Shown: positions 1 through 64,000 of the stretch, piece by piece
Position numbering within the stretch: the stretch's first letter is position 1
Layout: each line of letters starts with the position of its first letter
NCBI GenBank assembly: GCA_030601865.1
Contig: JAUWAW010000002.1
Coordinates: 7,410 to 71,409, forward strand
DNA: 64,000 nucleotides
Source: Candidatus Nealsonbacteria bacterium
Lineage (GTDB): Bacteria > Patescibacteriota > Minisyncoccia > Minisyncoccales > JAUWAW01
Direction of reading: 5' to 3'
Program-made: the position numbers and the translations under genes
The notes under the pieces: generated by a model
What the model was told of the DNA's origin: nothing
Databases searched by the model: none
What the model saw: the letters and a program-made list of their open reading frames with translations, nothing else

Positions 1-608
1 ACAGTCGTAGTAGTTAATTCCTGAGCCTGGCTAAGACCATATTTTTGGATAGCAAAAGCTAAAATCTCTTTGGCCCTTTTTTCATATTTCTCTATGGCCT
101 GACCTTCTAACTTTCTCATCTTTTCTAAAACTTCCTGCTCGTGCTCGTTTTCTAAACTGGTCAGCAGTTCCTTTTTGGCCTCATCCCTGGACATCCGACC
201 CACCCTCTCTAAATTTTCTATTGCCTCTTGCTGTAAATCCTTTAAACGTTCTTTCACATCTCTAAGTTCATGCACTTTCTGCAAAAACTCCTGTTCCTTT
301 GTCTCTAAAACCTGAAATCTCCTATCTATGTTATTTTCTCTTTTTAAGACAAGCTGTCTGGTTTTCAAAAGTTCCTGCCTTCTTTGGTCTTCTTCTTTAT
401 CGGCTCTTTCAAGTATTTGAGAGGCCTTTCTCTTGGCTTGCTCTAAAGTTTTCTCAACCTCTTGCCTGGTCTGATCTATCTTCTTTTGGATTTTTGCCTC
501 TATAGTGCCAATTTGCCTCTTGGCAATTGATTGGCGGGCATAGTAACCCAAAGCAGAGCCGATTCCCAAAGTAACTACACCCACCCCAAGTAGAATAAAT
601 AGATTCAT
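1..608 (-). CDS. rny: Ribonuclease Y, N-terminal part (gene continues past window start)
   Basis: Missing from the ORF track because it is open at the window edge. My translation from ATG (608-606) reads MNLFILLGVGVVTLGIGSALGYYARQSIAKRQIGTIEAKIQKK...RAKEILAFAIQKYGLSQAQELTTTT. That is a TM helix, a long charged coiled coil, then KH-region onset, which is the RNase Y layout. There is no stop down to position 1. Track ORFs 299..505 and 454..657 are shadow frames. Confidence 0.75.
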   Translation of the reverse strand, partial: MNLFILLGVGVVTLGIGSALGYYARQSIAKRQIGTIEAKIQKKIDQTRQEVEKTLEQAKRKASQILERADKEEDQRRQELLKTRQLVLKRENNIDRRFQVLETKEQEFLQKVHELRDVKERLKDLQQEAIENLERVGRMSRDEAKKELLTSLENEHEQEVLEKMRKLEGQAIEKYEKRAKEILAFAIQKYGLSQAQELTTTT

Positions 609-753
609 ATTTTAAGATGAATTGGTTATTAGCAATATGCATTTTCCCAAAATTCATAATTAACTTTCTATTTCTATTTTAGCAAACAATTTTTTGTTTG
701 TCAAAAAAAATCGCGCTTGACATTAATCTTCAAAGTTCTAAAATAGAATTAGT

Positions 754-1137
754 ATGGCAGAAGAAAATATTAAAGAAATTTTAGAAAAGCACAAAGAAGA
801 AACTAAGCGGCATTTTGATGTGGTAGCTGAGGATTTGAAAGGCGAGATAAAAATTGTTGCCGAACAGGTGGTGGCTAACGCCGAAAAATTAGAAGAACAT
901 ACTCGAATACTGGCAAGTCACACCCGAATACTAGAAAACCACAGTCAAATACTGGCAAGTCACACCAGAATACTAGAAAGTCACACCCAAAGATTCAACA
1001 AAATTGATGAAACTCTTGAAACCATCAAGACGGATATTGAATTTATTAAACACGAACTCAAGCAAAAAGTTGGCCGCGACGAATTCGCTGTTTTAGAAAA
1101 ACGAGTAAGCATGCTGGAAGCAAAAGTAAGCAGATAA
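754..1137 (+). CDS. Small coiled-coil protein with five tandem 7-aa (21-nt) repeats HTRILAS/HTRILEN/HSQILAS/HTRILES/HTQRFNK
   Basis: Intact 127-aa ORF followed by a strong terminator. The heptad periodicity is visible in both DNA and protein. I recognise no family. Confidence 0.5.
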   Translation: MAEENIKEILEKHKEETKRHFDVVAEDLKGEIKIVAEQVVANAEKLEEHTRILASHTRILENHSQILASHTRILESHTQRFNKIDETLETIKTDIEFIKHELKQKVGRDEFAVLEKRVSMLEAKVSR

Positions 1138-1159
1138 AATAACCTAAAACAAAAACAAA

Positions 1160-1187
1160 CTACGAGAACCGTTCTCGTAGTTTTTTG
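1160..1187 (+). terminator. Rho-independent terminator
   Basis: CTACGAGAAC/GTTCTCGTAG stem followed by TTTTTTGTTT. A related CGAGAACNGTTCTCG palindrome recurs at 59238-59260. Confidence 0.7.
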
Positions 1188-1259
1188 TTTCTCCTGTCAA
1201 ATAAAAAAGCCCGCAACTATGTTGCCGACCATAATTGCTCTGTTATTACTGTGTTCGCA

Positions 1260-2186
1260 TCAAAAGTTAGAAATTACCTCGGGGATGCTCTCAATTAAAT
1301 CGGTGGCGGTCATGCCTTCTCCTTTTTTCTTTGAAGCCAGCTCGCCTGCTCGGCCATTGATGTAGGCCGCTCCACAAGCTGCCGTAAACGGATCTATTCC
1401 TCTGGCCAATATTGCTCCGGCAATACCAGCCAGCGAATCTCCGGTACCCCCAACAGTCATGGAGGGTACCCCCGTCTTGTTTACGGCTATTGTCTGATTA
1501 TCAGAAGCCGAGATTAAATCTGTTTTTCCTTTGAGTAAAATGGTGGTTTGTAATCTGGCGGCCTGCTCTTTAACCAAATCTATCTGTTCTTTTTCTAGCA
1601 AACCCATTACCTTTTTGCCAGTCAGAATAAAGAACTCATAGCCATGAGGTGTAACCAGAAACTTTTTGCCAGCTAATAACTTAGGATTGCCAGCTAAAGC
1701 ATGGATGCCATCAGCGTCAATGACCGCTGGTATATCAATTTGAGAAAGATATTCCAACACCACTTCCTTGGTTTCTTCTGACCTACCTATTCCTCCGCCA
1801 ATAACCACGGCTGTCTTTCCGTGAGAAACTTCTTCAGCTGCTTTGGTCATAGAAAGCAAAATGGATAAATGCTCTTTGCTAAGCCGTTCTCCATGCAGAG
1901 GATAGCTGGCCAGATCAGGAGAAAAAGAGGCAATAATGTCAGCCGCTCTTCTGGGAGCGATAATCCTGACCATGTCTACTCCGGCCCGAAAAGCCGCCAT
2001 AGCAGCAAGAGCTGGTGAGCCGCTGTAGAAATCAGACCCGCCGATGACCAACAAAAGCCCATAGTCATACTTTTTTGCCTCAGCCGGTCTTAGCTTATAA
2101 ATTTGTTTTAAGATAGTTTTAGTAACTTGTTTCATATGTCTTAGTATTATAATATCACATTTCTTTAATATATCATAATTACTCAT
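1260..2186 (-). CDS. nnrD: ADP-dependent NAD(P)H-hydrate dehydratase (YjeF C-terminal/carbohydrate kinase family)
   Basis: Family-typical motifs: LLVIGGSDFYSGSPALAAMAAFRAGVDMV and GGTGDSLAGIAGAILARG. Confidence 0.85.
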   Translation of the reverse strand: MSNYDILKKCDIIILRHMKQVTKTILKQIYKLRPAEAKKYDYGLLLVIGGSDFYSGSPALAAMAAFRAGVDMVRIIAPRRAADIIASFSPDLASYPLHGERLSKEHLSILLSMTKAAEEVSHGKTAVVIGGGIGRSEETKEVVLEYLSQIDIPAVIDADGIHALAGNPKLLAGKKFLVTPHGYEFFILTGKKVMGLLEKEQIDLVKEQAARLQTTILLKGKTDLISASDNQTIAVNKTGVPSMTVGGTGDSLAGIAGAILARGIDPFTAACGAAYINGRAGELASKKKGEGMTATDLIESIPEVISNF

Positions 2187-3489
2187 TTAGTTCGCCTAAA
2201 ACTACTTCAAGGGTTTTTTCCTCTCCTTCGCGCAGGATTTTTAAGGCGACTGTGTCTCCGGGATTGTATTTTTGGATAATTTTTGCCAAAGAATTCTCCA
2301 GGGTAATTTTCTGGCCACCAAATTCTAAAATAATATCATCTCTTTTGAGACCGACTTTCTCAGCCGGTGTCTCAGGAACCACTGCTCTCTCATACTCGCG
2401 GCAATACTTATCTCGACCAATCCAAGCTCCGTAATTTACCAAAAGATTATATTCTTTTTGATATTTTTCATTAATTACACAATAATAAACTCCTAAGTAA
2501 GGAACAACGATTTTACCAAGAGTCTTTATCTGTTCAATATCCTTCTTGGCATAATTTATGGGGATGGCAAAACCAATATTTTGGGCATTTTCTGCCTTGG
2601 CCACATTGATGCCAATGACCTCTCCCTTCAAATTCAAAAGAGGTCCTCCAGAATTACCCAGGTTAATAGCTGCATCGGTCTGGATAACATCTTCCAATGT
2701 TTCGGTCAGGCCTCCACCAGAGGCAGTAATTGTTCGCCCCAAACCAGAGATAACGCCCACGGAAACAGTATTACGGAACTCGCCCAGGGCATTGCCAATG
2801 GCAATAACTGTTTGGCCAATTTTTAACTTATCTGAATTGCCCACTCTTACCACGGGAAATGGTTTTGAGACAAGCTTACCTTGTTCATCAATAAGCTGTT
2901 CTTTTTCAATTTCAATGACAGCAAAATCTTGAAAAGGATCTTTATCCAAAACCTTGGCCGGGAATTTCTGACCCTCATTGGTCAAAACAGTATATTCTAC
3001 CTCTTCATTTAAAACAACATGCTTGTTGGTCAAAATCAGTCCATCCTCAGAAACAATAAAGCCGGTTCCTCCACCAACTTGCTTTTTCTCAACGCCTTTT
3101 TGGCGATACTGGGGAATTTTGAATCCAAATGGTTCAATATAGTATTCTTCAACAATGGGCAGGTCTTTGGTAATAATAATGCTGACCACCGCTGGAGAAA
3201 CGCCCTCTACTGCTTTAATAATGGCCTCTTCTTGGGAGGCCTGCCCCGCCGCCCCACCCAGCACTTTTGCAGAAAGTGCTGGGTGAAGGGGGGTCTGAAT
3301 TTGTTGAAGCTCCTGATTAAGCTCTAAATAAAAATAGGTGCCCGCAATCCCTCCAGCCAAAAAGCCGAAAACAGAAGAAGCAAAGAAAACCAAAACCGTA
3401 ATAATAAAAAATCGCCTCACCCCTTGCAATTTCTTCTTCGGGATTCTTATCTTCGGCAACTCAATCTTTGGTAACTCATAAAGCGACAT
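2179..3489 (-). CDS. HtrA/DegP-type trypsin-like serine protease with PDZ domain, membrane anchored
   Basis: GTGFIVSEDGLILTNKHVV (His), QDFAVIEI (Asp), GNSGGPLLN (Ser), a C-terminal PDZ-like region and an N-terminal TM helix. Confidence 0.85.
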   Translation of the reverse strand: MSLYELPKIELPKIRIPKKKLQGVRRFFIITVLVFFASSVFGFLAGGIAGTYFYLELNQELQQIQTPLHPALSAKVLGGAAGQASQEEAIIKAVEGVSPAVVSIIITKDLPIVEEYYIEPFGFKIPQYRQKGVEKKQVGGGTGFIVSEDGLILTNKHVVLNEEVEYTVLTNEGQKFPAKVLDKDPFQDFAVIEIEKEQLIDEQGKLVSKPFPVVRVGNSDKLKIGQTVIAIGNALGEFRNTVSVGVISGLGRTITASGGGLTETLEDVIQTDAAINLGNSGGPLLNLKGEVIGINVAKAENAQNIGFAIPINYAKKDIEQIKTLGKIVVPYLGVYYCVINEKYQKEYNLLVNYGAWIGRDKYCREYERAVVPETPAEKVGLKRDDIILEFGGQKITLENSLAKIIQKYNPGDTVALKILREGEEKTLEVVLGELNE

Positions 3490-3540
3490 ATTATTTAATC
3501 ATATCAAATTTTTTGGTATAATAGAAGTGATAAAAGAATT

Positions 3541-4710
3541 ATGCGCATTGGGTTTTTTACAGACACATATCTGCCGGTGATTCATGGAGTAGTGATTTCC
3601 ATAGAAAGTTTTAAAAAGGAGCTGGAGGCAGCGGGCCACCAAGTTTATATCTACGCTCCTGAAAGTCGGGGTTATAAGGATAAAAATCCCAATGTTTTTC
3701 GATTCAAATCGGTTAAAGTAATTAAAAAGCCGGAGATGCACTATGCTTTTGACTTCCTGCCAATTGGCCACAGCTTCAAAGAGGTAACACATTTTAAATT
3801 GGACATTGTTCACGCCCATACTCCTTTTGCTTTAGGTCTTCTGGCCAAATACATTTCAGAGCGGCAGTTGATTCCTTTAATCTACACTCACCATACCCAT
3901 TATCCAGAATATGCCAAGGCCTATTTGAAGGAAAAAATCTTTCTGCCTTACTTGGCCAAAATCTACAGTACCTGGTTCTCTAATGTTTCCGATGCGATTA
4001 TCGCTCCTTCTTTGAAAATAAAAAAGCTGCTTCGTAAATATGGAGTGAAAAAGAAAATTCCTATTTATATTCTGCCAACCGGCATTAATCTAAAGCTTTT
4101 TAAGAAGGCAAGGGAAAAGGCCCAAATCTTAAAAAAGAAGCTCAAAATTTCTCCTAAAACAAAAATCCTTCTTTCTGTCAGCAGAATAGGTGAAGAGAAA
4201 AACATAGAGTTCTTAATGAGAACAATGAGGGAGATTTTAAAAAAGAAAGATGATTTTTTGTTTTTACTGGTAGGGGATGGACCCTTTTTAGGAGAATTAA
4301 AGAAAATAGCAAAAGACCTAAAAATTATCAACAATATTATATTCACCGGCAGAATTCCTCATAAAGATATTCCCCTTTACTATCAAGCGGCTGATCTCTT
4401 TGTCTTTGCTTCTTTAACTGAAACTCAAGGCATTGTTATTTTGGAGGCATTGTCTTCCGGGCTACCAATAGTTGCTTTGAAAGACGATGCATTATCAGGT
4501 ATTGTTTTAGACAACAAGAATGGATTTTTAGTAGAGCGAGAATCTCCGAAATTATTTTCCCAAAAAATTATCGAACCTTTGGAAGATTCTGCGATTTATA
4601 AAAAGTTTTCTAAGGAAGCAGTAAAGACGGTTCGCCAATTTTCAGAAACAAATGTAGCAAAGAAATTAATTGAAATCTATAAAAGCCAAATAGAAAAACT
4701 CTACCAATAG
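3541..4710 (+). CDS. Glycosyltransferase family 4 (GT-B)
   Basis: MRIGFFTDTYLPVIHGV at the N-terminus; the C-terminal half carries the EX7E-like segment LTETQGIVILEALSSGLPIVA. Confidence 0.8.
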   Translation: MRIGFFTDTYLPVIHGVVISIESFKKELEAAGHQVYIYAPESRGYKDKNPNVFRFKSVKVIKKPEMHYAFDFLPIGHSFKEVTHFKLDIVHAHTPFALGLLAKYISERQLIPLIYTHHTHYPEYAKAYLKEKIFLPYLAKIYSTWFSNVSDAIIAPSLKIKKLLRKYGVKKKIPIYILPTGINLKLFKKAREKAQILKKKLKISPKTKILLSVSRIGEEKNIEFLMRTMREILKKKDDFLFLLVGDGPFLGELKKIAKDLKIINNIIFTGRIPHKDIPLYYQAADLFVFASLTETQGIVILEALSSGLPIVALKDDALSGIVLDNKNGFLVERESPKLFSQKIIEPLEDSAIYKKFSKEAVKTVRQFSETNVAKKLIEIYKSQIEKLYQ

Positions 4711-4714
4711 TTGT

Positions 4715-4745
4715 TTAAAGTGTTTAAGGTTGACGCTTAAACACT
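4715..4745. terminator. Bidirectional hairpin between convergent genes
   Basis: AAAGTGTTTAAG-gttgac-GCTTAAACACTTT followed by TTGTTTT. It overlaps the last codons of the minus-strand GH3 gene. Confidence 0.5.
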
Positions 4746-5866
4746 TTTTGTTTTAGTTCAAGGATTTTTGACACGGATTGATTAATTCTTTGTTCGGAAA
4801 TTTCTCCATCTTGTACTGCTTTTTGAAGCGCGAGTATGGCTGAAGGGACCGGACTCCGCCAGCCAGAAAAAATGAGCATATCCACTCCAGCTTTAACAGG
4901 CAGACTAACTATTTCTTTCAAAGAAAATCTATCACGCAGAGAATTCTGGGAAAGGTCATCAGACATAATTAAAATTTGCTCGCCCAATTTTTCTTGAAGG
5001 AATTGAATACCCTTTTCAGAAAAAGTAAAAGGCAGGGCTGAGTCAAGTTCTTGATAAATAACATTCGCAGTCATCACAAAAGCAGGGCTGACTCCTATGC
5101 CAAAAGGCTTGCTGGGATAATTTTTCACTGCCTCTTGAAATTGAGAAATTTCAGGCAGTTTGGGCAAAACAGCTAATTCTTCTTCAGGGTTAAAGGCAAT
5201 GCCTGTATAGCCCGGGAAATGCTTAATGGCTGTCAAAATTCCCGCTGCTTCTTGCCCTTTCATCACCAAATAGGCTAATTGGCCAATTTGCGAGGGCTCT
5301 TTGCGAAAAGCCCTTGCAAAAAGAAAATCTCCGGGCTGAGCCAAATCTAAAAGTGGGGCTAAATTAAGATTAATACCCAATTCTTTAAGTTCTCTGCCTC
5401 TTTCCAAGCCAATTTGATATGCTTGTTCAATGGTTTCAATCTCTGACTGAGGGGTTTTTTCTTGAGCAAAATCCACACGGGAAATGAGCCCGCCTTCTTG
5501 GTCAACGGCAATAAAAAGGGGCAGACCAGTGTTTTTTAAAGAAACTTCCTGAAGGCTCTCAATTAAATTTTTAAGCTGCTCTGGACTCTTAATGTTTCTT
5601 TGTAACAGGAGTACTCCTCCCGGAGAAAAAGTTTTAATTAAATTCTCAACTTCGGGTGTCAAAATCTCTCCCTCAAACCCAACAATAAACAATTGCCCAA
5701 TTTTTTGTTCCAAGGTCAGGTTATCTAAAATATTTTCTTCAATACCCTGAGAAACCCTTGCCGGCCCAAAATCAAAAAAAGGAAGAACAACCTTCTGCAA
5801 AACAAAAACCAAACCCAGAATCAAAACCAAAACAAAGAAACTTTTCTTCAAAATCCCCAAGACCAT
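4724..5866 (-). CDS. Glycoside hydrolase family 3, beta-N-acetylhexosaminidase (NagZ-like), membrane anchored
   Basis: GH3 N-domain motifs: IGQLFIVGF, FIAVDQEGG, KHFPGYTG. N-terminal TM helix. Confidence 0.8.
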   Translation of the reverse strand: MVLGILKKSFFVLVLILGLVFVLQKVVLPFFDFGPARVSQGIEENILDNLTLEQKIGQLFIVGFEGEILTPEVENLIKTFSPGGVLLLQRNIKSPEQLKNLIESLQEVSLKNTGLPLFIAVDQEGGLISRVDFAQEKTPQSEIETIEQAYQIGLERGRELKELGINLNLAPLLDLAQPGDFLFARAFRKEPSQIGQLAYLVMKGQEAAGILTAIKHFPGYTGIAFNPEEELAVLPKLPEISQFQEAVKNYPSKPFGIGVSPAFVMTANVIYQELDSALPFTFSEKGIQFLQEKLGEQILIMSDDLSQNSLRDRFSLKEIVSLPVKAGVDMLIFSGWRSPVPSAILALQKAVQDGEISEQRINQSVSKILELKQKVFKRQP

Positions 5867-5879
5867 TATTCTATTTTAC

Positions 5880-5913
5880 TACGAAATACGAATTTATACG
5901 AATAGTATGAATT
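5880..5913. repeat. Cluster of four (T)ACGAAT heptamer units (heptamer-repeat family)
   Basis: ACGAAAT ACGAATT TA TACGAAT AG TATGAATT, sitting just 5' of the GH3 gene start. It is the same heptamer found inside several CDS. Track ORF 5871..6095 is a translation artefact of this region. Confidence 0.6.
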
Positions 5914-5959
5914 TCCAGTAATGACTTCAAATTATGACGATCGTCACGATTTGAAGGAC

Positions 5960-7432
5960 TTAGTACTCCAAGAATTTCCATCTTTGGCGGCGGACGAGCC
6001 AATAAGTGAAACAGCCCAAAATTAAGTAAGAAGGTATGAGCCAGAGCCAGGAGATTTCTAAACTTACAGAAGCCCAAGGAATTTGAGAGAACCAATCAAC
6101 TATTTTGACAAGATAACTCAGCAAAAACCAAGCTGGCCAAGAAAGAACCCAGCCCAGGGTTTGCCAGAGCAGACCGCTTAAGCTAAAAACAAAGCCAGAA
6201 ACCATAACATAGGGCAAAATAGGCACAAGTAAAATATTGGTTATGGGCGCCACCAAAGAAAAATAGCCAAAGTTATAAATTAAAAGAGGAAGTGTGAAAA
6301 TTTGAGCTGCCAGAGTCATAACTAAAAGACTTTTCAATTTTCGGAGTTTAAACCTCCAAATATGGATTTTGGCTAGCCAACTTTGAAAAATGGGCATCAG
6401 GTAAATTATGCCGAGAGTAGCTAAAAAAGAAAGTTGGAAACCCACATCAGCTTTCAAAAGCAAAGGGTTTTGAACCAGCATAAAAGTGGCGGCTATGGTT
6501 ATGGCTCTTCCTCCTGTTCTCAGCCGGCCAATTTTTTGAGCCAAAAGCAAAAGCCCGCCCATAATACCGGCTCTAATAGCTGAAGCCGGCGCACCCACCA
6601 TAATAATAAAAAGAACAAGTAGAATGATGGCAAAATAAAAGGCCTGCCCTCTCCAGAGCCCAATTCTTGCACCCAGCCACATTAAAATCTGGCTGAGAAT
6701 AATAATGTGCATGCCAGAAACACAGGTAATATGCCTTACCCCAGCCACATTTAACTTATTCTTCCACTCCTCAGAAATTCTTCGCTTGTCTCCCAAAACT
6801 ATTGCTCCCAGAATTGAACTTTGAGGCGGGGATAATGAACTATAAATACTTTCTCTGAGTTTATTCTTAAAAGATAAGATTTTACTGTAAATAAAATTGC
6901 CTTGATTTTGAGCCAAAATTTCAATCTCTGGCCAATACATTAAAACGTAAATACCATCCTTGGCAAGATAATCTTTGTAGTTAAAATCTTCAAATTCTTG
7001 AGGAAGTTTTAATTTTCCAGTAATTTTTAATTTATCTCCATACTCGTATTCAGGATATTTTCCGGTGGTAACCAAGACCCTGCCCATTTCTTCAACCTTA
7101 ACGGCTAGTTTGATGCTCTTTAACCTGATGTCTGGTTCTTTTACTACCACGCCTAATAAAGTAATTTCTTTTTCTTGGTCGCTCCAGTGTCTTAACTCGC
7201 TCCTCTCAATCTTCAATTGGGCAGATTGGTGCCGCCAAATCCCAGCAACTAAGAAAATCAAACAGAACCCAATGACTGCCACTTTCTTATGCCTCCAAAA
7301 AACAGAAATAAGAAGGATGCCCAAAATTAAAACTCCCAACGTCAAACGTTGGGAGAAAAAAATTATTGAATTGAGAAAAACACCGGCGATAAAAGACAAA
7401 CAAAAATACAGAAAAATCTTAGATTTACTCAT
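5960..7432 (-). CDS. comEC: ComEC/Rec2 DNA internalisation channel (no C-terminal metallo-beta-lactamase domain)
   Basis: Polytopic membrane protein with the competence-domain motif LNVAGVRHITCVSGMHIIIL and an N-terminal OB-like segment. Confidence 0.8.
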   Translation of the reverse strand: MSKSKIFLYFCLSFIAGVFLNSIIFFSQRLTLGVLILGILLISVFWRHKKVAVIGFCLIFLVAGIWRHQSAQLKIERSELRHWSDQEKEITLLGVVVKEPDIRLKSIKLAVKVEEMGRVLVTTGKYPEYEYGDKLKITGKLKLPQEFEDFNYKDYLAKDGIYVLMYWPEIEILAQNQGNFIYSKILSFKNKLRESIYSSLSPPQSSILGAIVLGDKRRISEEWKNKLNVAGVRHITCVSGMHIIILSQILMWLGARIGLWRGQAFYFAIILLVLFIIMVGAPASAIRAGIMGGLLLLAQKIGRLRTGGRAITIAATFMLVQNPLLLKADVGFQLSFLATLGIIYLMPIFQSWLAKIHIWRFKLRKLKSLLVMTLAAQIFTLPLLIYNFGYFSLVAPITNILLVPILPYVMVSGFVFSLSGLLWQTLGWVLSWPAWFLLSYLVKIVDWFSQIPWASVSLEISWLWLIPSYLILGCFTYWLVRRQRWKFLEY

Positions 7433-7886
7433 GCAAAAACAAACCCTTCAAGCCGGTTGTTTCCTCTGTCTCTCTTCTTACTTTCAAATCGGTTTTCAAT
7501 AAAACAATCTCGCCGGTCACGCTCACCGTGCCTTTTATAAAATGCCCGCCAACAGCTCTTTTTTGTTTATTGCCTAAAACTGCGTGTAAATGAAATTCGT
7601 ATTGACCATCTTGCCCGCCCGCCTCGCTATGCGAAGCATTGCGGGCAGGTAAAGAAACATTGCCTGTTAACAATAGAAGTTCGTGGGGTTCGGTAAATTT
7701 TTCTGGCAGATAATTGCCTTTTTCTTTGAAAAAGCCCAACTCAAACTCGCCCAACTGGCCCAAGCCCGACAAAATAACAGCAGTTTCAATGTTATATTTT
7801 CGGCAAACTTTTTCCAAACTTTCAAAAATCTCCTCTCCGGGAAAAAGCCGCGCAAATATTAAATTATCCTTTTCTTTGCTTTGCAT
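7425..7886 (-). CDS. PPC (DUF296) domain DNA-binding protein
   Basis: ARLFPGEEIFESLEKVCRKYNIETAVILSGLGQL ... HLHAVLG is the PPC/DUF296 pattern. It carries an in-frame GC-rich hairpin insert (see 7611-7648). Confidence 0.7.
   Translation of the reverse strand: MQSKEKDNLIFARLFPGEEIFESLEKVCRKYNIETAVILSGLGQLGEFELGFFKEKGNYLPEKFTEPHELLLLTGNVSLPARNASHSEAGGQDGQYEFHLHAVLGNKQKRAVGGHFIKGTVSVTGEIVLLKTDLKVRRETEETTGLKGLFLHE
7611..7648. repeat. GC-rich hairpin element, copy E1, in frame in the DUF296 gene
   Basis: TGCCCGC...GCGGGCA outer stem with an ATGCGAAGCAT inner mini-hairpin. Translated as PARNASHSEAGG. Homologous to 48982-49019. Confidence 0.7.
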
Positions 7887-8388
7887 ATTTAAGTACTTCT
7901 CTTAAAATCTTTTTAAACCAATAAGCGTAGTTTTCAGGGTGTTGTTTTATGTCTTTTTTTAAATCTCGTGGGTTTATCCATTGCCAATCTTCAGCTTCCC
8001 TTTTGTTTATTTTTGGGCTGCCATCAAATTTCCCCACAAATACATGGTCAAACTCATATTCAATTAAATTGCCGAAATCTGTCCGATAAACAAAACTAAA
8101 AATTTCTTTTAGGGCGCAGTCAATGCCCATTTCTTCTTTTAATCTTCGCTTGACTTCTTGGATAAGATTTTTGTTCGGCCTTGGATGAGAACAACAAGTA
8201 TTGCTCCAAAGCCCGGCTGAATGATATTTTGTGCTGGCTCTTTTTTGAAGCAAAAGTTCTCCTTGAGAGTTAAAAATAAAAATTGAAAAAGAACGGTGAA
8301 GTTTGCCCTGTTGGTGAACTTTCATTTTCTCGCCAGTTCCAATTTTGTTATCTTCTTCATCAACAAGAATTATTTCTCTTTTGGTCAT
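7864..8388 (-). CDS. idi: Isopentenyl-diphosphate delta-isomerase type 1 (Nudix fold)
   Basis: HQQGKLHRSFSIFIFNSQGELLLQKRASTKYHSAGLWSNTCCSHPR matches the IDI-1 signature, including the catalytic Cys region. Confidence 0.8.
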   Translation of the reverse strand: MTKREIILVDEEDNKIGTGEKMKVHQQGKLHRSFSIFIFNSQGELLLQKRASTKYHSAGLWSNTCCSHPRPNKNLIQEVKRRLKEEMGIDCALKEIFSFVYRTDFGNLIEYEFDHVFVGKFDGSPKINKREAEDWQWINPRDLKKDIKQHPENYAYWFKKILREVLKYAKQRKG

Positions 8389-8897
8389 TGGAATGTTTCT
8401 ACGGTTTCAATATCTTGTTCAGTAATGATTTCACCTTCTCCAAAAACAAATCTTGCTTTCAGCTTTTCTCCGGCTAAAATTTTGGGCAGCCAGAACTTAT
8501 CATCCGGCCACATCTCTTCAAAAGGAATGTCCTCTATTTTGAACCATTTGGGCGCCATTTCCTCTGATTCTATTGGCTCTCCTTCCCAGTTCCTGGCAAG
8601 AAAAACATGCACATCCTGGTTCCAGTCCTTGTCTTGGGGTATATAAGGGAAACGGAAATTGAGAATAGCCACTTTTTCCAAATCCTTAATCCTGATGCCA
8701 ATCTCTTCTTCGGTTTCGCGAACGGCTGCCTCCACAATATTTTTGTCCCCCTTTTCAGAGTCCAGCTTGCCGCCAACCCCGTTCCACTTTCCTTTTCCAA
8801 ACCCTCTTTTTTTCATAGCCAAAAGCAGCTCTTTATCGTCTTGGCTCTCCCTAACAAATAAACAAAGCGTGGCTTGTTTCATCTTTTGTAGTTTCAT
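8385..8897 (-). CDS. Nudix hydrolase (MutT-like)
   Basis: Nudix box GKWNGVGGKLDSEKGDKNIVEAAVRETEEEIG. Confidence 0.8.
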   Translation of the reverse strand: MKLQKMKQATLCLFVRESQDDKELLLAMKKRGFGKGKWNGVGGKLDSEKGDKNIVEAAVRETEEEIGIRIKDLEKVAILNFRFPYIPQDKDWNQDVHVFLARNWEGEPIESEEMAPKWFKIEDIPFEEMWPDDKFWLPKILAGEKLKARFVFGEGEIITEQDIETVETFQ

Positions 8898-9244
8898 TTC
8901 CGGATTAAATCCTGGAGAATGTCTTCTGGGATAGGAGGTGGTTCTCGCACTGGGCTTTTGCCCGGATAACGCCAGGCAGTAATTATTTTTATTTTCTTGC
9001 CGGCTCTCTTACCCCGAGCATCGTCGAGGGGTTGATACATCAACCAAATTTCTGTGGGATGTTTCTTTGAACCGGTGGGTTGCATAACAGCAATTGTTTC
9101 TGGGGCAATTCCAGCTTCTTTACGGTCGGGCCTAAAAAGCACTCGCCTCAACCGACTCTCACTTAACATATAAAACCTCATCTTTTCTTTAACGTGTTTG
9201 GTCCAGGAAATCCTCTCGTCATCTTTTGGAGATTTGAAAAACAT
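8894..9244 (-). CDS. Hypothetical protein
   Basis: Intact 116-aa ORF with a 4-nt overlap with the downstream gene (operon-like). I recognise no motif. Confidence 0.5.
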   Translation of the reverse strand: MFFKSPKDDERISWTKHVKEKMRFYMLSESRLRRVLFRPDRKEAGIAPETIAVMQPTGSKKHPTEIWLMYQPLDDARGKRAGKKIKIITAWRYPGKSPVREPPPIPEDILQDLIRK

Positions 9245-9261
9245 CTTGTCTCTATTATTCT

Positions 9262-9292
9262 ACCAAAAATTCGCCTTTTAGGCGAATTTTTG
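9262..9292. terminator. Hairpin/terminator after the DUF6580 gene
   Basis: CCAAAAATTCGCC-ttta-GGCGAATTTTTGG. The stem sequence resembles inner hairpin 1 of the three-way-junction repeat. Confidence 0.5.
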
Positions 9293-9314
9293 GGAGTTTT
9301 TTGGGGATGGTTTT

Positions 9315-9926
9315 TTACGCATTTTTCACTACAGCTATTTGGGGAACTCTAAATTTTTTTCTCAACCATACTTCTACTATCTCATAAGCTCCGAAAAAAA
9401 CAGTTGTATAAAATAGGTTCCCAATTAAAGTATTTTTGAAAAAAGGAAGAGCCATTAAATAGCATTGCCAGAGACCAGAAAAAGTTTTGGCATACCAGGG
9501 AGTAAAAACCCAAACAGCAAAATTGGTCAGGGCAAAAAATAAAAGAGCTGCCAAAAAAGCGCTGCCACCAATAGTGTACCATTTTTTATGCTTTTTCAGC
9601 CAGAACCCCAAAACCGCGAAAAGCAAAAAACTGCCGTAGACAAAAAACATTAAACTTAATTGGTAAGAACCAATAAACATATCAGAAATTACCATAGCTG
9701 CCATTGGTAAAATCAAGGCAGTTTTTCTGGAAAGATAAACTCCGGCAAACAAAGCAATGGCGGCAATAGGAGCAAAATTCGGCGGATGAGGCAAAAGCCG
9801 CAAACTGACCCCTACGACAATAAACAGCAAAACAATAACAAACTTTACCCCGTTAAATCCGCCAAAGGCGGTGCGGCAAAGCCGCAATTTAACAGGGTTT
9901 ATGATTTTTTCTTTTTGTGAAAACAT
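9315..9926 (-). CDS. DUF6580-like polytopic membrane protein (putative vitamin/B12-related transporter component)
   Basis: LRLLPHPPNFAPIAAIALFAGVYL motif and about 6 TM helices. It lies downstream of the cobalamin riboswitch and the DUF4430 gene. The N-terminal 25 aa are encoded by a repeat copy (9848-9897). Confidence 0.6.
   Translation of the reverse strand: MFSQKEKIINPVKLRLCRTAFGGFNGVKFVIVLLFIVVGVSLRLLPHPPNFAPIAAIALFAGVYLSRKTALILPMAAMVISDMFIGSYQLSLMFFVYGSFLLFAVLGFWLKKHKKWYTIGGSAFLAALLFFALTNFAVWVFTPWYAKTFSGLWQCYLMALPFFKNTLIGNLFYTTVFFGAYEIVEVWLRKKFRVPQIAVVKNA
9848..9897. repeat. Three-way-junction repeat, copy A1 (inside a CDS)
   Basis: CCCCGTTAAAT | CCGCCaaaGGCGG | TGCGGCaaaGCCGCA | ATTTAACAGGG. 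Read through as NPVKLRLCRTAFGGFNGV. Confidence 0.7.
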
Positions 9927-9931
9927 TTTTA

Positions 9932-10035
9932 ATCACCAAGATACAAGATACAATAACCAAACAAATTTCAATAATCAATCACCAAAAGATTTGGTTATTG
10001 GTGTTTGGTTATTGTTTGTTTCTTGTTTCTTGGTT
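9932..10035. repeat. Long imperfect hairpin, copy B1
   Basis: The 5' arm ATCACCAAGATACAAGATACAATAACCAAACA... is mirrored by ...TGTTTGGTTATTGTTTGTTTCTTGTTTCTTGGT. Homologous to 63347-63471. Confidence 0.7.
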
Positions 10036-10038
10036 ACT

Positions 10039-10497
10039 TTAAAAAGCTGATTCCTCAAATCTAAATTCTACTTTGTCGCCTGCTTTCAAAAGCTGTTTAT
10101 CAGCCGCCACAGAAGGCATCTCTCCATTAATATAATATAACCAGTATTTCCCGTCCTGTCCATTTTCTTTGTCTCCAATGGCTTCAATGAACACTCCTAT
10201 ATCTTCGTATGTTTTTGTTTTCAAATCAAGCTCCAATTTTCCAGCTCCCTTTTTCAACAAGTCAAAAGCGCTTGAACCTTTTTTAATCCTAATCTCAAGG
10301 GTCTGAACATTGCCAGAGCCATTATCAATAATTAAAGAATTTTCCTGAAAAAGTTTCTCATAAAGTACCTGACCCATTGAAGCAGCGCTCAAATTCTCTA
10401 TATCTGAACGGATTCTTCCTGCAAAAACACCTACTCCAATAAGAAGGATAACTCCCATTCCTATTAAAATTTTCAAATTTTTGTCTATCATGTTCAT
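10039..10497 (-). CDS. DUF4430 domain protein (transcobalamin/intrinsic-factor-like fold), membrane anchored
   Basis: DGKYWLYYINGEMPSVAADKQLLKAGDKVEFRF is the DUF4430 C-terminal pattern. It is the first gene after a cobalamin riboswitch. Confidence 0.7.
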   Translation of the reverse strand: MNMIDKNLKILIGMGVILLIGVGVFAGRIRSDIENLSAASMGQVLYEKLFQENSLIIDNGSGNVQTLEIRIKKGSSAFDLLKKGAGKLELDLKTKTYEDIGVFIEAIGDKENGQDGKYWLYYINGEMPSVAADKQLLKAGDKVEFRFEESAF

Positions 10498-10503
10498 AAA
10501 TTG

Positions 10504-10699
10504 AAAAAATCCCGCTTCAAGCGAGATAGGATGACCCTACTCTTTACTCGAAGAGAATTAGGTTAAAATTTTTATGGCGGCATTCTGGCTTTTTACCCAG
10601 TTAAATAATTTCGCCTCTGGCGAAATTGCTGCGGAGCAGCATTTAACCGGGTGAACAGTTGCGGTACAGCTCAGGAATTACACCTGATTTCTCACCATT
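10504..10699 (-). promoter_or_regulatory. Cobalamin (B12) riboswitch with terminator expression platform
   Basis: The minus-strand RNA reads GAGAAAUCAGGUGUAAUUCCUGAGCUGUACCGCAACUGU (core GGUG..AAUUCC..GCNG..CCGCNACUGU). B12 box AAGCCAGAAUGCCGCC (plus coords 10576-10590). Terminal CUCGCUUGAAGCGGG + UUUUUU (10504-10525). Confidence 0.65.
10596..10651. repeat. Three-way-junction repeat, copy A2 (embedded in the riboswitch variable region)
   Basis: CCCAGTTAAAT | AATTTCGCCtctGGCGAAATT | GCTGCggaGCAGC | ATTTAACCGGG. Differs from copy A3 at only 3 positions. Confidence 0.75.
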
Positions 10700-10705
10700 T
10701 ATTTA

Positions 10706-10733
10706 ATTTTACATTTCAAAACTCCTTTGTCAA
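10706..10733 (-). promoter_or_regulatory. Sigma-70-type promoter of the riboswitch operon
   Basis: Minus strand TTGACA (10733-10728), 16-nt spacer, TAAAAT (10711-10706). About 7 nt upstream of the riboswitch 5' end. Confidence 0.55.
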
Positions 10734-10741
10734 TAGTAAGC

Positions 10742-11434
10742 TTATCTTACCTGACAGACATCAAAAAATGGGGCAATGGCTTTTTGGATTTCTAAAAGAT
10801 ATTTGTTGGGATAAGGTTTTTTCTTTTCAAATTTGGGGTCAATGGTTTTCTCTGGTCTAAAATTCTGTAAATAGTATTTTTGGGCTGGTCCAATCCATTG
10901 AGCGATTTTTAAAATGTCTTCTTTTTTAAGTAAAGGGTTTATGGTCGTGCGGAATTCAAAATCTATTTTTGATTCTTTTAAAATCTTGATGCTCTGCTCT
11001 ATATTCCTTAAACTTACTTTTTTGCCCGTCACTTTTTCATATTTTTCCTTGGACGCTTTAATATCTATGGCTACATAATCTATTAATTTCTTTTCAATTA
11101 AACCCTTTAGTATTTTTGGCTTAGAACCATTGGTATCAAGTTTGACTGAATATCCCAATTTTTTAATTTTCTTAACAAAACTTGGCAATTTTTTATCAAT
11201 GGTTGGCTCGCCACCGCACAAAACAATGCCCTCTAAAAGGTCTTTTCTTTCTTTTAAAAAACTGAAAAAATCTTTTTCCAAAATCCTTGGTTGCTTTTTT
11301 ATTTCAGCGGGCAAAACAAGTTCTCTTGAATAACACCAAGGACAGCGATAATTGCAACCAAGACAAAAAACCGTGCAAGCCAGCTTGCCAGGATAATCAA
11401 TAAGGGTTAATTTTTGAAGACCACCAATTTGCAT
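10742..11434 (-). CDS. nrdG: Anaerobic ribonucleoside-triphosphate reductase activating protein (radical SAM)
   Basis: CNYRCPWC cluster motif. 1-nt overlap with nrdD. Confidence 0.85.
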   Translation of the reverse strand: MQIGGLQKLTLIDYPGKLACTVFCLGCNYRCPWCYSRELVLPAEIKKQPRILEKDFFSFLKERKDLLEGIVLCGGEPTIDKKLPSFVKKIKKLGYSVKLDTNGSKPKILKGLIEKKLIDYVAIDIKASKEKYEKVTGKKVSLRNIEQSIKILKESKIDFEFRTTINPLLKKEDILKIAQWIGPAQKYYLQNFRPEKTIDPKFEKKKPYPNKYLLEIQKAIAPFFDVCQVR

Positions 11435-13545
11435 TAGAGTCTTGCGGGCACCTTAAATGTTTTCCGTTGATGAAATTCTTTCTGCTTTCCAACATTAAAC
11501 TGGGACACAGGGCGATAATACCCGACCACCCTTGAATAAACTTCGCACGGCTGTTTTATTGTACATTTTGGACACTCAAAATGTTCGCCGCTCAGATAGC
11601 CATGCGTTGGACAGATTGAAAAAGTGGGAGTCAAAGTAATATAAGGCAAGCGGAACTTCTCAAAGATTTTTTTAATTAATTTTTTCACTGTTTTAGCGTC
11701 TGAAACTCGCTCGCCCAAAAAGAGGTGTAAAACACTGCCACCTGTGTATTTACACGTAATTTCATCTTGAAGTTTTAAGGCCTCAAAAGGATCACCGGTA
11801 TAGTTGACCGGTAATTGGCTACTGTTAGTATAATATGGTACTTTCTTTGTCCCAGCCGTAATAATATCGGGATATTTTTCTTTGTCTTTCAGAGCTAAAC
11901 GATAAGCAGTACTCTCGGCCGGCGTTTGTTCTAAATTGTAGATATCGTCTGTTTCTTTTTGATACTTTACTAATTTTTTTCTCATAAAGTCCATAACTTC
12001 CAAAGTAAATTTTCTACCTCTCTTTGAACCAATGTTCTCGCCAATAAAATTTAAAAGGGCTTCATTCATACCAACCAAACCAATAGTTGAAAAGTGATTG
12101 GCATAATATTTTCCTCTCATTTTTTTTACCCCGGACAAATAAAATTTGGAATAAGGATATAAACTTTTTTCAATGAAGTTTTCTATTGTTTTTCTTTTAA
12201 TTTCTAAACTTGCCTGAGCTAAATCCATTATTTTTTCCAATCTCTCAAAAAAGTCTCTTTTGGTTTTAGACAGATAACCAATTCTGGGAAGGTTAATAGT
12301 AACTACGCCAGTACTTCCTGTAAGCGCTCCCGAACCAAACAATCCACCCCCGCCTCGGTTGTAAAGCTCCCGTAGGTCAAGACGAAGCCGGCAACACATT
12401 GAGCGCGTATCCGAAGGTTTCATTTCCGAATTAATATAATTAGCAAAATAATTTGTTCCGTATTTTGCAGAAGCTCTAAAGATTCCGTCAAAGGCCGGCT
12501 CGTCCCAGGGAAAATCTTTGGTGATATTTACAGTTGGAATGGGGAAATGGAAAGGTCTTCCGGATTTGTCGCCCTCAAGCATTGTTTCGTAAAGCGCCTT
12601 GTTAAATGTCTTCATTTCCTCTTCAAATTCCTGATAGGTTTCTTTCTGAGGTTTACCTCCAATAATTACTGGCTGTTTGGCAAAAGAAGGAGAAGGTCTA
12701 AGGTCTAAGGTGATATTGGAAAAAGGACACTGAAATCCAACCCTGGTGGGTGTGGCCATATTAAACAAAAATTCTTGAAGAGCCTGTTTGACTTGCTGAT
12801 AGGTTAGATTATCATACCGAATGAAAGGAGCTAACAGTGTATCAAAATTTGAAAAAGCAACAGCTCCTGCTACCTCGCCTTGGATTGTATACAGGAAATT
12901 AACTATCTGACCCAAAGCAACCTGGAAATGCTTAGCTGGCTTTGACTCCATCTTGCCCAAAACTCCACCAAAGCCTTTAAGTAAAAGATCGTAAAGGTCC
13001 CAGCCAGCACAATAACAACCTAAAGTATCTAAATTATGAATATGCAAATCGCCGCTCTTGACTGCCTCCCTGATTGGTTTGGGATAGATTTTGTTGAGCC
13101 AATATTTTTTAACGATATAAGAAACGCCATAATGGTTAAGGCCTTGCAAGGAAAAGGCCATGTTGGCATTTTCTTGGACTTCCCAATCCAATTTCCCTAA
13201 GTATTGGTCAACTCTATCCACTGCTTCTTCGCTTACTTTTACTGCTTCTCTTATTCTTCTTCTTTGCTCGCGGTATAAAATATAAGACCTAGCTGTTTCA
13301 ACCAGGTCTTCTAAAATGAGAACTTCTTCAACAATGTCTTGAATTTGTTCCACATTGGGAACCTCATCTTTTTTAAAACGTCGATTTAAAAACTCCACCA
13401 CTCTGTCAGAAAGTTTTTTTGCCTTTTTGCCGTCGCCCTGGCCAGCAGATGTGATGGCTTTAAAGATGGCGTCGGTAATTCTTTTCTGGTCAAAAACAAT
13501 AGTGGATCCATCCCTCTTTTGAACCTTGGCAATTTTGTTTTGCAT
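11434..13545 (-). CDS. nrdD: Anaerobic ribonucleoside-triphosphate reductase (class III) with N-terminal ATP-cone
   Basis: ATP-cone KRDGSTIVFDQKRITDAI. C-terminal Zn/glycyl-radical region CPTHGYLSGEHFECPKC...YSRVVGYYRPV. Confidence 0.9.
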   Translation of the reverse strand: MQNKIAKVQKRDGSTIVFDQKRITDAIFKAITSAGQGDGKKAKKLSDRVVEFLNRRFKKDEVPNVEQIQDIVEEVLILEDLVETARSYILYREQRRRIREAVKVSEEAVDRVDQYLGKLDWEVQENANMAFSLQGLNHYGVSYIVKKYWLNKIYPKPIREAVKSGDLHIHNLDTLGCYCAGWDLYDLLLKGFGGVLGKMESKPAKHFQVALGQIVNFLYTIQGEVAGAVAFSNFDTLLAPFIRYDNLTYQQVKQALQEFLFNMATPTRVGFQCPFSNITLDLRPSPSFAKQPVIIGGKPQKETYQEFEEEMKTFNKALYETMLEGDKSGRPFHFPIPTVNITKDFPWDEPAFDGIFRASAKYGTNYFANYINSEMKPSDTRSMCCRLRLDLRELYNRGGGGLFGSGALTGSTGVVTINLPRIGYLSKTKRDFFERLEKIMDLAQASLEIKRKTIENFIEKSLYPYSKFYLSGVKKMRGKYYANHFSTIGLVGMNEALLNFIGENIGSKRGRKFTLEVMDFMRKKLVKYQKETDDIYNLEQTPAESTAYRLALKDKEKYPDIITAGTKKVPYYTNSSQLPVNYTGDPFEALKLQDEITCKYTGGSVLHLFLGERVSDAKTVKKLIKKIFEKFRLPYITLTPTFSICPTHGYLSGEHFECPKCTIKQPCEVYSRVVGYYRPVSQFNVGKQKEFHQRKTFKVPARL

Positions 13546-13567
13546 AAATTATTTCATTGTATGCCAA

Positions 13568-13591
13568 TACAAAAAGGCCGTCAACCGGCCT
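13568..13591 (-). terminator. Terminator after ftsZ
   Basis: AGGCCGgttgaCGGCCT followed by a U-run on the minus strand. Confidence 0.6.
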
Positions 13592-13596
13592 AAATC

Positions 13597-13605
13597 TGTG
13601 GATAA
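13597..13605. promoter_or_regulatory. Perfect DnaA box upstream of nrdD
   Basis: TGTGGATAA (reverse complement of TTATCCACA), 52 nt upstream of the nrdD ATG. Confidence 0.45.
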
Positions 13606-13628
13606 GTGACAGTCAAGAAGGTCCCAAC

Positions 13629-14558
13629 TCAAAACCCCGTGGCCACCAAGGTTACTTTGATAACGCCTTTCTTTAATTTTTTGTCTTGCACTGCGCCGAA
13701 GATGACCTTAGCTTGAGGATGAAGTCTTTGGGTAATAACCTTAGTTATTTCTTCTATTTCAGACAAACTCATATCCTCTCCCCCGGAAACATTAAACAAA
13801 ACAGCTCTGCCTCCTTGGATGGAAGAATCAAGCAGGGGAGAGTTGATGGCCTGATTAGCCGCTTCCTGAGCCCTTCTTTCTCCTTTGGCCTCGCCAATGC
13901 CCAAAAGCGCTGGTCCAGAGTTTTTCATAATGGTGCGGATGTCAGCAAAATCAACATTGACAATGCCGGGCAGCACAATTAAATCAGAAATCCCTTGCAC
14001 CGCCTGCCTCAGGGTCTCGTCGCACATCCAGAAAGCAATAATGACTGAGGTGTCTCTATTAATCATTTCCAGCAACCGGTCATTGGGAATGCAAAGCAAG
14101 GTATCAACCTTCTCTTTTAGGTCGTGGATACCCTTTTCAGCTATCTTTTTTCTAAAATCTCCTTCAAAGGAAAAAGGCTTGGTGACTACGGCAATAACCA
14201 GAGCTCCCAATTTTTTGGCAATCTGCGCCACCACTGGGCCGGCTCCTGAGCCGGTTCCCCCGCCTGCGCCGTAGGTAACAAAAACTGTATCCGAGCCCTT
14301 TAAAACCTCCCGGAGCTCTTCTCTTTGTTCTTCGGCTGCCTTTCTGCCAGTTTCCGGATTCATGCCTGTGCCCAAACCTTTGGTCAGTTCTCTTCCAATT
14401 TGAACTTTTTGATGGGCTTTGGCTTTTTTAAGGTCTTGGATGTCTGTGTTGACCGCAATTAAATCCACGCCCTGGATTTTACAGGCCATCATTCGGCTGA
14501 CACCGTTACCTCCAGAGCCGCCTATGCCCACTACTTTGATTGAGGTTGTCGCTTGCAT
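13629..14558 (-). CDS. ftsZ: Cell division GTPase FtsZ (short form, no long C-terminal linker/tail)
   Basis: Tubulin signature GGGTGSGAGPVVA and N-terminal IKVVGIGGSGGNGVSRM. Confidence 0.9.
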   Translation of the reverse strand: MQATTSIKVVGIGGSGGNGVSRMMACKIQGVDLIAVNTDIQDLKKAKAHQKVQIGRELTKGLGTGMNPETGRKAAEEQREELREVLKGSDTVFVTYGAGGGTGSGAGPVVAQIAKKLGALVIAVVTKPFSFEGDFRKKIAEKGIHDLKEKVDTLLCIPNDRLLEMINRDTSVIIAFWMCDETLRQAVQGISDLIVLPGIVNVDFADIRTIMKNSGPALLGIGEAKGERRAQEAANQAINSPLLDSSIQGGRAVLFNVSGGEDMSLSEIEEITKVITQRLHPQAKVIFGAVQDKKLKKGVIKVTLVATGF

Positions 14559-14606
14559 TATAATACAGACCCTCCTTCTACATCTTACCTCTTAATTCTT
14601 ATATTT

Positions 14607-15569
14607 TCAACCCCCACCAGCGCGCTGTAAGAGGTCATTGTCTATTGATATTTTTGAGGGCAGAAAATAAGGAAAGTGAAAACCTAAGGAGTAAACAAAA
14701 GGAAGAGTCAATTTTGCTTTTAGAAATCTTGTTTTGAATAGTGCTTGGGTTTCTTGGCGATACTTTTGAAAATCAGGAAAATTCTTTAATAAAATTTCAG
14801 CCGCTGTTAATCCCCAAATTACTCCGCCCCCACTCCATGGTTTGGTTAGGCCGGCCGCGTCGCCGCAAAGAGTGATGTTTTGCTGCCTGGGCAGGTGCAG
14901 ACCTTGAGGAATGAGAGCGCTTTTTATATAAGATTTCTCAAGGGCAGCCCTTGAGAAATTCCTGCTCAAAAATTCATCAAAATCCTTTTTAATGGTCTTT
15001 AGGGGTCCGATTGCTCCGTATTCTGTCCTCTCGCCTCTGGGGATCTTCCAGAAAAAGCCAGCTTTGATAGGCCAGGTCTCCACATAATTGGAATTGTCTC
15101 TTTTATCTTGGAAAACCTGAAGGCCGAGTCGGAATAATGGTTGCCGTAAACCAAGTTGCTCTCTCACTTGTGATAAAGCTCCGTCACAGCCGATGACCCT
15201 ATCAAACCCCTGGGGTATCTTTTTAATTGTTTGTCCAAACAAAATTTCAGCGCCTGCTTTCCGAGCAAGACCAAACAAAATTTTAACCAAGTTTAGACGG
15301 TCAATGGCAAAATGTGTCGGCTTAATACTTAAAGTAATAGTTTTTCTGGGAAAATGCAGAAAGCAGGTATCAATTTTATTTTCAATTAAAGAGTCATTAA
15401 GGGGGATAAACTCTCCCAACCGTTCTGAAATCAAAGAGGAGCAGGGTTTCTGTCCTATCTCTGCGATTGTTTTTTTCTTCTCAAAAACAACCACTTTGTG
15501 ACCTGCCTGACTCAATTTCCAAGCCAGATAAAGCCCGCAGGTCCCGGCGCCGATAATAGCTATATCCAT
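14607..15569 (-). CDS. FAD-dependent oxidoreductase (geranylgeranyl-reductase-like)
   Basis: Dinucleotide-binding N-terminus MDIAIIGAGTCGLYLAWKLSQAGHKVVVFEKK and a C-terminal GDAAG motif. Confidence 0.7.
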   Translation of the reverse strand: MDIAIIGAGTCGLYLAWKLSQAGHKVVVFEKKKTIAEIGQKPCSSLISERLGEFIPLNDSLIENKIDTCFLHFPRKTITLSIKPTHFAIDRLNLVKILFGLARKAGAEILFGQTIKKIPQGFDRVIGCDGALSQVREQLGLRQPLFRLGLQVFQDKRDNSNYVETWPIKAGFFWKIPRGERTEYGAIGPLKTIKKDFDEFLSRNFSRAALEKSYIKSALIPQGLHLPRQQNITLCGDAAGLTKPWSGGGVIWGLTAAEILLKNFPDFQKYRQETQALFKTRFLKAKLTLPFVYSLGFHFPYFLPSKISIDNDLLQRAGGG

Positions 15570-15621
15570 AGAAAAACTATATCAAACATTTGCTAAAAAA
15601 GAAAGACATGCTAAAATCAGT

Positions 15622-16065
15622 TTGGCACATTGTGCGGCACATTCTCAAAAGGAGTTACAGATTATGTCTATGCTGCTCACCTCTGGTCTATCTGAAAGGA
15701 TGATTGAAGATTTAGAATCTTTCCTAGGGCAACCGGCCTTTGATGGAAATATCCAAGAAGGTGGATACTTTTTCTGGGCACCAGAAATAAATTTTGGCGC
15801 TCTGGAAAGAATCCTTGAAGCCACCCAAGAAGGCTCTGACGAAGTTCTTGAAAAAAAACTGGAACGACGTAAACAAAAAATGAAAACTCTGTCTCTCAAG
15901 CTCCAGCAGGCAAAAAAAGAACTATCTGAAATAGTTCAGCAGCTTCAGCAAAAGGAGGCAAAATATAATAGGTTACGGGAGGAAACTAACCGGCTAAAAC
16001 AGCAAAGGGCTAGAATCCTCAACAAGGCAATATCTTGCTTGCAAGAAACCGCCAAAAGGCTCTGA
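15622..16065 (+). CDS. Hypothetical protein with C-terminal coiled coil (start uncertain, possibly the ATG at 15664)
   Basis: The ORF is the only evidence. The antisense track ORF 15645..15899 was rejected. Confidence 0.4.
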   Translation: MAHCAAHSQKELQIMSMLLTSGLSERMIEDLESFLGQPAFDGNIQEGGYFFWAPEINFGALERILEATQEGSDEVLEKKLERRKQKMKTLSLKLQQAKKELSEIVQQLQQKEAKYNRLREETNRLKQQRARILNKAISCLQETAKRL

Positions 16066-16153
16066 GCAACCTACTCAGAACCAAATGTTTTTGTGTGGAA
16101 CTTATTGAATAAAGTTAGAACTTACTTTGAGCAAAATCCCGGCATTGATATTT

Positions 16154-16284
16154 AGCGGCGCTTCGCGCCGCTATCACCGCCGCCTTCGGCGGCAACACCA
16201 GGGACGTTGACGTTGACAGCGCCACGCGCCTACTGACGCCTTGACCGCGGCGTCGTTCCCAGCGGCGGCTTCGCCGCCGCTGGG
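16154..16284. repeat. Cluster of four GC-rich hairpins (REP/BIME-like array or structured RNA)
   Basis: AGCGGCGcttcgCGCCGCT (16154-72), GCCGCCttcGGCGGC (16179-93), GACGCCttgaccgcGGCGTC (16235-54), CCCAGCGGCGGCttcGCCGCCGCTGGG (16258-84). The GC-rich block stands out against AT-rich flanks. Confidence 0.55.
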
Positions 16285-16343
16285 CTGCAAAACAGGAAAA
16301 TTTTCTCTACATTTCTAAAAATTTTAGGCGGCGGGCTTTTAGT

Positions 16344-16375
16344 AAAAATAGAGCATCATTTGACGCTCTATTTTT
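16344..16375. terminator. Bidirectional terminator hairpin next to tRNA-Ala
   Basis: AAAAATAGAGC-atcatttgac-GCTCTATTTTT. Confidence 0.6.
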
Positions 16376-16380
16376 ATCTG

Positions 16381-16453
16381 TGGACCCAGAGGGATTCGAA
16401 CCCTCGACCTCGAACGTGCCACGTTCGCGCGCTACCAACTGCGCCATGGGCCC
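16381..16453 (-). tRNA. tRNA-Ala (anticodon GGC)
   Basis: Manual cloverleaf: acceptor GGGCCCA/TGGGTCC with G3:U70, D arm GCGC-AGTTGGTA-GCGC, anticodon arm CGAAC-GTGGCAC-GTTCG, T arm GAGGG-TTCGAAT-CCCTC. No encoded CCA. Confidence 0.85.
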
Positions 16454-16467
16454 CTCACCCAGAAAGC

Positions 16468-16728
16468 TTAAGCTGATGCTAAACTGTTTTTGATTCTTTT
16501 TTTCAACTGAGTATATGCCTGAGCAAATCTTTTTAGATTATCCTCTCTATATCTAGTATCAGCTTTAGCTCTGTATGCCTCGTAATAAATAAGGTCAAAA
16601 GGAGCTTTGTTTTTAGTTGACTTACTTTTTCCAGTATTATGTTCTTCAAGCCTTCTTATTAAATCATTTGTATAGCCAATATAAACACTGTTATCTCTTT
16701 TACTTCGTATCAAGTAGATATAATACAT
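16468..16728 (-). CDS. GIY-YIG nuclease domain protein (stand-alone, 86 aa)
   Basis: MYYIYLIRSKRDNSVYIGYTNDLIRRLEEHN is the GIY-YIG motif set. The ORF is exactly bracketed by inverted CCCAGAAAGCTT / AAGCTTTCTGGG. Confidence 0.8.
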   Translation of the reverse strand: MYYIYLIRSKRDNSVYIGYTNDLIRRLEEHNTGKSKSTKNKAPFDLIYYEAYRAKADTRYREDNLKRFAQAYTQLKKRIKNSLASA

Positions 16729-16760
16729 AAAGCTTTCTGGGTAAGGGGCTATGGGGCCCC

Positions 16761-17102
16761 TTACTTTTTAACAAACACTCTATACCAATCTTTGTCAGTA
16801 AAAATATCGTGGAAGATAATACCGAATATGCCGCCGATACAAAACTTGGGGAAAACATGAAGCAATCCTAATGCCCAGATTAAAATGAAAAACAAGGTTG
16901 CCATAATCCAGTGATGTAAATGGAGCTTCCGTTTTCCCAAATTCAAAAACACATATTTCATTCTGCTGTTCTCGGGAACTTTTTTGTGATAATAATGCGT
17001 TCCCAAAAATCCAGCTCCTAAACCTAAAACAAACAAAAAGGAGATGAAAGCAGAAACCAAAAGGGTTATTCCTGGTAAAATAATCTTCTTTGCTTTTGGC
17101 AT
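16761..17102 (-). CDS. Hypothetical membrane protein (3 TM)
   Basis: ORF with hydrophobic segments. No motif recognised. Confidence 0.5.
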   Translation of the reverse strand: MPKAKKIILPGITLLVSAFISFLFVLGLGAGFLGTHYYHKKVPENSRMKYVFLNLGKRKLHLHHWIMATLFFILIWALGLLHVFPKFCIGGIFGIIFHDIFTDKDWYRVFVKK

Positions 17103-17120
17103 AATTTTTAATTTTTTCTG

Positions 17121-17192
17121 TGCCCCTGATAGGAGTCGGACCTATATCTGTTCTTTAGGAGAGAACTGTTCTATCCGTTGAACTACAGGGGC
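17121..17192 (-). tRNA. tRNA-Arg (anticodon CCU), unusual T-loop
   Basis: Acceptor GCCCCTG/CAGGGGC, D arm GTTC-AACGGATA-GAAC, anticodon arm GTTCT-CTCCTAA-AGAAC, T arm ATAGG-TCCGACT-CCTAT (C at position 55). Confidence 0.75.
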
Positions 17193-17196
17193 AATG

Positions 17197-17259
17197 ATAT
17201 AAGAACCTTTCGTCGCTTCGCTCCTCAAGAACCTTGATTCGCTAAGGTATAAATATATA
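17197..17259. repeat. 60-nt repeat, copy G1 (reverse orientation), directly 5' of tRNA-Arg(CCU)
   Basis: The reverse complement reads TATATATTTATACCTTAGCGAATCAAGGTTCT-TGAGGAGCGAAGCGACGAA-AGGTTCTTATAT. It matches 31619-31676 except for the core. Confidence 0.7.
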
Positions 17260-17403
17260 GTCTTAAATTAAGATACCATATTTCTGACTTGTTGACAACA
17301 GATTCTTTTGCTATAATTACAAGCGAGGAAGAAATACAAAAATTTATTCTTGTATTTCGACCGAGCGAGTAATTATTTACTGAACAGGAACACAATAAAA
17401 CAT

Positions 17404-18429
17404 ATGTTAAACAAATCTTCAATTCCACAGGTAATTAAAAAAGTCCTGCCGGCCGTGGTCAGCATTACCATCTCAAAATATTTGACTGTTTTTGAAAGCC
17501 CTTTCGGTCCTTCTCCTTTTGGTTTTGAACAATTTTTTGCCATCCCCAGGGGCAAGAAAAAGATAAAGGTCGGTGGGGGCTCGGGCTTTATTGTTGACCC
17601 TACTGGTATCATTTTAACTAATCGCCATGTAGTAACTGACCCTCAAGCAGAATACCTTGTTGTTTTAGATAATGGGAAAAAGTATCAGGCCCAGGTTCTG
17701 GCCCGAGATCCCATCAATGACGTAGCTGTTTTAAAGATTGAAGAAAAAAATCTGCCGGTAGTGGAATTGGGAGATTCTTCACAGCTTGAACTGGGCCAAA
17801 TAGCCATTGCTATTGGCAATGCCCTGGGCATTTTTCGCAATACAGTTTCTGCGGGAGTAGTTTCTGGCCTAAGTCGAGAAATCAAAGCAGGCAGTACATT
17901 AACCGGAGAGGTTACCCGGCTTAAAGGCCTAATTCAGACCGATGCGGCCATCAATCCCGGCAACTCCGGCGGTCCATTAATTGACCAAGAAGGCAAAGCC
18001 ATTGGCATTAATGCGGCTATGGTCTTTATGGCAGAAAACATTGGTTTTGCCTTGCCCATTAATATGGCTAAAAAAGATTTAGAAGAGGTTAAAGAATACG
18101 GTAGAATCCGCCAGCCGTTTTTGGGAGTAAGATATGTACTTTTGAATAAAAAACTGCAAGAACAATATGAGCTTCCGAGCAAAGAGGGTGCTTTGGTCAT
18201 TTCTGAGTCAGTGCCTCAAGGCCAGGCCGTGGTTCCCGGCAGCCCAGCCGATAAGGCCGGGCTCAAAGAAGGCGACATTATTTTGGCTATTAACAAAGAA
18301 AAAATTTCTGTCAAAAATCCTTTAATAGACATTCTAAACAAGCTCAAGGCCGGCGATGAGATTGAACTAAAAGTCCTAAGGGTCGGTCAAGAGTCCCTCT
18401 TTAAAACAATTTTAGAAGAAAAAAAATAA
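17404..18429 (+). CDS. Second HtrA/DegP-type serine protease with PDZ domain
   Basis: GSGFIVDPTGIILTNRHVV, NDVAVLKI, GNSGGPLID, C-terminal PDZ. I prefer the ATG at 17404 (MLNKSS...) over the track start at 17350. Confidence 0.85.
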   Translation: MLNKSSIPQVIKKVLPAVVSITISKYLTVFESPFGPSPFGFEQFFAIPRGKKKIKVGGGSGFIVDPTGIILTNRHVVTDPQAEYLVVLDNGKKYQAQVLARDPINDVAVLKIEEKNLPVVELGDSSQLELGQIAIAIGNALGIFRNTVSAGVVSGLSREIKAGSTLTGEVTRLKGLIQTDAAINPGNSGGPLIDQEGKAIGINAAMVFMAENIGFALPINMAKKDLEEVKEYGRIRQPFLGVRYVLLNKKLQEQYELPSKEGALVISESVPQGQAVVPGSPADKAGLKEGDIILAINKEKISVKNPLIDILNKLKAGDEIELKVLRVGQESLFKTILEEKK

Positions 18430-18460
18430 TACCTCAAAGTTTCCCAATCTAAATAACTGG

Positions 18461-18487
18461 TCGGGCTGATAGCCCGATTACTTATTT
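18461..18487 (+). terminator. Terminator after htrA paralogue
   Basis: TCGGGCTgatAGCCCGA followed by a T-rich tract. Confidence 0.55.
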
Positions 18488-18531
18488 AATTAGACAAAAG
18501 CTGAATCATAAGATATATTAGAAATAGAAAT

Positions 18532-20841
18532 ATGGTATACAATCCTCAAAAAATTGAGCGGAAATGGCAGAGGGTTTGGGAAGAAGCCGGGATTTTTAAA
18601 ACCTCTGACAAGATTAAGGGCAAGAAGAATTTTTATCATCTGGTAATGTTTCCCTATCCTTCAGGGGATTTACACATTGGCCATTGGTATAATTTCGCTC
18701 CGGCTGATGTTTATGCCCGCTTCAAAAGAATGCAGGGTTTTAATGTAATGAGCCCGATTGGCTTTGATGCCTTTGGTTTACCTGCTGAAAACGCAGCTAT
18801 TAAACACGGTATCCATCCCAAAACCTGGACTTATAAAAATATTGAGAGGATGAGAAAACAATTAAAATCAATGGGTACGATTTATGATTGGCAAAGAGAA
18901 ATTATTACCTGTGACCCAGATTATTATAAATGGACCCAGTGGTTGTTTCTCCAATTTTACAAAGCCGGCTTGGCCTACCGCGCAAAAGTGCCAGCCAATT
19001 GGTGCCCCTCCTGTAAAACAATTTTAGCCAACGAACAAGTCATTGAGGGCAAATGTGAAAGGTGCGACTCAGATGTTTTGCAAAAAGAAATTGAACAATG
19101 GCTTTTTAAGATTACTGATTATGCTGAAAAGTTGCTCAAAGACCTGGATAAATTGGACTGGCCCGAGAGAACAAAAACGATGCAAAAGAATTGGATCGGG
19201 AAGTCCGAGGGCTATGAAATTAAATTTTCATCAATCCCTGTCTTCACTACGCGGCTTGACACCATATTTGGATGTACCTACTTGGTTTTGGCACCAGAAA
19301 ATCCAATCATTGAAAAATTAAAAAACAAAATTACCAATTACCAAGAAGTTAAAAGATACATTGAGAAGTCAAAGAAAAAAACAGAAAGAGAGCGCCTCAG
19401 CGAAGCAAAAGAGAAAACCGGGGTTGAAATCAAAGGAGTAAAAGCAATAAATCCAGCTAACGGAGAAAAGATTCCCATCTGGATGGCTGACTATGTTCTG
19501 ATAGGCTATGGCACTGGCGCTATTATGGCAGTACCTGACCGCGATGAACGCGACATGGAATTTGCCAAAAAATACAATCTGCCAATTAAAAAAACAAGGT
19601 TAGTTGATAGTAAAAAAATTGCTAAGAAAGTTAAAGGCAAAAAGATAACTAATTACAAGCTTCGCGATTGGGTAATTTCTCGCCAGAGATACTGGGGAGT
19701 GCCTATTCCAATGGTAAAATGCCAGAAATGCGGCTGGGTACCTGTTCGGGAGAAAGATTTACCAGTATTGCTGCCGACCCTAAAAGATTTCCGGCCAACT
19801 GGTAAGGGCAAATCCCCCTTGGCCAAATCAAAAAAATTCGTTCAAACAAAGTGTCCAAAATGTAAAGAATTAGCAGAAAGGGAAACCGACACTATGGATA
19901 CTTTTGTCTGCTCCTCCTGGTATTATTTAAGATACACTGACCCTAAGAATAAAAAGAAATTTGCTGACCCCAAAAAATTAAAGGCCTGGTTGCCGGTTGA
20001 TATGTATATAGGGGGCGCCGAGCATACAGTGATGCATCTTTTATACGCCCGATTTTTTACCAAGGCCTTGCAAAAACTTGGCATTTTAGATTTTTCAGAG
20101 CCGTTTTTACGGTTGCGCCACCAAGGAATTATCTTGGGTCCCGACGGTCAAAAAATGTCAAAATCCAGAGGAAATGTTATAGACCCGGATATTCAAGTTA
20201 AAAAATATGGTGCTGATGCGGTCAGAATGTATCTCTGTTTTATGGGACCCTATGACCAAGGGGGTCCTTGGCAGCCAAGAGGGATTGTGGGCATAGCAAG
20301 GTTCTTAGACAAAATTTTCAATTTTCAATTTTCAATTTTCAATGACCAAAATTCTAAACTTAAAAAGCTATTACATAGAACAATTAAGAAAGTCACGGAG
20401 GATATTGAAAACTTTCGGTTTAATACGGCGATTTCAGCTTTAATGATTTTGGTCAATGAGATGCAGAAACAAAAAGGTCTAGAACCCGAGGTTAGACCTA
20501 CATTATTAAAATTACTGGCGCCCTTTGCCCCGCACTTTGCCGAAGAACTCTGGTCCTCCTTCGCTAAAGCTTCGGAGGATAAACATTTTGATATTAAAAA
20601 TTCAGTTCACAATCAGAAATGGCCCAAGTATAATCCAAAACTAATTAAAGAAGAAATGATAACTTTGATTATCCAGGTCAATGGCAAGGTACGAGCCAAA
20701 ACAGAAACAGAAGCAGGTATTTCAAAAGAAAAAGCTAAAGAACTTGCTTTATCTTGTGAAAAAGTGCGAAAATGGACAGAGGGCAAGAAAATAAAGAAAA
20801 TAATCTTTGTGCCAGATAAATTAATCAATATTGTAATATGA
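18532..20841 (+). CDS. leuS: Leucyl-tRNA synthetase
   Basis: HIGH motif (PSGDLHIGHWYN), KMSKS (QKMSKSRGN), CP1 and Zn-finger CxxC pairs. Carries in-frame repeat inserts at 20314-20341 and about 20553-20580. Confidence 0.92.
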   Translation: MVYNPQKIERKWQRVWEEAGIFKTSDKIKGKKNFYHLVMFPYPSGDLHIGHWYNFAPADVYARFKRMQGFNVMSPIGFDAFGLPAENAAIKHGIHPKTWTYKNIERMRKQLKSMGTIYDWQREIITCDPDYYKWTQWLFLQFYKAGLAYRAKVPANWCPSCKTILANEQVIEGKCERCDSDVLQKEIEQWLFKITDYAEKLLKDLDKLDWPERTKTMQKNWIGKSEGYEIKFSSIPVFTTRLDTIFGCTYLVLAPENPIIEKLKNKITNYQEVKRYIEKSKKKTERERLSEAKEKTGVEIKGVKAINPANGEKIPIWMADYVLIGYGTGAIMAVPDRDERDMEFAKKYNLPIKKTRLVDSKKIAKKVKGKKITNYKLRDWVISRQRYWGVPIPMVKCQKCGWVPVREKDLPVLLPTLKDFRPTGKGKSPLAKSKKFVQTKCPKCKELAERETDTMDTFVCSSWYYLRYTDPKNKKKFADPKKLKAWLPVDMYIGGAEHTVMHLLYARFFTKALQKLGILDFSEPFLRLRHQGIILGPDGQKMSKSRGNVIDPDIQVKKYGADAVRMYLCFMGPYDQGGPWQPRGIVGIARFLDKIFNFQFSIFNDQNSKLKKLLHRTIKKVTEDIENFRFNTAISALMILVNEMQKQKGLEPEVRPTLLKLLAPFAPHFAEELWSSFAKASEDKHFDIKNSVHNQKWPKYNPKLIKEEMITLIIQVNGKVRAKTETEAGISKEKAKELALSCEKVRKWTEGKKIKKIIFVPDKLINIVI
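20314..20341. repeat. Tandem heptamer ATTTTCA x4, in frame in leuS
   Basis: Read as FNFQFSIFN. Same 7-nt periodicity as the ATTCGTR arrays elsewhere. Confidence 0.7.
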
Positions 20842-22526
20842 AGAAAATTCTATTAGGTAATGAGGCGATTGTCAGGGGTGCTCTGGAAGCAGGGGTCAAT
20901 TTTGTTTCTACTTATCCTGGCACACCGGCTTCAGAGATTGGCAATACTTTTTACAAAATCGCCAAAGAAGCTGGGGTTTACCCCCACACCAAACGGGGGC
21001 AAGGCGCCAAAATTGACGAAGTCAGCCCCCGTTCTGGTGTGGGGGTCTATTTTGAATTTTCAACCAATGAAAAAGTGGCTTTGGAAGCTGGGATAGGAGC
21101 CAGTTTTTCCGGTCTTAAAACCTTAGTGGCCATGAAGCATTTTGGCCTTAATGTGGCCTCTGATAGTTTAATGCCTTTTTGTTATACGGGCAGCAAGGGA
21201 CCAACTGTAATTGTCGTAGCTGATGATCCTAACTGCTGGAGTTCAGCTCAATCAGAGCAAAACTCAAGGGCTTATTCTTATTTAGCCCACATTCCTACTT
21301 TAGAACCCTCTGACCCTCAGGAGTGCAAGGATTTCATTAAATTGGCCTTTGAAATTTCTGAAAAATTTAACCTGCCTATCTTAATCAGATTAACTACCCG
21401 CGTCAGCCACCAACGCGCCCCCGTTAAACTCGGCAAACTATCGGGAAGCCATCCCGATAAAGCAAGGTTTGTCAAAGAGCCACAAAGGTTTGTCACTATG
21501 CCGCCCCGAGTTCTGGAAATGAAAAAAGAACTTTTTAAAAAAATAGAAAAAATAAAAGAATTTTCCGAAAAAACCTTTATCAATAAAATAAGTTTGTTGA
21601 CATCGGATGTCAACAAACAAAAGACCGGCATCATCACTTCAGGAGTTTCTTATTTGTATGTAATGGAGGCATTGGAAGAATTAAAAATAGATTTGCCGGT
21701 TTTGAAACTGGGATTCTTTTATCCTCTGTCAGAAAAGAAAATTAAAGATTTTATTAAAAATCTTAAAAAGGTTCTGACAGTTGAAGAATTAGAACCATAT
21801 CTTGAAAAGGAAATAACAGCTTTAGCTAAATCTGTAAATCCTGGACTACAAATCTATGGCAAAGCTCTTTTGCCTGAGGTCGGAGAGTTGAAACCTGACC
21901 ATGTAGTTGCAGCTTTAGCTACTGTGCTTAAAACTCACGATCGTAGAGTTTTAGCACAGCGGGCTGATTTGCCCAAGTTTCCAAAACGTTTGCCAAATCT
22001 ATGTCCTGGTTGCCCTTACTGGCTTGTTTTTGGTGCAGCAAAGAAAGCAGTCGATTTTAAGAAAGTAATCTTTGGCGGTGACATTGGCTGCTATATGTTA
22101 GCTGGCTTGCCACCTCACAATATCCAGGATTATCTTTCTTGCATGGGTTCTTCTATTGGTATAGCTCATGGAATCAAGAAAGCTACCGCCGGGCAACAAA
22201 AACTTATTGCTTTTATTGGCGATTCCACTTTTTTCCATGCGGGCATCCCTGCTTTAATCAACACCGTCTTTAACAAGTCAAACCCCTTAATTATTGTGAT
22301 GGATAACCAAACCATGGCTATGACCGGCCACCAACCTCACCCCGGCGCGCCAGCCAAGCCAGATGGAATAAAAATTGAGAATATTGTCAAAGCCTGCGGC
22401 GTTAAAAATCTAAAAGTGATTGACCCCATCAAACAAAAAGAATTAATAAAAACAATTAAAGAATTTTTAAACAAAAAACAGGTCTCGGTAATTATTGCCC
22501 GAAGACCCTGTATATTTGTAAAATGA
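20838..22526 (+). CDS. iorA: Indolepyruvate:ferredoxin oxidoreductase alpha subunit (TPP-binding)
   Basis: N-terminal GNEAIVRGALEAGVNFVSTYPGTPASEI; CPGCPYW; TPP motif GDSTFFHAG. 4-nt overlap with iorB. Two in-frame palindromic inserts. Confidence 0.8.
   Translation: MKKILLGNEAIVRGALEAGVNFVSTYPGTPASEIGNTFYKIAKEAGVYPHTKRGQGAKIDEVSPRSGVGVYFEFSTNEKVALEAGIGASFSGLKTLVAMKHFGLNVASDSLMPFCYTGSKGPTVIVVADDPNCWSSAQSEQNSRAYSYLAHIPTLEPSDPQECKDFIKLAFEISEKFNLPILIRLTTRVSHQRAPVKLGKLSGSHPDKARFVKEPQRFVTMPPRVLEMKKELFKKIEKIKEFSEKTFINKISLLTSDVNKQKTGIITSGVSYLYVMEALEELKIDLPVLKLGFFYPLSEKKIKDFIKNLKKVLTVEELEPYLEKEITALAKSVNPGLQIYGKALLPEVGELKPDHVVAALATVLKTHDRRVLAQRADLPKFPKRLPNLCPGCPYWLVFGAAKKAVDFKKVIFGGDIGCYMLAGLPPHNIQDYLSCMGSSIGIAHGIKKATAGQQKLIAFIGDSTFFHAGIPALINTVFNKSNPLIIVMDNQTMAMTGHQPHPGAPAKPDGIKIENIVKACGVKNLKVIDPIKQKELIKTIKEFLNKKQVSVIIARRPCIFVK
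20981..21045. repeat. CCCCCACACC stem-loop element, copy D1, in frame in iorA
   Basis: 20-bp stem CCCCCACACCAAACGGGGGC / GCCCCCGTTCTGGTGTGGGGG (one bulge) with a 24-nt loop. Translated as PHTKRGQGAKIDEVSPRSGVG. Confidence 0.8.
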
Positions 22527-23224
22527 TGAATAAAACATTCAATATGGTAATTGTGGGCACCGGGGGGCAAGGAGTGATTACGGTTTTGCGGATTTTGGCT
22601 GAAGTAGCCCTTATTGAGGGCTATGATGTCAAAACTTCAGAACTCCACGGCCTCAGCCAAAGAGGGGGCTCGGTTGAGGTTCATATTAAATTTGGCAACA
22701 AAATACACTCTCCCCTGGTAGCTCAAGGCAAAGCCGACTTAATCTTGGGCTTAGAAATGCAGGAATGCTTGAAATCTTGCTATTTTGTTCACCCCCACAC
22801 CAAACGAGAACAAGATGCCAAGGGCACCAAAATTGACAAGGTCAGTTCTCGTTATGGTGTGGGGGCAAACTCAAAAACAAGTTTTTTAATCAATGATTAT
22901 CTTATCCCCATACTTTCCTGCCCGCCAGAGCCTTCGGCTCAAGCCGATGGCAGGCGGGTTCAAAAACCCTGGCCAAAAAACAAAATTCTAAAGACCTTGA
23001 AAAATTGGACAAAAGATATTACTCTAACTCCAGCAGCAAAAATCTGTGAAAAAGAATTGGGCACAAAGGTAGTTGTTGGAGTCTATCTATTAAGCTTGGC
23101 TGCTTTCAAAAAACTGGTACCAATTAAACCTGCCTCAATTCTTAAAGCAATGAAAAAAGTCTTGCCCTCAAAATATCTTGAATTAAACAAAAAAACCTTT
23201 AATTTAGCGAGAAAAAATGATTAA
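22523..23224 (+). CDS. iorB: Indolepyruvate oxidoreductase beta subunit
   Basis: VGTGGQGVITVLRILAEVALIEGYDVKTSELHGLSQRGGSV is the IorB/gamma-domain pattern. Two in-frame repeat inserts. Confidence 0.75.
   Translation: MMNKTFNMVIVGTGGQGVITVLRILAEVALIEGYDVKTSELHGLSQRGGSVEVHIKFGNKIHSPLVAQGKADLILGLEMQECLKSCYFVHPHTKREQDAKGTKIDKVSSRYGVGANSKTSFLINDYLIPILSCPPEPSAQADGRRVQKPWPKNKILKTLKNWTKDITLTPAAKICEKELGTKVVVGVYLLSLAAFKKLVPIKPASILKAMKKVLPSKYLELNKKTFNLARKND
22792..22865. repeat. CCCCCACACC stem-loop element, copy D2, in frame in iorB
   Basis: Stem CCCCCACACCAAACGAGAAC / GTTCTCGTTATGGTGTGGGGG with a 33-nt loop. Translated as PHTKREQDAKGTKIDKVSSRYGVG. Confidence 0.8.
22917..22958. repeat. GC-rich hairpin element, copy E3, in frame in iorB
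   Basis: CCTGCCCGCC ... GGCAGGCGGG with inner GAGCCttcGGCTC. Translated as CPPEPSAQADGRRV. Confidence 0.55.
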
Positions 23225-23939
23225 AAAAGTAGTCATTGCCGCGGCTGGTCAAGGAACCCGCATGCTCCACCTGACCAAAAATAAATCCAAGCACTTGATT
23301 AATGTGCAAAAAAAACCGTTCTTGGCTTACCTTTTAGATAATCTCTTGAAGGCCGGCTACAAAGAATTAATTTTGATTGTGGGCTACAAAGAAAATTTAA
23401 TGCGTGAATTTCTTAAAAAATACCAATATAGAGCTATTGTGGTTAATCAATTTGAAATTTTAGGCGGTAAAGAAAAAGAATACGGCACTGCTTGTCCTCT
23501 GAAGTGTGTTAAAGACATTATGGACAAAGAACAGTTCTTGGCAGTTTATGGCGATAACCTCTATTCAGTGACAGACCTGCGGGCCATGAATATTGAGGAC
23601 AATTATAATTATGTGGCTGGCTTTTATCATTCTCACCCAGAAAAGTACGGCGTGTTGGTTGCCAATAACGGTTTCTTGGAGAAAACTGTAGAAAAGCCGA
23701 AAAAATATATTGGCAATTTAATCAACACTGGCTTGTACAAATTCACTCCTGAGATATTTGATGAACTTCCTAAAGTTCGGCGCTCTCCCAGAGGAGAATA
23801 TGAACTAACAGATGCCATTACGTTTCTAGCCGAAAAGAGAAAAGTCAAGGTAAAAAAAATCCAGGATTATTGGCTGGATTTTGGCAACCCAGCGGATATT
23901 ATAAAACTTTCGCGCTTTTTAACATGTCAAAGGGTTTAG
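23217..23939 (+). CDS. Sugar-1-phosphate nucleotidyltransferase
   Basis: N-terminal AAGQGTRM (GxGTR) motif with the NTP-transferase fold pattern. Adjacent to the phosphohexomutase gene. Confidence 0.75.
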   Translation: MIKKVVIAAAGQGTRMLHLTKNKSKHLINVQKKPFLAYLLDNLLKAGYKELILIVGYKENLMREFLKKYQYRAIVVNQFEILGGKEKEYGTACPLKCVKDIMDKEQFLAVYGDNLYSVTDLRAMNIEDNYNYVAGFYHSHPEKYGVLVANNGFLEKTVEKPKKYIGNLINTGLYKFTPEIFDELPKVRRSPRGEYELTDAITFLAEKRKVKVKKIQDYWLDFGNPADIIKLSRFLTCQRV

Positions 23940-25345
23940 TTGAATCTTTCTCCGGGGTGCGCGGTATCTGGGGAAAAGGGCTTAATGAAGAATTGGCCAG
24001 AAACTATGCCTGCGCTTACAGCCATCTTTTGGCTAAACAGTTGGGCAGAAAACTGCGCCTAATCATTGGCTACGACCCTCGCGCCTCAAGTAAAGAAATC
24101 GCCCAAATATTTCGGGCTGGTTTTTCTTTTAAGGCAGAAAAAATTATTGATGTAGGCATACTAGCTAAAGCAGCTGTGGAATTGGGAGTAAGAACCTATA
24201 AATTAGATGGCGGGGTTATGATAACAGCCAGTCATAGTCCCAAAGAATTCAATGGCTGGGAACTTTTAGATAAAACAGGAGCGATTATTTCTCCAAGTTT
24301 TTTAGAGAAAGTTATCCGGTTGAGAAAGAAAATTAAAGTTTCTAAACCCACCACCGCTTTTGAAACAAAAATGGTAGAGGACAAACAGCAAGACCTGAAA
24401 AACCTTTATATCAATTTTGCCAAGCAAATTATTGGCAAAAAGGGATTAGACGCAATCCAAAAAAGACACTTTAACATTGTAGTTGACCCAAATGGAGGCG
24501 CGGCCGTATCTTTAATAAAGCAATTTTGCCAAAGATTAGGAGTTAAGAGCCGTTATCTGAATATGGAACCGGGTAAATTTGCCCGAAAAATTGAGCCGGA
24601 TTTTGAGTCGCTCAATTATTTAAAAGAAATAATTAAAAAAGAAAAGGCGGATTTTGCCATCGGCTTTGACTGCGATGCTGACCGAGCAGAGATTGTTTTG
24701 AAGGATGGTTCAATGGTTAATGGACAATATATTTTAGCAATCTCGGTTGAGGAAATCTTGTCCGGCCTAAAAAACCCTCAAGGCAAAATTGTTATTACCA
24801 ATGATTGCACCTCCAACTTGGTCAGAAGGGTAGCTGAAAAATATGACGCCAAAGTAAAAGAAGTTGAAATTAGCGAGATAAATGTGGTTAATAAAATGTA
24901 TCAAGAAAATAGCCCTATTGGCGGGGAGGGTTCAGCTTCAGGGGCCATTTTTCCACCTTCCCGCTGCCGCGATGGGTTTCTAAGTTTAGCAATTATTCTG
25001 CGGTATTTAGCAAGGAAGCAAAAAACATTGGCTGAGGCGCTTGATGAATTTCCTGACTTTTACAGTTTTCGCGACAAACTTAAATGTCCTCCGGAAAAAC
25101 AAATTCAGGTTCGGCAGAGTATCAAAAACTACCTTTTAGACCACGGTTTCAAAATCCAAGAAAGAGGAGGAAAAACAGGCACGGTCAAGGCATTAATTGA
25201 CAAAGATTCTTTTATCTTCTTCCGCGCTTCCAAAACAGAACCCGGGGTCTTCCGAATTATCTCTGACGCCCCAGACAAACAAAAAGCAAAAAAACTGCTG
25301 AAACAAGGCATTGAAATCTTCAATAACCAATTATCTAATATTTAA
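23924..25345 (+). CDS. Alpha-D-phosphohexomutase (phosphoglucosamine/phosphomannomutase family)
   Basis: Active-site loop TASHSPKEFNG, metal loop FDCDADR, SFSGVRG at the N-terminus. The ATG at 23924 is preferred over the track start at 23870. Confidence 0.8.
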   Translation: MSKGLVESFSGVRGIWGKGLNEELARNYACAYSHLLAKQLGRKLRLIIGYDPRASSKEIAQIFRAGFSFKAEKIIDVGILAKAAVELGVRTYKLDGGVMITASHSPKEFNGWELLDKTGAIISPSFLEKVIRLRKKIKVSKPTTAFETKMVEDKQQDLKNLYINFAKQIIGKKGLDAIQKRHFNIVVDPNGGAAVSLIKQFCQRLGVKSRYLNMEPGKFARKIEPDFESLNYLKEIIKKEKADFAIGFDCDADRAEIVLKDGSMVNGQYILAISVEEILSGLKNPQGKIVITNDCTSNLVRRVAEKYDAKVKEVEISEINVVNKMYQENSPIGGEGSASGAIFPPSRCRDGFLSLAIILRYLARKQKTLAEALDEFPDFYSFRDKLKCPPEKQIQVRQSIKNYLLDHGFKIQERGGKTGTVKALIDKDSFIFFRASKTEPGVFRIISDAPDKQKAKKLLKQGIEIFNNQLSNI

Positions 25346-25358
25346 ATAACTCACGATC

Positions 25359-25967
25359 GTGAGCTATAACATCAATAATAATTTTGACAAAACCTTAGCA
25401 AAAGCAGTAAACGTTATTAAACAAGGTAAGGTTTTGCTTTGCCCCTCGGACACGGTTTATGGCTTGATTTGCGACGCCCACAACGAAAAAGCAGTGTGTG
25501 CTCTTTTTGAAATCAAAAAAAGGCCTTTTGAAAAAGCCATTGCTCTTTTTATCAAAGACATTAAAATGGCTAAAAAACATGCCTATATTGATAAAAAACA
25601 AGAAGCGATATTAAAGAAAGTTTGGCCCGGAAAAATAACAGTTATTCTAAAAAGACAAAAAAGTTGCCGACTTCCCAGAATTCTTTTCGCTAATACAAAA
25701 GTAATTGGCCTACGGGTGCCGAATCACAAATTTCTTAATGACTTACTTAAAAAATTAGATGCTCCTTTGGCCGAAACATCAGCTAACATCTCAGGCAAAC
25801 CCGCTTCAACAAAAATAAGAGAAGTTTTAAAGCAATTTGGAAAAGAAAAACGCCAGCCCGATTTAGTTCTGGATGCTGGCGACTTAGAACCTTCTCTTCC
25901 TTCAACCGTCATTGATTTAACCACAAAAAAGATAAAAGTTTTAAGAAAAGGTGCTATTGTTTTTTAA
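25359..25967 (+). CDS. tsaC: L-threonylcarbamoyladenylate synthase (YrdC/TsaC/Sua5 domain)
   Basis: PSDTVYGLICDA, GLRVPNH, ETSANISGKP motifs. The GTG start lies inside a CTCACGATCGTGAG palindrome. Confidence 0.8.
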   Translation: MSYNINNNFDKTLAKAVNVIKQGKVLLCPSDTVYGLICDAHNEKAVCALFEIKKRPFEKAIALFIKDIKMAKKHAYIDKKQEAILKKVWPGKITVILKRQKSCRLPRILFANTKVIGLRVPNHKFLNDLLKKLDAPLAETSANISGKPASTKIREVLKQFGKEKRQPDLVLDAGDLEPSLPSTVIDLTTKKIKVLRKGAIVF

Positions 25968-26106
25968 TAAATTTTTTGTAAAGTTCCTCAACTAATTTCT
26001 CTTGTTCCTTGATGTCCAAAACTTCCCGGCGAATCCGGGCTTTTTCTTTGCGAATAAATTTTCTCTGGCTTCTGGAAAGCCGTTTTTTCTTCAGCTGTTT
26101 GGACAT
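25954..26106 (-). CDS. Small basic protein (50 aa), not in ORF track
   Basis: My translation: MSKQLKKKRLSRSQRKFIRKEKARIRREVLDIKEQEKLVEELYKKFIKKQ. The track ORF 25988..26200 in another frame is a read-through of repeat A3 and was rejected. Confidence 0.3.
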   Translation of the reverse strand: MSKQLKKKRLSRSQRKFIRKEKARIRREVLDIKEQEKLVEELYKKFIKKQ

Positions 26107-26120
26107 AAAAAAACCAGTTT

Positions 26121-26177
26121 ACCCAGTTAAATAATTTCGCCTTTGGCGAAATTGCTGTGAAGCAGCATTTAACCGGG
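26121..26177. repeat. Three-way-junction repeat, copy A3
   Basis: ACCCAGTTAAAT | AATTTCGCCtttGGCGAAATT | GCTGTgaaGCAGC | ATTTAACCGGGT. Confidence 0.75.
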
Positions 26178-26236
26178 TTTAACCTGTTTAACATAATCAT
26201 TTTGTATTCTAAACTTATTCTACTTTTTTGTCAAAA

Positions 26237-27685
26237 TTACTCTCCTTTAATTACGGCCAAAGGCACCAGTTTTGCCACTTTTTTTGATAAACCAGCATTG
26301 TGCACCACCTCCACAACCTTGTCAACGTCTTTGTAAGCCAAAGGTGCCTCTTCGGAAATACCTCTGAAACTGCGGCATTTAATTATGATTCCTTTTTGCT
26401 TTAATTGATTTACTACCTCCTGTCCAGAAATCGTTCTGGTTGCTTGCCGCCGAGACATTGCTCTGCCCGCTCCATGTGCTGTTGAATAAAATGCCTCTTT
26501 TCCCTGCTCTGTGCCAACCATCACATAAGATGCTGTTCCCATAGTGCCGGGTAGAATCGTAGGTTGGCCGACCTCTTTATATCTTTCCGGAATCTCTAGG
26601 TGTTGGGGCGGGAAAGCCCGCGTTGCTCCTTTGCGATGCACCGCCACCTCAATTTCTTTTCCATCAATAACATACTTTTCTTTTTTGATAATGTTGTGGG
26701 CAACATCGTAAAGAGCTTTCAAAGAAGAAGCTTTTTCTCCTCCCAAAACATCTTTCCATGCCTTACGGATAAAATACGCTATCATTTGCCGATTAGCCCA
26801 AGCATAGTTAGCCGCCGCAGCCATAGCGGCAAAATATCTTTTGCCTTCTGGAGAGCTAAAAGGACAGCAAGCGAATTCTCTGTCTGGAACTTTTATTCCA
26901 TATCTTTGCATAGCAGGAATCATTGTTCTTAAATAATCAGTACAGACCTGATGACCTAAACCACGACTTCCGGTGTGAATCATAATTACAATTTGGTCTT
27001 TAAATAGCCCAAAAACTTTCGCTACTTTTTCATCAAAAATTTCTTCAGCTTTTTGGATCTCCAAGAAATGATTTCCCGAGCCGAGCGTGCCAACCTGGTC
27101 TCTCCCCCTCATTTTTGCTCGTTCAGAAACAGTAGAAACATCTGCCCAATCCAATCTTCCTCCTGCCTCGCAATTCTCAACATCTTCTAGTACACCGTAT
27201 CCCTTTTCTACCAAATGCTTTGCTCCTCCTTCTAAAATCCTGTCTATCTCCTCAATTGACAATTTTACCTTTCTACCTCTTCCCAGTCCCGAAGGCACTT
27301 CTCGTTGAATTGCAGATGCTAAATTTTCCAAATGGGGCTTAATATCCTTTTCAGAATAATCCGATTTCAACAACTTCATTCCGCAATTTATGTCAAAACC
27401 GCACGCTCCAGGCGAGATAATTCCTTCTGGAATTTTAATTGCTCCGACAAACCCAATGGGCACCGAATAACCCTCGTGACAGTCAGGCATCACAATGCCA
27501 TATTTTACTATACCAGGTAAAGTAGTCCCATTTATTAACTGATGTATTGATTCATCTCGAAAAATATTCTCTAGCATCTTCTCCGAAGCATAAATCCTCG
27601 CTGGCACGCGCATATCAGACCGAAAACTTTTGGGAATTTCCCAAAGATAATCGTTAATTTTCTTGAAATCTTTTTTGGAAAGCAT
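26237..27685 (-). CDS. rtcB: RNA-splicing ligase RtcB
   Basis: MPDCHEGYS, GFDINCG, GSGNHF, HTGSRGLGHQV, HNI... motifs of RtcB. Confidence 0.92.
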   Translation of the reverse strand: MLSKKDFKKINDYLWEIPKSFRSDMRVPARIYASEKMLENIFRDESIHQLINGTTLPGIVKYGIVMPDCHEGYSVPIGFVGAIKIPEGIISPGACGFDINCGMKLLKSDYSEKDIKPHLENLASAIQREVPSGLGRGRKVKLSIEEIDRILEGGAKHLVEKGYGVLEDVENCEAGGRLDWADVSTVSERAKMRGRDQVGTLGSGNHFLEIQKAEEIFDEKVAKVFGLFKDQIVIMIHTGSRGLGHQVCTDYLRTMIPAMQRYGIKVPDREFACCPFSSPEGKRYFAAMAAAANYAWANRQMIAYFIRKAWKDVLGGEKASSLKALYDVAHNIIKKEKYVIDGKEIEVAVHRKGATRAFPPQHLEIPERYKEVGQPTILPGTMGTASYVMVGTEQGKEAFYSTAHGAGRAMSRRQATRTISGQEVVNQLKQKGIIIKCRSFRGISEEAPLAYKDVDKVVEVVHNAGLSKKVAKLVPLAVIKGE

Positions 27686-27732
27686 AGTTTTAAAAATTTG
27701 GAGAGAGCAAATCTGGTTTGCTCTCTCCTTCT

Positions 27733-27834
27733 TTATAGAAAGTTGGCTATAACCAACCAGCTAACTCCGAGTGTCCATAGAAGCACAATAACCGCAATTA
27801 TTATAATCACTCCTAAATTATTTATCTTCTTCAC
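27733..27834 (-). CDS. Possible 33-aa single-TM peptide (not in track)
   Basis: GGGAGG Shine-Dalgarno about 10 nt upstream of GTG. Sequence VKKINNLGVIIIIAVIVLLWTLGVSWLVIANFL. Confidence 0.25.
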   Translation of the reverse strand: MKKINNLGVIIIIAVIVLLWTLGVSWLVIANFL

Positions 27835-27955
27835 TAAGATCAACCTCCCATCTAAAATGGTAAAATTCTATTTCTATTATAGCCCAGCCTTAAATATCAA
27901 ACAACACCACTGCCTGCCAAATGCCGTTCTCTTTTTCGCTATATGTTCTAAAATT

Positions 27956-29221
27956 TCAAACTTTTTCATATAGTTTTTGAAACTCCTCACGGGCGACTTG
28001 GCGGTCATCCCAGGGAATCTTTTCATTATTTGCTATACAAATCCAGGGTTCGCAGCCCTTGCCGGTAATTATAATTGTATCGCTCGGCTGAGCCATTTCC
28101 AAGGACTTTCGGATGGCTTCCCGTCTGTCTAAAATTGTTCTTGCCTTGATGCCTGCGCCGTTGGCAACTTGATTGATAATTTCCATTGGGTCTTCGTCAT
28201 ACGGGTCTTCATTGGTAATAATTATCTCTTTGCAGTATTTTGCTGCTATCTCTCCTAAAATTTTTCTTTTCCACTTGTCTCTACCCCCACCGCAAGCCCC
28301 CAGCACACAAATCAGATGTTTAACTTGCGATGTTAAACATTCGTAAACTTGTTTAAGGGCATTGGGCGTAAAAGCATAATCAACAATTACTCTGAAGGGA
28401 CTGGAAATAACTTTTTCCATTCTGCCTGGCACACCTTTTACTTTTGCCAGCGCTTGCTTACACTGCTCAAGAGAAACACCCTGCGATAAACCAATACAAA
28501 TAGCGGCTAAAGCGTTATTAATATTGAATTTGCCAAGTAAACGAATTACGAATTTAGAATTATGAATTAAGAATGAAATGCTTTTGTCTTCCACGTTTAT
28601 TTCTTTTGCTTGTACTATCTTTAAATTCGTGATTCGTGATTCGTGATTCGTGATTCCATAACCATAGATTATCTCGGCTGGGAATTGTAAAAAATAATCA
28701 GCGTTTTTGTCGTCTATGTTTATAATATGCGTTCCCTTGCATATTTTAAAAAATTTTCCTTTAGTTTCTCTGTAATTTCCAAAGCTTCCGTGACGTTCAA
28801 TATGTTCTGGAGATAAATTAGTAAAAACAGCCGCAGCAAAATCAATAAATCTGTGGCGGTGCTGTAAAATACCCTCTGAGGTTACTTCTAAAACTACGTA
28901 TTTACAGCCAGCCCGAACTGCCTGCCTCAAGAATTTTTGCAGCTGAAATCTGCCCGGCATTGTCATTTTCAATTTGTTTTCTTCTTCTCTATTGCCAATC
29001 TTGAACTTTATTGAAGAAGCCGAAGCCACTCTATACCCCGCCTCCTCTAAAATTTTTGTCGCCAAATTCACGGTGGTTGTCTTGCCATTAGTGCCGGTAA
29101 CTCCGATAACCGTTAATTTCCGCGAAGGAAATCTATAAACAATTGCGCCCAAAAAAGCCAGTAAAAAATGATACCAATTGATTAAAAAACCAGGGATAAT
29201 TTTTTTGATTATTGCTTTCAT
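27956..29221 (-). CDS. Mur ligase family protein (MurE-like UDP-MurNAc-tripeptide synthetase)
   Basis: P-loop VIGVTGTNGKTTT, central and C-terminal Mur ligase domains (DYAFTPNAL). In-frame heptamer-array hairpin at 28541-28656. Confidence 0.8.
   Translation of the reverse strand: MKAIIKKIIPGFLINWYHFLLAFLGAIVYRFPSRKLTVIGVTGTNGKTTTVNLATKILEEAGYRVASASSIKFKIGNREEENKLKMTMPGRFQLQKFLRQAVRAGCKYVVLEVTSEGILQHRHRFIDFAAAVFTNLSPEHIERHGSFGNYRETKGKFFKICKGTHIINIDDKNADYFLQFPAEIIYGYGITNHESRITNLKIVQAKEINVEDKSISFLIHNSKFVIRLLGKFNINNALAAICIGLSQGVSLEQCKQALAKVKGVPGRMEKVISSPFRVIVDYAFTPNALKQVYECLTSQVKHLICVLGACGGGRDKWKRKILGEIAAKYCKEIIITNEDPYDEDPMEIINQVANGAGIKARTILDRREAIRKSLEMAQPSDTIIITGKGCEPWICIANNEKIPWDDRQVAREEFQKLYEKV
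28541..28656. repeat. Inverted pair of heptamer arrays, in frame in the Mur ligase gene
   Basis: 5x NNGAATT (ACGAATT ACGAATT TAGAATT ATGAATT AAGAATG), a 49-nt spacer, then 4.5x ATTCGTG. Translated as GITNHESRITN...IHNSKFVIRLL. Confidence 0.75.
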
Positions 29222-29796
29222 TTGCCTAAAATTTGCAAGGCCCTTTTTATCCTTTCTTGAGGGTTTTTTATTTCTTTGGGAAGTTGAGATAAAGCTCTTT
29301 TGGCCTGGTCTTTTGAAAAGCCGAGGTTAAACAAAGCTAAGAAGGCCTCATCTTGTTCAAAAGAATCTTTTTCTTTTTTGGGCGAGGGCTCTTTCGTTTT
29401 AAGCTTGCCGGCTAATTCCAAAATAATCTTCTGGGCTTTTTTCTTGCCAATGCCGGGCACCCCTTCAAAGATTGCTTCATTGCCTTTTTCTATTTCTTTT
29501 TTGATTTTTTCCGGTGAATCAAGCGAGGAAATTTCAAGCGCTGCCTTAGGACCAACGCCGGAAACGTTCCTGACTAACTTAAAAAGTTCAAGTTCTTCAA
29601 AGCTTAAAAAGCCAAATAATTTCAAACTTCGCTCGCCCACGTCCAAATAACAAAAAACCTTGACTGCCTCATTTTCTTTTGGCAGCTTCTCCAAGGTCCG
29701 GCCTGAAACAAAAACCTCATAGCCAACTCCCGCTACTTCCAAAATAATAAACCCTTCCTTTTTCAAAATAATTTTTCCCTCAAGACATGAAATCAT
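29218..29796 (-). CDS. ruvA: Holliday junction branch migration complex subunit RuvA
   Basis: MISCLEGKI...GVGYEV OB-fold start and HhH motifs VSGVGPKAALEI / VPGIGKKKAQKI. Confidence 0.85.
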   Translation of the reverse strand: MISCLEGKIILKKEGFIILEVAGVGYEVFVSGRTLEKLPKENEAVKVFCYLDVGERSLKLFGFLSFEELELFKLVRNVSGVGPKAALEISSLDSPEKIKKEIEKGNEAIFEGVPGIGKKKAQKIILELAGKLKTKEPSPKKEKDSFEQDEAFLALFNLGFSKDQAKRALSQLPKEIKNPQERIKRALQILGK

Positions 29797-29880
29797 TAGT
29801 TTATTCTACCATTGATTTAAGAAATAAAAAATGGCCATATGTCATATTAAAACACAGGGCCTAAGCTGAATTGTGATATT

Positions 29881-30144
29881 TTATTCAGCATTTTGTGATT
29901 TGTTTTCCTTACGTCCTTTTAAGATATACCATGGAAAGCAAATCAGTATCGCCACAAGCAACCCACCGTTCTCAAAAATGGTATTCCGAACGGAAAACCA
30001 CGAAGATAGACACAAGCAAAACAGGATAGCCCAGGGGAAAATAAAACGCCTCTTCTTTGCTGATTTCCATAGGATGTCCACTGTGAAAATGATAAGGAAA
30101 ATAGAGACAAGCACTTTAAGAATCAAGTCCAATGCTAGTATCAT
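29881..30144 (-). CDS. Small membrane protein (87 aa)
   Basis: AGGAGGTGA SD 5 nt upstream of the ATG; 3 hydrophobic helices. The opposite-strand track ORF 29873..30163 was rejected. Confidence 0.5.
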   Translation of the reverse strand: MILALDLILKVLVSIFLIIFTVDILWKSAKKRRFIFPWAILFCLCLSSWFSVRNTIFENGGLLVAILICFPWYILKGRKENKSQNAE

Positions 30145-30176
30145 TATTTTTCACCTCCTGTAGAAAATTCTTGCCT

Positions 30177-30368
30177 TCAACGGAGAAGGCGACCTATCGT
30201 AAAGCCTATTCCGCCCCCGCCAACGGCTGCGAGGGTAATTATCCCCAACATTTTTATAAGAACTTCCGTGGGAGGAAGAGTAAGGGCTGGATAGATAAAA
30301 AGTTTAACTCCCCACCAACTAAGTACCCCCAGCGCTGGATTAGGTAAAACCAAAAACCTTTTCATCAT
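30177..30368 (-). CDS. Small membrane protein (63 aa)
   Basis: GAGGTGGAAG SD-like sequence upstream of ATGATG; 2 TM helices. Forms a two-gene unit with 29881..30144. Confidence 0.45.
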   Translation of the reverse strand: MMKRFLVLPNPALGVLSWWGVKLFIYPALTLPPTEVLIKMLGIITLAAVGGGGIGFTIGRLLR

Positions 30369-30468
30369 CTTCCACCTCTTCCTTATTGTATTGTTAAAAT
30401 GGAAGGACTACCTTCCACTATGTTTATTTTACCACCACAACATTAAGATGTAAATGAACACAGAACTC

Positions 30469-30507
30469 AATACGCCATAATTCTGCCATGGCTTTCTTAC
30501 GGCGTAT
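30469..30507. repeat. AATACGCC palindrome, copy C1
   Basis: AATACGCCATAATTCTGCCATGGCTTTCTTACGGCGTAT. It supplies the spurious upstream ATG (30488) of the next ORF. Confidence 0.75.
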
Positions 30508-30523
30508 ATGTTATAATGAGATA

Positions 30524-31108
30524 ATGACTAAATATAAATATTATTTTAGGAAACCGAGGTCGGAAATTGTTAAAGATGTTCTTTCGTGGTTAATGGTGGC
30601 TGGAATGATTTATATAGCTGCCGGTTCTCCGTATTTTGTTGCAAATGTTTCAAAAAGCTTTAAGAAGGCGCGAAAATATAAAAAGAAAAGGGTCTATGAT
30701 ACTTTTTATAAATTACAAAAACAAGGGTGCATTAAGATTACGAAGAAGAATAAGCAAATTTACATTAGCTTAACGGAAAAAGGTAGAAAGAAAGCGGGGT
30801 GGCTTCAGATAGATAGTTTGAAAATAAAAAGACCTAAAAAATGGGACGGCAAATGGAGAATAGTTATTTTTGACATTGCTCAACTTAAAAAAATGTATCG
30901 TGAGGCATTTCGAGGGAAATTAAAAGAGTTAGGATTTCGCCCCTTGCAAAAGAGTGTCTGGATTCATCCCTTTGACTGCCAAGATGAAATAGAACTCTTG
31001 AAAGATTTTTTCGGATTATCAGAAAAAGAAATGCGATTTATTGTTGCCCAAGACATTGGCCAAGACGATAAAATTAAAAAGAACTTTAACCTTTCACAAC
31101 CAAATTGA
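30524..31108 (+). CDS. PaaX-C-terminal-like domain protein with N-terminal TM/wHTH-like region
   Basis: KKWDGKWRIVIFDIAQLKKMYREAFRGKLKELGFRPLQKSVWIHPFDCQDEI is the W-G-W-(I/V)-FDI...GF..LQ.SVW..P pattern. The ORF is flanked by C1 and C2. Confidence 0.55.
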   Translation: MTKYKYYFRKPRSEIVKDVLSWLMVAGMIYIAAGSPYFVANVSKSFKKARKYKKKRVYDTFYKLQKQGCIKITKKNKQIYISLTEKGRKKAGWLQIDSLKIKRPKKWDGKWRIVIFDIAQLKKMYREAFRGKLKELGFRPLQKSVWIHPFDCQDEIELLKDFFGLSEKEMRFIVAQDIGQDDKIKKNFNLSQPN

Positions 31109-31127
31109 AAAGCAAACTAGGACACAC

Positions 31128-31167
31128 AATACGCCATAAGAAAGCCATGGCTTTTTTATGGCGTATT
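31128..31167. repeat. AATACGCC palindrome, copy C2 (inverted relative to C1)
   Basis: AATACGCCATAAGAAAGCCATGGCTTTTTTATGGCGTATT. Confidence 0.75.
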
Positions 31168-31176
31168 GGTAAAGCA

Positions 31177-31248
31177 ATGCAAGTTGTTCCTAACCTCGAC
31201 TTTAAACACGCGGCTGAAATCCGCGACTTGATTAAAAAATTAAAATAA
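31177..31248 (+). pseudogene. Orphan UVR-motif mini-ORF (probable 3' remnant of uvrB or another UVR-domain gene)
   Basis: MQVVPNLDFKHAAEIRDLIKKLK resembles the UvrB C-terminal NLEFEEAAQIRDQL motif. There is no upstream body; it starts right after repeat C2. Confidence 0.3.
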
Positions 31249-31265
31249 TTTAATATAAAATCACT

Positions 31266-31532
31266 ATGCCAATAACTAAGTCAGCTAAAAAAGCGTTGAG
31301 GCAGAATATAAAGAGGAGGAAGCGAAATATTCAGAGGAAAAGGAAAATAAAAGACCTTATCAAAGAGGTGAGGAATTTAGTTGCTCAAAAAAAGATTGAA
31401 CAAGCCAAAAAACTCCTGCCCAAAATTTACAAGGCCTTAGATAAAACAGCCAAAGTCGGCGTCATAAAAAAGAATACCGCCAGCCGAAAAAAATCAAGAA
31501 TAACAAAACTGACCGCGAAGCGGTCACCCTGA
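31266..31532 (+). CDS. rpsT: 30S ribosomal protein S20
   Basis: MPITKSAKKALRQNIKRRKRN... is a typical S20 basic helical protein. Confidence 0.85.
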   Translation: MPITKSAKKALRQNIKRRKRNIQRKRKIKDLIKEVRNLVAQKKIEQAKKLLPKIYKALDKTAKVGVIKKNTASRKKSRITKLTAKRSP

Positions 31533-31595
31533 GGAGGCCGAAGGCCGACGAAGGGTCTCGTGACTTAACAACGGGATTCTTCGGCTTCGCCTCAG
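31529..31595. repeat. GC-rich imperfect hairpin overlapping the rpsT stop (terminator/repeat)
   Basis: CTGAGG-AGGCCGAAGGCCGACGAAGG...CTTCGGCTTCG-CCTCAG. Shares TGAGGAG(G)CCGAAG(G)CCGACGAA(A/G)GG with the core of repeat G1. Confidence 0.55.
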
Positions 31596-31618
31596 AATGA
31601 CAGTTTCTTAATTCAAGA

Positions 31619-31676
31619 TTATATATTTATACATTAGCGAATCAAGGTTCTGCGAGCAAAGTGAGCAGGTTCTTAT
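31619..31676. repeat. 60-nt repeat, copy G2
   Basis: TATATATTTATACATTAGCGAATCAAGGTTCT-GCGAGCAAAGTGAGC-AGGTTCTTATAT. Confidence 0.7.
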
Positions 31677-32617
31677 ATTTCGGTAATCAACAAATCTAAC
31701 GCCGTTTCTGGATCTATTCTTCCTGTTTTTATATCAACATCTATTTGAAAAATCTTGTGAAAGATTTTTTTTAATTCCTCAAGGCGAAATCTCTGTGCCT
31801 GCTGAAGACACTTTTGAACTACAAAGGGGTGAAGCTTGGCTTCTTTCAAAATACTATAATAGGGTTTTTGTTTTTCCATTAAATCTTTGACTATCAATAA
31901 ATTGCGAAATTGGTAATTAATCATACTGAGAAGATATAAGGGGTTGTCCCCCTTTTCTAAATGCTTATGAAGAAGCCGAAGGGCTGTTTTTTTATCCTTT
32001 GAAGCTATAGCATCTATGGTTTTAAAAATATCTGTTTCTATCTTTGCTTTAACCAGAAGGTCAATGTCTTCTGGCTGAATTTCTTTTCTTTGTCTGTTAT
32101 GGGTGTAAGCAACTAATTTCTTAATCTCCTGACTCATTTGCCAGAGGTTATTACCCACAAAATCAACGAGTTTGTCTAAGGCCTGGGGAGTGACTGTTGT
32201 CTGCACCTTGGCGAGCTCTCTTTTGATCCAATTCTTTAATGGCGTTTTAGTCAAAGGTTTAAATTCCTGAACTTTAGCTTGAGTTTTTAAAAATTTAAAC
32301 AAAGAATCATTTTGAGAAACTGCTCCCCCTTCATAAAATAAGATAATGTCGTCTGTTTCTGTAAATCTTTTTGAAGGCTTTAAAAATCTCCCTTTAAATT
32401 CTGGATTGGTAAAGACATTGGTCAAGATGAATAATTTTTTTTCTTTAAACATTGAAGTAGTTACTACTCCATCTTTAAAGTCCTGGAAGTTATTTTCTTT
32501 CAAATCAAAATATTTTAAATTCAACCCACTCTGGTGGATTTTTTTGTAATGCACTACTATCTCTCGCAGTTTCTTTCGCGACCTATAAGTATCTGAGCCG
32601 TAGAGGAATAGAATCAT
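31673..32617 (-). CDS. holA: DNA polymerase III delta subunit
   Basis: MILFLYGSDTYRSRKKL N-terminus, with length and helical C-terminal domain typical of HolA. Family call rests on overall pattern only. Confidence 0.7.
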   Translation of the reverse strand: MILFLYGSDTYRSRKKLREIVVHYKKIHQSGLNLKYFDLKENNFQDFKDGVVTTSMFKEKKLFILTNVFTNPEFKGRFLKPSKRFTETDDIILFYEGGAVSQNDSLFKFLKTQAKVQEFKPLTKTPLKNWIKRELAKVQTTVTPQALDKLVDFVGNNLWQMSQEIKKLVAYTHNRQRKEIQPEDIDLLVKAKIETDIFKTIDAIASKDKKTALRLLHKHLEKGDNPLYLLSMINYQFRNLLIVKDLMEKQKPYYSILKEAKLHPFVVQKCLQQAQRFRLEELKKIFHKIFQIDVDIKTGRIDPETALDLLITEI

Positions 32618-33762
32618 TTTACAAAGTAGAAAATTTGGCCAATAGCTCCCAGTAAGAATATACCTATTAAAAAGTATAAGAAGATGGAAGGAATTTTCAA
32701 GCTGTATTCTGGCTGGCGATTGCCTAATTTTTTTGCTTTTTTTAACATCAATAAAATTAAACTGCCCTCAACTGCTCCAATAATCACTCCAGCTAGACCA
32801 ATAACGCCAACAAAACTTCTGATGCCAAATAGAAATAGTAAGATGGGAATGCCAAGCACCAAGACAGTGGCTATACCTTTTCTCATCTTCAGGTCATAGA
32901 TAAAGGTGTTTTTAAGATTAATGCCCCAGAGCAGGAAAGAAGTGCTAACCGCTAAAATGCCAAACAGAGCTCCTAAACCAGCTATGTTTTTGCCCAAAAC
33001 CTGGGAGAGTCCTTTGATAGCTTCCTGGGTTGTGAATCCCCCCGAAACTCCAACCACCACCAGGGCAAAAAGAAAATATAAAGCAGCCGGAATAAGTGTT
33101 CCCAAGATTATGACTTTTAAGAAACTTTTGTTGCTTCTTCTGCTAACGGGGTACAGGATTTCTTTAATCTCTGGTATAGCCCCCAGGCCAATTAAAGCAA
33201 AGAAGATGACACCATAAGGGAGAAAAATATGGGAAAGGTTTAAGTCGGCCAAATTATTCAAATTCATTTTAGGTACTCCCCAAAAAAAGATAATGGCTAT
33301 AACCATTATTAAGAAAATGGTCATTAAAAATTCCATCCAGGCAACGGTTTTGATACCTCGCCAAACCGCAAAAGATAAAATAGCCCAGAAAAAAAGTCCA
33401 GCCATAAGTTGGTTGGAAAATAAATAGGGAAAAAGAATGTTTAAAAAATGAGAGCCCACAATAATATAGGCCAGAAGAGCTGATAACAAGCCAAAACTTA
33501 CTGAAAAGAAACTAAGTCCTTTTGCCCATTTACCAAGGTATTTTGCTGCATAGCCGGGCAGACGATGTTTCTCTTGGGTCCGGCAGACAATCTCTCCATA
33601 AACTAAATGAAGAAGCAAGATGACTCCTCCAAAAAATATAAGATAGGCAGCCCCAATCCAAAATCCTGCTCGAGAAACCACATAGGGAATACCAAAAATG
33701 CCTACCCCTACTATGGCCCCAACAAGAGAGGCCAGGGCAAAGTAAAACTTTTTATTGAACAT
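32614..33762 (-). CDS. Amino acid permease (aromatic amino acid/Trp-Tyr permease-like), about 11 TM
   Basis: Polytopic protein with GVGIFGIPYVVSRAGF at the N-terminus. I prefer the ATG at 33762 (MFNKKF...) because the track start at 33822 overlaps mgtC by 71 nt. Confidence 0.65.
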   Translation of the reverse strand: MFNKKFYFALASLVGAIVGVGIFGIPYVVSRAGFWIGAAYLIFFGGVILLLHLVYGEIVCRTQEKHRLPGYAAKYLGKWAKGLSFFSVSFGLLSALLAYIIVGSHFLNILFPYLFSNQLMAGLFFWAILSFAVWRGIKTVAWMEFLMTIFLIMVIAIIFFWGVPKMNLNNLADLNLSHIFLPYGVIFFALIGLGAIPEIKEILYPVSRRSNKSFLKVIILGTLIPAALYFLFALVVVGVSGGFTTQEAIKGLSQVLGKNIAGLGALFGILAVSTSFLLWGINLKNTFIYDLKMRKGIATVLVLGIPILLFLFGIRSFVGVIGLAGVIIGAVEGSLILLMLKKAKKLGNRQPEYSLKIPSIFLYFLIGIFLLGAIGQIFYFVK

Positions 33763-34207
33763 TTTTCGGTTTCCCCTTAAAAATCTTTCTCTCCAACATT
33801 CCCAGGCCCGATAAAATAACAATGGCTAAGAGGGTAGTGAAGATAGCTAAAAAATACAATCTGGAACCGACAGCTATGCCAATGGCAGAGGCCACCCACA
33901 AAGCAGCAGCCGTGGTTAGGCCCTCAATCCTAGCCTGCCTGAAGATAATAATTCCTGCTCCAATAAAGCCAATACCTATGGCTATTGCTTGAATGACCCG
34001 AGAAGGATCAAAGCTAACACCTGGTTTGTCAGCCAGGATATTAAAAAATTCAAAAGAAATTAGAGTAAAAAGACAAGCGCCTAAAGCCACTAAACTGTAG
34101 GTTTGCAGGCCCGCTTCTTTCCTTTTATATTCTCGCTCAATACCAATCAACGCGCCCAGAACCAGAGCTAAAACCAACTGAAAAGCAATTTGCATTTGAG
34201 GTGCCAT
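33752..34207 (-). CDS. mgtC: MgtC/SapB family membrane protein
   Basis: LVLALVLGALIGIEREYKRKEAGLQTYSLVALGACLF is the MgtC signature. Confidence 0.8.
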   Translation of the reverse strand: MAPQMQIAFQLVLALVLGALIGIEREYKRKEAGLQTYSLVALGACLFTLISFEFFNILADKPGVSFDPSRVIQAIAIGIGFIGAGIIIFRQARIEGLTTAAALWVASAIGIAVGSRLYFLAIFTTLLAIVILSGLGMLERKIFKGKPKNVQ

Positions 34208-34247
34208 GTTTTTGTTTTTAAGTCTTTTGTTTTTAAGTCTTTAGACT

Positions 34248-34520
34248 TTACAATCTATACACTTTATAACCTTCTCTTACTTTCTCTTTTACTTTCAATC
34301 CCACTGAATCCCCCTTTTTGGCTTTTTCTTTCTTTTCATGCTCAATCTCTATTGATTCCACTTTTTGGGTAAAATCAGTTTCCACACCTCCGACGATACG
34401 GATAGTGTCTCCTACTTTTAGAGTTCCGGTAAGCTCAATCACTGCCACCTCAATGTTGGAAAAATAATGACTAACCTTGCCTATTAGTTTCCCCTCAGGA
34501 ACAGGTTCTTGATTGGGCAT
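34248..34520 (-). CDS. Small beta-barrel protein resembling translation-factor domain 2
   Basis: GKVSHYFSNIEVAVIELTGTLKVGDTIRIVG...GDSVGLKV pattern. Confidence 0.5.
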   Translation of the reverse strand: MPNQEPVPEGKLIGKVSHYFSNIEVAVIELTGTLKVGDTIRIVGGVETDFTQKVESIEIEHEKKEKAKKGDSVGLKVKEKVREGYKVYRL

Positions 34521-34534
34521 ATTTTTTAATTAAG

Positions 34535-35095
34535 TTATTTTTGCCGACCTTGTATTTTTTTTCGTTGGGTTAATAGTTTAACAAGGGCCTGAATAAGTTT
34601 TTTGGGTTCAGATTCAAAAATAATTTTTTCTCCTCTTCTGTGAGGTTTTCTAAGAAAGTTTTTTATAATGTCAGCCGTGCCCCCAGAGCCCTTTAATATC
34701 CCGATGGGCTTGCGGTCTTCAAAGGCAATGGTAAATTCATTTAAGGTGCCCATGCGGCCACAAATAATAACGACCGCATCAGCCGCACGCGTCATCAACA
34801 GATTTCTGCCAGAGTAATCAAAACCAGTATAGACCATAACATCAAAACAATCTAAGGGAAGCCGGTAGACCTTTCTGTGCTCTAATTCTGAAGCAGCCGG
34901 AGAAAAACCAATGCTGACACCGCCGGCCTCTTTAACAGCACGCGCTGCAAAATAAGGTGCACCGGTTGTGGCACCGGTAATTAAAACACAGTTCTGCTTG
35001 ACAATTTCTCTGCCTACCTCTCTGGCTAAATCCTTGATATTGACTGCGCAATGGTCTACTTGAGAAGCACCAGCCACAGCAATTTTATATTTCAT
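34535..35095 (-). CDS. TIGR00725/LOG-like (SLOG superfamily) Rossmann protein, paralogue 1
   Basis: ITGATTGAPYFAARAV and the GRMGTLNEF (PGGxGTxxE-like) motif. Confidence 0.7.
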   Translation of the reverse strand: MKYKIAVAGASQVDHCAVNIKDLAREVGREIVKQNCVLITGATTGAPYFAARAVKEAGGVSIGFSPAASELEHRKVYRLPLDCFDVMVYTGFDYSGRNLLMTRAADAVVIICGRMGTLNEFTIAFEDRKPIGILKGSGGTADIIKNFLRKPHRRGEKIIFESEPKKLIQALVKLLTQRKKIQGRQK

Positions 35096-35154
35096 AATTA
35101 CTGAATTTACTGAATAGGAACATTATCACATTTTAGCATCTTCTAATTTCTTTT

Positions 35155-35306
35155 TCAAACAAATAAACCCTTCGTTTTCAGAAGGATTTATTTATGAGGA
35201 GAGGAAGAATCTCAACGCTCTTGATCCCTCGAGCTAATCAGGCAATGACTAGGCAGCCGCTAAGACCTCCTTCATTAAGATTCGCTTGCCTTTACACCTC
35301 TCCTCA
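35155..35306 (-). ncRNA. Structured RNA of unknown class with its own promoter and terminator (sRNA or riboswitch-like leader)
   Basis: 10-bp closing helix UGAGGAGAGG (35306-35297) / CCUCUCCUCA (35204-35195), extended by GAAUCU/AGAUUC and enclosing about 90 nt. Immediately followed by the terminator AAAUAAAUCCUUC-ugaaaac-GAAGGGUUUAUUU + GUUUG. Confidence 0.45.
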
Positions 35307-35312
35307 ATTTTT

Positions 35313-35340
35313 ATATTAATGCTTCCAAATTGTCTGTCAA
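35313..35340 (-). promoter_or_regulatory. Sigma-70-type promoter of the structured RNA
   Basis: TTGACA (35340-35335), 16-nt spacer, TAATAT (35318-35313). The helix starts 7 nt downstream. Confidence 0.55.
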
Positions 35341-35357
35341 CCCTGGATTTTAACGGT

Positions 35358-35377
35358 TTATCCACAACTTATTCACA
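35358..35377. promoter_or_regulatory. Two tandem DnaA boxes
   Basis: TTATCCACA (35358-66), AC, TTATTCACA (35369-77). Both fit TTATNCACA and lie just upstream of the promoter. Confidence 0.45.
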
Positions 35378-35392
35378 TTTTACTTAAACTGA

Positions 35393-35464
35393 TGCCCCTA
35401 GCAGGAATCGAACCTGCACCTTGACCTCCGGAGGGTCACGTTCTATCCATTAAACTACAGGGGC
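35393..35464 (-). tRNA. tRNA-Arg (anticodon CCG)
   Basis: Acceptor GCCCCTG/TAGGGGC, D arm GTTT-AATGGATA-GAAC, anticodon arm TGACC-CTCCGGA-GGTCA, T arm GCAGG-TTCGATT-CCTGC. Confidence 0.85.
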
Positions 35465-36201
35465 TTTTCTGCTACAATATAGAAATTGGAGTTTGGGCTT
35501 TTCTCGCGGGAAACAATGATTTGGTCGCTCTTTTTTATGTTAAGCTCTACTTTCCCAATTAGTCCTTCCAGTTCTTTTTTAGTAAAACAATGAAAGTAAC
35601 ATTTGGGCAGACCTGCAAAAGGAATTATAATATCATTGGAACCACACTTCCTTTTAGGATGACTCCGCAAATTCCAAACTGTCAAAATCAACAATCCCTT
35701 GGGTCGCAGCACTCGCTTTGCTTGTCTTAGAAACTTCAACCGTAAGGCCTCTGACGGAATATGGTGCAGCACAGCAATGCTGTAAATCTTGTCAAAAAAA
35801 TTCTTGGGAAAAGGCAAATTCAAAGCGTCAGCTACCTGAAATTTTGCCTTTGGGTACTTGTTTTTAGCAATCTCAATTAATTTTTCAGAATTATCCACGC
35901 CAATATAGTCAATATCCTTGTCTTTCAAAATCTCAAAAAATCTGCCATTGCCACAGCCCAAATCCAATACTTTGTCTCCGGGGACTAAATAATCGTCAAA
36001 CAAAAACCTGAATTCGTCCCAAACTTTCTGTCTTCTGCTTGAAAATTGTTGGGCAAATTTATTATAATATTGGTAATGTTTTTTTATGTCAATTTTAGAA
36101 AAAATAATTTTAGAACTATTAAAATCTCGTGTCAAAACCCGGGCTGATTTGGATTCGTTCAAAAGAAAAGTGGCCAAAGAGTATAAAACTCCCTGCCCCA
36201 C
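35455..36201 (-). CDS. Class I SAM-dependent methyltransferase (start uncertain)
   Basis: Motif I VLDLGCGNGRF and post-I DYIGVDNS. The track start overlaps elp3 by 116 nt. A TTGACA-17-TAAAAT promoter at about 36096-36124 suggests a shorter, non-ATG-initiated product. The last 3 codons overlap the tRNA. Confidence 0.65.
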   Translation of the reverse strand: MGQGVLYSLATFLLNESKSARVLTRDFNSSKIIFSKIDIKKHYQYYNKFAQQFSSRRQKVWDEFRFLFDDYLVPGDKVLDLGCGNGRFFEILKDKDIDYIGVDNSEKLIEIAKNKYPKAKFQVADALNLPFPKNFFDKIYSIAVLHHIPSEALRLKFLRQAKRVLRPKGLLILTVWNLRSHPKRKCGSNDIIIPFAGLPKCYFHCFTKKELEGLIGKVELNIKKSDQIIVSREKSPNSNFYIVAEKPL

Positions 36202-37741
36202 TAATGTAGAATTACTTAAAACTTACCACAAATTGGTTAAAAAGAAAAGGTTGAAGAAAGACGGGGTAATAGAAAAGTTGCTTTGCACCAGGCCTATTCG
36301 TTCGCTTTCTGGCATTGTTAATGTCTCTGTTTTAACTAAGCCCTATCCCTGCCCGGGTCAATGTATTTTCTGCCCCAGCCAAAAAGGCATTCCCAAAAGT
36401 TATTTAAGGGGCGAACCTGCGGTTCAAAGGGCGATTTTAAATAAGTTTAATCCCTATTCGCAGGTCCAAACACGGCTAAAAAGTTTGCAAAAAACAGGCC
36501 ACCCAATAGACAAAATTGAATTAAGAATAATCGGTGGAACCTGGTCTTATTATCCCAAACAATATCAAACCCGGTTTGTTAAAGAATGCTTCCAAGCTTG
36601 CAACGAATTTTCTCCCCTAAAACAAATACGCCATAAGAAAGCCATGGCAGAATTACGGCGTATTAAGGAAAAGGAATTGGAAAAAGAATTGAAGAAAGAG
36701 CAAAAAGCAAACGAGAAAGCCAAGTGTCGGGTGGTTGGAATAACAATTGAAACTAGGCCAGATTATATAGATATTAAAGAAATAAAGCGGATGAGAGAAC
36801 TGGGCATAACCAGGGTGGAATTGGGGGTGCAAAGCATTTACAATGATGTTTTGAAATTAAACAAAAGGGGCCATGGCATAGAAGCGACAATTAAAGCAAC
36901 CAAACTTCTGAAAGAGTCCGGCTTTAAGGTTTCTTATCAAATGATGCCCAATTTGCCCGGCAGTACCTCCAAAAAAGACGTAAAAATGTTTGAAGAGATT
37001 TTTGAAAACCCTGATTTCCAACCCGACCTCTTGAAAATTTATCCCTTGGCCTTGCTCAAAGAAGCTCCTTTGTATAAATGGTATCAAAGAGGAAAGTTTA
37101 AACCGTATTCTGATAAAAAATTAATTAAGCTTTTAATAGAAATCAAAAAGAAAATCCCTTATTGGTGCAGAATCCAAAGGGTAATCCGGGATATTCCCTC
37201 AGCAGATATTGTTGAAGGAGGAGTTAAAATCTCAAATTTAAGAGAAGTTGTTCAAAAAGAAATGAAGAAGCAAGGATTGAAATGCAAATGCATCAGATGC
37301 CGGGAGGTGAAAAAAGATTACAACTCCCAAGAAAAATCTGTGCTTTTTCGCCAGGACTATAATGCCTCTGGCGGCAAGGAGGTATTTCTGACTTTTGAAG
37401 ATAAAAAAAGACAAAAACTCTATGCTCTGCTCCGCCTGCGCATCCCCTATCCAAAAGTGGCAAAGGACAGTCCTCTGCCAATTCTGAAGGATGCGGCGAT
37501 AATTAGGGAGGTTCATACTTATGGTCAACTCCTACCCATTCAACACAGAGATAGGACGAAAATAGGACAGTCGCCTCAACATAAGGGGTTAGGCAAAAAA
37601 CTGATTAAGCAGGGAGAAGAAATCGCCAAACAAGAGTTTGGCACAAAAAAAATAGCCGTCATCTCCGGCGTGGGAGTCAGGGCATATTACAGAAAACTCG
37701 GCTATCACCTGAAGGATACTTATATGATTAAAAAACTGTAA
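36086..37741 (+). CDS. elp3: Elp3-type radical SAM/GNAT tRNA U34 modification enzyme
   Basis: Radical-SAM cluster region PCPGQCIFCPS, VVGITIETRPD, RVELGVQS, and C-terminal GNAT QHKGLGKKLIKQGEEIA. Confidence 0.85.
   Translation: MSILEKIILELLKSRVKTRADLDSFKRKVAKEYKTPCPTNVELLKTYHKLVKKKRLKKDGVIEKLLCTRPIRSLSGIVNVSVLTKPYPCPGQCIFCPSQKGIPKSYLRGEPAVQRAILNKFNPYSQVQTRLKSLQKTGHPIDKIELRIIGGTWSYYPKQYQTRFVKECFQACNEFSPLKQIRHKKAMAELRRIKEKELEKELKKEQKANEKAKCRVVGITIETRPDYIDIKEIKRMRELGITRVELGVQSIYNDVLKLNKRGHGIEATIKATKLLKESGFKVSYQMMPNLPGSTSKKDVKMFEEIFENPDFQPDLLKIYPLALLKEAPLYKWYQRGKFKPYSDKKLIKLLIEIKKKIPYWCRIQRVIRDIPSADIVEGGVKISNLREVVQKEMKKQGLKCKCIRCREVKKDYNSQEKSVLFRQDYNASGGKEVFLTFEDKKRQKLYALLRLRIPYPKVAKDSPLPILKDAAIIREVHTYGQLLPIQHRDRTKIGQSPQHKGLGKKLIKQGEEIAKQEFGTKKIAVISGVGVRAYYRKLGYHLKDTYMIKKL
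36625..36664. repeat. AATACGCC palindrome, copy C3, in frame in elp3
   Basis: AATACGCCATAAGAAAGCCATGGCAGAATTACGGCGTATT, translated as IRHKKAMAELRRI. Confidence 0.75.
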
Positions 37742-37805
37742 AAAAAAAGAATTGCCTGCTTCATTCACAAAGCAGGCAGATTTTTGTTTGAGAATTGGGA
37801 AAGAC

Positions 37806-38540
37806 CTATAGATGTTCCTTCAGCCAAGCCAGAGAATGCTTAATCAATTCGTCCTTGGCTTGATGGCTTTCGAAATTATGCTCTGCGTCTTTGACATAAA
37901 AACTACGCTCCCAAGCACCAAGCTTTTCACATACATCTCTAACAAATTCTGATGGAACATCTTTGTCAACAGAACCATGGATAACCAAAGTAGCAGTATG
38001 CACTAAGGCAACCTTCTTCAACCAATCATAGTTTAGGGCCTCCTTAAAATACTGCCAGCCAACTCTGCCTTTTGGGGTGTCCAAATAGCCCTGTTTGCTA
38101 CACAAAGCTATTTCATCTTCGCTGTACCACTGTCTTATCAATTCTCTCTGCTGAATGGCCGGTGAAATCAAGATTAGAGGCCCTGTTTTGCGCAATCTAA
38201 GATGGAGCAAAATCGCAATTAATGCCCCAATGCTATGGCCTATTAAAACAACCTTCTCGCTACTCATTCTTTGAGATGTTATAAGGCTATCAAAGGCCTC
38301 TTCTGCGTCAGAGAGGAATTGGATAATATTCGCCTCCTGAGATGCCTTTACTGACTCACCATGACCGGTAAAATCAAACCTCAAAGTAGAGTCAACAACG
38401 CCAGCATTCATTAATGCTTTTGAGAGCTCCACTAAAGGCCTGTGCGATTTTGACTTGCCCCAGCCATGCATTATTAAGGCAGTCGATCTTCTATCCATTT
38501 TCTCCTCCTTTTTGTTTTTACTTTCTTTTGTTAAGCTCAT
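37806..38540 (-). CDS. Alpha/beta hydrolase
   Basis: Nucleophile elbow GHSIGA, with an HGW..S N-terminal oxyanion region and a C-terminal His. Confidence 0.7.
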   Translation of the reverse strand: MSLTKESKNKKEEKMDRRSTALIMHGWGKSKSHRPLVELSKALMNAGVVDSTLRFDFTGHGESVKASQEANIIQFLSDAEEAFDSLITSQRMSSEKVVLIGHSIGALIAILLHLRLRKTGPLILISPAIQQRELIRQWYSEDEIALCSKQGYLDTPKGRVGWQYFKEALNYDWLKKVALVHTATLVIHGSVDKDVPSEFVRDVCEKLGAWERSFYVKDAEHNFESHQAKDELIKHSLAWLKEHL

Positions 38541-39093
38541 TGATTACTTTTTCAACCAAAGCTTTCGGGTCAGGGTCTAAAACCAAAACAGCGCCAGTAT
38601 CTTTTTGGATGGTCTCAGCAATCCCAAGCAATTTTTCTGAAATCCCGCCCGTACCTTCCAAAATGCCGATAACCTTGCCTCTTTGATAAGCAGAAGCAAA
38701 CTCGTTCAGGGTGCCAGCAGAGCCAGCACAAAAAATTACTGCATCGCAGTTCATAATAGCAAGAACAATGCGGCCTTCCCTGCCCATTCCCGTAAAAATG
38801 AGATTAGTTCCTTCGGGAGGCAGAGGATAACTAATAGGTGGCTCTGTGTGTCCTTTCAAGTCAGAAGCAGGCGAAAATCCAAGAACTATACCTTCTTCCT
38901 CTCTGGCCCCAACAGCTGCCTCATGAGGTGTACCCATGCAAGCGCCCGTTATCAGAATACAGCCGCTCTTTGCCACTTCTCGACCAAGCTCTCTTGCTTT
39001 TTGTAAAAGAACAGGGGGCAACTCCTTGCCCCTTCCAGCGCTACCCATAAATCCAATTCTGCAATACATTTTGCTCCTCCTTCCTTTTGGCAT
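38518..39093 (-). CDS. TIGR00725/LOG-like (SLOG superfamily) Rossmann protein, paralogue 2
   Basis: ITGACMGTPHEAAVGA and GSAGTLNEF. 23-nt overlap with the hydrolase gene. Confidence 0.7.
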   Translation of the reverse strand: MPKGRRSKMYCRIGFMGSAGRGKELPPVLLQKARELGREVAKSGCILITGACMGTPHEAAVGAREEEGIVLGFSPASDLKGHTEPPISYPLPPEGTNLIFTGMGREGRIVLAIMNCDAVIFCAGSAGTLNEFASAYQRGKVIGILEGTGGISEKLLGIAETIQKDTGAVLVLDPDPKALVEKVINELNKRK

Positions 39094-39398
39094 TGCTTTG
39101 ACGAAGATACCTTACCAGAATTTTAACCTTTTGTCAAACTCTGTTTCAATCTGCTCCGATCGGAGTAATTTGAAACGCTTTACCAAAAAATAAAAATGTT
39201 TAAAACTCACGATCGTGAGTTATTTAAACAAAGAAAAATATAATAGCCGTCCCGCAAGGAACGGCGGATAAGTTCACTGAGAGAAAATGCCTCCAGTAAA
39301 ACCGATTTTCCCTCTGTTTGCTGCTTCATTACAATTGCCCCCTTTCTGTTCTATGAGGTTTCTCTTTCTTCACAAATTGGTAAAGTTCTAATCTCCTG

Positions 39399-39471
39399 CG
39401 GCCCCAATCGGATTTGAACCGGTGTTACGTGGATGAGAACCACGCGTCCTAAGCCACTAGACGATGGGGCC
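39399..39471 (-). tRNA. tRNA-Glu (anticodon CUC)
   Basis: Acceptor GGCCCCA/TGGGGCC, D arm GTCT-AGTGGCTTA-GGAC, anticodon arm CGTGG-TTCTCAT-CCACG, T arm ACCGG-TTCAAAT-CCGAT (one C-A mismatch). Confidence 0.8.
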
Positions 39472-39537
39472 ACGTCAAAGAACAGAAAACAGAAAACAGG
39501 ATAAGAATGTTCATTGTTTACTGTTCATTGTTTTACC

Positions 39538-41649
39538 CTATTCCTTGCGTAAATTCAAGGCCCAGTCAAGGATGGCCTGCTCCCAGGCCTTGTATTGAGA
39601 ATCGAGTTTAGGGTTTGAAGGTACGGGGCCTTGGGGGTCATCTTTTCTAATAAAATGTAGTATTGAATGACCCGCATATTTGCCGTTCAAAACTGGTTTA
39701 TCAGTTAAAATGGGTTCTGGTTTTTCAAAATTTTCTTTGGGATATCTCAATAAAACTTTTCTCATAAATCTGTTCCAGATGGGACCGGCTAAGAGGAAGG
39801 CGGCTTTTCCTCCCATGGGCGTGGCATCATTGTTGCCAACCCAAACCCCGGTCACAATAGAAGGACTGTAACCAATAGTCCAGGCATCCTTACAATTCTC
39901 GGGAGTACCTGTTTTTACTGCTATCTGATAACCATCAATGAAAAGAGCAGAATAATAGCCAAACATGGGGGCCCGAGCTTCGTTATCTGAGAGGAGATCA
40001 TTAATTAAACGGCAATGCTGAACATTCAAAACCCTTCTCGGGGTCTTTTTATTTTCTTCAATAATATTCCCTTGAGAATCTTCAATCTTAACAATGGCTG
40101 TGGGGGAAATTGATAATCCCTCAAAGGCAAAAACCCCATAGGCGGAAACCATATCTATTAATTTCACTGACCCTCCTCCCAAAACCAGGGAAAGCCCATA
40201 GGAAGAAGGGGCTTGCTCCAAAGTAGTAATTCCCAAAGTCCTGGCTAAATTAATTGTCTCAGCAATACCGGCTAAATAAAGAACTTTTACCGAAGGCACA
40301 TTTATGGACTGGGCTAAGGCCTGACGTATGGTTAGAGGCCCCCTAAATTTTCCGTCGTAATTTTCCGGAGTGTAAGGTTCGGCACCCTCGACACCAAAGT
40401 TAGTTTTAACGTCCCATAAGATAGTGTCTGGAGTGTAACCTTTCTGAAAAGCCCGCGTGTAGGCAAAGGGTTTGAAAGCAGAGCCGGGCTGGCGCGGCTG
40501 AAGAGCCACATTGATTTTAGGATCAAATAAACAATTCAGGCCGGGTGTGCAGCCTGAGGGCTCAGATTCTTCGCTAAACCAGTTTTTTGAACCAACCATG
40601 GCTAAAATCTCTCCTTTTTTGGGGTCAATGGCCACCAAAGCAGCATTAAAAGCATTATCGTCTTCGTTCGCTTCAGCACCTTCCCTGATCACTTCTTCGG
40701 CTAATTCCTGAAGTTCCCAATCTAAAGAGGTAAAAACCCTGAATCCTTTTTCTTTTAAGAAATCTTCCCCGTACTTGTTAATAAGGAGCCCTCTAACATA
40801 CATAACAAAATGAGGGGCTTTAATGGGTTGCAAGATTTTGGCAAATTTTAATTCTTCGGCTTTTGCCTCCTCGGCTTGTTCTTTGCTAATGTAATGCTCA
40901 CCAGCCATACGGTCTAAAACATAATCTTTTCTGGCAAAAAGTTCAGCTTGGTGCTGGCCATAAGGAGAAAGATAAGAGGGCTTTTGAATTAAAGAGGCCA
41001 AAAGGGCTGCCTCGGCTAAAGAGATATCTTGAACTGGCTTGCTGAAAAATGTCTGAGCCGCTGCCTCCGCTCCATAGGCATTGGAACCAAAGGGCACCTG
41101 ATTGAGATACCATTCCAGAATTTCCTTTTTGGAATAACGTCGGGATAATTCTAAACTTAAAATAATTTCTCGTATTTTTCTTTTAATTGTTTTTTCTCTG
41201 GTTAGAAAAGAAGACCTAATCAACTGCTGAGGAATGGTAGAGGCGCCCTGGGCCGGGCTCCATAACTTTAAATCAGCCATCAGGGCTCGAAACATTGCTC
41301 TAATATCCAAACCAAAATGGTTGTAAAAATTGGCATCTTCAACAGCGATAATCGCCTGCTTCAAACGTTCAGGTATAATTTCCAAGGGCACGACCGTCCG
41401 CTTTTCTTCCCCATACATTTCGTATAAAAGAACTTGGCCTGACCGGTCATAAATTTTAGTTGACTGGGCAAACTGTCTCTCAGCAAATTTCTCTGGCCGG
41501 GGCAGGTCCCGGGCATAATAAACAAACAAAAAGGAAACTCCGGCCAAAAGCAAAAAAACCATCAGTCCCAAAAACTTGAAAGCTGAAAAAACTTTTGTTT
41601 TTGCCTTGGGTTTTTGATATATTTTACGGTAGTATTTTCTTTGAGCCAT
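39538..41649 (-). CDS. Class A penicillin-binding protein (PBP1A-type transglycosylase/transpeptidase)
   Basis: GT51 motifs EDANFYNHFG and RKIREIILSLELSRRYSKKEILEWYLN. Transpeptidase SxxK (GSAFKPF) and KTGT. N-terminal TM helix. Confidence 0.88.
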   Translation of the reverse strand: MAQRKYYRKIYQKPKAKTKVFSAFKFLGLMVFLLLAGVSFLFVYYARDLPRPEKFAERQFAQSTKIYDRSGQVLLYEMYGEEKRTVVPLEIIPERLKQAIIAVEDANFYNHFGLDIRAMFRALMADLKLWSPAQGASTIPQQLIRSSFLTREKTIKRKIREIILSLELSRRYSKKEILEWYLNQVPFGSNAYGAEAAAQTFFSKPVQDISLAEAALLASLIQKPSYLSPYGQHQAELFARKDYVLDRMAGEHYISKEQAEEAKAEELKFAKILQPIKAPHFVMYVRGLLINKYGEDFLKEKGFRVFTSLDWELQELAEEVIREGAEANEDDNAFNAALVAIDPKKGEILAMVGSKNWFSEESEPSGCTPGLNCLFDPKINVALQPRQPGSAFKPFAYTRAFQKGYTPDTILWDVKTNFGVEGAEPYTPENYDGKFRGPLTIRQALAQSINVPSVKVLYLAGIAETINLARTLGITTLEQAPSSYGLSLVLGGGSVKLIDMVSAYGVFAFEGLSISPTAIVKIEDSQGNIIEENKKTPRRVLNVQHCRLINDLLSDNEARAPMFGYYSALFIDGYQIAVKTGTPENCKDAWTIGYSPSIVTGVWVGNNDATPMGGKAAFLLAGPIWNRFMRKVLLRYPKENFEKPEPILTDKPVLNGKYAGHSILHFIRKDDPQGPVPSNPKLDSQYKAWEQAILDWALNLRKE

Positions 41650-41707
41650 ATTTCTACCTTACAACTTTTCTTTGATTTTTTCAACAAAAAATGCTAAACT
41701 GAAAGCA

Positions 41708-42883
41708 ATGTCAACAAAGACCCCAAAAATTGAACAGGTGCTGACCAGAGGTGTGGAAAAGATTTTGCCAAGCAAAGAGGGGTTAGCCAACTTGATGAAA
41801 AAGAAGAAAATTCGTCTTTATCTGGGCATTGACCCAACCTCGCCGGAGCTCCATCTTGGTCATAGCATCCCTCTAAGAAAACTTAAGCAGTTTCAGGATT
41901 TGGGCCATGAAGTAATTCTTTTATTTGGCACCTTTACTGCCCAAATTGGCGACCCTTCTGGCAAAGATGAAACAAGAAAACCTCTTAGCTCAGCCCAAAT
42001 CAAAAAGAATATGGCTGATTACAAAAAACAGGCCGCAAAGATTCTTGATTTTTCCAAAGTAAAAATTAAACACAATGCTGACTGGCTTGCCAAATTCAGC
42101 CATAAAAAAGTTCTGGAAGTTGCCTCTCATATTACCGTCAGCCGTTTACTGGAAAGGGATATGTTCCAAAGACGGCTTAAACAAGGCAAAGAGGTCTGGC
42201 CTCATGAACTCCTATACCCCTTGATGCAGGGCTATGATTCAGTGGCAATGGATGTTGATTTAGAAGTGGGCGCCACTGACCAACTGTTTAATATGATAAT
42301 TGGCAGAAAGCTTCAGAAGATTTACAACAAAAAAGAGAAATTTGTCCTAACTACACCCATGTTGGTCGGACTTGACGGCCGAAAGATGAGCAAGACCTAT
42401 GGCAATACTGTTAATTTGACTGACCCAGCCAACGAGATGTATGGCAAGATTATGTCGCTTCGTGATGAACTAATAATGCAGTATTTTAAGTTATGTACTG
42501 ATATATCCCTGGCTAAAATCAAAAAACTGGAACACCCGCGAGACCTGAAAGCAAGACTGGCTAGCGAAATAGTTGCTATGTATCACAGCAAAACTGCTGC
42601 GGCAAAAGCAGAAAAAGAATTTAATAGAGTTTTTAAGGAGAGAAAATTACCGCAAGTCCTGCCCAAAATTTCAATCAAAAAAAAGGAGATGAATATTCTT
42701 GAATTGTTGACTAAAACCAAATTGGCCTCTTCTAAATCTGAGGCCAAGCGATTGGTTTTGCAAAAAGGGGTTAAGATTGATGGCCAGAAGCAAAAAGATT
42801 GGCAAAAAGCTGTAAAAATCAAAAAGGGTATGGTAATTCAGAAAGGAAAAAGAAAGTTTGTAAAGATTAGTTGCTCATTCTAA
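41708..42883 (+). CDS. tyrS: Tyrosyl-tRNA synthetase
   Basis: HIGH-type ELHLGHSIPL, KMSKT, C-terminal S4 domain. The ATG at 41708 is preferred. Confidence 0.9.
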   Translation: MSTKTPKIEQVLTRGVEKILPSKEGLANLMKKKKIRLYLGIDPTSPELHLGHSIPLRKLKQFQDLGHEVILLFGTFTAQIGDPSGKDETRKPLSSAQIKKNMADYKKQAAKILDFSKVKIKHNADWLAKFSHKKVLEVASHITVSRLLERDMFQRRLKQGKEVWPHELLYPLMQGYDSVAMDVDLEVGATDQLFNMIIGRKLQKIYNKKEKFVLTTPMLVGLDGRKMSKTYGNTVNLTDPANEMYGKIMSLRDELIMQYFKLCTDISLAKIKKLEHPRDLKARLASEIVAMYHSKTAAAKAEKEFNRVFKERKLPQVLPKISIKKKEMNILELLTKTKLASSKSEAKRLVLQKGVKIDGQKQKDWQKAVKIKKGMVIQKGKRKFVKISCSF

Positions 42884-42906
42884 AACCCCGGCTTCGCCGG
42901 GGTTTT
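42882..42906 (+). terminator. Rho-independent terminator of tyrS
   Basis: AAAACCCCGGCttcGCCGGGGTTTT (GCTTCGC/GCGAAGC apex). Confidence 0.75.
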
Positions 42907-42914
42907 AGGATAAA

Positions 42915-43058
42915 TTACACTTCAGATTCTCCTTCGCCTTCACCCTTTTTCTCTTCGCCTTCTCCGCCTTCGCTCTCTTCTCCTTCAGGTTTTTCTTCTT
43001 TTGCTTCTCCTTCTTCTTCTTGACAAACAAAAGGTGTTAAAACTTTTTCGTAAATCAT
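42915..43058 (-). CDS. Possible 47-aa highly acidic peptide (not in track)
   Basis: MIYEKVLTPFVCQEEEGEAKEEKPEGEESEGGEGEEKKGEGEGESEV. Low complexity with no clear SD. Confidence 0.2.
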   Translation of the reverse strand: MIYEKVLTPFVCQEEEGEAKEEKPEGEESEGGEGEEKKGEGEGESEV

Positions 43059-43146
43059 AATTATAGAGTAAAACTATTTAATTAAAAGGATCGCTTGTTC
43101 TCGACCTTTAAGTCCTAAAACTATTATAAGGACTCAAAGAAGCGTG

Positions 43147-43638
43147 TCAAGCCCTCATCTTAAGTCCACAGCAAATAGCCACCCCTAAAGCGTCAGCTGC
43201 GTCGTCTGGTTTTGGAATCTCTTCCAATTGCAAGAGCGTCTTAATCATTCTCTGTATCTGTTTTTTCTCTGCCCTTCCATAACCGGCTATGGTCATTTTA
43301 ACCTGAAGGGGAGTAAACTCATAAACCGGGAGTTTTTTCTTTGCTGCGGTTAGTAAAATCACTCCTTTGGCTTGGCTAACCGGCATGGCTGTTTTCAAGT
43401 TTTTGAAAAAATAGACATTTTCAACAGCCAAAACTTCTGGTTGATATTTCTTAATTATCTTGTTCAATTCATTATTTATTTTTTTTAGACGTTCTGGCAT
43501 TCCCCAAGAAGGATCCGTTTTAATTACTCCATAGCCTAAGCACTTTAAATTACTTTTGCTTCCCTCTTTTTTCTTTTTTACCCTTACGATTCCAAAACCA
43601 GTGCTGGCTGTTCCAGGATCAATACCTGTAATAATCAT
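43147..43638 (-). CDS. ruvC: Crossover junction endodeoxyribonuclease RuvC
   Basis: MIITGIDPGTASTGFGIV start, with catalytic D/E pattern and a C-terminal DAADALGVAI. Confidence 0.88.
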   Translation of the reverse strand: MIITGIDPGTASTGFGIVRVKKKKEGSKSNLKCLGYGVIKTDPSWGMPERLKKINNELNKIIKKYQPEVLAVENVYFFKNLKTAMPVSQAKGVILLTAAKKKLPVYEFTPLQVKMTIAGYGRAEKKQIQRMIKTLLQLEEIPKPDDAADALGVAICCGLKMRA

Positions 43639-44369
43639 ACTTTTAAATTAGAGTATATTTCCTGCACTGCTTCGTTCTCGTCCAAGGCCTCAAACAATTT
43701 CTGGGCTACCTCTTTTTCTTTTTGTCCTTTCTCAATCTCTTCTTTGGCTACCCAGTCCAAAGAAGCTGAATCAATCTTAATACCCTTTTCTTCTAAAGCC
43801 CGCTTGACGCTCTCTAAATCCTCTGGTTTTGTATAAACATCTAAAAGGTCTTGGTGCCAATAGAGGTTTTCTGCTCCTACCTCAATTGCTTTTAGTTCCA
43901 ATTCCTCTTTTTCTTTATTCGTATATTCGTAAGTATTCGTAATTCGTAGAGTTACACAACCTTTTCTTTCAAAAAGCCATTTGACCGACCCTCCACCAGC
44001 CAGTTTGCCATTATGCTGCTGCAAAACCTGCTTAATTTCAGCTAATGTCCTATTTTTGTTGTCAGTAATGCCTTCAATAATAATAGCTATATTTCCTGGC
44101 CCATAGGCCTCAAAAAGAATCTCCTCAAGCTTTGCGCCCGGCAGCTTGCCAGTTCCCCTCTGTATAGCTCTTTGGACATTGCTTTTTGGTAGATTGTACT
44201 TTTTGGCCTCTTCCAAGGCCTGTCTTAATTTCGGATTCATCTCGGGGTCGCCTCCATCCTTTGCTGCAACCGAAATCATCCGAGCCAGTTTGGAGAAAAC
44301 CTTGCCCCGTTTTTGGTCCTCCACGGTTTTACGGTGCATCACTGTCTTGAAATGACTATGGCCGCTCAT
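43635..44369 (-). CDS. yebC: YebC/PmpR family DNA-binding regulator
   Basis: MSGHSHFKTVMHRK...GGDPEMNPKLR signature. In-frame heptamer insert at 43917-43948. Confidence 0.88.
   Translation of the reverse strand: MSGHSHFKTVMHRKTVEDQKRGKVFSKLARMISVAAKDGGDPEMNPKLRQALEEAKKYNLPKSNVQRAIQRGTGKLPGAKLEEILFEAYGPGNIAIIIEGITDNKNRTLAEIKQVLQQHNGKLAGGGSVKWLFERKGCVTLRITNTYEYTNKEKEELELKAIEVGAENLYWHQDLLDVYTKPEDLESVKRALEEKGIKIDSASLDWVAKEEIEKGQKEKEVAQKLFEALDENEAVQEIYSNLKV
43917..43948. repeat. ATTCGTA heptamer cluster (4 units), in frame in yebC
   Basis: ATTCGTA T ATTCGTA AGT ATTCGTA ATTCGTA, translated as LRITNTYEYTNKE. Confidence 0.7.
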
Positions 44370-44427
44370 ACAGATTTATTCTATCTTAATTATTGATTTT
44401 ATTCAAGCAATTTGCTACACTTAAATT

Positions 44428-44955
44428 GTGCGAAGGCAAAAAAACATTATTGAAAGGATATTGGTCAATCAACGAATAAGGGCTCGCAGAGTCCGAGTTA
44501 TTGATGAGACCGGCAAACAGTTAGGGGTTATGGATTTAGTAAAGGCTCTACGGACAGCCAGAGAGCACAATTTAGACCTTATTCAGGTTACCAAAAAGGT
44601 TGAACCACCTGTCTGTAAAATCTTGAATTATGGAAAGTTTCTCTACTGGGAAAAGAAGAAAAAGAAAGCGGCTAAGGCACATCAGGTCGGTGAGATTAAG
44701 GGTATAAGATTAAGATTTAGCATTTCGCTACACGATTTAGAAATAAGGGCCCGCCAGGCAGAAAAATTTTTAAGAAAAGGAAATAAAGTAAGAGTAGAAA
44801 TGAAGTTGCGAGGACGAGAAAAAGCACTGGGGAATTTTGCCAAAGAGAAAATAAATAAATTCCTGGAGGTTTTAGAGGGCCTCATTCCTTATAAAATTGA
44901 AAGGGGACTCAGGAGACAACCAAGAGGTCTAACAATGATAATAACTAAAGAATGA
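44428..44955 (+). CDS. infC: Translation initiation factor IF-3
   Basis: INQRIRARRVRVIDETGKQLGV and C-domain IKGIRLRFSISLHDLEIR. The infC-rpmI-rplT order is conserved. The track start at 44428 is a non-ATG (GTG) codon, as is typical for infC. Confidence 0.88.
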   Translation: MRRQKNIIERILVNQRIRARRVRVIDETGKQLGVMDLVKALRTAREHNLDLIQVTKKVEPPVCKILNYGKFLYWEKKKKKAAKAHQVGEIKGIRLRFSISLHDLEIRARQAEKFLRKGNKVRVEMKLRGREKALGNFAKEKINKFLEVLEGLIPYKIERGLRRQPRGLTMIITKE

Positions 44956-44956
44956 T

Positions 44957-45142
44957 ATGAAAACTCGCAAATCAATTGTCAAACGTTTCAAAATTACCAA
45001 AACCGGCAAGGTTCTTCGTCGAGCCACTGGTCAGGACCATTATCGCGCCAAAAAATCCGGTAACAAAATAAGGGCAACTCGGAAATGGGTCCATGTTTCA
45101 AAACCCTTGGCTAAAAAGATTAAAAAACTTTTACATGGTTAG
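44957..45142 (+). CDS. rpmI: 50S ribosomal protein L35
   Basis: MKTRKSIVKRFKITKTGKVLRR pattern. Confidence 0.88.
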   Translation: MKTRKSIVKRFKITKTGKVLRRATGQDHYRAKKSGNKIRATRKWVHVSKPLAKKIKKLLHG

Positions 45143-45482
45143 AGTTAAAAGAGGTAAAATCGCGCATAAACGTCGCAAGGCGGTATTAAAACACACCAAA
45201 GGTTTCCGTTGGGGTAGAAAAAGCAAATACAAAGCAGCTAAAGAGGCGCTTTTGCATGCTTGGAAATACGCTTATCGCGACCGCAGAACCAAAAAAAGGG
45301 ACTTCCGCCGCCTTTGGCAAACCCAAATCAATGCTGCCTGCCGCCAGCATGGTTTATCTTATAGTAAATTCATCCATGGCCTCAAACAAAAAAAGATTGA
45401 GCTTGACCGAAAAATCTTAGCCCAACTTGCTCGAGAGAAACCGAAAATTTTTGCAAAAATTATAGAAACAGTAAAGAAATAA
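45135..45482 (+). CDS. rplT: 50S ribosomal protein L20
   Basis: MVRVKRGKIAHKRRKAVLKHTKGFRW. The ATG at 45135 is preferred over the track start at 45093. Confidence 0.9.
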   Translation: MVRVKRGKIAHKRRKAVLKHTKGFRWGRKSKYKAAKEALLHAWKYAYRDRRTKKRDFRRLWQTQINAACRQHGLSYSKFIHGLKQKKIELDRKILAQLAREKPKIFAKIIETVKK

Positions 45483-45492
45483 TTTTATCACA

Positions 45493-45516
45493 CTTTTCCT
45501 ACGATCGTAGAAAAAG
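45493..45516 (+). terminator. CGATCG-centred palindrome acting as rplT terminator
   Basis: CTTTTCCTACGATCGTAGAAAAAG. Confidence 0.5.
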
Positions 45517-45546
45517 TAGTATAAAATACGGGGAATTTTGCTATTT

Positions 45547-47109
45547 TTACCAATCTGTATATATTAATTTGCCTACATCCTGAAGAGGAAAATTAGGCTC
45601 TAAGCGAATTCCCAATACATCTTGGTAAACTTTTGAAATAGTATGCATCCACTCATCGGCATGATAACCAACATAAAGTAAATGGAAAGTATCAAGATTT
45701 TCCTTTGCCGCTCTGAAGTAAATATCTCTTCTTATTCCTTTCATAAACGTTTCAAATCCTTTCTTTAAATCTTTGTATTTTCGATTCCGCAAAGGAGTTA
45801 CCTCATAAGTGGGAAGGCCGTTTTTCATCAAACCGTTTTGCCAATGATAGGCCATGGGATTATTATACCACCTTGGAAAAGAGCAGTTTCCAAAGCCACT
45901 TTCCGCTACCATAATGCCGGTAAGGAATAATGGGTGGATATGATATTCTTTTGTTACTTCAACAATAAGTTCAGCTATCTGTTTCGGATTTATAATCTCT
46001 TGTTCATCAATGCGGGTCTGAAAATAGATGCAATTTGGATAATAATCAGTTATGAATTGACTTAGGCGATTGATAAATTCTTCTTTGTAAAGATCTACCT
46101 GAATAGGATTTTCATAATGTGATGTTTTATATTGGTAAAATTCGTGAGTTACCTGAGTTACCATTGAATCTCTAACTTGCCCCCGCACAGGCCTAACGCA
46201 TCGGAAACCAATGTCATAGTTGTAGTTACTTGGTGCTGTATAACTTCTTTTAGCCACTCTAAGATAAAAAGGGCTGATGCTGCCCCAGGAGCCACCGCGC
46301 AAAACTTTTGTCCGCCCGGTTTTAGGGCCCAATGGGTTGTCTGTAACATCCTTAGTATAATAGTTTGGGTCATACCAATCATTACAAAAATGCCATATAT
46401 TACCACTCATTCCATAAAGTCCATAATTATTTGGCTTCTGGTCTTTTACCTTTGCCAAGCGCCACCATTCACCTTTCATTATCCCTTTTTCATTATCAAG
46501 ATTTGCAAATGAGGGATTGAATTCATCTCCCCAAGGGAATGATTTATCCACTAGTCCCCCGCGAGCCGCGTACTCAAATTCAGCTTCGCTGGGTAATCTA
46601 TAGCCATTAGCCAAACTATCTAATTCCCATAAAGGATAACCCCAAGCATCTAATTGGTCAGTCAGTTTATAAGCTGGTGAAAGCCCTTCAACCTTACTTC
46701 TCCAATTACAATAATCGACTGCCTGATACCAATTGAGACCGGTAACGGGATGTTCTGGTTGATTGTAAGTTTCATAATCCCAGTATTTAGGCTGAAGGCC
46801 GCCGGCGTCAATGTATTTCTGGAAATCGGCATAGGTGAGAGGCGTTTCATCCATATAAAATGTTCTCACCGTTACGGTATGCACCGGAAGCTCATCAGTA
46901 AAACCATTTGCGTCGCCCATCAAAAAAGTACCACCGATTATTAAAATCATCTTCTTAATACCGTTTATAGTTTTGGGCAATTTATAATTTTCTTCTGCTT
47001 CATCTACTTCTTTCTGCTGACCCAGTTCCTCGCGCTCCGCACTAATAGCAAAATACAAAAGCCCTGCGAAAACTATAAAAAAAATGAATATTTTTAAAAA
47101 CCTGACCAT
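45547..47109 (-). CDS. Secreted/anchored FGE-sulfatase (SUMF1, C-type-lectin-fold) domain fused to a C-terminal glucosaminidase-like domain
   Basis: FGE-type motifs GGTFLMGD, YRLPSEAEFEYAARGG, RGGSWGS, GFRCVRP. The C-terminal part has IHPLFLTGIMVAESGFG, reminiscent of the ESGWG glucosaminidase/FlgJ motif. N-terminal signal anchor. Confidence 0.65.
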   Translation of the reverse strand: MVRFLKIFIFFIVFAGLLYFAISAEREELGQQKEVDEAEENYKLPKTINGIKKMILIIGGTFLMGDANGFTDELPVHTVTVRTFYMDETPLTYADFQKYIDAGGLQPKYWDYETYNQPEHPVTGLNWYQAVDYCNWRSKVEGLSPAYKLTDQLDAWGYPLWELDSLANGYRLPSEAEFEYAARGGLVDKSFPWGDEFNPSFANLDNEKGIMKGEWWRLAKVKDQKPNNYGLYGMSGNIWHFCNDWYDPNYYTKDVTDNPLGPKTGRTKVLRGGSWGSISPFYLRVAKRSYTAPSNYNYDIGFRCVRPVRGQVRDSMVTQVTHEFYQYKTSHYENPIQVDLYKEEFINRLSQFITDYYPNCIYFQTRIDEQEIINPKQIAELIVEVTKEYHIHPLFLTGIMVAESGFGNCSFPRWYNNPMAYHWQNGLMKNGLPTYEVTPLRNRKYKDLKKGFETFMKGIRRDIYFRAAKENLDTFHLLYVGYHADEWMHTISKVYQDVLGIRLEPNFPLQDVGKLIYTDW

Positions 47110-47120
47110 ATTAATTCAAA

Positions 47121-48665
47121 TTATTTTAGCGCTTCGTAAAACTTTGCCCAATCAAAATTCCAGGGGTCAGTTTTGCGGTCGGGCGCTATTTGATTGTGGC
47201 CCAAAATATAATTTATTTTATATTTTGTCTTTAAAAACTTAACTAAACTGCCAAGCGAATTATACTGCTCCTTGGTAGGAGTATCAGATTTTGAGTTAAC
47301 TAATTCAATACCAATAGAAAAATTATTGACATTGGTTCTACCGTCAGGCATTTTGCTAACACCGGCGTGATAGGCAATATCTTTATCGAGCGCCAAACGA
47401 TAAATGGTCCCATCACGCGCAATAAGATAGTGTGGTAAGACACCATAGAGTTTATATTCTTGAATAATGCCATCAATATTATAGGGATTTTCACCAAGGG
47501 CGTCGTAAGAGGAGTGAATAATGATGGTGTCAATTAAACGGGGAGACAATGGTGTATGGTGCCCCCAAGCAAGAATTCTATTGACAACATTAAGAGGGGT
47601 TTCTGAATCTTTTATTTCCAGGGTTTCGGTTGGTTTCTCTTCAGTTTTTTCTGGCTGGAAGTATTTGTTAATTTTAATATCTTGGGGGATTACTTGTTCT
47701 ATTTTGCCATTTTTGATGATTACTTTCAGTAAAATGCTTTTCAGGGTTTCTTCAGAAAAGTCCTGGTCAAAAACAAAGTCGCCCAAACTGTAGGCAATCC
47801 AGCCCTCTTTGTATTTTTCTATTTTTTGGACGACATGAGGATGGTGTCCTACTACTAAATCAGCGCCGGCCTCAATGCTGGCTTGAGCAAAAGAAATTTG
47901 AAAAGGCGTGGGTTTTAACGAATACTCCGTCCCAGCATGTAAAGAAACAACCAAAATATCTACTGCTTGCTTGAAGTTTTCAATATCTGCTTGAATGGCT
48001 TCTAAGCTCTTTTCATCAATCCAGGCAAGACCAGGACTTTCTCGCTGTGCCATCCATGTTTTTGGGCCTAAATTAGTGTAAGCCAAAAATCCAACCCTCA
48101 CGCCTTCCGTCTCTTTTATCTTTACTGAGAAGGCCTCTTCTCTGTTAAATCCAGCGCCAATATAATCTATGCCATTTCCTTTTAAAATCATCATTGTCTC
48201 TTTTAAGGCTGTGCTTTGGTAATCAAGCATGTGATTGTTGGCTAAAGACAAAATATCAAAACCAGCAAAAGTAAGTCCTTCTATGGCCTCTGGTCTGAAT
48301 CTGAAAGAACAAATACTGCCCACCTTTATACCCTTATCTGAAATTGGTCCTTCTAAATTACCGAATAAAATATCTGCTTTTTTAAGTTCTTCAGCTATTT
48401 TCAAAAAGGGAAATCTAAAATCCCCTTCCCCGTATTTTTCTATCATATATTCCACTCCTCGGTTTAACATAATATCTCCTACCAGAAAAAGGGTAATCTC
48501 TGGGGCCTCTGGAATGTCTTTGAAGGCAAACTCAAGAGAAAAATCAATAGCAGCTTGTTGGTTCTCTATTAAAAACTCTTTAGCTGGCAAAATAAAACTT
48601 AAAACAAAAAACCCCCCAGCTAAAACCAAAATGACAGTTAGAGTGGCTAATGTAAACCTTTGCAT
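47121..48665 (-). CDS. CapA/PGA-type metallophosphatase domain fused to N-acetylmuramoyl-L-alanine amidase (Amidase_2/PGRP) domain, membrane anchored
   Basis: CapA motifs FLVGDIMLNRGV, ANNHMLDY, GHHPHVVQ. Amidase_2 motifs IIIHSS, HYLIARDGTIY, AYHAG, SIGIEL, GHNQIAPDRKTDP. Confidence 0.75.
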   Translation of the reverse strand: MQRFTLATLTVILVLAGGFFVLSFILPAKEFLIENQQAAIDFSLEFAFKDIPEAPEITLFLVGDIMLNRGVEYMIEKYGEGDFRFPFLKIAEELKKADILFGNLEGPISDKGIKVGSICSFRFRPEAIEGLTFAGFDILSLANNHMLDYQSTALKETMMILKGNGIDYIGAGFNREEAFSVKIKETEGVRVGFLAYTNLGPKTWMAQRESPGLAWIDEKSLEAIQADIENFKQAVDILVVSLHAGTEYSLKPTPFQISFAQASIEAGADLVVGHHPHVVQKIEKYKEGWIAYSLGDFVFDQDFSEETLKSILLKVIIKNGKIEQVIPQDIKINKYFQPEKTEEKPTETLEIKDSETPLNVVNRILAWGHHTPLSPRLIDTIIIHSSYDALGENPYNIDGIIQEYKLYGVLPHYLIARDGTIYRLALDKDIAYHAGVSKMPDGRTNVNNFSIGIELVNSKSDTPTKEQYNSLGSLVKFLKTKYKINYILGHNQIAPDRKTDPWNFDWAKFYEALK

Positions 48666-49105
48666 AAAAATTTATTTGCTTTTTTAAGGATTTCTTTGGT
48701 GTTTTTGAAAGTTAATTGCTCTAGTGCCTGCTCATAAGCCAGCCATTTGTAACCAATATGTTCATAGGAAATTTTGACCTCTTTTGTTTTTGTTTCAGCT
48801 AGAAGATAGGTGACGATTTTAAAGATGTTTTTGTTCTCCTGTTTGTAAAAATACTTAATCCATTCTTTAAAACCCTCAATAAATTTAATATCTTCTATGC
48901 CTGTTTCTTCTTTGGCTTCCCTTAAGGCAGTTTGCTCCAAACTCTCGCCTTGCTCAATATGTCCCTTAGGAAATCCCCAATGCCCGCCCACATCGCTACG
49001 CGAAGCGTTGCGGGCGGGTCCCAACCCATAATGTAAAAGAAGGTAATGGAGCTCATTACCTTCTCTTCTAAATATAACAACGCCGGCTGATTTTTCTAAA
49101 GGCAT
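48647..49105 (-). CDS. Nudix hydrolase (Ap4A-hydrolase-like)
   Basis: WGFPKGHIEQGESLEQTALREAKEETGI Nudix box, interrupted upstream by the in-frame GC-rich hairpin E2. Confidence 0.75.
   Translation of the reverse strand: MPLEKSAGVVIFRREGNELHYLLLHYGLGPARNASRSDVGGHWGFPKGHIEQGESLEQTALREAKEETGIEDIKFIEGFKEWIKYFYKQENKNIFKIVTYLLAETKTKEVKISYEHIGYKWLAYEQALEQLTFKNTKEILKKANKFLCKGLH
48982..49019. repeat. GC-rich hairpin element, copy E2, in frame in the Nudix gene
   Basis: CCCGCCC...GGGCGGG outer stem with inner ACGCGAAGCGT. Translated as PARNASRSDVGG. Confidence 0.7.
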
Positions 49106-49107
49106 GT

Positions 49108-51666
49108 TTATTCCTCTACAACGATGTAGGGCTTGTTAGAAGAGTTTATTCCTGCTTCGTCGTACCAAATTGGTCTTTTCATGCTGTCCATTACTTCTGC
49201 TCGCCATTTTTCGTCTGTGAGGCGGTCTTTCATGGGCCAGGCAAACTCAAAATAACTAAACATTGGTCCTATGGCAATTCCTATTCTGCCCTCTTTGCTC
49301 TTGTGCGCCACCAGTAGCCAATCAACTTTGCCAGTGCCAACTTCTAAAACCTTCTTGGTGTTTGTTTCGGTATGCACATCAGCAATCATACTTGTTTTGA
49401 AGGCTTCATCCTTGCCCTCAAGTGAGGTCTCTTCTATAAGTCCCGGCTTCATCAAGGGTTTCTTCTCTTTTATGGTCAAAGCAGAAGCCAATTTCTGCAA
49501 GATATTGTTAAACTGTTCATCAATATCTTTGATGTAGTTATAGTCGTTTTCGGTTAGCGCTTCGCCTTGAAGTTCTTTTTCTGAAATCTTCTCTAAACGT
49601 GCCATCATCTCTGAACTTTGCTGCAGCGCTAAGGCAACCTCATCTGTCATCACGCCCTGTTCTTTCAGGCCTGCTTCCAGATATTCAACAGCATATTTTG
49701 CCCTGGCAAATAATTCAGGATTGGCTTCAACATAACCATAGTATTTGGCCTCTATTGGCGGCATGGCTGTTTCTTTAGCCACGGCCCAAGTATAACTCTG
49801 TTTAACATACAAAATAGTATCATGCCGCAGTTCTGCCCAACTTGATAGCCCAGTGATTAGGTCTTTTAATTTCCACAATCCGCTTCTCATCCAATTAGGC
49901 AAACCATTCGGCTTTTCTTTCAGAATTGGCTGGAGCATCCAAAGCCAGGTATTGTATAGATTTTTTGTCCATTCGGTCTCATCATATGACTTTACCAATT
50001 GTTTAAGTTCTTCCTGCTTTTTATCGCAATCGCAATAACTATTGTCATAATATTCGTCCAAAACCTGCTCTGCTTTTTTAGAGCCCAAGGTATTCATCAC
50101 GTCCAGACCAGTGGGCATAAACCGGCAGACAGAATAAAGCTTCTCTGGCTGTGTCTCGTAAAGGTTAAGCGCGACCTCGCAAACCGCATTCCAGTACTCT
50201 TCTTTACCCCACCCCCTGCCTAAACCATCTTTTTCCATATCCTGACAGGTCAAGGGCTTGCTCAGCCCCATTGCTTTCATCACTTCATTATAATAAGGCG
50301 AATCTGGATTGGGTCCAACATTCTTATAAACCAAATCGCCTAAAATTTGAGAGTCAATGGCATATCTTTGCCCTATCAGCCGCATACCCTGGGTTAAATC
50401 TTTTAGATTACCAGCCAAGTCAATTTCAAAACCGCCTAAAATCTTTGGTCCTCGCAACTTGACTATTGCCTCTCTGAATTCATCAATGTTAATATCAGCA
50501 ATGTTTTCAGCGCTAAGAGGAGTTGTTATCAACTCGTTTAAGGCCTGACTGTAATCATAAAAAGTTAAATCATCAGAGGCACCAGCAAAAAACCCAGTGA
50601 TAGAATATATCTTTTTCCACAGGTTTTCCACAGCAGCGCTTTTAACTGCTAACGTAAGTAGCAAGGCCTGTTTTGTCCAGTCATCTCCTCTGGCTTTGAA
50701 AGTAAGCCGGCCCAGCCACATCATTGCCTTAAAGTATCTTTTTAGCTCCTCAGAGCTTGTGTAGTGGCCTCTGGGCACATACTGTGAGTAATCCTCACAA
50801 TAACACTTTCTGGTGCAAACCTCTTTGTAAAACTCTAAACTGTCCCAGATTTTACCCTCATAGGGAATGTTTGCTCCTTTAACCTCCTGGCTGCATTTTT
50901 CTCCATCAGGATATTGACCACTAGTAAAAGCAAGTCCCTGGGGAAGAACTTTGTCCAAGCATTCTTCGGGGCAACCCGAGCTGAATATAGGCGATTTATA
51001 AAATCCTTTATGGTCTTCTATTCGCTGAATTTCCTGCTCCACCTCTTTTTTCACTGAAGAAGGCACTTTATAAGAGGGGTTTAACAATTTCATAGCCACT
51101 GCCAAATAAGCAATGTTTCTTTGAGCCAATTCTTTTTCAGCACCTGTTTGTTCTTCTGCCTCCTTGATTACTGCTTCTAAAAACTCTTTAAGTATTGGAG
51201 AAAGTTTTTTTATCTCTAAATTCTTCAAAATCTCATTAAATTCTATGTGGAAAAGGTGTAAAATACTGTCAGCGGTTATAAAAATAGGGATATCTTCATC
51301 GCTTAATTCGCCATAAGCATTTTCAAATCGGTCATAATCCTGACCGGCCATGATAAGAACACCATTTGTGAGTAAAATCTCTTTTTGTTCCTCTGTAAGC
51401 TGCTTACCAAATCTTTCCACAATATCTCTTTGATAATTTTCAGGCAGTTCTGACAAAGGTAAAGAATATTCAGGATTATTATAAATTGTTTCCTCAAAGG
51501 TATAAGCAGGGAAACTTGAAGCCAAAGCCAGAGGAGGAAATAAAATATCAGACAAGGGCGGTCTTTCCTCTTGAGGCCCCTTGCTCAGATAAGCTAAAAA
51601 TCCGAGTGCGCCAATAATCACCAGGATAACTAAGATAAAAATTTTAGAAAATGCTTTTTGGGGCAT
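49108..51666 (-). CDS. DUF3160-like large secreted/anchored protein
   Basis: N-terminal signal anchor. VPRGHYTSSEELKRYFKAMMWLGR matches my recollection of the DUF3160 core motif. First gene of the four-gene minus-strand unit. Confidence 0.6.
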   Translation of the reverse strand: MPQKAFSKIFILVILVIIGALGFLAYLSKGPQEERPPLSDILFPPLALASSFPAYTFEETIYNNPEYSLPLSELPENYQRDIVERFGKQLTEEQKEILLTNGVLIMAGQDYDRFENAYGELSDEDIPIFITADSILHLFHIEFNEILKNLEIKKLSPILKEFLEAVIKEAEEQTGAEKELAQRNIAYLAVAMKLLNPSYKVPSSVKKEVEQEIQRIEDHKGFYKSPIFSSGCPEECLDKVLPQGLAFTSGQYPDGEKCSQEVKGANIPYEGKIWDSLEFYKEVCTRKCYCEDYSQYVPRGHYTSSEELKRYFKAMMWLGRLTFKARGDDWTKQALLLTLAVKSAAVENLWKKIYSITGFFAGASDDLTFYDYSQALNELITTPLSAENIADINIDEFREAIVKLRGPKILGGFEIDLAGNLKDLTQGMRLIGQRYAIDSQILGDLVYKNVGPNPDSPYYNEVMKAMGLSKPLTCQDMEKDGLGRGWGKEEYWNAVCEVALNLYETQPEKLYSVCRFMPTGLDVMNTLGSKKAEQVLDEYYDNSYCDCDKKQEELKQLVKSYDETEWTKNLYNTWLWMLQPILKEKPNGLPNWMRSGLWKLKDLITGLSSWAELRHDTILYVKQSYTWAVAKETAMPPIEAKYYGYVEANPELFARAKYAVEYLEAGLKEQGVMTDEVALALQQSSEMMARLEKISEKELQGEALTENDYNYIKDIDEQFNNILQKLASALTIKEKKPLMKPGLIEETSLEGKDEAFKTSMIADVHTETNTKKVLEVGTGKVDWLLVAHKSKEGRIGIAIGPMFSYFEFAWPMKDRLTDEKWRAEVMDSMKRPIWYDEAGINSSNKPYIVVEE

Positions 51667-51693
51667 AGTTTTGTTGTTATTAATTATTAATCG

Positions 51694-51876
51694 TTATTTT
51701 TGGCTAATTCTTTCAAAGATTTTAAGGGTTGAGTGCTGTGCCGCCCATTTTTTGATGTAATTAGTGTCAACTTCAGAAATCTTTAAAATTGTTTTAACGT
51801 CTTCTAGGTGCTTTGAGGAGCTACCTTTTTTATACCACAGAACTTTAGCTAAAATCAAATCTTCAGGGCGGCTTTT
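51694..51876 (-). pseudogene. C-terminal fragment of a nucleotidyltransferase/MNT-like gene (no start codon)
   Basis: Open frame KSRPEDLILAKVLWYKKGSSSKHLEDVKTILKISEVDTNYIKKWAAQHSTLKIFERISQK, bounded upstream by TAA. The PEDLIL.KL......KHLEDV..IL pattern fits such proteins. Confidence 0.35.
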
Positions 51877-51909
51877 TTAGAATTTAACGTCATATTCTCA
51901 GGTTCATTT

Positions 51910-51945
51910 TGTGTCAAAATCCTGCGATCGCAGGATTTTGACACA
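51910..51945. repeat. Perfect 36-nt palindrome centred on GCGATCGC, copy H7
   Basis: TGTGTCAAAATCCTGCGATCGCAGGATTTTGACACA. Identical to 59186-59221, including the flanks TTT...GTTTT. Confidence 0.85.
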
Positions 51946-51960
51946 GTTTTTTATTGTTTA

Positions 51961-53685
51961 TTATTTGAGGTATTTCAATAGCTTCTCTAATGGCTGGGTA
52001 TTGATAATATCTTTCTTCTCTGCCCAGCCGCGGCGGGCTTGGGCTACACCTAAATTCATAAAACGCATCTGGTCTTTTTGGTGAGAATCGGTATTGATAA
52101 TCATTTTGACCCCTGCTTCTTTTGTCCTACGGACATTTTGGTCGCTTAAATCCAGCCTTACTGGGAAAGCATTTATTTCTAAGATGGTTTTAGTTTGTTT
52201 AGCCACCCTTAAAATCTGGTCAAAATCAATTTGATATTCATCGCGCCTCTTTAATATCCTGCCAGTCGGGTGAGCAATAATCTTGATAAAAGGGTTTTTC
52301 ATTGCCTTGATGAGCCGTTCTGTCATTTTTTGCTTGTCCATCTTAAAACTGGAATGGATGCCCGCAATAGCATAATCTAATTTTTTCAAGGCCTTGTCCT
52401 TAATATCGATTGAGCCATCCTTAAGAATATTTGTCTCTGCCCCCTGTAAAATCTTGATTCTTGATTCTTGATTCTTGATTCTTCTGTTTAATTTATCAAT
52501 CTCTTTTCTCTGCTGGCCCAGCTGGCTTTCGTTTAAGCCCCTCTCAATTCTTAAAAATTTTGTATGGGAGGAAATGCCAATATATTGATAGCCTAAGCCC
52601 ATAGCCGTCCGGGCCATTTCTAAAATAGTATTTTCTCCGGCATCCCAGTCGCAGTGGCAGTGAAGATCGCCCTTAATGTCTTTCATTTCCACTAATTTGG
52701 GCAAATTGTTTTTGAGGCAGGCCTCAATCTCTCCTTTATCCTCTCTGAGCTCTGGCGGCGGACAAACCATTTTTAGATATTTATAAATTTCTTCCTCGGT
52801 TTTGCCAGCTACCATCTTGGCGCCCCTGAATAAGCCGTACTCATTAAGCTTTAACCCTTTATCCATAGCAATTTTTCTCAAATGGATATTATGCTCTTTG
52901 GAACCGGTAAAATACTGAAGCGCTGCTCCGTAGCTCTTTTTTTGAACCACCCTTAAATCCACGTCAAACCCTTGTTCCATTCTGACTGATGATTTGGTGT
53001 TTCCTTTACCCCAAATTTTAATTACTCCAGGTAAAGAAACAAAAAAATCCATTACCTTGCCTGGATTTTTGGTGGTCACTAAAATATCAACATCACCAAT
53101 GGTCTCTTTCATGCGTCGCAAAGACCCAGCCATGCTAATCTGGTCAATCTCTTTAAGTTTTTTTAATCTTTCTAAAATTTCTTCTGTTTCAAGTAAAATT
53201 TCCGCCAAGAGAAACCTACCTTTGCTTTTTTTAAGAAAAGCAATACCTTCTAAAATATTCTTCTCTGTTGTCTCGTCAAACCCGAAAAGAGGAGCAATTT
53301 TATGGGCTTTGGCTGCTTTTTCTAAGTCCTTTAAATTCTTAATGCCCAACTTCTGATACAAAACCTTGGCTTTCTTTGGTCCCAGTCCTTCAACAGCAGT
53401 AATTTCAGCCAAGTCAATAGGGGTTTTCTTTTTTAACCTTTCATAATATTTAATTTTCCCTGTCTTTAAGTATTCCTTAATCTTTAGGGCAATATTTTCT
53501 CCTATACCCGGAAGCTCTTCCAGTGCCTTAACCCCTCCTTTTTTATAAATTTCTTCAATATCTTCTTCTAATGTTTCCAAAGTCAGGGCTGCTCTTTGAT
53601 AGGCATAGGGTTTAAAAGCCACCTCTTCCATTTCTAAATAAGCGGCTATTTCATAGAATATCTCGGCAAGTTGCTGATTTTGCAT
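51961..53685 (-). CDS. polX: Family X DNA polymerase with C-terminal PHP domain
   Basis: HhH motifs LPGIGENIALKI / VEGLGPKKAKVL; catalytic GSLRRMKETIGDVDILV; PHP HCHCDWDAG...SHT. In-frame heptamer insert. Confidence 0.88.
   Translation of the reverse strand: MQNQQLAEIFYEIAAYLEMEEVAFKPYAYQRAALTLETLEEDIEEIYKKGGVKALEELPGIGENIALKIKEYLKTGKIKYYERLKKKTPIDLAEITAVEGLGPKKAKVLYQKLGIKNLKDLEKAAKAHKIAPLFGFDETTEKNILEGIAFLKKSKGRFLLAEILLETEEILERLKKLKEIDQISMAGSLRRMKETIGDVDILVTTKNPGKVMDFFVSLPGVIKIWGKGNTKSSVRMEQGFDVDLRVVQKKSYGAALQYFTGSKEHNIHLRKIAMDKGLKLNEYGLFRGAKMVAGKTEEEIYKYLKMVCPPPELREDKGEIEACLKNNLPKLVEMKDIKGDLHCHCDWDAGENTILEMARTAMGLGYQYIGISSHTKFLRIERGLNESQLGQQRKEIDKLNRRIKNQESRIKILQGAETNILKDGSIDIKDKALKKLDYAIAGIHSSFKMDKQKMTERLIKAMKNPFIKIIAHPTGRILKRRDEYQIDFDQILRVAKQTKTILEINAFPVRLDLSDQNVRRTKEAGVKMIINTDSHQKDQMRFMNLGVAQARRGWAEKKDIINTQPLEKLLKYLK
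52451..52484. repeat. Tandem heptamer ATTCTTG (about 4.5 units), in frame in polX
   Basis: ATCTTG ATTCTTG ATTCTTG ATTCTTG ATTCTTC, translated as RRIKNQESRIKIL. Confidence 0.7.
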
Positions 53686-53687
53686 AG

Positions 53688-54332
53688 TTAATGGATGAAG
53701 GGAATTCTGAAGGAAGGAAATCGGGGAAAAAGTTTATCTTTGGGCGCGATTTCTTTGTGAATTAACAAAAGAAGGCCGGCAGCTATTATGGTAAAGCTGC
53801 CCACCAAAATAAAAATTAATTTAAATCCAAAAGCAGCTGCTAAAATCCCGCCCAGAGCTCCAGCGATTCCCGCGCCAAAACCTAAAGCAGTGCTGTCCAG
53901 GCCCCACTCAAGGGCCTCCCGGCCTTTATCAATATGGCGAGTAAAAATAGCATTCCAAGAGACAATAGCCATGGCCATACCAATAGCGTGGATAACCTGG
54001 AAACCATAAATATGCCAGGGTTGAGAAGCAAAGATAAAACCAAAAGGGGCAAGCCCGGCTAAAAAAGTTCCCGAAACCACAAACCAAAAATCATCTTTTT
54101 CTCCATGATTTTTGTCCAGATACTTGCCAATAGGGATTTGCAAAGAGGACTTAACAACCCAATAGGTTAAAGAAGCAAAGCCAGCTATCTTGACCCCTTC
54201 AGCTGGGTTGCCCACAGCAATATTCTCCAAAACAAATATGGCAAAGACCGGCCCCAGCAACCCCCAGCCGCTGTTTAAGAAAAGGTCGCTGGAGATTAAG
54301 ATTTTTACAACTTTATTAATTGATTTAGGCAT
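53688..54332 (-). CDS. Half-size (6-TM) MFS-like membrane protein
   Basis: Six hydrophobic helices and a loop motif IGKYLDKNHGEK resembling the MFS loop 2-3. May be a truncated or half transporter. Confidence 0.5.
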   Translation of the reverse strand: MPKSINKVVKILISSDLFLNSGWGLLGPVFAIFVLENIAVGNPAEGVKIAGFASLTYWVVKSSLQIPIGKYLDKNHGEKDDFWFVVSGTFLAGLAPFGFIFASQPWHIYGFQVIHAIGMAMAIVSWNAIFTRHIDKGREALEWGLDSTALGFGAGIAGALGGILAAAFGFKLIFILVGSFTIIAAGLLLLIHKEIAPKDKLFPRFPSFRIPFIH

Positions 54333-54334
54333 TT

Positions 54335-55471
54335 TTAACTGGCTTTTATGGGCATAATTATGTAAATATAACTAGGATCACCTACTGGTTTAAGGGCGGC
54401 TGGTCCCTCCTCCCCATTTAACTCAAAACTCACCTCTGGGCTTTGGATATTAATTAGACCATCTATTAAAAACCTCCAATTAAAAGATACTTCGGTCATT
54501 TTTCCTTTTGTTTTTCCCTGAACTAAAGATTGGTTTTCCCCAATTTCTGAGCTTTGACTAAAGATTTCCATCTCTTCTTGCGAAGGGTCAATTTTTACTT
54601 TAACCTCATTAATTCTTCCACTAAAAAGACTGGCTGTTTTTAAATGGTTTAAGAATTTTTCTCTAGGTAGAACAATCTGGGTTTCATATTTCTTGGGAAT
54701 AATTTCTTGATAATTCGGGTAATCCCCTTCAATTAAACGGGAAATGAGTTGTAATTGAGGTTGAGAACTCTCTTTAGTCCTAAATTCAAACATAATTTGG
54801 TTGGGGGTTAAATAAATTTTAAGTTTTCCTTTTTTTTCAGAACCAATATTAATCAACTCCTGCACTATTTTCTGGGGAAGAATTAAAGACTGCCCTTGAA
54901 AATTAGATTTTTCAGAACCCGCTTCAAGTAAAAGTGTTTTTTCTGCCAACCTAAAACTATCAGTAGAGGCAAGCTGAACTTGGTTTTTCTGGAAAGCTAA
55001 ATAAATCCCGGAAATTTCTGGCCGAGTTTGATTTAAACTTGCATACTTGTGTACCTGAGCCAATCCCTGACAGAAAGGAGCGCTATTTAATTCAAGAAAT
55101 TCTTTTTCTTCTATTTTAGGGATAATCGGAAACTCATCTGGGTTAAACCCTTTAATTTTGGTTTTAAAACTTTCACCCTTAATATGTAAAATATTATTTA
55201 TTGACTCAAAGGAAATTTTACTTTCTGGTAAAGAACCAATAAAACTCGCTAAAACCTTGGCTGGAATAACTATTTTACCCTCTTTGTCTATTTTAGCTAA
55301 GACCCAGTAGCGAATTCCTATTTCTAGATCAGTAGCAGATAAATTAAGAAAATTACCCTTGGCTGATAATAAGATATTATTAAGAATAGGCAAAGAAAGA
55401 GATTTGGAAACTACTCTTTCTGTAAACCCTAAACCTTTATTTAAATTTTCTTTTAATACTAATAATTTCAT
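54335..55471 (-). CDS. dnaN: DNA polymerase III beta sliding clamp
   Basis: MKLLVLKENLNKGL...SLPILNNILL start, three-domain length, position downstream of dnaA. Confidence 0.9.
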   Translation of the reverse strand: MKLLVLKENLNKGLGFTERVVSKSLSLPILNNILLSAKGNFLNLSATDLEIGIRYWVLAKIDKEGKIVIPAKVLASFIGSLPESKISFESINNILHIKGESFKTKIKGFNPDEFPIIPKIEEKEFLELNSAPFCQGLAQVHKYASLNQTRPEISGIYLAFQKNQVQLASTDSFRLAEKTLLLEAGSEKSNFQGQSLILPQKIVQELINIGSEKKGKLKIYLTPNQIMFEFRTKESSQPQLQLISRLIEGDYPNYQEIIPKKYETQIVLPREKFLNHLKTASLFSGRINEVKVKIDPSQEEMEIFSQSSEIGENQSLVQGKTKGKMTEVSFNWRFLIDGLINIQSPEVSFELNGEEGPAALKPVGDPSYIYIIMPIKAS

Positions 55472-55611
55472 AGTATTTATTATTGTTATTATTATTGGTG
55501 TTAATTATTAATGATTTACCTTTATTTTAAGGGGTAGGAAACAGTTAATTAGCTCTGTTAATAAATTCTGATTTTTCTTTGGATTATAAAAATATTTAAT
55601 TTATCCACAAT
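55472..55611. other. Candidate oriC segment (dnaA-dnaN intergenic, AT-rich, one perfect DnaA box)
   Basis: TTATCCACA at 55601-55609. The remainder is very AT-rich (ATTATTGTTATTATTATTGG...). The dnaA-rpmH spacer has only weak boxes. Confidence 0.4.
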
Positions 55612-56979
55612 TTATAGGGGGTCTAATGAACTATAAATCCTCTGTTTTATATAATTAATTTCTTCAACCAAACTTTCAGATTGTTTTAGTTCTTTTACTA
55701 TCTTCTCATAGGCATAGATGGCAGTAGTATGGTCTTTGCCGCCCAATCTTCTGCCAATAGAAGGATAAGAACTCTTTAAGTTTTCTCTTAATAAATACAT
55801 GGCAATTTGACGAGGCCTGACCACTTCTTTTTTTCTTGAAGAACTTAAAAGGTCGCTTTGTTTTATGTCATAAAATTCAGACACCACCTGAATCACCTTT
55901 TTATAATTTGCTACCTTAGTCGAACCGGTAATTAAATTTTTAAAAAGAGTTTGGACAATCTGAATGTCAGGGGATTGGCTGTTTAGTTTTTGATAAGCAG
56001 CCAATCTATTTAAAGCGCCTTCCAATTGCCGAATATTGTTTTGTACCACAGAAGCAATATATTCTAAGACTTTTTCTGAAAAATCTAATCTTCTCTCTTG
56101 AGTTTTTGTTTTAAGAATGGCCATCCTTGTTTCAAAATCAGGAGAGCCGATGTCAGCAATCATTCCTCCTTCGAAGCGAGATTTCAACCTTTCTTCAAGG
56201 GCCGGGATAGCTTTGGGAGGTCGATCTGAGGAAAGAGCTATTTGCTTGTTTTTTTCATAAAGGGCATTAAAGATATGGAAAAATTCTTCCTGACTTTTAT
56301 CTTTGCCAGCCAAAAACTGAACATCGTCAATAATTAAAACATCGGCTTCCCTGTATTTTATCTTAAAATCTTCAATACTATGATTTTTAATAGCGGCCAC
56401 CAAACCTGAAATAAATTTTTCAGAAGGAATATATTTTATTTTCTTTGAGGGAAAATTCTTCACTACCTCATTGCCAATAGCTTGTAAAAGATGGGTTTTG
56501 CCCAATCCAACACCCCCATAAACAAATAAGGGATTATAGACCACTCCTGGATTTTTAGAGATGGCCCAACCGGCCGCTTGAGCTAATTCATTAAAGGGTC
56601 CCACCACAAAATTCTCAAAGGTATAACGGGGATTGAGATTGGTCTCTGTGTTTATTTGGAGTTCCTGAAACTCAAGCTGGTTATTAATAGAAACGGCTGG
56701 TAAAGAAGTAGGGGCTTCTGCAATTTCAAGACTAGGTTGAGATGTTGTATATTGGATTTCTTTGATTTGGTTGTCTAAACTATGCAGGATTTTTAAAATA
56801 ATTCTATCATATTTATTTTGTAACCACTCCTGAGAGAAATGGCTGGGCACAGAAACAATCACCTTCTTTTTGTTTCTGGAAATAATGTGCGTATCCTTAA
56901 ACCAGGTAGCGAAACTAGCTCGAGAGATATTAAATTGGATTTGGGCAAGAACTGCTTCCCAAAGTTCTTTCTTGTTCAT
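55612..56979 (-). CDS. dnaA: Chromosomal replication initiator DnaA
   Basis: Walker A GGVGLGKTHLL, box VII, and the C-terminal DNA-binding IGRRLGGKDHTTAIYAYEKI. Confidence 0.95.
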   Translation of the reverse strand: MNKKELWEAVLAQIQFNISRASFATWFKDTHIISRNKKKVIVSVPSHFSQEWLQNKYDRIILKILHSLDNQIKEIQYTTSQPSLEIAEAPTSLPAVSINNQLEFQELQINTETNLNPRYTFENFVVGPFNELAQAAGWAISKNPGVVYNPLFVYGGVGLGKTHLLQAIGNEVVKNFPSKKIKYIPSEKFISGLVAAIKNHSIEDFKIKYREADVLIIDDVQFLAGKDKSQEEFFHIFNALYEKNKQIALSSDRPPKAIPALEERLKSRFEGGMIADIGSPDFETRMAILKTKTQERRLDFSEKVLEYIASVVQNNIRQLEGALNRLAAYQKLNSQSPDIQIVQTLFKNLITGSTKVANYKKVIQVVSEFYDIKQSDLLSSSRKKEVVRPRQIAMYLLRENLKSSYPSIGRRLGGKDHTTAIYAYEKIVKELKQSESLVEEINYIKQRIYSSLDPL

Positions 56980-57000
56980 AATAAGTTTATTTTATCATAT

Positions 57001-57033
57001 ATTCGTATGGCGTATTCGTAACGCTATTTACAT
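57001..57033. repeat. 33-nt conserved block upstream of dnaA (copy F6)
   Basis: ATTCGTATGGCGTATTCGTAACGCTATTTACAT. 30/33 identical to 60787-60819. Confidence 0.7.
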
Positions 57034-57137
57034 AATAACAGAAAATCAAGAATAGCCCAAATCCCTCATTTTTGTTAATAACCTGGGGACAAGATGTGGA
57101 ATTTGACTGTATTGCGATTCGGTGTTATATTTAATCT

Positions 57138-57272
57138 ATGTCCATTACTTACCAACCCAAAAGAAAAAAAAGAAAACGCACCCATGGTTTTAGAAAAAGA
57201 AGTAAAACAAAACCAGGCAGAAAGATTTTAACAAGAAGACGTGAGAAAGGCCGCCACAAGCTTACAGTTTAA
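57138..57272 (+). CDS. rpmH: 50S ribosomal protein L34 (not in ORF track, 44 aa)
   Basis: My translation: [44 protein letters not shown]. Canonical L34, upstream of rnpA. Confidence 0.92.
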
Positions 57273-57295
57273 GGTAGAAGTTTAAACATCACATT

Positions 57296-57646
57296 ATGCT
57301 GCCCAAGGAAAATAGATTAAAAAAGAAAAAAGATTTTGAAAATGTTTTTAAAAAAGGAAAAGGATTTAAAGAAAAATTTTTGTTTTTGAAGATAAGAAAA
57401 AATGAATTAAATGTTAACCGATTTGGTTTTGCGGTCAGCTTAAAAGTTTCAAAGAAAGCAGTAGTTCGTAATAAACTTAAAAGGCAACTACGAGAAATAG
57501 TAAAGGCAAAATTGCCTCAAGTAAAACCTGGAATAGATGGGATAATAGTTGTTCTTCCGGGCCTGGAAGATAAAAATTTCCAGCAAATAGAAGAAATAGC
57601 TAATAAATTGTTCAAAAAAGCAAAAATAATTAACAATACGACATAA
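57296..57646 (+). CDS. rnpA: Ribonuclease P protein component
   Basis: LPKENRLKKKKDFENVFKKGK and the RNR-like motif KKAVVRNKLKRQLRE. Confidence 0.88.
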   Translation: MLPKENRLKKKKDFENVFKKGKGFKEKFLFLKIRKNELNVNRFGFAVSLKVSKKAVVRNKLKRQLREIVKAKLPQVKPGIDGIIVVLPGLEDKNFQQIEEIANKLFKKAKIINNTT

Positions 57647-57684
57647 ACTATAATACTATATAGTATTGTAGTTTATGTGAATAA

Positions 57685-57894
57685 ATGATTAAAACAATTA
57701 TTTTAAAAAGCCTAAAATTATATCAAATTATTATTTCTCCTATTTTTGGAAAGCATTGCCGTTTTTATCCCAGTTGTTCAGAGTATTCTTACCAGGCAAT
57801 TAAGAAATACGGAGCATTAAGAGGATTTTGGAAAGGATTGAGAAGAATAAAGAGATGCCATCCTTTTAATAAGGGGGGAATAGATTTCCCTTGA
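57685..57894 (+). CDS. yidD: Membrane protein insertion efficiency factor YidD
   Basis: YQIIISPIFGKHCRFYPSCSEYSYQAIKKYG signature. Confidence 0.88.
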   Translation: MIKTIILKSLKLYQIIISPIFGKHCRFYPSCSEYSYQAIKKYGALRGFWKGLRRIKRCHPFNKGGIDFP

Positions 57895-57898
57895 GAAT

Positions 57899-58618
57899 AT
57901 GAATGTTTTCATTGCCATTTTCAATACGGTTCTTTACCAGCCATTATTTAATGTCCTGGTATTGTTCTATGAATACATTCCCGGGCATGATTTTGGAGTC
58001 GCGGTGATTGCTTTGACTTTTTTGATACGGATTCTAACCTATCCCTTGGGCATCAAAGCCATTAAATCCCAAAAAGCTATCTCTGAAATTCAGCCAAAAC
58101 TAAATGAAATTAAGGAAAAATACAAAGATGATAAAGCAGCGCAAGCTAAAGCCACCATGGAGGTTTACCAAAAAGAAAAAATCAACCCTTTTTCTGGTTG
58201 CCTGCCTTTATTGATTCAATTCCCGGTCTTGCTGGCTCTTTTTCGGGTATTTTGGAGGGGATTTTCTGCAGAACAGATGGTTTATCTTTATAGTTTTGTC
58301 CCCCATCCCGGCCAGATTGACCCTAGTTTTTTGGGCGTGATAGACCTTAGTCACCCCTTTGCTGTTTTAGCGGTTTTAGCCGGAGTTTGTCAGTTTATTC
58401 AAACAAAAGTGATGACACCTAAACAAAAGGTCCAAAAGAAAAAGGGAGGTGATTTCTCTTCTATGTTCCAAAAACAAATGCTTTATTTCTTCCCAGTTTT
58501 TACTGTTTTAATTGTCTGGCGACTTCCTTCAGCTATTGCTCTTTATTGGATAACTACTTCTTTGTTTTCCATCGGCCAGCAACTTTTGGTTCTGCGAACC
58601 AAAAGTCAAGAACCTTAG
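57899..58618 (+). CDS. yidC: Membrane protein insertase YidC (short, Gram-positive-like form)
   Basis: LTYPLGIKAIKSQKAISEIQPKLNEIKEKYKDD, INPFSGCLPLLIQFPVLLALF. Confidence 0.88.
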   Translation: MNVFIAIFNTVLYQPLFNVLVLFYEYIPGHDFGVAVIALTFLIRILTYPLGIKAIKSQKAISEIQPKLNEIKEKYKDDKAAQAKATMEVYQKEKINPFSGCLPLLIQFPVLLALFRVFWRGFSAEQMVYLYSFVPHPGQIDPSFLGVIDLSHPFAVLAVLAGVCQFIQTKVMTPKQKVQKKKGGDFSSMFQKQMLYFFPVFTVLIVWRLPSAIALYWITTSLFSIGQQLLVLRTKSQEP

Positions 58619-58645
58619 AACCTAAGAACCTAAAAATATAAAAAT

Positions 58646-59107
58646 ATGCTTAACAGAGATAGTTTAAAACAAATTAAGAAAATAGTGGAGGAGTTTTTTG
58701 ACAAGATGGACATTCCAGTGGAAATTCAGGTGTTGTCTCTAGAAGAAAAGACCCTTCCCATAAATCTGAAAGTAGAAGAACCTCGCTTTTTAATTGGAGA
58801 AAAAGGCTGCACCCTAACCGACATCCAGCGGCTTTTAGCAGTTATCTTAAAGAGAAAAATTGCCGGACCCTTTTATCTTAATCTTGATATCAATGATTAC
58901 AAAAAGAAAAAAGCCGAATATTTAAGAGAAACCGCCCGTTCAATGGCTGACGAGGTAGCTTTAACCAAAAAAGAAAGGCAGCTGCCGCCAATGTTGGCTG
59001 CGGAAAGAAGAATTATCCATTTAGAATTGGCTGACAGAGCAGATGTGGCCACCGAAAGCATGGGCCAAGACCCCATAAGAAGAGTCGTCATCCGGCCGTA
59101 TCCCTAA
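58646..59107 (+). CDS. jag: Jag/KhpB-type RNA-binding protein (KH + R3H)
   Basis: Position after yidC; the C-terminal R3H region PMLAAERRIIHLEL. Confidence 0.8.
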   Translation: MLNRDSLKQIKKIVEEFFDKMDIPVEIQVLSLEEKTLPINLKVEEPRFLIGEKGCTLTDIQRLLAVILKRKIAGPFYLNLDINDYKKKKAEYLRETARSMADEVALTKKERQLPPMLAAERRIIHLELADRADVATESMGQDPIRRVVIRPYP

Positions 59108-59143
59108 AAACCTAAAAACCTAAAAATATAAAAAACAAAACTG

Positions 59144-59170
59144 CCGAGGTCATTCCTCGGTTAGTTTTTA
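59144..59170 (+). terminator. Terminator of the rpmH-jag operon
   Basis: CCGAGGtcattCCTCGG followed by TTAGTTTTTA. Confidence 0.65.
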
Positions 59171-59185
59171 TATCTCTGTCAATTT

Positions 59186-59221
59186 TGTGTCAAAATCCTG
59201 CGATCGCAGGATTTTGACACA
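59186..59221. repeat. Perfect 36-nt palindrome centred on GCGATCGC, copy H8
   Basis: Identical to 51910-51945. Confidence 0.85.
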
Positions 59222-59237
59222 GTTTTGAAAGTAGAAA

Positions 59238-59260
59238 CCAGCGAGAACGGTTCTCGCTGG
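59238..59260. terminator. Bidirectional terminator hairpin
   Basis: CCAGCGAGAACggTTCTCGCTGG flanked by A/T runs. Confidence 0.6.
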
Positions 59261-59272
59261 TTTTAATTTTAT

Positions 59273-60784
59273 CTATGGGGTGGGCGGTGAGGCCTGACTA
59301 GCCGGGCAGGCAGTGTCTTTATCTGGTATACCACCTACACCTGTCCAGTGTGCCTCACATCCTTTGCCTTGTTCACATAAAAAAGTTTGGCGTTCGTCTA
59401 CGTCAGAACACTCAGCAGCACTAATTATCTTAAAGCTGTCCAAATCATCTTCCCAAGTTCCTTTTGCCTCACCCCATTTAGCTCCTAATTCACACTTTTC
59501 TAAATCATCGTAAAAGTTTTTAAAGCATATTTCAGCCCATTGTGTTCCAGGCCATCCTTGGGCTAATGTGCTGCATTGGGGCGTGGCATAAATTTTTATA
59601 GCGTAGCCCGAATCTATTTTTATTGAACGGATTTTATCCCAGACACGTTCATAACATTGTTCAACTACTTCCAAACCTTGGGTGCGGTCGCCGCTCCAGT
59701 CTTTATTAAAAAACAGGACGACTTTATATTCTGGCGAAGGCGCTAGATTTAATATTACTTTGGCGGGTATTACCCATTTATCTCCAGATTTCTGTCTATA
59801 TTTTTCAGGTATATAATCTTTATCAAAAGGAATTTCCCAACTTTCATCTATTGTAAATGTTCCTCCTTTCATATCTAACGTTTTTTTGCCTATTTCCTTT
59901 TCAACCCTGTGTCCCAGTATATTTACCCCCACTGTGAGCTTCATCTCTTCTTTGGCGCCTGGGTCTACTGTTATTCTAAATGGTCCTTCGTCTTTTGTGT
60001 ATACGGTGGTGAGTTGTTTAATTTCCTTTGGTCCGTAATGCCACACCCCTAAAGTAGCTTCAATAGTTGTTTTGCCTGGTATTCCTGCTATTGGTTCTAT
60101 TTTTGTTATTGTAAGCTTTATAGGAAGGTCTTCTCCAATGGCAAGATGGAAAGTTTTATCTAGGGAAACAAAGTTTCTTGAACTAAAATCCTTTGACCAT
60201 AATTCATCAACTCCTTCAATAATATAGGCCTTTTTATTGTCTGTATCAACTTTTAGTACAACCGCACGGTATAGGGTTTCGTATTTTATGCCTGTATTTA
60301 TATCCCATGCAAAAGTGGAAGGGCTGATTTCCGGCTCTATTACTCTAACGCTTATTGTTCCTACCCGGGCAAGGGGGAGTTTTGTCATTTTTTCCAAGTC
60401 AGGTTCTTTTAGGGCGACTAATTCTGGGTTAATGGTGTTGAGGATTAAGTAAGAACCGAGGAGCAGAGCCAGGCCTAAGAGCGCGGAGAAGATTTGGTTT
60501 TTGGCATCACCCATTTTGCTGGGGTCGCCCATTGAGGTTAGATAGCGAAACCCACCCACTACAATCATAATGAAAGCAGCTACTCCGGCAATGACCAGAA
60601 ATACATTAAAAAGCTCTCCAACGAGCGTTACTAAAGAGGTCTCGCCTGCTGCCATTTTCTCTCTTGTTTCTTTAAGAAACCAATCGGGATAGTCAAGCTG
60701 AAAAGCATAAACCGACGAGGACAAAAGAAGTCCGAGTAAGATAATAAAGGTTGTTTTAATTAGTTGTTTTGAGAATTGAGTCAT
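59273..60784 (-). CDS. Pilin-module fusion protein 1: signal peptide + VirB2/TrbC-like two-TM 'T4SS pilin' module + about 380-aa beta-rich ectodomain with a Cys-rich tail
   Basis: SSSVYAFQLDYPDW...LVGELFNVFLVIAGVAAFIMIVVGGFRYLTSMGDPSKMGDAKNQIFSALLGLALLLGSYLILNTINPELV. The module is about 75% identical to that of the next gene. Confidence 0.6.
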   Translation of the reverse strand: MTQFSKQLIKTTFIILLGLLLSSSVYAFQLDYPDWFLKETREKMAAGETSLVTLVGELFNVFLVIAGVAAFIMIVVGGFRYLTSMGDPSKMGDAKNQIFSALLGLALLLGSYLILNTINPELVALKEPDLEKMTKLPLARVGTISVRVIEPEISPSTFAWDINTGIKYETLYRAVVLKVDTDNKKAYIIEGVDELWSKDFSSRNFVSLDKTFHLAIGEDLPIKLTITKIEPIAGIPGKTTIEATLGVWHYGPKEIKQLTTVYTKDEGPFRITVDPGAKEEMKLTVGVNILGHRVEKEIGKKTLDMKGGTFTIDESWEIPFDKDYIPEKYRQKSGDKWVIPAKVILNLAPSPEYKVVLFFNKDWSGDRTQGLEVVEQCYERVWDKIRSIKIDSGYAIKIYATPQCSTLAQGWPGTQWAEICFKNFYDDLEKCELGAKWGEAKGTWEDDLDSFKIISAAECSDVDERQTFLCEQGKGCEAHWTGVGGIPDKDTACPASQASPPTP

Positions 60785-60786
60785 TT

Positions 60787-60819
60787 ATTCGTGTGGCGTA
60801 TTCGTAACGTTATTCACAT
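60787..60819. repeat. 33-nt conserved block abutting the start of pilin-fusion gene 1 (copy F7)
   Basis: ATTCGTGTGGCGTATTCGTAACGTTATTCACAT. Contains TTATTCACA (60810-60818), which fits the DnaA-box consensus TTATNCACA. Confidence 0.7.
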
Positions 60820-60840
60820 TGAAAATTGATTGTTCTAAAA

Positions 60841-60960
60841 GTTAACCCTGTCAAATAAAAATTCTCCGAATTTTTACGGCTCGCCCTGTTAAATAATTTG
60901 CTTTGCAAATTAAAATCGGAGATTTTATTTAACGGGGCAAGCCGTATTTGACGGGGTTAA
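60841..60960. repeat. Nested three-way-junction repeats (copy A4 inside another copy)
   Basis: Outer copy: GTTAACCCTGTCAAATA | AAAATTCtccGAATTTT | TACGGCT[..]AGCCGTA | TATTTGACGGGGTTAA. Inner copy (60883-60938): GCCCTGTTAAAT | AATTTGCtttGCAAATT | AAAATCggaGATTTT | ATTTAACGGGGC. Confidence 0.75.
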
Positions 60961-63344
60961 TCTGGGCAAGCTCCTCCTTCTACTGTTGGCCCTATTATAG
61001 GATGTACTATAATAGCAATATGGTCTTTCTCCGCCCAAGTAGTCCCGCCGCACCTGTGAATGGTATCCGTTAAGGCACTAATTTTATGTTGGTCTTTAAG
61101 CTCTACAGCATAAGAGAAAGCTACTTCTCTCCAGGGCTTAATAAGGGTACATATCTTTCCATAATGCCAGGAGCCACACTCCCGGACACACTTATCAGGG
61201 TCATTTGACTCACCGCAATTAACTTCCGGATTTTGACAGGGTGGCAATTTACATTTGTCATAGTCACACCCGTCAGTGCCTCCTCTATCTGGAAGGTTCG
61301 GGTCAGAGATTGAACTAATGGGACCAGGATTTATAGGTGCACCTTTAACTGGGTCTGTGTAAATGCACTCAATAACGTCTTTTAGAGCTTGAGTAGCATC
61401 ACTCCATTGTTTTGAAGTTTTAATAAATCCTGCGAATACCCCTGCCTTGTCGCAATCCGGAATTTTATCTGTATCGCAGACCATAGGCCAGGGAGGACCG
61501 CTTGGTTTTTCGGTACAAACCCCTTGGCAACAATAACCAATCGCGCAAGCACCGGTTAGAATAGAACAGTTATTATAAGCGCTACAAGGATTATCTTTAC
61601 AAATTCCAGTGCATGTTGTAGGCACCACTGGTCCTCCTGTTACCTCTCCACAGACAAAGAAATCAATTGGCCCACATTCTTTTATTTTTTGTATTAAATC
61701 CGGTGTTGTTGGGCAGCAGGGAAAGATATCGTAGCCGGGACAATGATCCGGGTTTCCAGTCCATAGATATCCAGTTTCTGTATTATCATATTCTAACATA
61801 GCTTGTATATCCTCGCAAAGATAAAGACCTTGGCCCGTAGAAGCTCTTTTTGTTTCATCTACTATACCGGCTAAAGTAGTATAGTGTTGTCTTAATCCGT
61901 CAGGACACAAAACATCAGAACATATTTCTTCTGGCTTTGGCCCAGCAATTTGCTTTGCCTTTTGTTTTTTCTCGGCAAAGCCATTAGGGAAAGGAGCAGA
62001 GGAATTTTCAGGTTGTTCACAGGGTGCCCCACATTCCCAGGGAGGAATTAGGCCATCGCCTTTGGTGTGGCAGCCCTGAAGATCAGGCAAGCACCAGAAC
62101 TTTGTTATTCTTTCATTTAGTTCTGCTTTAAGAGGAGGAAGAGGAGGAGAGCAAGAGCAATTGACATTTTTACATTGACAGCCATCAGCTGCTGCAGCTA
62201 ATTTATCAATGGCATCATATGCTTGTTTAAGTGGCTCTATGGGAAAGGTAATTTTTTCATATTTTGTCTCTTCTCCCTCTGCCCAGATGCAATAGAAATC
62301 ACGTCCCTCTTCGCAGTCAATTGGCCCGAGCCAATCTTGGACACTCTTGGCATATGAGCAGGGGAAAAGTATTTTTCCTTCATCAGCTATACACTCGTTT
62401 ATATCTTCTTTTGCCTGGTCTAAGGCTAATTTTAATTTATCTGCTGTTAATAAACCCTCGTTAACAACTGTTTCAACTTTGTCTATTGCTTTATTGATCC
62501 CGTTTTCTGCATTTGGTTCTGGGCAGGTTTCTTCTCCGGTATCGCAGAAAGGCGGAGTGCAGTTCCCTGGAGGGTCTGGAAAGGATCGTGATATTGGAAT
62601 TATTATTGGTTCGGTGCCTCCTGGACAACCCAGATCAGTACAAGGTTGGAAACAGTAAAGCCCTATAAATGGGAGAGTTGCCCACGGTTTACAGCAACCG
62701 TCATAAAGACATGGGCCCCATGCTGGTATATTTATTACCATCTCGCCCTCCACTGCAAATTGATATTGACAATTATGTCCTTTGCAGTATTGCCGTGCAT
62801 CGCGCTGTTTGGCGAATTTGGCAAAACTTGTCATTGTTCCTACGACATTTTTTGTTTTAAGAAATTTTATGGTGTCGTCAATTGCCTGGTCTAAATCAAT
62901 TGAGGTAATAACTTTTGGTATTGGCGGAGTAGGAGGTTCTGGCGGTTCTGGTTCTGGAGCTTTGACCACTTCTTCTATGGTTGGTTCTGTTAATTCTACT
63001 AATTCAGGACCAATGGTATTGAGAATTAAAAAAGAAGCCAGCAAAAGCACCAAGCCAATTAAAGCATTGAAGACCTGGCTTTTAGCATCACCCATTTTGC
63101 TGGGGTTGCCCATTGAGGTTAAATAACGAAATCCGCCCACGACAATCATAATGAAAGCAGCTGCTCCGGCGATGACCAGAAACATATTAAAAAGAGCGCC
63201 AACCAAATCTTTCAAAGACATATCTGTTTCAAGGGGCAACCAATCAGGATAGTCAAGTTGGAGAGCGTAGACAGAAGAAGTAAAAGAAAGCCCGAGTAGA
63301 ACGAGAAATGTTATTTGGATTGAATATCTTGAGAGATTAGACAC
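60957..63344 (-). CDS. Pilin-module fusion protein 2: signal peptide + VirB2/TrbC-like pilin module + Pro-rich linker + about 650-aa very Cys-rich ectodomain
   Basis: TSSVYALQLDYPDW...LVGALFNMFLVIAGAAAFIMIVVGGFRYLTSMGNPSKMGDAKSQVFNALIGLVLLLASFLILNTIGPELV, then PEPEPPEPPTPPIP, then dozens of Cys. I prefer the GTG at 63344 (VSNLSRYSIQITFLVLLG, parallel to MTQFSKQLIKTTFIILLG). The track TTG start at 63383 lies in repeat B2. Confidence 0.6.
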   Translation of the reverse strand: MSNLSRYSIQITFLVLLGLSFTSSVYALQLDYPDWLPLETDMSLKDLVGALFNMFLVIAGAAAFIMIVVGGFRYLTSMGNPSKMGDAKSQVFNALIGLVLLLASFLILNTIGPELVELTEPTIEEVVKAPEPEPPEPPTPPIPKVITSIDLDQAIDDTIKFLKTKNVVGTMTSFAKFAKQRDARQYCKGHNCQYQFAVEGEMVINIPAWGPCLYDGCCKPWATLPFIGLYCFQPCTDLGCPGGTEPIIIPISRSFPDPPGNCTPPFCDTGEETCPEPNAENGINKAIDKVETVVNEGLLTADKLKLALDQAKEDINECIADEGKILFPCSYAKSVQDWLGPIDCEEGRDFYCIWAEGEETKYEKITFPIEPLKQAYDAIDKLAAAADGCQCKNVNCSCSPPLPPLKAELNERITKFWCLPDLQGCHTKGDGLIPPWECGAPCEQPENSSAPFPNGFAEKKQKAKQIAGPKPEEICSDVLCPDGLRQHYTTLAGIVDETKRASTGQGLYLCEDIQAMLEYDNTETGYLWTGNPDHCPGYDIFPCCPTTPDLIQKIKECGPIDFFVCGEVTGGPVVPTTCTGICKDNPCSAYNNCSILTGACAIGYCCQGVCTEKPSGPPWPMVCDTDKIPDCDKAGVFAGFIKTSKQWSDATQALKDVIECIYTDPVKGAPINPGPISSISDPNLPDRGGTDGCDYDKCKLPPCQNPEVNCGESNDPDKCVRECGSWHYGKICTLIKPWREVAFSYAVELKDQHKISALTDTIHRCGGTTWAEKDHIAIIVHPIIGPTVEGGACPD

Positions 63345-63346
63345 AG

Positions 63347-63471
63347 AATAATCACCAAGATACAAGAAACAATAACCAAACAAATCTCAATAACCAATAA
63401 CCAAACAGTTTGGTGATTGGTTATTGAAGATTGGTTATTGTTTGTATCTTGTTTCTTGGTGATTGGTTATT
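63347..63471. repeat. Long imperfect hairpin, copy B2
   Basis: AATAATCACCAAGATACAAGAAACAATAACCAAACAAATCTCAATAACCAATAACCAAAC-ag-GTTTGGTGATTGGTTATTGAAGATTGGTTATTGTTTGTATCTTGTTTCTTGGTGATTGGTTATT. Confidence 0.75.
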
Positions 63472-63489
63472 CTTTTGCGGAGCAAAAGG

Positions 63490-64000
63490 TTATTCTCCAC
63501 GCTCGCGGAGCATCAAAAACACACTAATGGTCCAGAAAGGGATAAGGCCGATGATAAGCCCGACGACCCACATAAAAAGCCCGGTTTCGGCTAAAAAAGT
63601 TAAGCCGGCTTTGGTTAGGACCTTACGAAAGGGCTTGGCAAGTTTGGCCAGGCCTTTCTGCGCTTGCGACAGGGCTTTATCTATGGTTTTGCTGGATTTG
63701 CCTAATTTTTTAAGGTTAGCCCTTTGCTTTTCAAACTTTTTGATTAAGGCCTCTTGACGTTGCTTTTTGCTTTTGACCATTTGTCCAATGCGCCAAAACA
63801 TCCAGCCGCCAATAAAAGCAAGGACTGCGCCATCAATAGCCCAGGAAACAGCGCTAGTGATTGTCCAGATATCAAGGAGCCCCAAAAGAATGATAATAAA
63901 GTCAACCAAATCAACAAATATAGCAAAAAAGAGCATTAGTATCCAGTCAGGATCTAATGGGGAAACCATCATGGCTGGCTCGGTCTCTTCGGTTTCAGGA
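63490..64000 (-). CDS. Membrane protein with central basic coiled-coil segment (may extend beyond window end)
   Basis: Track ORF of 160 aa (4 TM + KSKKQRQEALIKKFEKQRANLKKLGK). The frame stays open from 63972 to 64000 (PETEETEPAMM...), so the true start may lie outside the window. Confidence 0.45.
   Translation of the reverse strand, partial: PETEETEPAMMVSPLDPDWILMLFFAIFVDLVDFIIILLGLLDIWTITSAVSWAIDGAVLAFIGGWMFWRIGQMVKSKKQRQEALIKKFEKQRANLKKLGKSSKTIDKALSQAQKGLAKLAKPFRKVLTKAGLTFLAETGLFMWVVGLIIGLIPFWTISVFLMLRERGE

Follow-up and report, generated by a model that had tools for sequence, protein, structure and literature searches.

A selfish palindromic element of 60 bases in one loop of a predicted B12-sensing riboswitch from an ultra-small Nealsonbacteria-like bacterium

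The window, that is, the whole stretch of 64,000 nucleotides analysed here, comes from an ultra-small Patescibacteria bacterium (Nealsonbacteria-like). On its minus strand a promoter is followed by a leader with a predicted cobalamin (B12) riboswitch and an intrinsic terminator, by a DUF4430 gene, by a long hairpin and by a DUF6580 gene, and a 60-base selfish palindromic element sits in one loop of the riboswitch (Table 1). The promoter, aptamer core, B12 box, terminator, hairpin and both genes had been proposed from the letters alone (the sequence-only reading), and all of them were recovered at or near the places assigned to them; only the hairpin, taken to be 104 nt long, measures 106 nt. 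This hairpin belongs to a different repeat family from the three-way-junction element in the riboswitch, and it has a second copy at 63349-63454. Homologous leaders from related Patescibacteria contigs, L003 and L133, have TTGACA-17-TACAAT/TAATAT at the equivalent relative position of the promoter. The palindromic stem of the terminator-like hairpin at the operon end could also serve the minus-strand operon.

Table 1. Features of the B12-related locus and element copies in the window
Feature	Position	Strand	Remarks and basis
Sigma-70-type promoter, TTGACA-16-TAAAAT	10706-10733	-	11/12 matches to consensus; promoter scan
Predicted cobalamin riboswitch aptamer, class II / RF01689 type, including B12 box	10574-10698	-	Rfam, folding, alignment
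P3	AUGGUG 10698-10693 with CGCCAU 10579-10574	-	
P4	10687-10671	-	
P5/L5	10670-10658	-	
P6	CUG 10658-10656 with CAG 10587-10585	-	
B12 box	10591-10574	-	
Three-way-junction element, copy 1	10592-10655	-	In riboswitch loop L6; core CACCC...GGGU 10653-10595
P13 hairpin, CUCUU-CGAGUA-AAGAG	10540-10555	-	Loop GUA is the kissing partner of L5 UAC; conserved in L003 and L133
Expression platform, antiterminator versus intrinsic terminator	10504-10542	-	Terminator scan and fold energies
Intrinsic terminator, AUCUCGC-UUGAA-GCGGGAU + U6	10527-10504	-	Hairpin 10527-10509, then U-tract; scan
Membrane-anchored DUF4430 protein, 152 aa, CbrS-like	ORF 10039-10497	-	Pfam, AF2, Foldseek
Long hairpin repeat, 106 nt	9930-10035	-	Between DUF4430 and DUF6580 genes; dG -37 kcal/mol, z = -6.9
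DUF6580 membrane protein, 203 aa, CbrT-like	ORF 9315-9926	-	Pfam, AF2, Foldseek
Element, copy 3	9844-9901	-	In-frame in DUF6580 N-terminal tail; R1 47 bits
Terminator-like hairpin, operon end	9263-9293	Scan match on + only	
Element, copy 2	26118-26181	-	Between rtcB and a 50-aa basic ORF; flanks AAACAGGTT / AAACTGGTT
Nested element pair, intergenic	60846-60956		Inner copy 60880-60941 within outer copy with GTCAAAT arms

The DUF4430 protein was identified by PF14478 (E = 5e-16; 59.3 bits, cutoff 23.8 bits). Its AF2 model (pLDDT 86) consists of an N-terminal helix and a transcobalamin-beta-like domain, for which Foldseek returned transcobalamin, haptocorrin and intrinsic factor (E = 1.7e-6 to 7e-5) as well as the isolated beta domain (5NO0/5NP4; TM 0.76-0.80, rmsd about 2-2.7 A). 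The protein models as a transcobalamin beta domain fold and is predicted to be extracytoplasmic and CbrS-like. The DUF6580 protein (PF20221, E = 2e-50; AF2 model pLDDT 85) is predicted to adopt the six-helix fold of ECF S-components, its top Foldseek matches being FolT, RibU, ThiT and PanT with probabilities of 0.85-0.99, TM values of 0.5-0.63 and poor E-values. Against the PDB the single sequence gave no match, and the family profile gave a single one, to helices 1-3 only of 6FNP_A (E = 3.5e-4, 23.8 bits). This chain, a 182-residue 'Membrane protein' of the ECF-CbrT structure, is presumably CbrT, so that DUF6580 may be called CbrT-like on a weak sequence link. Aligned homologs share an invariant His (H47) and a near-invariant Cys (C155), which, speculatively, might act as cobalt ligands in the way of Cys80 in BtuM. 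No NCBIfam model matched either protein, a literature search on DUF6580 found nothing relevant, and the identical DUF6580 protein occurs in only two short Logan contigs; the organism is present in the datasets SRR14872663 and SRR34846496.

The corresponding Lactobacillus cluster reads nrdJ-cbrS-cbrT-pduO (PMC5997447), and a DUF4430 gene has been seen adjoining rtpR (PMC9963975). Loci in relatives include nrdJ-cobA/btuR-DUF4430-DUF6580, B12-radical-SAM-DUF4430-DUF6580 and a riboswitch followed by genes for a 607-aa transcobalamin-like protein and a 179-aa protein, DUF4430 and DUF6580. With DUF4430 modelled as a transcobalamin beta domain and DUF6580 as a CbrT-like ECF S-component, the pair matches the cbrS-cbrT arrangement, of which it would be the CPR counterpart, and is a candidate B12-scavenging pair. 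Shared with cbrS-cbrT and the ECF-CbrT system of Lactobacillus delbrueckii (PDB 6FNP; PMC5997447) are the order of a DUF4430-type gene and then a six-helix S-component and, in relatives, the linkage to nrdJ and a cobalamin adenosyltransferase; DUF6580 differs from CbrT as a separate, remotely similar Pfam family, and in some lineages the CPR pair is under the control of a riboswitch. With BtuM, a solitary S-component-like B12 transporter of organisms without an ECF module (PMC6072759), DUF6580 shares small size, a predicted S-component fold and an implied role in B12 uptake, but it is paired with DUF4430 and a PDB search detected no sequence match to BtuM.

The sequence-only reading had described the two genes as a minimal B12 capture and uptake unit. 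The B12 assignment agrees with the cbrS-cbrT pair already known from Lactobacillales, whereas 'minimal' is unproven because CbrT there needs an ECF module (PMC5997447, PMC9963975). The same reading saw no energising genes next to the pair, and indeed no LSGGQ signature of ABC ATPases was found among the ORFs of 120 aa or more across the 64-kb window, nor an ECF module in the window or beside the pair in the other inspected loci. A B12-dependent enzyme was likewise not found in the window, where tblastn with NrdJ, CobA, the B12-radical-SAM protein and the 607-aa transcobalamin-like protein gave no matches. These findings tie DUF4430 and DUF6580 to the cbrS/cbrT uptake system and raise the question of how B12 import is energised in Patescibacteria.

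At Rfam gathering scores no cobalamin family was detected in the window, where only tRNAs matched. In a 501-nt search the best member of the clan was RF01689, with 34.8 bits against a gathering cutoff of 36.5 (E = 1.4e-6). RF00174, the family that had been expected and put forward for a cmsearch, did not reach its threshold in this region; in E-value mode it scored lower than RF01689, itself sub-threshold, and was suppressed because of its overlap within the clan. The proposed cobalamin riboswitch was nevertheless retained, as the short class-II type RF01689 instead of RF00174. The leader aligns base for base with those of L003 and L133, which have the same core, kissing-loop partner and terminator, and such homologous leaders exceed the RF01689 gathering score (39.7 bits for L003/L127, 39.4 bits for L133/L134). 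Alignment to the consensus and to L003 and L133 located the core in the window, comprising GGUG-(G)GAAA, P4 with a GUGnAAnUC loop, CUGUaCC-GCAAC and P6, and showed the B12-box-like AGCCAGAAUnCCnCC closing P3.

In the alignment of four leader sequences, 95% of cells are paired, against about 40% with the partners slid. Compensatory changes occur in six pairs, located in the kissing loop (A-U to G-C), P6, P13 and P4; these covariation statistics rest on few events because there are only three riboswitch lineages. Across these three lineages the L5-L13 kissing loop reads UAC/GUA in the window and L003 and, with compensation, UGC/GCA in L133. Together, alignment and consensus support the leader at 10733-10504 as a putative class-II cobalamin riboswitch that has kept its aptamer architecture. 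Like the known class-II riboswitch (RF01689 'AdoCbl-II', CL00101, env8-type), it has a P3-J3/4-P4-P5-P6-B12-box core with a short P6, and in both an L5-L13 kissing loop couples the aptamer to the platform of a terminator OFF switch (a predicted one in the window); the window differs by a 59-nt three-way junction in L6 and by a wobble and a mismatch in P3.

The P6 helix is where the window departs from its relatives. P6 is a canonical CCG-UUAAAGU-CGG in L133 and CUG-UAA[GCCC GAAA GGGC]AAAGC-CAG in L003, and it reads CUG-UU[59-nt element]AAAAAGC-CAG in the window, so that the element has no counterpart at the L6 position of either homolog. A 56-nt segment of it, 10596-10651, recurs at 26122-26177 with exactly three mismatches, as the sequence-only reading had noted; the number of such recurrences expected from shuffled sequences is 0. 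The repeat unit covers some 59-64 nt, with conserved flanks (uuC-ACCC...GGGU-AAA). Copy 2, 95% identical, lies in a non-riboswitch context. By itself, copy 1 folds at -30.4 kcal/mol and scores 75.4 bits with R1, a covariance model of the element family; no recognisable target-site duplication surrounds it.

Class-I cobalamin riboswitches carry a peripheral extension at P6 and the class-II type lacks it, as is known from structures of both classes from 2012. The segment might therefore be read as a native, canonical P6 extension whose other copies are coincidental or derived, and its position and its stable multi-helix junction agree with this. Yet the aptamer is of the type that lacks such an extension, the nearest homologs have short P6 hairpins and well over 120 copies lie in unrelated contexts, including the inside of proteins; the reading is extremely improbable, and a canonical class-I P6 extension, which the earlier reading had named as the finding that would count against it, was ruled out by the plain hairpins of L003 and L133. 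Compared with RF00174, extra helices do extend from P6 at the same topological position, but they are a recent mobile-element copy and not the conserved P7-P11 domain. What had been called a mobile structured element in a peripheral region is accordingly an inserted element, as proposed, in loop L6 and not in a pre-existing peripheral domain; its mobile character agrees with the plain P6 hairpin of relatives and with the dispersal of the family over genomes, phyla and protein genes.

The insert also accounts for the Rfam result. The RF01689 score in the window runs through a spurious P3, in which GGUGA pairs with UCACC of the element's flank, and it stays below the cutoff because the covariance model cannot span the insert; the sub-threshold score is an artefact of the insertion. 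This alternative P3 was rejected, being less stable by 6.7 kcal/mol and virtually absent at equilibrium. In the minimum free energy fold of the whole aptamer (-44.3 kcal/mol), P3 and P4 are preserved and the element forms a domain of its own, with a pair probability of about 0.8 for the canonical P3 and about 0 for the alternative. Covariance-model annotation thus has a blind spot, since an insert can push the score of a real riboswitch under the Rfam threshold; further RNAs of CPR genomes may be masked by elements of this sort.

In the proposed mechanism, bound cobalamin would let L5 (UAC) of the aptamer kiss L13 (GUA) and stabilise the hairpin P13, whereupon the terminator hairpin at 10527-10509 could form and transcription would end ahead of the operon. 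In the antiterminator, the terminator's 5' strand is paired with the 3' half of the P13 stem; this ON fold (-19.0 kcal/mol) is more stable than P13 plus terminator (OFF, -16.0 kcal/mol), and would form without ligand, the operon then being read. The terminal loop of P6 has been invaded by a member, about 60 nt long, of a widespread miniature palindromic family; the element folds independently at the end of P6 and so does not disturb P3-P6, the B12 box, the kissing-loop partner or the terminator.

The window P3 is weaker than that of L003: it contains one U.G pair, and an A x C mismatch near the junction contrasts with G-C in the RF01689 consensus and in both homologs. The aptamer could therefore be impaired. 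The riboswitch might then be a decaying or dead relic, whose insertion and weak P3 abolished ligand control and left the uptake genes constitutively expressed through the antiterminator, which is the thermodynamic default. The low Rfam score and the loss of Watson-Crick pairs in P3 would fit such decay, as would the perfect complementarity of GGUGA to UCACC in the element's 5' flank, the pairing chosen by the Rfam model, which might permit a co-transcriptional misfold. Relatives L005 and L137 have orthologous DUF4430-DUF6580 loci without a riboswitch, so regulation is dispensable in the lineage, and the 95% identity to copy 2 suggests an event recent enough that selection may not yet have judged it. 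However, the rest of the core is intact, as are B12 box, L5/L13 complementarity, P13 and terminator; the canonical P3 wins clearly at equilibrium, and the alternative pairing faces competition from the 12-bp stem of the element itself. A relic is thus considered unlikely. The preferred interpretation, considered probable, is that a class-II cobalamin OFF riboswitch, with a P6 loop invaded by a tolerated palindromic element, controls a B12-scavenging pair. The analysis shows the homology of the sequences, the structure with its covariation, the insertion by comparison with homologs, the spread of the family, its in-frame insertions and the folds of the two proteins; ligand binding, regulatory outcome, transport function and the mechanism of mobility are what we infer.

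The element belongs to a family with at least 120 loci in GTDB genomes, against about two expected by our own estimate from the specificity of the pattern, and at least five copies lie in the window; further copies per locus were also found among the at least 120 loci. Hosts include Patescibacteria, Omnitrophota, WOR-3, Desulfobacterota and Bacteroidales, some of these cross-phylum assignments resting on metagenome bins in which contamination is possible; copies are also present on a 4.1-Mb Desulfatiglandales contig and in a single-cell genome. Each element is 47-72 nt long and combines invariant 12-bp arms (ACCCyGUUAAAU/AUUUAACrGGGU) with two covarying inner hairpins, giving a three-way junction. 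This fold was obtained for 86 of 123 distinct copies (median interior z-score -3.1), the covariation score was 0.463 against 0.098 in shuffled and 0.05-0.10 in slid alignments, and all 13 inner-helix pairs showed double changes, with the arms unchanged. The inner copy of the nested pair, left out of the building of R1, was recovered by the model with 41.1 bits (E = 5.6e-10).

Several copies lie within coding sequences. The element is in-frame in GatA, TIM, KsgA, L18, PolA and FtsZ, and in the DUF6580 gene of the window operon, about 700 nt downstream of the riboswitch copy. All nine housekeeping ORFs with an insert use one frame, encoding HPVK...FN(R/G)VK, and in the five scanned with Pfam the Amidase, TIM, RrnaAD, L18p and GT1 domains span or flank it. 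In DUF6580, copy 3 adds 18 residues, NPVKLRLCRTAFGGFNGV, to the N-terminal tail, which is unique among 25 aligned homologs. An abundant cross-phylum family with invariant arms thus enters essential genes of genome-reduced bacteria in-frame.

Direct repeats of at least 7 nt flank 19 copies, against 3.0 expected, and the longest shared flank string averages 4.76 nt against 3.84 +/- 0.09; repeat lengths vary and the flanks are A-rich. As judged from sequence, the family appears MITE/RPE-like in its terminal inverted repeats, small size, non-coding nature and many dispersed copies. No cognate transposase or autonomous element was recognised, the at least 120 loci sharing no recurrent protein family beyond generic ATPases and GTPases. 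Other known entities were considered and rejected. A phage-borne element is opposed by a single match in IMG/VR, and integron attC sites by the absence of a cassette array and the opposite motif order on both strands (GTTAAAT...ATTTAAC versus R''(RYYYAAC)...R'(GTTRRRY)). No Rfam match of any kind covered the element at E up to 10, and hammerhead or other small ribozymes are further excluded by the lack of conserved junction nucleotides. Copies are single and dispersed, as those of a CRISPR-like array are not, and Rfam on 18 element loci gave rRNA and tRNA only, with no sign of a known ncRNA.

The closest parallel is with Rickettsia palindromic elements and MITEs (PMC10969869), which are also short, non-coding, palindromic and dispersed, enter unrelated housekeeping genes in-frame with a conserved peptide and insert into non-coding regions as well; the enriched flanking repeats of the present family may be the counterpart of target-site duplications. 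The present elements are far smaller, at 47-72 nt compared with about 150 nt, form a three-way junction from invariant 12-bp arms and two covarying hairpins, occur in several phyla and not in one genus, and have no cognate transposase in view. Literature searches with the sequence, with the peptide motif and on palindromic elements of CPR bacteria turned up no description of the family.

The riboswitch copy could have gained a role, the three-way junction being co-opted as a P6 extension for aptamer stability or a change of selectivity, for instance towards AdoCbl as in class I, or for processing or stability of the leader. It occupies the exact position of the class-I P6 extension known from the 2012 structures, the 3' half of L6 (AAAAAGC), conserved and A-rich, persists as an internal loop, and L003 has an additional hairpin at this site. 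Against this, the homologs function without the element, and the copy is 95% identical to the non-riboswitch copy and matches the family consensus, with no riboswitch-specific adaptation. It is also a single instance: a narrow two-motif screen of the at least 120 loci found no cobalamin-core motif beside an element, its broader core regex also missing the known L003 riboswitch, and a metagenome scan with a 19-nt riboswitch core returned only the L003 population and one chance match, hence no empty-site allele, no closely related empty-site strain and no second element-bearing riboswitch. Co-option is thus very unlikely, and the element in P6 is most likely tolerated rather than functional.

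A riboswitch aptamer can evidently accommodate a selfish structured element in one of its peripheral loops with its architecture apparently kept, and such insertion suggests a concrete route to riboswitch peripheral domains. A broader proposal, considered unlikely at present, is that the repeat stands for a hitherto undescribed class of small mobile structured modules that spans phyla and colonises proteins in-frame as well as functional RNAs, the riboswitch copy being a gain of a peripheral helix caught in the act and later domesticable. If so, peripheral helices like those on class-I P6 could be added by element insertion and domesticated afterwards. A comparable case is the BOX element in the trp leader of pneumococcus (PMC3049150), where a structured repeat is transcribed together with two T-box riboswitches and regulation is apparently retained; that repeat is placed between the two complete riboswitches, whereas the one in the window lies inside the aptamer, in the P6 loop.

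The minus-strand arrangement proposed by the sequence-only reading (promoter, aptamer core, terminator, DUF4430, hairpin, DUF6580) was borne out by scans and Pfam matches, and the hairpin between the two genes is present at 106 nt instead of the 104 nt claimed. Upstream, nrdD and nrdG are the neighbours of the operon. In the public annotation, the DUF4430 gene (P0001, 139 aa) begins 13 codons 3' of the homolog-supported start (window 10446-10497), which reads MNMIDKNLKILIG; compare MQIVDKNLKILIA in L005, a syntenic contig of a relative.

Features of the operon (minus strand, 10733 to 9263) and copies of the repeat element in the window
Feature	Position	Strand	Remarks
Sigma-70-type promoter TTGACA-16-TAAAAT	10733-10706	-	11/12 matches
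Cobalamin-type aptamer core AUGGUGAGAAAUCAGGUGUAAUUCCUGAGCUGUACCGCAACUGU	from 10698	-	
56-64-nt segment, three-way-junction fold (element copy 1)	between aptamer core and B12 box	-	riboswitch loop L6
B12-box-like AAGCCAGAAUGCCGCCAU	10591-10574	-	
Conserved hairpin CUCUU-CGAGUA-AAGAG	10555-10540	-	
Intrinsic terminator, then U6	10527-10509	-	
DUF4430 ORF, 152 aa		-	E=5e-16
106-nt hairpin between the two genes	9930-10035		dG -37 kcal/mol, z=-6.9
DUF6580 ORF, 203 aa		-	E=2e-50
Element copy 3	9844-9901	-	within DUF6580 gene, family's usual reading frame
Terminator-like hairpin closing the operon	9263-9293		scan match on + strand
Element copy 2	26118-26181		
Nested pair of elements	60846-60956		inner copy 60880-60941 inside outer copy with GTCAAAT/ATTTGAC arms

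At gathering thresholds, Rfam returned only tRNAs over the whole window and no cobalamin family, including RF00174, the class-I model proposed for checking the riboswitch. The best member of the cobalamin clan in E-value mode was the short class-II aptamer RF01689 (AdoCbl-II), whose 34.8 bits fall short of the 36.5 cutoff (E=1.4e-6, referring to a 501-nt search); RF00174 had a lower score and, overlapping as a member of the same clan, was suppressed. The shortfall is explained by the printed alignment, in which P3 is closed between GGUGA and the UCACC directly 5' of the repeat and the real B12 box is ignored, because the model cannot afford an insertion of ~60 nt. As P3, GGUGA/UCACC is thermodynamically not competitive (-37.6 kcal/mol, probability ~0) with the canonical AUGGUG/CGCCAU, which gives an aptamer fold of -44.3 kcal/mol and pair probabilities of ~0.8.

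A search with the DUF4430 protein found 253 relatives, virtually all of them on metagenome contigs of Patescibacteria (CPR). The leader of a 66%-identical relative (contig L003) passes the RF01689 threshold with 39.7 bits, as do those of L127 and L129, and the leader of L133/L134 passes with 39.4 bits. Those of L003 and L133 can be aligned with the window leader from promoter through terminator, and the proposed pairs are formed in 95% of cases across the three lineages, a small sample for covariation, versus ~40% with slid partners. Two-sided changes occur in six pairs, spread over P4, P6 and P13 (each of the latter two U-A to C-G), the terminator and the L5-L13 kissing loop, which reads UAC/GUA in both the window and L003 but UGC/GCA in L133. 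A cobalamin riboswitch was thus upheld by homologous leaders and covariation, although of the RF01689 and not the RF00174 type, and the window leader looks, in its sequence, as a conserved, working class-II riboswitch with a kissing-loop-controlled terminator should. In L133:1480-1500 (also L134), a 21-nt GC-rich hairpin is inserted in loop L4, a further peripheral-loop insertion within the same riboswitch family.

In the window platform, folding energies favour the antiterminator (-19.0 kcal/mol) over P13 with the terminator (-16.0 kcal/mol), which would fit an OFF switch that terminates only with ligand-stabilised P13. The leader is likely to be a functional OFF switch of the class-II cobalamin type that controls a B12 scavenging operon akin to cbrS/cbrT; ligand would stabilise P13, leading to termination, and the P6 tip would tolerate a selfish element. 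An impaired switch, with the operon simply left on by the default fold, is the leading alternative and is considered unlikely; it draws on P3, where a U.G pair and an A x C mismatch stand in place of the Watson-Crick pairs of both homologs, on the element flank as a transient competing partner for P3, and on some orthologous loci that have no riboswitch, the L005 site holding only a different three-way-junction element.

P6 has the canonical class-II form CCG-UUAAAGU-CGG in L133, and reads CUG-UAA[GCCC-GAAA-GGGC]AAAGC-CAG in L003 and CUG-UU[CACCCGG...CUGGGU]AAAAAGC-CAG in the window; these differences place the repeat in terminal loop L6, between a conserved UU and an A-rich 3' half. By itself the repeat forms a 12-bp stem bearing two hairpins (-30.4 kcal/mol), and it makes up a separate domain within the full-aptamer fold. 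Since relatives lack it, and since class-II aptamers are not known to have a P6 extension, it is not a canonical P6 extension, and a native origin of the segment is effectively excluded. That the insert has been exapted into a working peripheral domain is a possible but unsupported reading, judged highly improbable. The small GC hairpin of L003 lies at the identical point and has CCC/GGG-N-AAA edges in common with the element, of which it may be a collapsed remnant.

The two proteins were compared with known structures. The DUF4430 model (pLDDT 86) has an N-terminal membrane helix and a domain that can be overlaid on the transcobalamin, haptocorrin and intrinsic-factor beta domain (E ~2e-6; rmsd ~2-2.7 A and TM-score 0.76-0.80 versus the isolated human beta domain). 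The DUF6580 model (pLDDT 85) is a six-helix bundle with the ECF S-components FolT, RibU, ThiT and PanT as best structural matches. The only sequence match of the DUF6580 family profile in PDB was chain A of 6FNP, the ECF-CbrT vitamin B12 transporter (E=3.5e-4); this chain ('Membrane protein', 182 residues) is presumably CbrT.

In relatives, the pair consistently lies in a B12-related gene context: nrdJ-cobA/btuR-DUF4430-DUF6580, B12-binding radical SAM-DUF4430-DUF6580, and riboswitch-607-aa protein-179 aa-DUF4430-DUF6580. The 607-aa protein joins a squalene-cyclase-like alpha-barrel to DUF4430, a full transcobalamin-like architecture in bacteria, and heads riboswitch-controlled operons at L003:183-2006 and L133:1638-3461. 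This context mirrors the nrdJ-cbrS-cbrT-pduO cluster of Lactobacillus delbrueckii (PMC5997447), and in L. rhamnosus a DUF4430 protein gene adjoins the B12-dependent reductase gene rtpR (PMC9963975). From this likeness, the pair is best interpreted as the equivalent of cbrS-cbrT in CPR. For the proposed B12 unit, the label 'minimal' is unproven, as CbrT needs an ECF module (PMC5997447). The reported lack of adjacent energising genes was confirmed, with no ECF module in the 64-kb window or adjoining the pair in other inspected loci; DUF6580 may operate alone, as proposed for BtuM. In another relative (L130:1-3410), the class-II ribonucleotide reductase gene beside the B12 uptake pair is interrupted by an intein that includes an HNH endonuclease domain.

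The repeat belongs to a widespread family. The arm pattern ACCCNGTTAAA N20-50 TTTAACNGGGTAA was found in at least 120 stretches of the 596-Gb GTDB representative set versus ~2 by chance (the analyst's own estimate), which, with the relatives lacking the repeat, sustains its earlier reading as a mobile insertion. Among the matches listed, hosts include Nealson-, Staskawicz-, Nomura-, Moran-, Kaiser-, Doudna-, Saccharibacteria and other Patescibacteria, as well as Omnitrophota, WOR-3/Stahlbacteria, Thermodesulfobacteriota, Bacteroidales, Calditrichaceae, Cloacimonadota and others; carriers include a 4.1-Mb Desulfatiglandales contig and one single-cell genome. The consensus is (uu)C-ACCCyGUUAAAU-[hairpin]-[hairpin]-AUUUAACrGGGU-AAA, with the three-way-junction fold in 86 of 123 distinct copies and a median interior z-score of -3.1 versus shuffles. 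Rfam has no family covering the element. A covariance model (R1) was built from 35 copies and 150 matches were realigned: the outer helix is sequence-invariant but for one position, whereas in the two inner helices all 13 pairs show two-sided changes that cover all four Watson-Crick types. Covariation scored 0.463 versus 0.098 shuffled and 0.05-0.10 with slid partners, figures somewhat inflated by a model-fitted alignment including both strands of palindromic copies.

In ten loci (L011, L040, L059, L080, L084, L102, L108, L109, L112, L118), the element lies in a conserved context of ~200 nt, ...AUAAUUUUGAGC[3WJ]AGGUUUUGU-hairpin-ACAAAGCCCUUUA, at unrelated sites (e.g. the rpsJ/rplC gap in L084) with no neighbouring protein in common; this context may represent either a composite element or an ncRNA not described before. 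A WOR-3/Stahlbacteria subfamily (L047, L049, L051, L065, L069, L085, L086, L091, L093, L099, L125) has the same invariant arms and an unstructured interior of ~40 nt, with the 8-mer ACGCAGAT (or its complement) repeated directly on the flanks. In the complete Nealsonbacteria genome CP179888 (L052:1194-1257), an element lies ~29 nt 5' of the 23S rRNA start, in the rRNA operon spacer. At L005:8990-9067 (also L006), within syntenic nrdD-nrdG-DUF4430-DUF6580-comEC, the riboswitch-free gap holds a different three-way junction with ACCC...GGGUAAA ends (dG -30.2, z -6.5), undetected by R1.

About three quarters of copies among the matches listed are intergenic, and nine lie mid-way in long ORFs, always in one frame, encoding HPVK...FN(R/G)VK. 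Judged by their sequences, these ORFs look like GatA, KsgA, ribosomal protein L18, ComEC, DNA polymerase I, triosephosphate isomerase, FtsZ, a GT1 glycosyltransferase and a membrane protein; Pfam confirms five of the nine, with Amidase, RrnaAD, L18p, TIM and GT1 domains spanning the insert or split by it. Flanking direct repeats of at least 7 nt occur at 19 copies versus 3.0 expected (maximum 8 in 200 permutations), and many 8-kb loci hold several copies. Among the loci listed, no protein family recurs near the elements, and an IMG/VR search gave a single match; the elements are thus read as non-autonomous mobile DNA. Among known elements, this family most resembles Rickettsia palindromic elements and bacterial MITEs, which, in contrast to it, are longer and limited to one genus (PMC10969869). 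Literature searches by sequence, peptide motif and topic, with most subscription journals outside their scope, found no description of the family. The riboswitch class and the transporter pair are of known kinds; apparently new are a mobile structured element inside an aptamer, dropping it under the Rfam threshold, and an element family with invariant arms, covarying hairpins and cross-phylum spread, including in-frame insertion into essential genes of genome-reduced bacteria.

Structured repeats appear abundant in this genome, and copies 1, 2 and 3 with the nested pair bring the window to at least five copies of the element. The riboswitch segment of 56 nt recurs, as had been noticed, at 26122-26177 with 3 mismatches (0 expected in shuffles). 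Copy 3 encodes 18 residues, NPVKLRLCRTAFGGFNGV, in the cytoplasmic tail of DUF6580 ahead of the first helix, found in the window protein and in none of the 24 other homologs (25 aligned); the operon has been colonised twice, in the riboswitch and in the DUF6580 gene. The nested pair lies between two large paralogous genes for cysteine-rich secreted proteins (59273-60784, 60957-63383). The CCAA/TTGG-rich 106-nt hairpin represents another repeat family, with a second copy at 63349-63454 (87% identity), and both copies are directly 5' of a gene start. Two families of intergenic palindromic hairpin repeats, labelled D5 and D7, also occur, one at 39138-39182, 51906-51950 and 59182-59226, the second at 30465-30507, 31124-31166 and 36621-36663.

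Follow-up and report, generated by a model that had tools for sequence, protein, structure and literature searches.

A G+C-rich hairpin block beside tRNA-Ala in a Candidatus Nealsonbacteria genome is probably the relic arm of a serine-recombinase island

The block of G+C-rich hairpins described here (16153-16284) lies within 64,000 nucleotides of a Candidatus Nealsonbacteria contig, the whole stretch of DNA that was analyzed and that we call the window. On its 5′ side are a conserved 60-nt module and, before that, a gene for a protein of 133/147 aa (stop codon at 16063-16065) with its own terminator hairpin, which is conserved in the syntenic locus L001 (related loci carry L numbers) and whose "mir-7918" match in a permissive Rfam scan is spurious. 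On its 3′ side, an A+T-rich spacer and a palindromic bidirectional terminator separate it from a tRNA-Ala(GGC) gene, which lies antisense, 269 nt downstream of the module. Two copies of the hexamer TGTGGA, separated by ~285 bp, frame this arrangement (Table 1). A stem in the spacer weakly resembles, by eye, a GCAAAAATTTTCT...AGAAAATTTTTGC module of L096, L100, and L101, and the palindrome next to the tRNA gene is 87-89% identical to one that follows tRNA-Ala(GGC) in the syntenic locus L016. On the other side of the tRNA, an 86-aa GIY-YIG nuclease gene (16468-16728, minus strand) precedes a gene for a 113-aa membrane protein; the corresponding position in the closest relative (L016) lacks the nuclease gene, which therefore probably entered as a small mobile insertion of its own.

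Table 1. Features of the hairpin locus in the window and of the inverted attachment-site copies in two related islands
Feature	Position	Strand	Description
Terminator hairpin and T-run of the upstream gene	16058-16092	+	Flanking chromosome; not part of the element
Conserved 60-nt module	16093-16155	+	20 codons, (V)WNLLNKVRTYFEQNPGIDI, then stop TAG
TGTGGA, left core repeat copy	16094-16099	+	attR-like junction; equivalent to the crossover core TGGTGG in related islands
Hairpin 1	16153-16173	+	9 bp TAGCGGCGC/GCGCCGCTA, TTC loop; starts on the stop codon
Hairpin 2	16179-16193	+	6 bp, TTC loop
GACGTT GACGTT tandem	16203-16214	+	In unpaired linker
Hairpin 3	16235-16254	+	6 bp, 8-nt loop; also in predicted folds
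Hairpin 4	16258-16284	+	12-bp perfect stem, TTC loop
A+T-rich spacer	16285-16342	+	AAAATTTT...AAAATTTT stem at 16297-16325
Palindromic bidirectional terminator	16343-16376	both	16 bp; directly after tRNA-Ala
TGTGGA, right core repeat copy	16379-16384	+	Overlaps the tRNA-Ala 3′ end (antisense); attL-like position
tRNA-Ala(GGC)	16380-16453	-	ARAGORN and Rfam; integration target of the element family
Inverted attP copy, locus L048	~4270-4500	-	
Inverted attP copy, locus L090	~5300-5580	+	

The block is 72% G+C, against 39% for the window, 32% for the module just 5′ of it, and 36% for the spacer on its 3′ side. RNA folding of 16140-16300 gave -79.4 kcal/mol for the plus strand (z = -3.9) and -87.1 kcal/mol for the minus strand (z = -4.2), and none of 200 dinucleotide shuffles folded as well on either strand. 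Across the whole window, 20 perfect G+C-rich hairpins were observed where 2.2 were expected from 30 first-order Markov (dinucleotide-frequency) randomizations, with the strongest in the block. A first-pass annotation, made from the sequence alone, had reported four stems of 6-12 bp, TTC apical loops in three of them, a tandem hexamer in the linker, a sharp contrast in composition with the flanks, and a bidirectional terminator bounding the block. Repeat finding recovered every stem where it had been placed, and the loops, the tandem (read here as GACGTT twice), the contrast, and the terminator are borne out as well. The proximity to tRNA-Ala that it mentioned in its title proved to be the key to the element. 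Its view that no ORF is plausible holds for the block itself but missed a conserved 20-codon frame (16093-16155), whose stop codon TAG (16153-16155) opens hairpin 1.

The letters directly after the four stems are ATCACC, AACACC, GTTCCC, and CTGCAAAAC. Since a terminator scan found no U-tract after any of the four, these hairpins are not canonical terminators. Short-word blastn returned no homologue of the block from 129 related loci or from the rest of the window; among the 129 loci, only generic 13-nt hairpins recur, such as CCGCCTTCGGCGG.

Conservation at this locus resides in the module. It is ~75% conserved between the window and L001, which is striking given that the adjacent proteins are only 30-69% identical. 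Synteny around the FAD-oxidoreductase gene supplied one useful contig (L001), which ends inside its own G+C-rich region; the other FAD-oxidoreductase loci have lost synteny and later gave the empty site described below. Homologues of this oxidoreductase also place the source genome among the CPR/Patescibacteria, as Parcubacteria-like. A degenerate pattern derived from the module stretch was used to scan genomes and metagenome contigs. It matched 5 CPR genomes, including Saccharibacteria and Minisyncoccia, and 117 metagenome contigs, and the 136 raw matches resolved into ~130 genuine copies of the module in ~120 public contigs. The window holds a single match (16111-16138; 0.04 expected by chance), and the left boundary of similarity among the ~130 copies falls at the left TGTGGA. 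Moreover, 52 of 128 copies lie ≤250 nt from the end of their locus, which for most loci is the end of the contig, and thus the units made of module and hairpins break CPR assemblies beside tRNA-Ala.

Several properties identify the module as coding in origin. Its frame reads W-(W/x)-(C/S)-L-L-(D/E/N/K)-K-V-R-T-Y-(Y/F)-E-Q-N-P-D-x-D-stop. At columns that the search pattern left unconstrained, second codon positions are near-invariant (entropy 0.24, 0.00, and 0.21) and first and third positions vary (entropy 0.9-1.8). Leucine is written as CTA, CTT, CTG, TTA, or TTG and arginine as AGA or CGA, length differences before the stop are multiples of three, and in nearly all of 99 distinct copies an in-frame stop falls 11-14 codons past the start of the motif. 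The window copy keeps the frame and all invariant residues. In L007 and L102 (Saccharibacteria) and in L111, representing two independent lineages, TGA stands in place of the otherwise invariant Arg codon (AGA/CGA); these copies are presumably dead arms.

Other identities for the module were tried and rejected. A resemblance to the RNase P motif "AAAGUCCG" was dropped, since the window sequence is AAAGUUAG and RNase P models did not score. As a promoter, TTGAAT...TACTTT would have a spacing of 11-12 nt, and a promoter scan was empty there. No T-arm could be drawn for a tRNA fragment. ARAGORN reported nothing like a tmRNA tag, and the peptide ends in acidic residues. A leader peptide or attenuator has no co-directional gene downstream in the window, L008, or L011.

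The origin of the frame became apparent from its neighbors. When all ORFs of the fetched loci were clustered, the commonest neighbor of the module was a protein of ~505-550 aa, present in 42 loci, with Resolvase, Recombinase, and Zn_ribbon_recom domains, and hence a large serine recombinase (LSR). The full-length enzymes of L061, L086, and L097 terminate with ...WW-CLLDKVRTYYEQNPDxD-stop, which is the module in the same register. Another 16 LSRs end instead in ...FKKPWNYLYFLPAEARAEGE..NRLWW-T(R/Q)xDLNPRP..., where the T(R/Q)xDLNPRP tail is the translated T-arm of an antisense tRNA. Searching the window with LSRs by tblastn gave 72% identity over 18 aa at 16096-16149 and revealed no LSR anywhere in the 64 kb, only matches to this 18-aa tail. 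On sequence grounds, the module is the detached 3′ end (last ~18 codons) of an LSR gene and forms the P arm of its attP.

By Rfam and ARAGORN, the LSR 3′ end overlaps an antisense tRNA that is almost always tRNA-Ala (GGC, TGC, or CGC), and tRNA-Ala is the overlapped tRNA in 13 loci. Likewise, the antisense tRNA downstream of the unit is tRNA-Ala in 16 of 18 cases, the window included; the other two (Val and Ser) lie kilobases away. An invertase-like flip-flop, in which the LSR would alternate between tRNA-fused and native-tail states, was considered and rejected. All 16 of the 16 MLKY-type (tRNA-proximal) full-length LSRs are tRNA fused, and so there is no sign of switching.

In two islands, all junctions can be read. 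In L048 and L090, attL is ...gaagcaaatcgtcta TGGTGG acccagcg, running into antisense tRNA-Ala, and attR is ...cataac TGGTGG tgtctattagac, running from the flank of a glycerol-3-phosphate dehydrogenase (GPD) gene into the module. An internal, complete attP copy reads ...gaagcaaatcgtcta TGGTGG tgtctattagac. The arms are thus swapped around a 6-bp TGGTGG core, equal to the CCACCA end of the tRNA, as integration predicts. Because this core lies in LSR coding sequence, attP is inside the recombinase ORF, and therefore integration moves the last ~18 codons and the sequence after the stop to the far end of the island.

Unoccupied sites complete this picture. In L002 (3789-3960), read directly, the order is tRNA-Arg(CCT)-tRNA-Ala(GGC)...gggtCCACCAtctaaaATG(GPD), with nothing between. 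L003 (231-400) has the same tRNA-GPD order, also unoccupied, and L004 (3800-3950) has an unoccupied tRNA-Arg(CCT)-tRNA-Ala(GGC) pair. At the empty sites of L002 and L003, the gene is that for glycerol-3-phosphate dehydrogenase and the tRNA-Ala ends in CCACCA; at the very point that is empty there, L048 and L090 carry an island of ~6 kb. The window's neighborhood shares tRNA-Arg(CCT), tRNA-Ala(GGC), and the FAD-oxidoreductase gene with the occupied and empty sites of its relatives.

Islands of this family are 5-7 kb long and carry restriction-modification or Schlafen-like defense cargo, including XRE-type controllers, an N6/N4 methyltransferase, a Schlafen-type helicase with an S24 peptidase domain, and a GmrSD/Schlafen nuclease. 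The distance from unit to tRNA varies widely: 167 nt in L040, 269 nt in the window, 323 nt in L049, and then from 807 up to 7342 nt, a range that covers intermediates (0.8-1.9 kb) and full islands (4.7-7.3 kb). At the short end, L040 keeps the recombinase-side half-site ...aattcaatatGGTGG next to its tRNA, and L049, like the window, has a terminator there instead of the recombinase-side arm.

Each complete island also holds a third, complete attP copy, inverted and ending ~20 nt upstream of the LSR start codon (Table 1). Besides L048 and L090, it is present in L030, L031, L044, L050, L056, L065, L078, and L097, and it consists of ~100 nt of LSR 3′ coding sequence, TGGTGG, the module, and hairpins. 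As a consequence, inverted repeats flank the LSR gene on both sides, and the cargo likewise. Possible roles for this copy include an operator for autoregulation, cassette exchange, or flipping. Two further sequence features accompany the arms. Perfect palindromes TTGGCGTTCTAGAACGCCAA, TTGACATTCTAGAATGTCAA, and a TTGACATTCCCGAATGTCAA variant occur downstream of the far-junction arm in L015-type units (for example, L030 at 330-400), L074, and L087; their symmetry is kept by paired changes, and each looks like an operator. Also, a ~50-nt module, GGGCGGGCAAAAATTCCTTCCCCTAAAACCCCTTTCCTTTTTGCCCGCC, falls within 250 nt after the LSR-tail module, in one orientation in L040, L051, and L115 and in the other in L069, L010, and L123, so that the same stem has either a pyrimidine-rich or a purine-rich apical loop.

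In the closest relative (GCA_004196315.1), the two sides of the window's locus are on two contigs, both of which break inside hairpins. L016 reads tRNA-Arg(CCT)-113 aa-tRNA-Ala(GGC)-palindrome-unit, L001 reads 132-aa gene-terminator-unit, and in L085 the unit continues into an XRE gene and a GmrSD gene. From these layouts, two inverted units enclose an island in the closest relative where the window has a single unit. The relative's tRNA-proximal unit lies in the opposite orientation to that of the window and has no LSR.

How do the hairpins relate to this system? In 28 of 42 subfamily representatives, a stem starts no more than 9 nt from the LSR stop codon; many of these stems are very strong and rich in G+C, but their sequences differ between subfamilies. 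In 30 of 43 subfamilies, the G+C content of the 150 nt that follow the stop exceeds that of the locus by >5 points. It is by position that the block is assigned to the unit, for it starts on the stop codon as the stems of other subfamilies do. Compared across subfamilies, the hairpins are the lineage-variable tail after the LSR stop, and no part of the element is less conserved. An alignment of hairpin 1 is feasible for five sequences (the window, L001, L010, L039, and L069). In these, 95.6% of cells are paired, three pairs show compensatory changes, and there are six G.U cells against one C.A on the module's plus strand; these changes make structure at the RNA level possible. On the module strand, TTC loops outnumber GAA loops 12 to 2 across subfamilies. 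A comparison of mismatches over all subfamilies for RNA versus DNA structure was not significant (G.T 14 versus A.C 9, p = 0.40). Any RNA structure would be the 3′ tail of the recombinase transcript and not an independent RNA gene. We infer that in the excised state the hairpins probably give the recombinase message its 3′-end structure or form a barrier to transcription, and that in the integrated state they probably insulate the island border; a role at the DNA level, or selfish accumulation of minipalindromes, is a possible alternative. Hairpins of similar style may be a general 3′-end feature of this genome. The rpsT gene (31266-31532) ends in two G+C-rich hairpins with GAA loops (31510-31547), TGACCGC-GAA-GCGGTCA and GGCC-GAA-GGCC. 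The earlier suggestion that the block is the source of G+C-rich hairpins inside genes was spot-checked at this one site; the style is the same, but the sequence is unrelated.

Taken together, we propose that the block is probably the noncoding hairpin tail of an integrative-island arm, left as a decayed relic and not part of an active element. In relatives, the LSR gene carries an attP with a TGGTGG core ~18 codons before its stop codon, and the element would be inserted by recombination at the 3′ CCACCA of tRNA-Ala genes. One junction fuses the LSR body to the antisense tRNA, and the other, 5-7 kb away, receives the last 18 codons and the post-stop hairpins, pointing inward. The window retains this far-junction arm, with TGTGGA, the 20-codon module, and the hairpin tail pointing at tRNA-Ala(GGC). 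No cargo, inner attP copy, or LSR lies between the arm and the tRNA in the window. We favor a relic over an active element since the place of the recombinase-side half-site is taken by the palindromic terminator of the tRNA itself, and we use "relic" in preference to "island" because the 64-kb window, to which our view of the genome extends, encodes no LSR. Against this reading, what links the window locus to an island is homology of the 60-nt module, geometry, and a repeat of 6 nt that may be due to chance.

Other explanations were weighed against the relic arm. It is unlikely, in our estimate, that the ~285 bp between the TGTGGA cores form a miniature nonautonomous island that an LSR encoded elsewhere in the genome can mobilize. 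The geometry of a unit, a short interior, and an antisense tRNA-Ala does recur in L040 and L049, L040 retains its recombinase-side half-site, and the module of the window is undamaged, with every invariant residue present. In the window and in L049, however, the terminator and not the recombinase-side arm adjoins the tRNA, and the window offers neither an LSR nor a second module copy. An independent structured small RNA on the plus strand, spanning ~16093-16376 and ending at the bidirectional terminator, is less plausible again, and we regard it as improbable. The strong folding of both strands, the pairing of hairpin 1 kept through three compensatory and six G.U changes, the bias toward TTC loops on the plus strand, and the terminator downstream would all suit such an RNA, which the first-pass annotation had suggested. 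But Rfam 15 at gathering thresholds passed only four tRNAs in the whole window, and at E ≤ 10 nothing credible fell on the block within 16000-16480, where the best CRISPR-DR and sRNA models scored 13-16 bits against thresholds of 39-45. Moreover, nothing resembling a promoter precedes the module, the conserved 5′ part is a recombinase C terminus that has evolved as codons, and the structured part is unconserved between subfamilies in both sequence and architecture. What survives of the suggestion is the covariation in hairpin 1, which allows for structure in RNA.

Very improbable, too, is an array of REP/BIME-type or other selfish palindromes that arose through a REP-type transposase or replication slippage and is unrelated to the module. 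Like REP/BIME elements, the locus has G+C-rich imperfect palindromes between convergent genes and is multicopy in relatives; many CPR loci contain short hairpins in the style of CCGCC-TTC-GGCGG and GCGGC-TTC-GCCGC, oriented either way, and such hairpins are also present where rpsT ends in the window and even within the 3′ coding end of LSR genes (the PAEARAEGE region). Yet the block hairpins have no other copy in the remaining 63.7 kb, the window has only ~5 hairpins of this kind, hairpin 1 is fixed in position on the stop codon, no REP-associated transposase is near any copy, and the conserved part derives from coding sequence. The REP/BIME-like array raised in the first-pass annotation was nevertheless apt in spirit, since the block is part of a dispersed, multicopy family of CPR elements; it is the 60-nt module that repeats, and the mechanism is LSR integration and not REP/RAYT. 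Least credible of all is a translated gene for a 20-aa microprotein, starting with GTG at 16093 and followed by a structured 3′ untranslated region. Conservation at the amino acid level and the in-frame GTG of the window would fit, but no start codon is conserved among the 99 distinct copies. ATG, GTG, or TTG occupies the first module codon in ~25 of them, about a quarter, with TGG commonest; moreover, the frame runs upstream into LSR bodies, and the database "proteins" that carry the motif are short gene-caller artifacts.

The relic arm and the islands from which it appears to derive can be compared with several known systems. The mechanism of serine integrases (PMC3783163) provides the background. 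Like the LSR elements phiC31, Bxb1, SPbeta, SCCmec (Ccr), and Tn4451 (TnpX), the CPR family combines Resolvase, Recombinase, and zinc-ribbon domains, has a short shared core, and converts attP and attB into hybrid attL and attR, with both empty and occupied sites found here. Unlike those elements, it targets the CCA end of tRNA-Ala, has attP inside the recombinase ORF and a third, inverted attP upstream of the LSR, and resides in CPR hosts; the window copy lacks a recombinase. The Islander report (PMC4383910) attributes tRNA genes as a target class to tyrosine integrases. The SSV-type "suicidal" integrases of archaeal viruses and plasmids (PMC7253208) likewise have the recombination site within the recombinase ORF, so that integration at a tRNA splits the gene; those are archaeal tyrosine recombinases, which forfeit much of the protein when the gene is split. 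In the bacterial serine recombinase, only the last ~18 residues are lost, and a tail encoded by the antisense tRNA takes their place. The arrangement is therefore SSV-like, but the enzyme being a serine recombinase, it is not a member of that group. For a tail swap as a sensor of integration state, the nearest functional analogy is mycobacteriophage BPs, in which attP lies in a regulatory gene and integration alters the C terminus of its product (PMC4557955); there, it is the repressor gene that is interrupted, with a tyrosine recombinase as the integrase, and the sensor role of the CPR tail is an analogy.

Tycheposons of Prochlorococcus, whose genomes are streamlined, are small cargo islands at tRNA genes that accrete in tandem and leave degenerate remnants, with tyrosine recombinases in 910 of 937 elements (10.1101/2020.12.28.424599). 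They are comparable to the arrangement in L097, L086, and L061 and to the window relic. Tandem accretion would explain the former three loci as an older LSR fused to the arm of a newer element. Their remnants differ in kind, being partial tRNAs, whereas that of the window is a recombinase 3′ end with hairpins.

As a kind of feature, an integrative-island relic is ordinary; the variant is apparently undescribed. Full-text literature searches found no paper on serine-recombinase islands in CPR/Patescibacteria. We tentatively suggest, with less confidence than we place in the relic itself, that these are an undescribed family of tRNA-Ala-specific serine-recombinase islands of CPR/Patescibacteria, which combine an attP in the ORF, an inverted attP copy, and recombinase-less miniatures. 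If so, integration would exchange a conserved 18-residue tail and a hairpin 3′ untranslated region for an antisense-tRNA tail, which could sense the integrated versus excised state, the mRNA of the integrated recombinase would be complementary to tRNA-Ala, and miniature derivatives without a recombinase, as in the window, would persist at tRNA-Ala.

CPR/Patescibacteria have tiny genomes, and how they acquire defense genes is poorly understood. A family of ~130 copies explains the assembly breaks beside tRNA-Ala, the variable restriction-modification and Schlafen/GmrSD cargo, and database entries for "hypothetical proteins" that are spurious. Its att sites (tRNA-Ala CCACCA end × TGGTGG) are compact, and its recombinase is a naturally occurring enzyme with a C terminus that depends on integration state. 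For annotation, a cluster of G+C-rich hairpins next to tRNA-Ala in such a genome is best taken for an island arm and not for a new RNA gene.

Finally, two identical, perfect 36-nt palindromes, TGTGTCAAAATCCTGCGATCGCAGGATTTTGACACA, were found elsewhere in the window (51910-51945 and 59186-59221), bracketing PolX/PHP, dnaN, dnaA, rnpA, yidC, and jag. The cumulative GC-skew minimum of the window is near 56-57 kb, which points to a replication-origin region between the two palindromes.

Follow-up and report, generated by a model that had tools for sequence, protein, structure and literature searches.

A UPF0213/Slx1-type GIY-YIG gene enclosed in a palindromic, probably mobile element at the 5' end of a tRNA-Ala gene in Candidatus Nealsonbacteria

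The 64,000-nucleotide stretch of DNA analysed here (the window), which belongs to an ultra-small bacterium of the CPR, contains, at positions 16454-16747, what is probably a palindromic mobile element: a hairpin whose loop holds the element's own gene for a predicted UPF0213/Slx1-type nuclease. The gene had been proposed in an earlier note on this DNA to be a mobile or once-mobile nuclease cassette, and this proposal is now supported by an empty site, by copies at different tRNAs and by a recurring duplication of the tRNA 5' end. The element adjoins the 5' end of tRNA-Ala(GGC), and only one copy of a GIY-YIG element is present in the window. The features of the locus, with (-) for the reverse strand, are as follows.

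16343-16376: 16-bp hairpin directly downstream of tRNA-Ala, kept in the related locus L082
16380-16453 (-): tRNA-Ala(GGC), intact (ARAGORN; Rfam tRNA 64.9 bits), with nt 1 at 16453
16450-16469 (strandless): right (3') arm of the 20-bp inverted repeat
16454-16747 (-): element proper, 294 bp, delimited by comparing the window with the L082 empty site, where this DNA is missing except for the duplicated tRNA bases
16468-16728 (-): ORF of 86 aa for a predicted GIY-YIG nuclease of the UPF0213/Slx1-like branch (Pfam, profile search, structure model)
16730-16749 (strandless): left (5') arm of the 20-bp inverted repeat
16741-16764: short local hairpin of 9 bp (16741-16749 with 16756-16764), in which the former tRNA copy pairs with the outer end of the left arm
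16748-16760 (-): apparent decayed copy of tRNA nt 1-11, GGGGCCCCATAGC versus GGGCCCATGGC in the tRNA
16761-17102 (-): upstream ORF for a 113-aa membrane protein (orthologue P0123, 61% identity)
17120-17192 (-): tRNA-Arg(CCT), which holds the equivalent position in L082
17298-17270 (-): promoter-like site ahead of tRNA-Arg(CCT)

In its own orientation, the element has the ends CCCTTACCC...ORF...GGGTGAG. Terminal repeats of 12 bp had been described previously, and CCCAGAAAGCTT (16458-16469) and AAGCTTTCTGGG (16730-16741) are indeed exact reverse complements; the length, on the other hand, had to be corrected. The repeat survives alignment and its similarity grows from 12 to 20 nt, of which 19 are complementary (16450-16469 versus 16730-16749). 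The repeats had also been said to bound the 86-aa ORF exactly, which holds for the longer arms, as these lie within 1 nt of the start codon and inside the stop codon: the left arm stops 1 nt short of the ATG, and the right arm starts from 1 nt into the stop codon. The right arm is composed of tRNA nt 1-4, a 14-nt spacer and 2 nt of the stop codon. The left arm deviates from the family consensus CCCTCAC by a single C-to-T change, which gives a U·G pair in the sense RNA. Taken alone, the 12-mer pair lacks significance in a sequence of 64 kb, as two or more matches at one mismatch turn up in 25 of 100 shuffles, and the 20-bp repeat is the tenth longest inverted repeat in the window when arms within 500 nt are counted. 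The bracket is significant because relatives share equivalent arms, with a bracket score of at least 10 at 55 of the 72 intact homologous loci versus 0.6% of random positions in those loci. Terminal inverted repeats, a feature of TIR transposons, are thus present both in the window (20 bp, 19/20) and family-wide. The GIY-YIG gene is the only ORF in the element, in which no DDE, HUH, serine, tyrosine or Cas1 transposase was found, and an Rfam search of the window returned nothing at the element beyond the tRNA and no intron family.

An empty site at tRNA-Ala, for which a comparison with relatives had been suggested, was found in L082 (GCA_004196315.1). In this locus, LeuRS, HtrA, tRNA-Arg(CCT), the 113-aa membrane protein and tRNA-Ala(GGC) follow each other in conserved order, the GIY-YIG gene is absent and tRNA-Ala(GGC) starts 2 nt past the upstream stop codon. 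The empty-site sequence is TAGacGGGCCCATGGCGCAG and includes AAGAGGTAGACGGGCCCATGGCGCAGCGG, and the first 15 nt of tRNA-Ala are identical in the window and the empty site. Since the order is kept in L082 without the element, about 307 bp in the window represent an insertion, and the window and L082 provide the occupied and empty alleles of one conserved site.

A direct echo of the tRNA 5' end on the far side of the element, as pointed out in the earlier note, was confirmed (GGGCCCCTCAC at 16448-16458 versus GGGCCCCTTAC at 16754-16764). From its sequence and position, this echo is read as the remnant of the tRNA 5' end at its former position, now decayed; it begins right behind the stop codon of the upstream 113-aa ORF and sits about where the tRNA starts in the L082 empty site. 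The echo had been compared to a target duplication that takes in the first tRNA bases, and this comparison gained weight from the relatives, in which nt 1-11 of the local tRNA recur upstream of the left arm. These copies have 0-1 mismatch in 13 tRNA-flank loci, and the window copy has decayed. Whether the duplication measures 9 or 11 nt is ambiguous, as a run of G overlaps the right junction. At loci away from a tRNA 5' end, flanking repeats are at chance level, mostly 3-8 nt, and in the RNase P-loop copies a flanking duplication was not found. An integrase-type att duplication was rejected, as the repeat copies the tRNA of each locus and no gene for a recombinase is present. An origin of the left arm from foldback synthesis on the upstream flank was also rejected, as the arm is not continued as the complement of the flank.

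A search for other GIY-YIG copies with such terminal repeats yielded copies beside different tRNAs. At 15 independent loci, the ORF lies 13-17 nt upstream of a tRNA and that tRNA's own nt 1-11 are repeated. At least eight tRNA species are hit: Ala-TGC, Ala-GGC, Ile, Met, Val-GAC, Val-CAC, Val-TAC and Arg-GCG. Other copies are located within stable RNAs. The ORF is found in the P12 loop of RNase P RNA in L031 (308 bits), in the P9 loop in L021 and in the P3 loop in L024, where GGTTCAAGGCAAGC in the upstream flank is paired with GCUUGCCUUGGACC at the 3' end; L034, L049, L060 and L071 resemble L024, with the P3-loop position judged by eye. In L050, the ORF lies inside 23S rRNA. Several of the RNase P genes carrying the ORF scored below the Rfam threshold. 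With regard to tRNAs within 100 nt, the ORF is co-oriented in 25 cases and opposed in none, and no RNase P motif antisense to the ORF was found among the family loci. Neither an intron nor an intein was found at the element or at its relatives in RNase P RNA and rRNA. Truncated ORFs occur in 6 of 80 cases, and L008 holds two identical 302-bp units in tandem. All related loci come from metagenome assemblies; an identical locus is present in an independent read-set assembly (L081). Exact matches to protein P0005 on 16 contigs represent one locus in different samples and are not evidence for multiple sites. Phage records yielded only matches of 33-37% identity and IMG/VR one partial match, so that these searches gave no indication of transport by a virus. 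Taken together, the element family is evidently large, and its targets appear to be tRNA, RNase P RNA and rRNA genes, which are left unbroken.

The arms of the family are about 20 bp long, and 1063 of 1104 pairs are Watson-Crick. In a covariation test, 97.4% of the cells were paired versus 38-52% with the partner slid, and double changes were seen in 13 of 16 pairs; the underlying alignment was built from arms found by complementarity, which introduces an ascertainment bias into these values. The arms co-vary across loci yet stay complementary, and therefore the pairing itself appears to be selected. Folding of the window transcript placed the 20-bp stem in both the MFE and the centroid structure (z = -5.3). 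The mismatches in the arms comprise 16 G·U versus 13 A·C on the sense strand, and because this shows no G·U bias, RNA and DNA pairing are inseparable from sequence alone outside RNase P RNA; the selected pairing is most likely that of an RNA stem. In the closest subclass, conservation of the arms exceeds that of saturated synonymous sites. In addition, at 55 of 72 loci the stop and start codons form part of the arms or directly adjoin them, and the arm subtype follows protein similarity, indicating that ORF and arms evolve as a unit. The arms are accordingly regarded as more than the protein-binding ends of a transposon.

The 86-aa protein matches the Pfam GIY-YIG domain PF01541 with an E-value of 5e-16 (59.2 bits versus a cut-off of 22.6), and Y5, Y16, G18, R26, H30, E50, R61 and E62 are invariant among 35 sequences. 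In profile searches, the best matches were 1zg2 (UPF0213 protein BH0048, E 1.9e-12) and 1ywl (4.9e-9), with weaker matches to Slx1 (8e-5 to 1e-2), I-TevI (0.022) and UvrC (0.094). The AlphaFold2 model, with a mean pLDDT of 95, shows the alpha/beta fold of the catalytic domain with three strands and two helices, and Foldseek ranked 1zg2, Slx1, I-TevI (E 0.13) and UvrC in this order. The protein is thus assigned to the UPF0213/Slx1 branch as a predicted nuclease. It had been called a homing-endonuclease relative, which needed correction, as its branch within the GIY-YIG superfamily is not that of the I-TevI-type homing endonucleases. Pfam and the structure model show the catalytic domain filling the 86 aa, with no DNA-binding domain. 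The protein is 55-80% identical across CPR lineages, and dN/dS values of 0.06-0.2 point clearly to purifying selection. About 4,270 UPF0213/COG2827 clusters at 50% identity match the profile at E <= 1e-10.

Hairpins with related arms also exist without the ORF, and two of these lie in frame within protein genes of the window. One such ORF-less in-frame insert has a length of 69 nt, is flanked by a 9-bp direct repeat and is missing from a 73%-identical orthologue. The two ORF-less hairpins in the window have the arm subtype ACCCCCACACC, versus GCCCCTYACCC in the GIY-YIG element. Some hairpins enclose a whole tRNA in place of the ORF. In the L084 group, the gene for a 239-aa IS200/RAYT-like protein with the HUH-like motif NHFHLI lies 180 nt ahead of the GIY-YIG gene on its upstream side, and a homologue with 39% identity is present in L061. 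A RAYT-like gene within 3 kb was seen at only 2 of about 82 distinct loci, and in the 64-kb window such a gene was not found.

The history of the locus can be pictured as follows. Entry of the element into the 5' end of tRNA-Ala(GGC) would have been accompanied by duplication of the first ~11 tRNA bases, which would have regenerated a complete tRNA on the 3' side of the element, with the old copy decaying upstream. The element seems to have no promoter of its own and would be read through from the tRNA-Arg/membrane-protein/tRNA-Ala unit, of which tRNA-Arg(CCT) is the probable first gene and the 16-bp hairpin at 16343-16376 the probable end. In the transcript, the two 20-nt arms would pair and enclose the ORF from start codon to stop codon. 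Relatives may be tolerated in RNase P terminal loops, in 23S rRNA and at tRNA flanks because the stem isolates the insert from the fold of the host RNA. The stem probably also provides a site for double-strand-specific processing or for stabilisation, by which the mRNA is parted from the pre-tRNA. In the weakest step of this scheme, spread would begin with the nuclease cutting G-run/C-run hairpin-like targets, after which host repair would copy the element in. Such cut-and-repair could give both the 9-11-bp direct repeats and the junctions at GGG microhomology. The ORF-less hairpins with similar arms would then be non-autonomous derivatives. Against this scheme count the catalytic domain of 86 aa, in which a DNA-binding module is not evident, and the fact that a hydrolytic GIY-YIG nuclease cannot by itself join DNA, as well as the single copy in the window, the differing arm subtype of the two ORF-less hairpins there and the RAYT-like gene beside the GIY-YIG gene in two locus groups. 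It is conceivable, as a tentative extension, that the 84-86-aa GIY-YIG protein is the mobilising enzyme of an unrecognised class of prokaryotic palindromic elements with TIRs, 9-11-bp duplications and ORF-less, MITE/RPE-like derivatives, whose insertion sites would be protein genes (in frame), loops of RNase P RNA, rRNA and tRNA flanks.

Other explanations of the locus have been considered. With a classical homing endonuclease gene, no transposon-like step would be involved: the nuclease would cut the empty allele of the same site in other cells and double-strand-break repair would copy the gene in, with the arms and repeats as by-products or homology arms. Only seldom would an illegitimate event carry the gene to a new site of similar sequence, for example a tRNA 5' end or a C-run/G-run hairpin. 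This explanation agrees with the presence/absence polymorphism of a single orthologous site and with targets that, like those of known homing endonucleases, are highly conserved genes for stable RNAs, as it does with the missing flanking duplication in the RNase P-loop copies and the left copy GGGGCCCCATAGC in the window, which differs from the local tRNA as co-conversion of a donor tRNA would give. However, in 13 tRNA-flank loci the upstream copy shares the variable bases of the local tRNA, a match that homing from a different tRNA would not yield, and ORF-less copies show a 9-bp duplication within a protein gene. The protein has no I-TevI-type DNA-binding domains and is closer to UPF0213/Slx1, and neither intron nor intein was found at the element or its relatives in stable RNAs, so that homing is considered unlikely. 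It is fairly improbable that the arms are a REP/MITE-like repeat mobilised in trans, for example by a RAYT-type Y1 transposase, with the GIY-YIG gene as a passenger or accessory: ORF and arms evolve as one unit, Y1 transposases leave no target duplication whereas 9-11-bp repeats are seen here, and a RAYT-like gene is near in only 2 of the ~82 loci and absent from the window. Nevertheless, the RAYT-like genes near the GIY-YIG gene in the L084 group and L061, the existence of hairpins without an ORF or around a whole tRNA, and the different arms of the ORF-less hairpins in the window would all suit this explanation.

A third reading regards the gene as an immobile resident of the host, a small repair or processing nuclease in tRNA operons with the stem as an mRNA signal and patchiness due to loss. 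The strong purifying selection (dN/dS 0.06-0.2), the 55-80% identity among CPR lineages, the single copy in the window and the arms that exceed saturated synonymous sites in conservation in the closest subclass are all compatible with residence. It is nonetheless very unlikely, as the syntenic empty site has the tRNA where the decayed copy lies, the direct repeats consist of local target sequence, truncated copies and identical tandem copies occur, and the location varies by genome (eight tRNA species, three RNase P helices and 23S rRNA). That the repeats are due to chance or to an assembly artefact has a negligible probability. The 12-mer pair alone is not significant and the related data all come from metagenome assemblies, but the match extends to 20 bp, an identical locus is present in an independent read-set assembly (L081), and the recurrence of the architecture in dozens of independent assemblies refutes this explanation. 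A mobile hairpin element with its own nuclease gene is therefore preferred.

Several known systems resemble this element in part. In CPR rRNA genes, GIY-YIG ORFs have been described in sparse insertion sequences that are neither group I nor group II introns and that occupy stem-loop tops or bases where conservation is lower (Tsurumaki et al. 2024, J Bacteriol, PMC11270868). These inserts share the bacterial group and the protein superfamily with the elements described here, of which L050 also lies within 23S rRNA. PMC11270868 covers rRNA only, while the present elements also occur at tRNA flanks and in RNase P RNA, and its main text, searched by terms, mentions neither inverted repeats nor tRNA. 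The literature searched yielded no account of the present family, of its insertions in RNase P RNA or of its ORF-less derivatives, nor a paper on mobility or flanking inverted repeats of UPF0213 proteins.

The intervening sequences (IVS) in the 23S rRNA of Salmonella, Leptospira and Campylobacter, some of which contain an ORF, are excised by RNase III without religation. Like these, the present elements replace a helix tip, have an extended stem from inverted ends and a possible ORF in the loop, and would leave the host RNA functional. This co-oriented helix-tip position with an extended stem is seen in the relatives (P12, P9, P3 and 23S rRNA) and only partly in the window, because the copy in the window adjoins the 5' edge of the tRNA from outside. 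By analogy, the stem of about 20 bp would be compatible with RNase III excision. In contrast to the S23p four-helix protein of IVS, the ORF here is a GIY-YIG gene, the hosts include RNase P RNA and the outer tRNA edge, and the tRNA-flank copies have target duplications. The UPF0213/COG2827 proteins (YhbQ, BH0048 and EF2693) and the Slx1 domain are closest in sequence and fold, with about 33% identity, and UPF0213 has the same minimal size with only the catalytic GIY-YIG core. Slx1 acts structure-specifically on branched DNA and stem-loops, a preference that would fit targets of hairpin form; it requires Slx4 and a RING domain. I-TevI/Seg homing genes share the GIY-YIG domain, the presence/absence at conserved stable-RNA targets and a selfish pattern with decayed copies, but the elements described here have no DNA-binding domain and no intron, and show target duplications and a 20-bp bracket. 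REP/REPIN-RAYT systems and MITEs are likewise dispersed short palindromes, with one gene between inverted copies (REPtron-like); the flanked gene here is GIY-YIG and not an HUH Y1 transposase, and REP elements are not known to make target duplications. Rickettsia palindromic elements (RPEs) insert in frame in protein genes, as do the ORF-less copies described here, and transcripts of Correia elements are RNase III substrates. To our knowledge, neither RPEs nor Correia elements have a known cognate enzyme.

If this reading is correct, a selfish gene can inhabit essential structured-RNA genes without splicing, as the element supplies its own closing stem and the host RNA therefore folds around the insert. 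This would widen the intron/IVS repertoire to RNase P RNA and tRNA flanks, and would offer a testable candidate driver for many unclassified insertions in CPR stable-RNA genes. A natural function is also suggested for some members of the large UPF0213/COG2827 family, and a candidate enzyme emerges for short palindromic inserts that lie in frame in proteins; these inserts have, as far as we know, posed an open question since the Rickettsia elements. Should the GIY-YIG protein itself mobilise the element, this would be a nuclease-plus-host-repair 'transposon' that falls outside every known transposase class, and palindromic inserts of the in-frame RPE type would have their first cognate enzyme. 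For annotation, tRNA and RNase P RNA genes with 300-nt inserts are easily overlooked.

Two smaller observations concern the arms. The 15-mer arm CCCTCACCCAGAAAG is too short as a pattern for a metagenome collection: among the matches listed in such a scan, 79 of 80 loci were due to chance and only L148 was a true element. Next to the left arm, the local hairpin at 16741-16764 was rejected as an intrinsic terminator, as it has no T-run and the terminator scan made no call. It is rather a predicted alternative pairing partner for the left arm, and the geometry of this 9-bp hairpin is repeated in L001, L005, L006 and L009.

The 86-aa GIY-YIG ORF on the 5' edge of tRNA-Ala(GGC) is part of a minus-strand array in an AT-rich window (39% GC), the genes of which have homologues chiefly in Patescibacteria/CPR assemblies.

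Features of the tRNA-Ala(GGC) locus, in minus-strand order
17298-17270, minus strand: promoter-like site, the first feature
17120-17192, minus strand: tRNA-Arg(CCT), after the promoter-like site
16761-17102, minus strand: 113-aa membrane-protein ORF, downstream of tRNA-Arg(CCT)
16468-16728, minus strand: 86-aa GIY-YIG ORF, between the membrane-protein ORF and tRNA-Ala(GGC)
16380-16453, minus strand: tRNA-Ala(GGC), downstream of the 86-aa ORF
16343-16376: 16-bp hairpin, the last feature, after tRNA-Ala(GGC)

An empty site, which the earlier note had proposed to look for at related tRNA-Ala loci, is present in the syntenic relative GCA_004196315.1 (L082; handles L001-L148 denote loci in other genomes or metagenome assemblies). 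The gene order of its contig matches the window (LeuRS, HtrA-like protease, tRNA-Arg(CCT), membrane protein), with an orthologue of the 113-aa membrane protein at 61% identity. No GIY-YIG gene is found at the syntenic site and tRNA-Ala(GGC) starts 2 nt past the stop codon (TAG-ac-GGGCCCATGGCGCAG), indicating that about 307 bp were gained in the window. The first 15 nt of the tRNA are the same in both, and the same hairpin follows downstream. The gain comprises the 294-bp element proper (16454-16747) and a duplicate of the tRNA 5' end. This duplicate confirms the "echo" of the tRNA 5' end noticed earlier on the far side: in the element's orientation, GGGGCCCCATAGC directly follows the upstream gene's stop codon and GGGCCCATGGC is tRNA nt 1-11. 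This upstream copy begins directly after the stop codon, close to the tRNA start of the empty site. Two one-base indels and a substitution now separate it from the tRNA 5' end, as would be expected of a copy that has lost its function. Sequence comparison shows that the element in the window is an insertion.

The ORF is enclosed by an inverted repeat. The 12-mers first described as its boundaries are exact reverse complements, but the true repeat extends over 20 nt with 19/20 complementary (16450-16469 vs 16730-16749), and in 64 kb the 12-mer pair by itself lacks significance. The sole mismatch, T opposite G, becomes a U·G pair in the mRNA-sense transcript. On the left, the arm stops 1 nt short of the ATG, and the right arm begins within the stop codon, which lies 14 nt from tRNA nt 1, and runs to tRNA nt 4. 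Other copies with the same kind of terminal repeats were indeed recovered. A family scan over species-representative genomes yielded 80 loci (46-76% identity), nearly all from CPR; the few others come from Omnitrophica, WOR-3, Dehalococcoidia, Planctomycetota and a Nanoarchaeota bin. Truncation affects six of the 80 ORFs. With a score of 10 or more as the threshold for an inverted repeat joining the 60 nt before the ORF to the 45 nt after it, 55 of the 72 loci that have usable flanks and an intact ORF carry the bracket, against 0.6% for random positions of the same loci and 8% for flanks swapped among loci. Extended arms measure 14-26 bp, mostly ~20 bp (Watson-Crick pairs 1063/1104), and at most loci the stop codon lies within the right arm or at most 2 nt from it. 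The outer arm ends have the motif CCC(C)-N-CAC ... GTG-N-(G)GGG in common, and the inner parts vary from locus to locus with complementarity kept. In a pair count, 97.4% of cells were paired vs 63% in shuffles and 38-52% with the partner slid, and 13 of 16 arm pairs showed changes on both sides; as these arms were chosen by complementarity, the unbiased statistic is 55/72 against its controls. The stem is conserved, with co-varying arms. The arm CCCTCACCCAGAAAG is near-constant in L004, L007, L084 and L148, the window's closest subclass, despite saturated synonymous sites, so arm sequence is constrained in addition to pairing. In L008, two 302-bp units stand in tandem, 100% identical and each closed by the 11-nt tRNA repeat, which may be an assembly artefact.

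In 15 independent loci (the window, L001-L010, L023, L055, the L084 group and L148), 13-17 nt separate the ORF from a downstream tRNA in the same orientation, with Ala-TGC, Ala-GGC, Ile-GAT, Met-CAT, Val-GAC, Val-CAC, Val-TAC and Arg-GCG as tRNA species. In all 15, nt 1-11 of the local tRNA recur just upstream of the left arm, for example GGGCGGCTAGC (Ile), GGGTCCGTAGC (Met) and GCGCCCATAGT (Arg), the window copy being decayed. These direct repeats are 11-17 nt long with 0-1 mismatch (the window copy diverged further); at loci not at a tRNA 5' end, direct repeats are at chance level, mostly 3-8 nt. Repeats of local, tRNA-specific bases have the look of a target-site duplication, and such duplication of local target sequence, as read from these loci, goes with insertion. 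An element-borne attachment core was rejected, since it would not yield repeats of this kind. The element ends in ..GTGAG before tRNAs starting GGG and in ..GTGAGGG before a tRNA starting GCG (L010); by this shift, the G-runs of element and tRNA overlap at the right junction, and the actual length of the duplication could be either 9 or 11 nt. All 25 tRNAs at most 100 nt from an ORF are co-oriented with it. A few loci (L057, L076, L078) lie on or near tRNA 3' ends. In L078 (2925-3300), the ORF begins at the final base of tRNA-Glu; past the stop codon, 16 nt from the 3' end of this tRNA recur (AAATCCGGCTGGGAGC). In L057 (2906-3280), the 3' acceptor strand of tRNA-Leu together with CCA (CCCGGGCACCACACCAACTTA) makes up the left arm.

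Other stable RNAs also carry the ORF. In RNase P RNA it is found in the P12 loop (L031; full-length model, 308 bits), the P9 loop (L021; insert of 291 nt) and the P3 loop (L024), where the right arm adjoins GAGGAAAGUCC and the flank upstream of the ORF (GGTTCAAGGCAAGC) pairs with the RNA 3' end (GCUUGCCUUGGACC) to form P1. Judged by eye, L034, L049, L060 and L071 have the same P3-loop placement; an RNase P motif downstream of the GIY-YIG match also occurs in L047 and the truncated copies L017 and L052, and the ORF of L050 lies within 23S rRNA. No antisense RNase P motif was found around the loci. The elements lie within or beside stable-RNA genes and in their orientation, and because the arms themselves form a helix in RNase P RNA, pairing there must be in RNA. 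RNase P RNA helices without ORF retain an element-type stem in L031 (2850-3490), L021 (2898-3550), L049 (3768-3797) and L060 (3437-3488): the P3 of L031 reads CCCACAC-AUAA-GUGUGGG, the hairpins of L049 and L060 have the arm sequence of the ORF-bearing P3 in the same RNA, and in P12 of L021 the right-arm motif is retained, the left side having G·U pairs. This suggests either loss of the ORF with the imported stem left behind, or homogenisation between helices.

The assignment to the GIY-YIG group made in the earlier note is upheld (Pfam GIY-YIG, E 5e-16), but the protein falls in the UPF0213/Slx1 branch and not with the I-TevI-type homing endonucleases. With a profile of 35 homologues, the best matches were the UPF0213 proteins BH0048 (E 1.9e-12) and EF2693, with Slx1 next in rank and I-TevI and UvrC far weaker, and the Foldseek ranking of the AlphaFold2 model (pLDDT 95) agrees. 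Classical homing only is considered rather unlikely. The 86 aa leave no space for a DNA-binding domain. The invariant residues are Y5, Y16, G18, R26, H30, E50, R61 and E62, and the family counts 4,270 clusters at 50% identity (E <= 1e-10). When tRNA-flank copies are compared in pairs, dN/dS is 0.06-0.2 and synonymous sites are close to saturation. The nuclease-type ORF evolves under constraint. A domesticated host gene is nevertheless a very improbable reading; the empty site in L082, the bracketed copies at other loci and the tRNA-specific duplications support the mobile or once-mobile cassette that had been proposed. In this cassette, the nuclease would start the spread and host repair would complete insertion. 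Given the affinity to Slx1, it is an attractive speculation that hairpin- or cruciform-like, C-run/G-run targets are recognised by their structure.

Mobilisation in trans by another enzyme, such as a RAYT-like Y1 transposase, is quite unlikely, although such a gene stands beside the GIY-YIG gene in two locus groups. In L084 (1599-2318; with the L085-L092 group), a 239-aa IS200/RAYT-like Y1 transposase homologue (weak PF01797 match, NHFHLI motif) lies 180 nt upstream of the element, and L061 (90-611, minus strand) encodes a 39%-identical homologue ~2.4 kb from its element, together with several ORF-less hairpins. 

On the ORF strand, the promoter scan gave no promoter-like site between the upstream genes and the 86-aa ORF, and the element is probably expressed by read-through. 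In a 401-nt transcript model, the 20-bp long-range stem is present in the MFE and centroid structures (z = -5.3). As it includes tRNA nt 1-4, the stem competes with the tRNA acceptor stem; in the MFE fold the decayed upstream tRNA copy pairs instead with the tRNA 3' strand, a predicted result of geometry for which no function is claimed. Stems of ~20 bp suit RNase III. The stem may shield host RNA folding and act as a processing or stability site.

The element's form is like that of ORF-bearing 23S IVSs, REP-RAYT units and MITE/Rickettsia palindromic element repeats, but not all defining features of any of these are present. Tsurumaki et al. 2024 (PMC11270868) mention GIY-YIG ORFs in insertion sequences of CPR rRNA that belong neither to the group I nor to the group II introns, and these are the nearest precedent. 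The bracketed architecture, the tRNA-5' target and the RNase P RNA inserts were not found described in the literature searched, which covered few subscription-journal papers, so that a prior description is possible.

ORF-less hairpins with the same arm motifs occur near GIY-YIG genes in L004, L028, L036, L048, L049, L060, L061, L069 and L072, and are ORF-less relatives of the element. Directly after tRNA 3' ends in L028 (~2946-3000), L036 and L072 (~2937-2990), the acceptor 3' strand plus CCA pairs with a downstream TGGTG..., e.g. GGCACCACACCAACTTCTT-gtatgttgg-AAGAAGTTGGTGTGGTGCC, just upstream of GIY-YIG ORFs without a bracket of their own. Arms of this kind enclose whole tRNA genes in L004 (2741-2843; ACCCCCACACCTTTCG-[tRNA]-CAAAGGTGTGGGGGT) and L084 (~2800-2925; CCCCGTTAGAAAT..[tRNA-Ala]..ATTTCTAACGGGG, apparently lying inside a further tRNA-like sequence directly after the GIY-YIG element), indicating that the arms can enclose cargo besides the nuclease gene.

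In the window, a 69-nt palindromic insert (20982-21050; arms 20980-20999 / 21027-21046) lies in frame within a POR/IOR alpha-type gene (ORF 20838-22526, plus strand), its translation being PHTKRGQGAKIDEVSPRSGVGVY. A 60-nt element (CCCCACACCAAACGGGGG...CCCCGTTCTGGTGTG) and a 9-bp direct repeat (GGGGTTTAC / GGGGTCTAT) make up the insert, and exactly its 23 residues are missing from the 73%-identical orthologue in L082 (GGAGTGTAC|TTT). The GIY-YIG arms of L042 have the same sequence as the arms of this insert (ACCCCCACACCAAAC). It has the appearance of a Rickettsia palindromic element inserted in frame, here in a CPR bacterium. Another ORF-less hairpin of this family (CACCCCCACACCAAACGAGAAC ... 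GTTCTCGTTATGGTGTGGGGGC; 22790-22866, within ORF 22523-23224, plus strand) has the core CACCAAAATTGAC.A.GTCAG in common with the first, and its in-frame translation is HPHTKREQDAKGTKIDKVSSRYGVG. A GC-rich island at 16140-16290 (~58% GC in a 39% GC genome) contains four or five near-perfect GC hairpins, e.g. CCCAGCGGCGGC-GAA-GCCGCCGCTGGG, and, on either strand, folds far more stably than shuffled sequence (z = -4.7 and -3.9). It has no Rfam match and is a candidate ncRNA or cluster of palindromic repeats; in L082, too, a comparable GC-rich stretch comes after the terminator.
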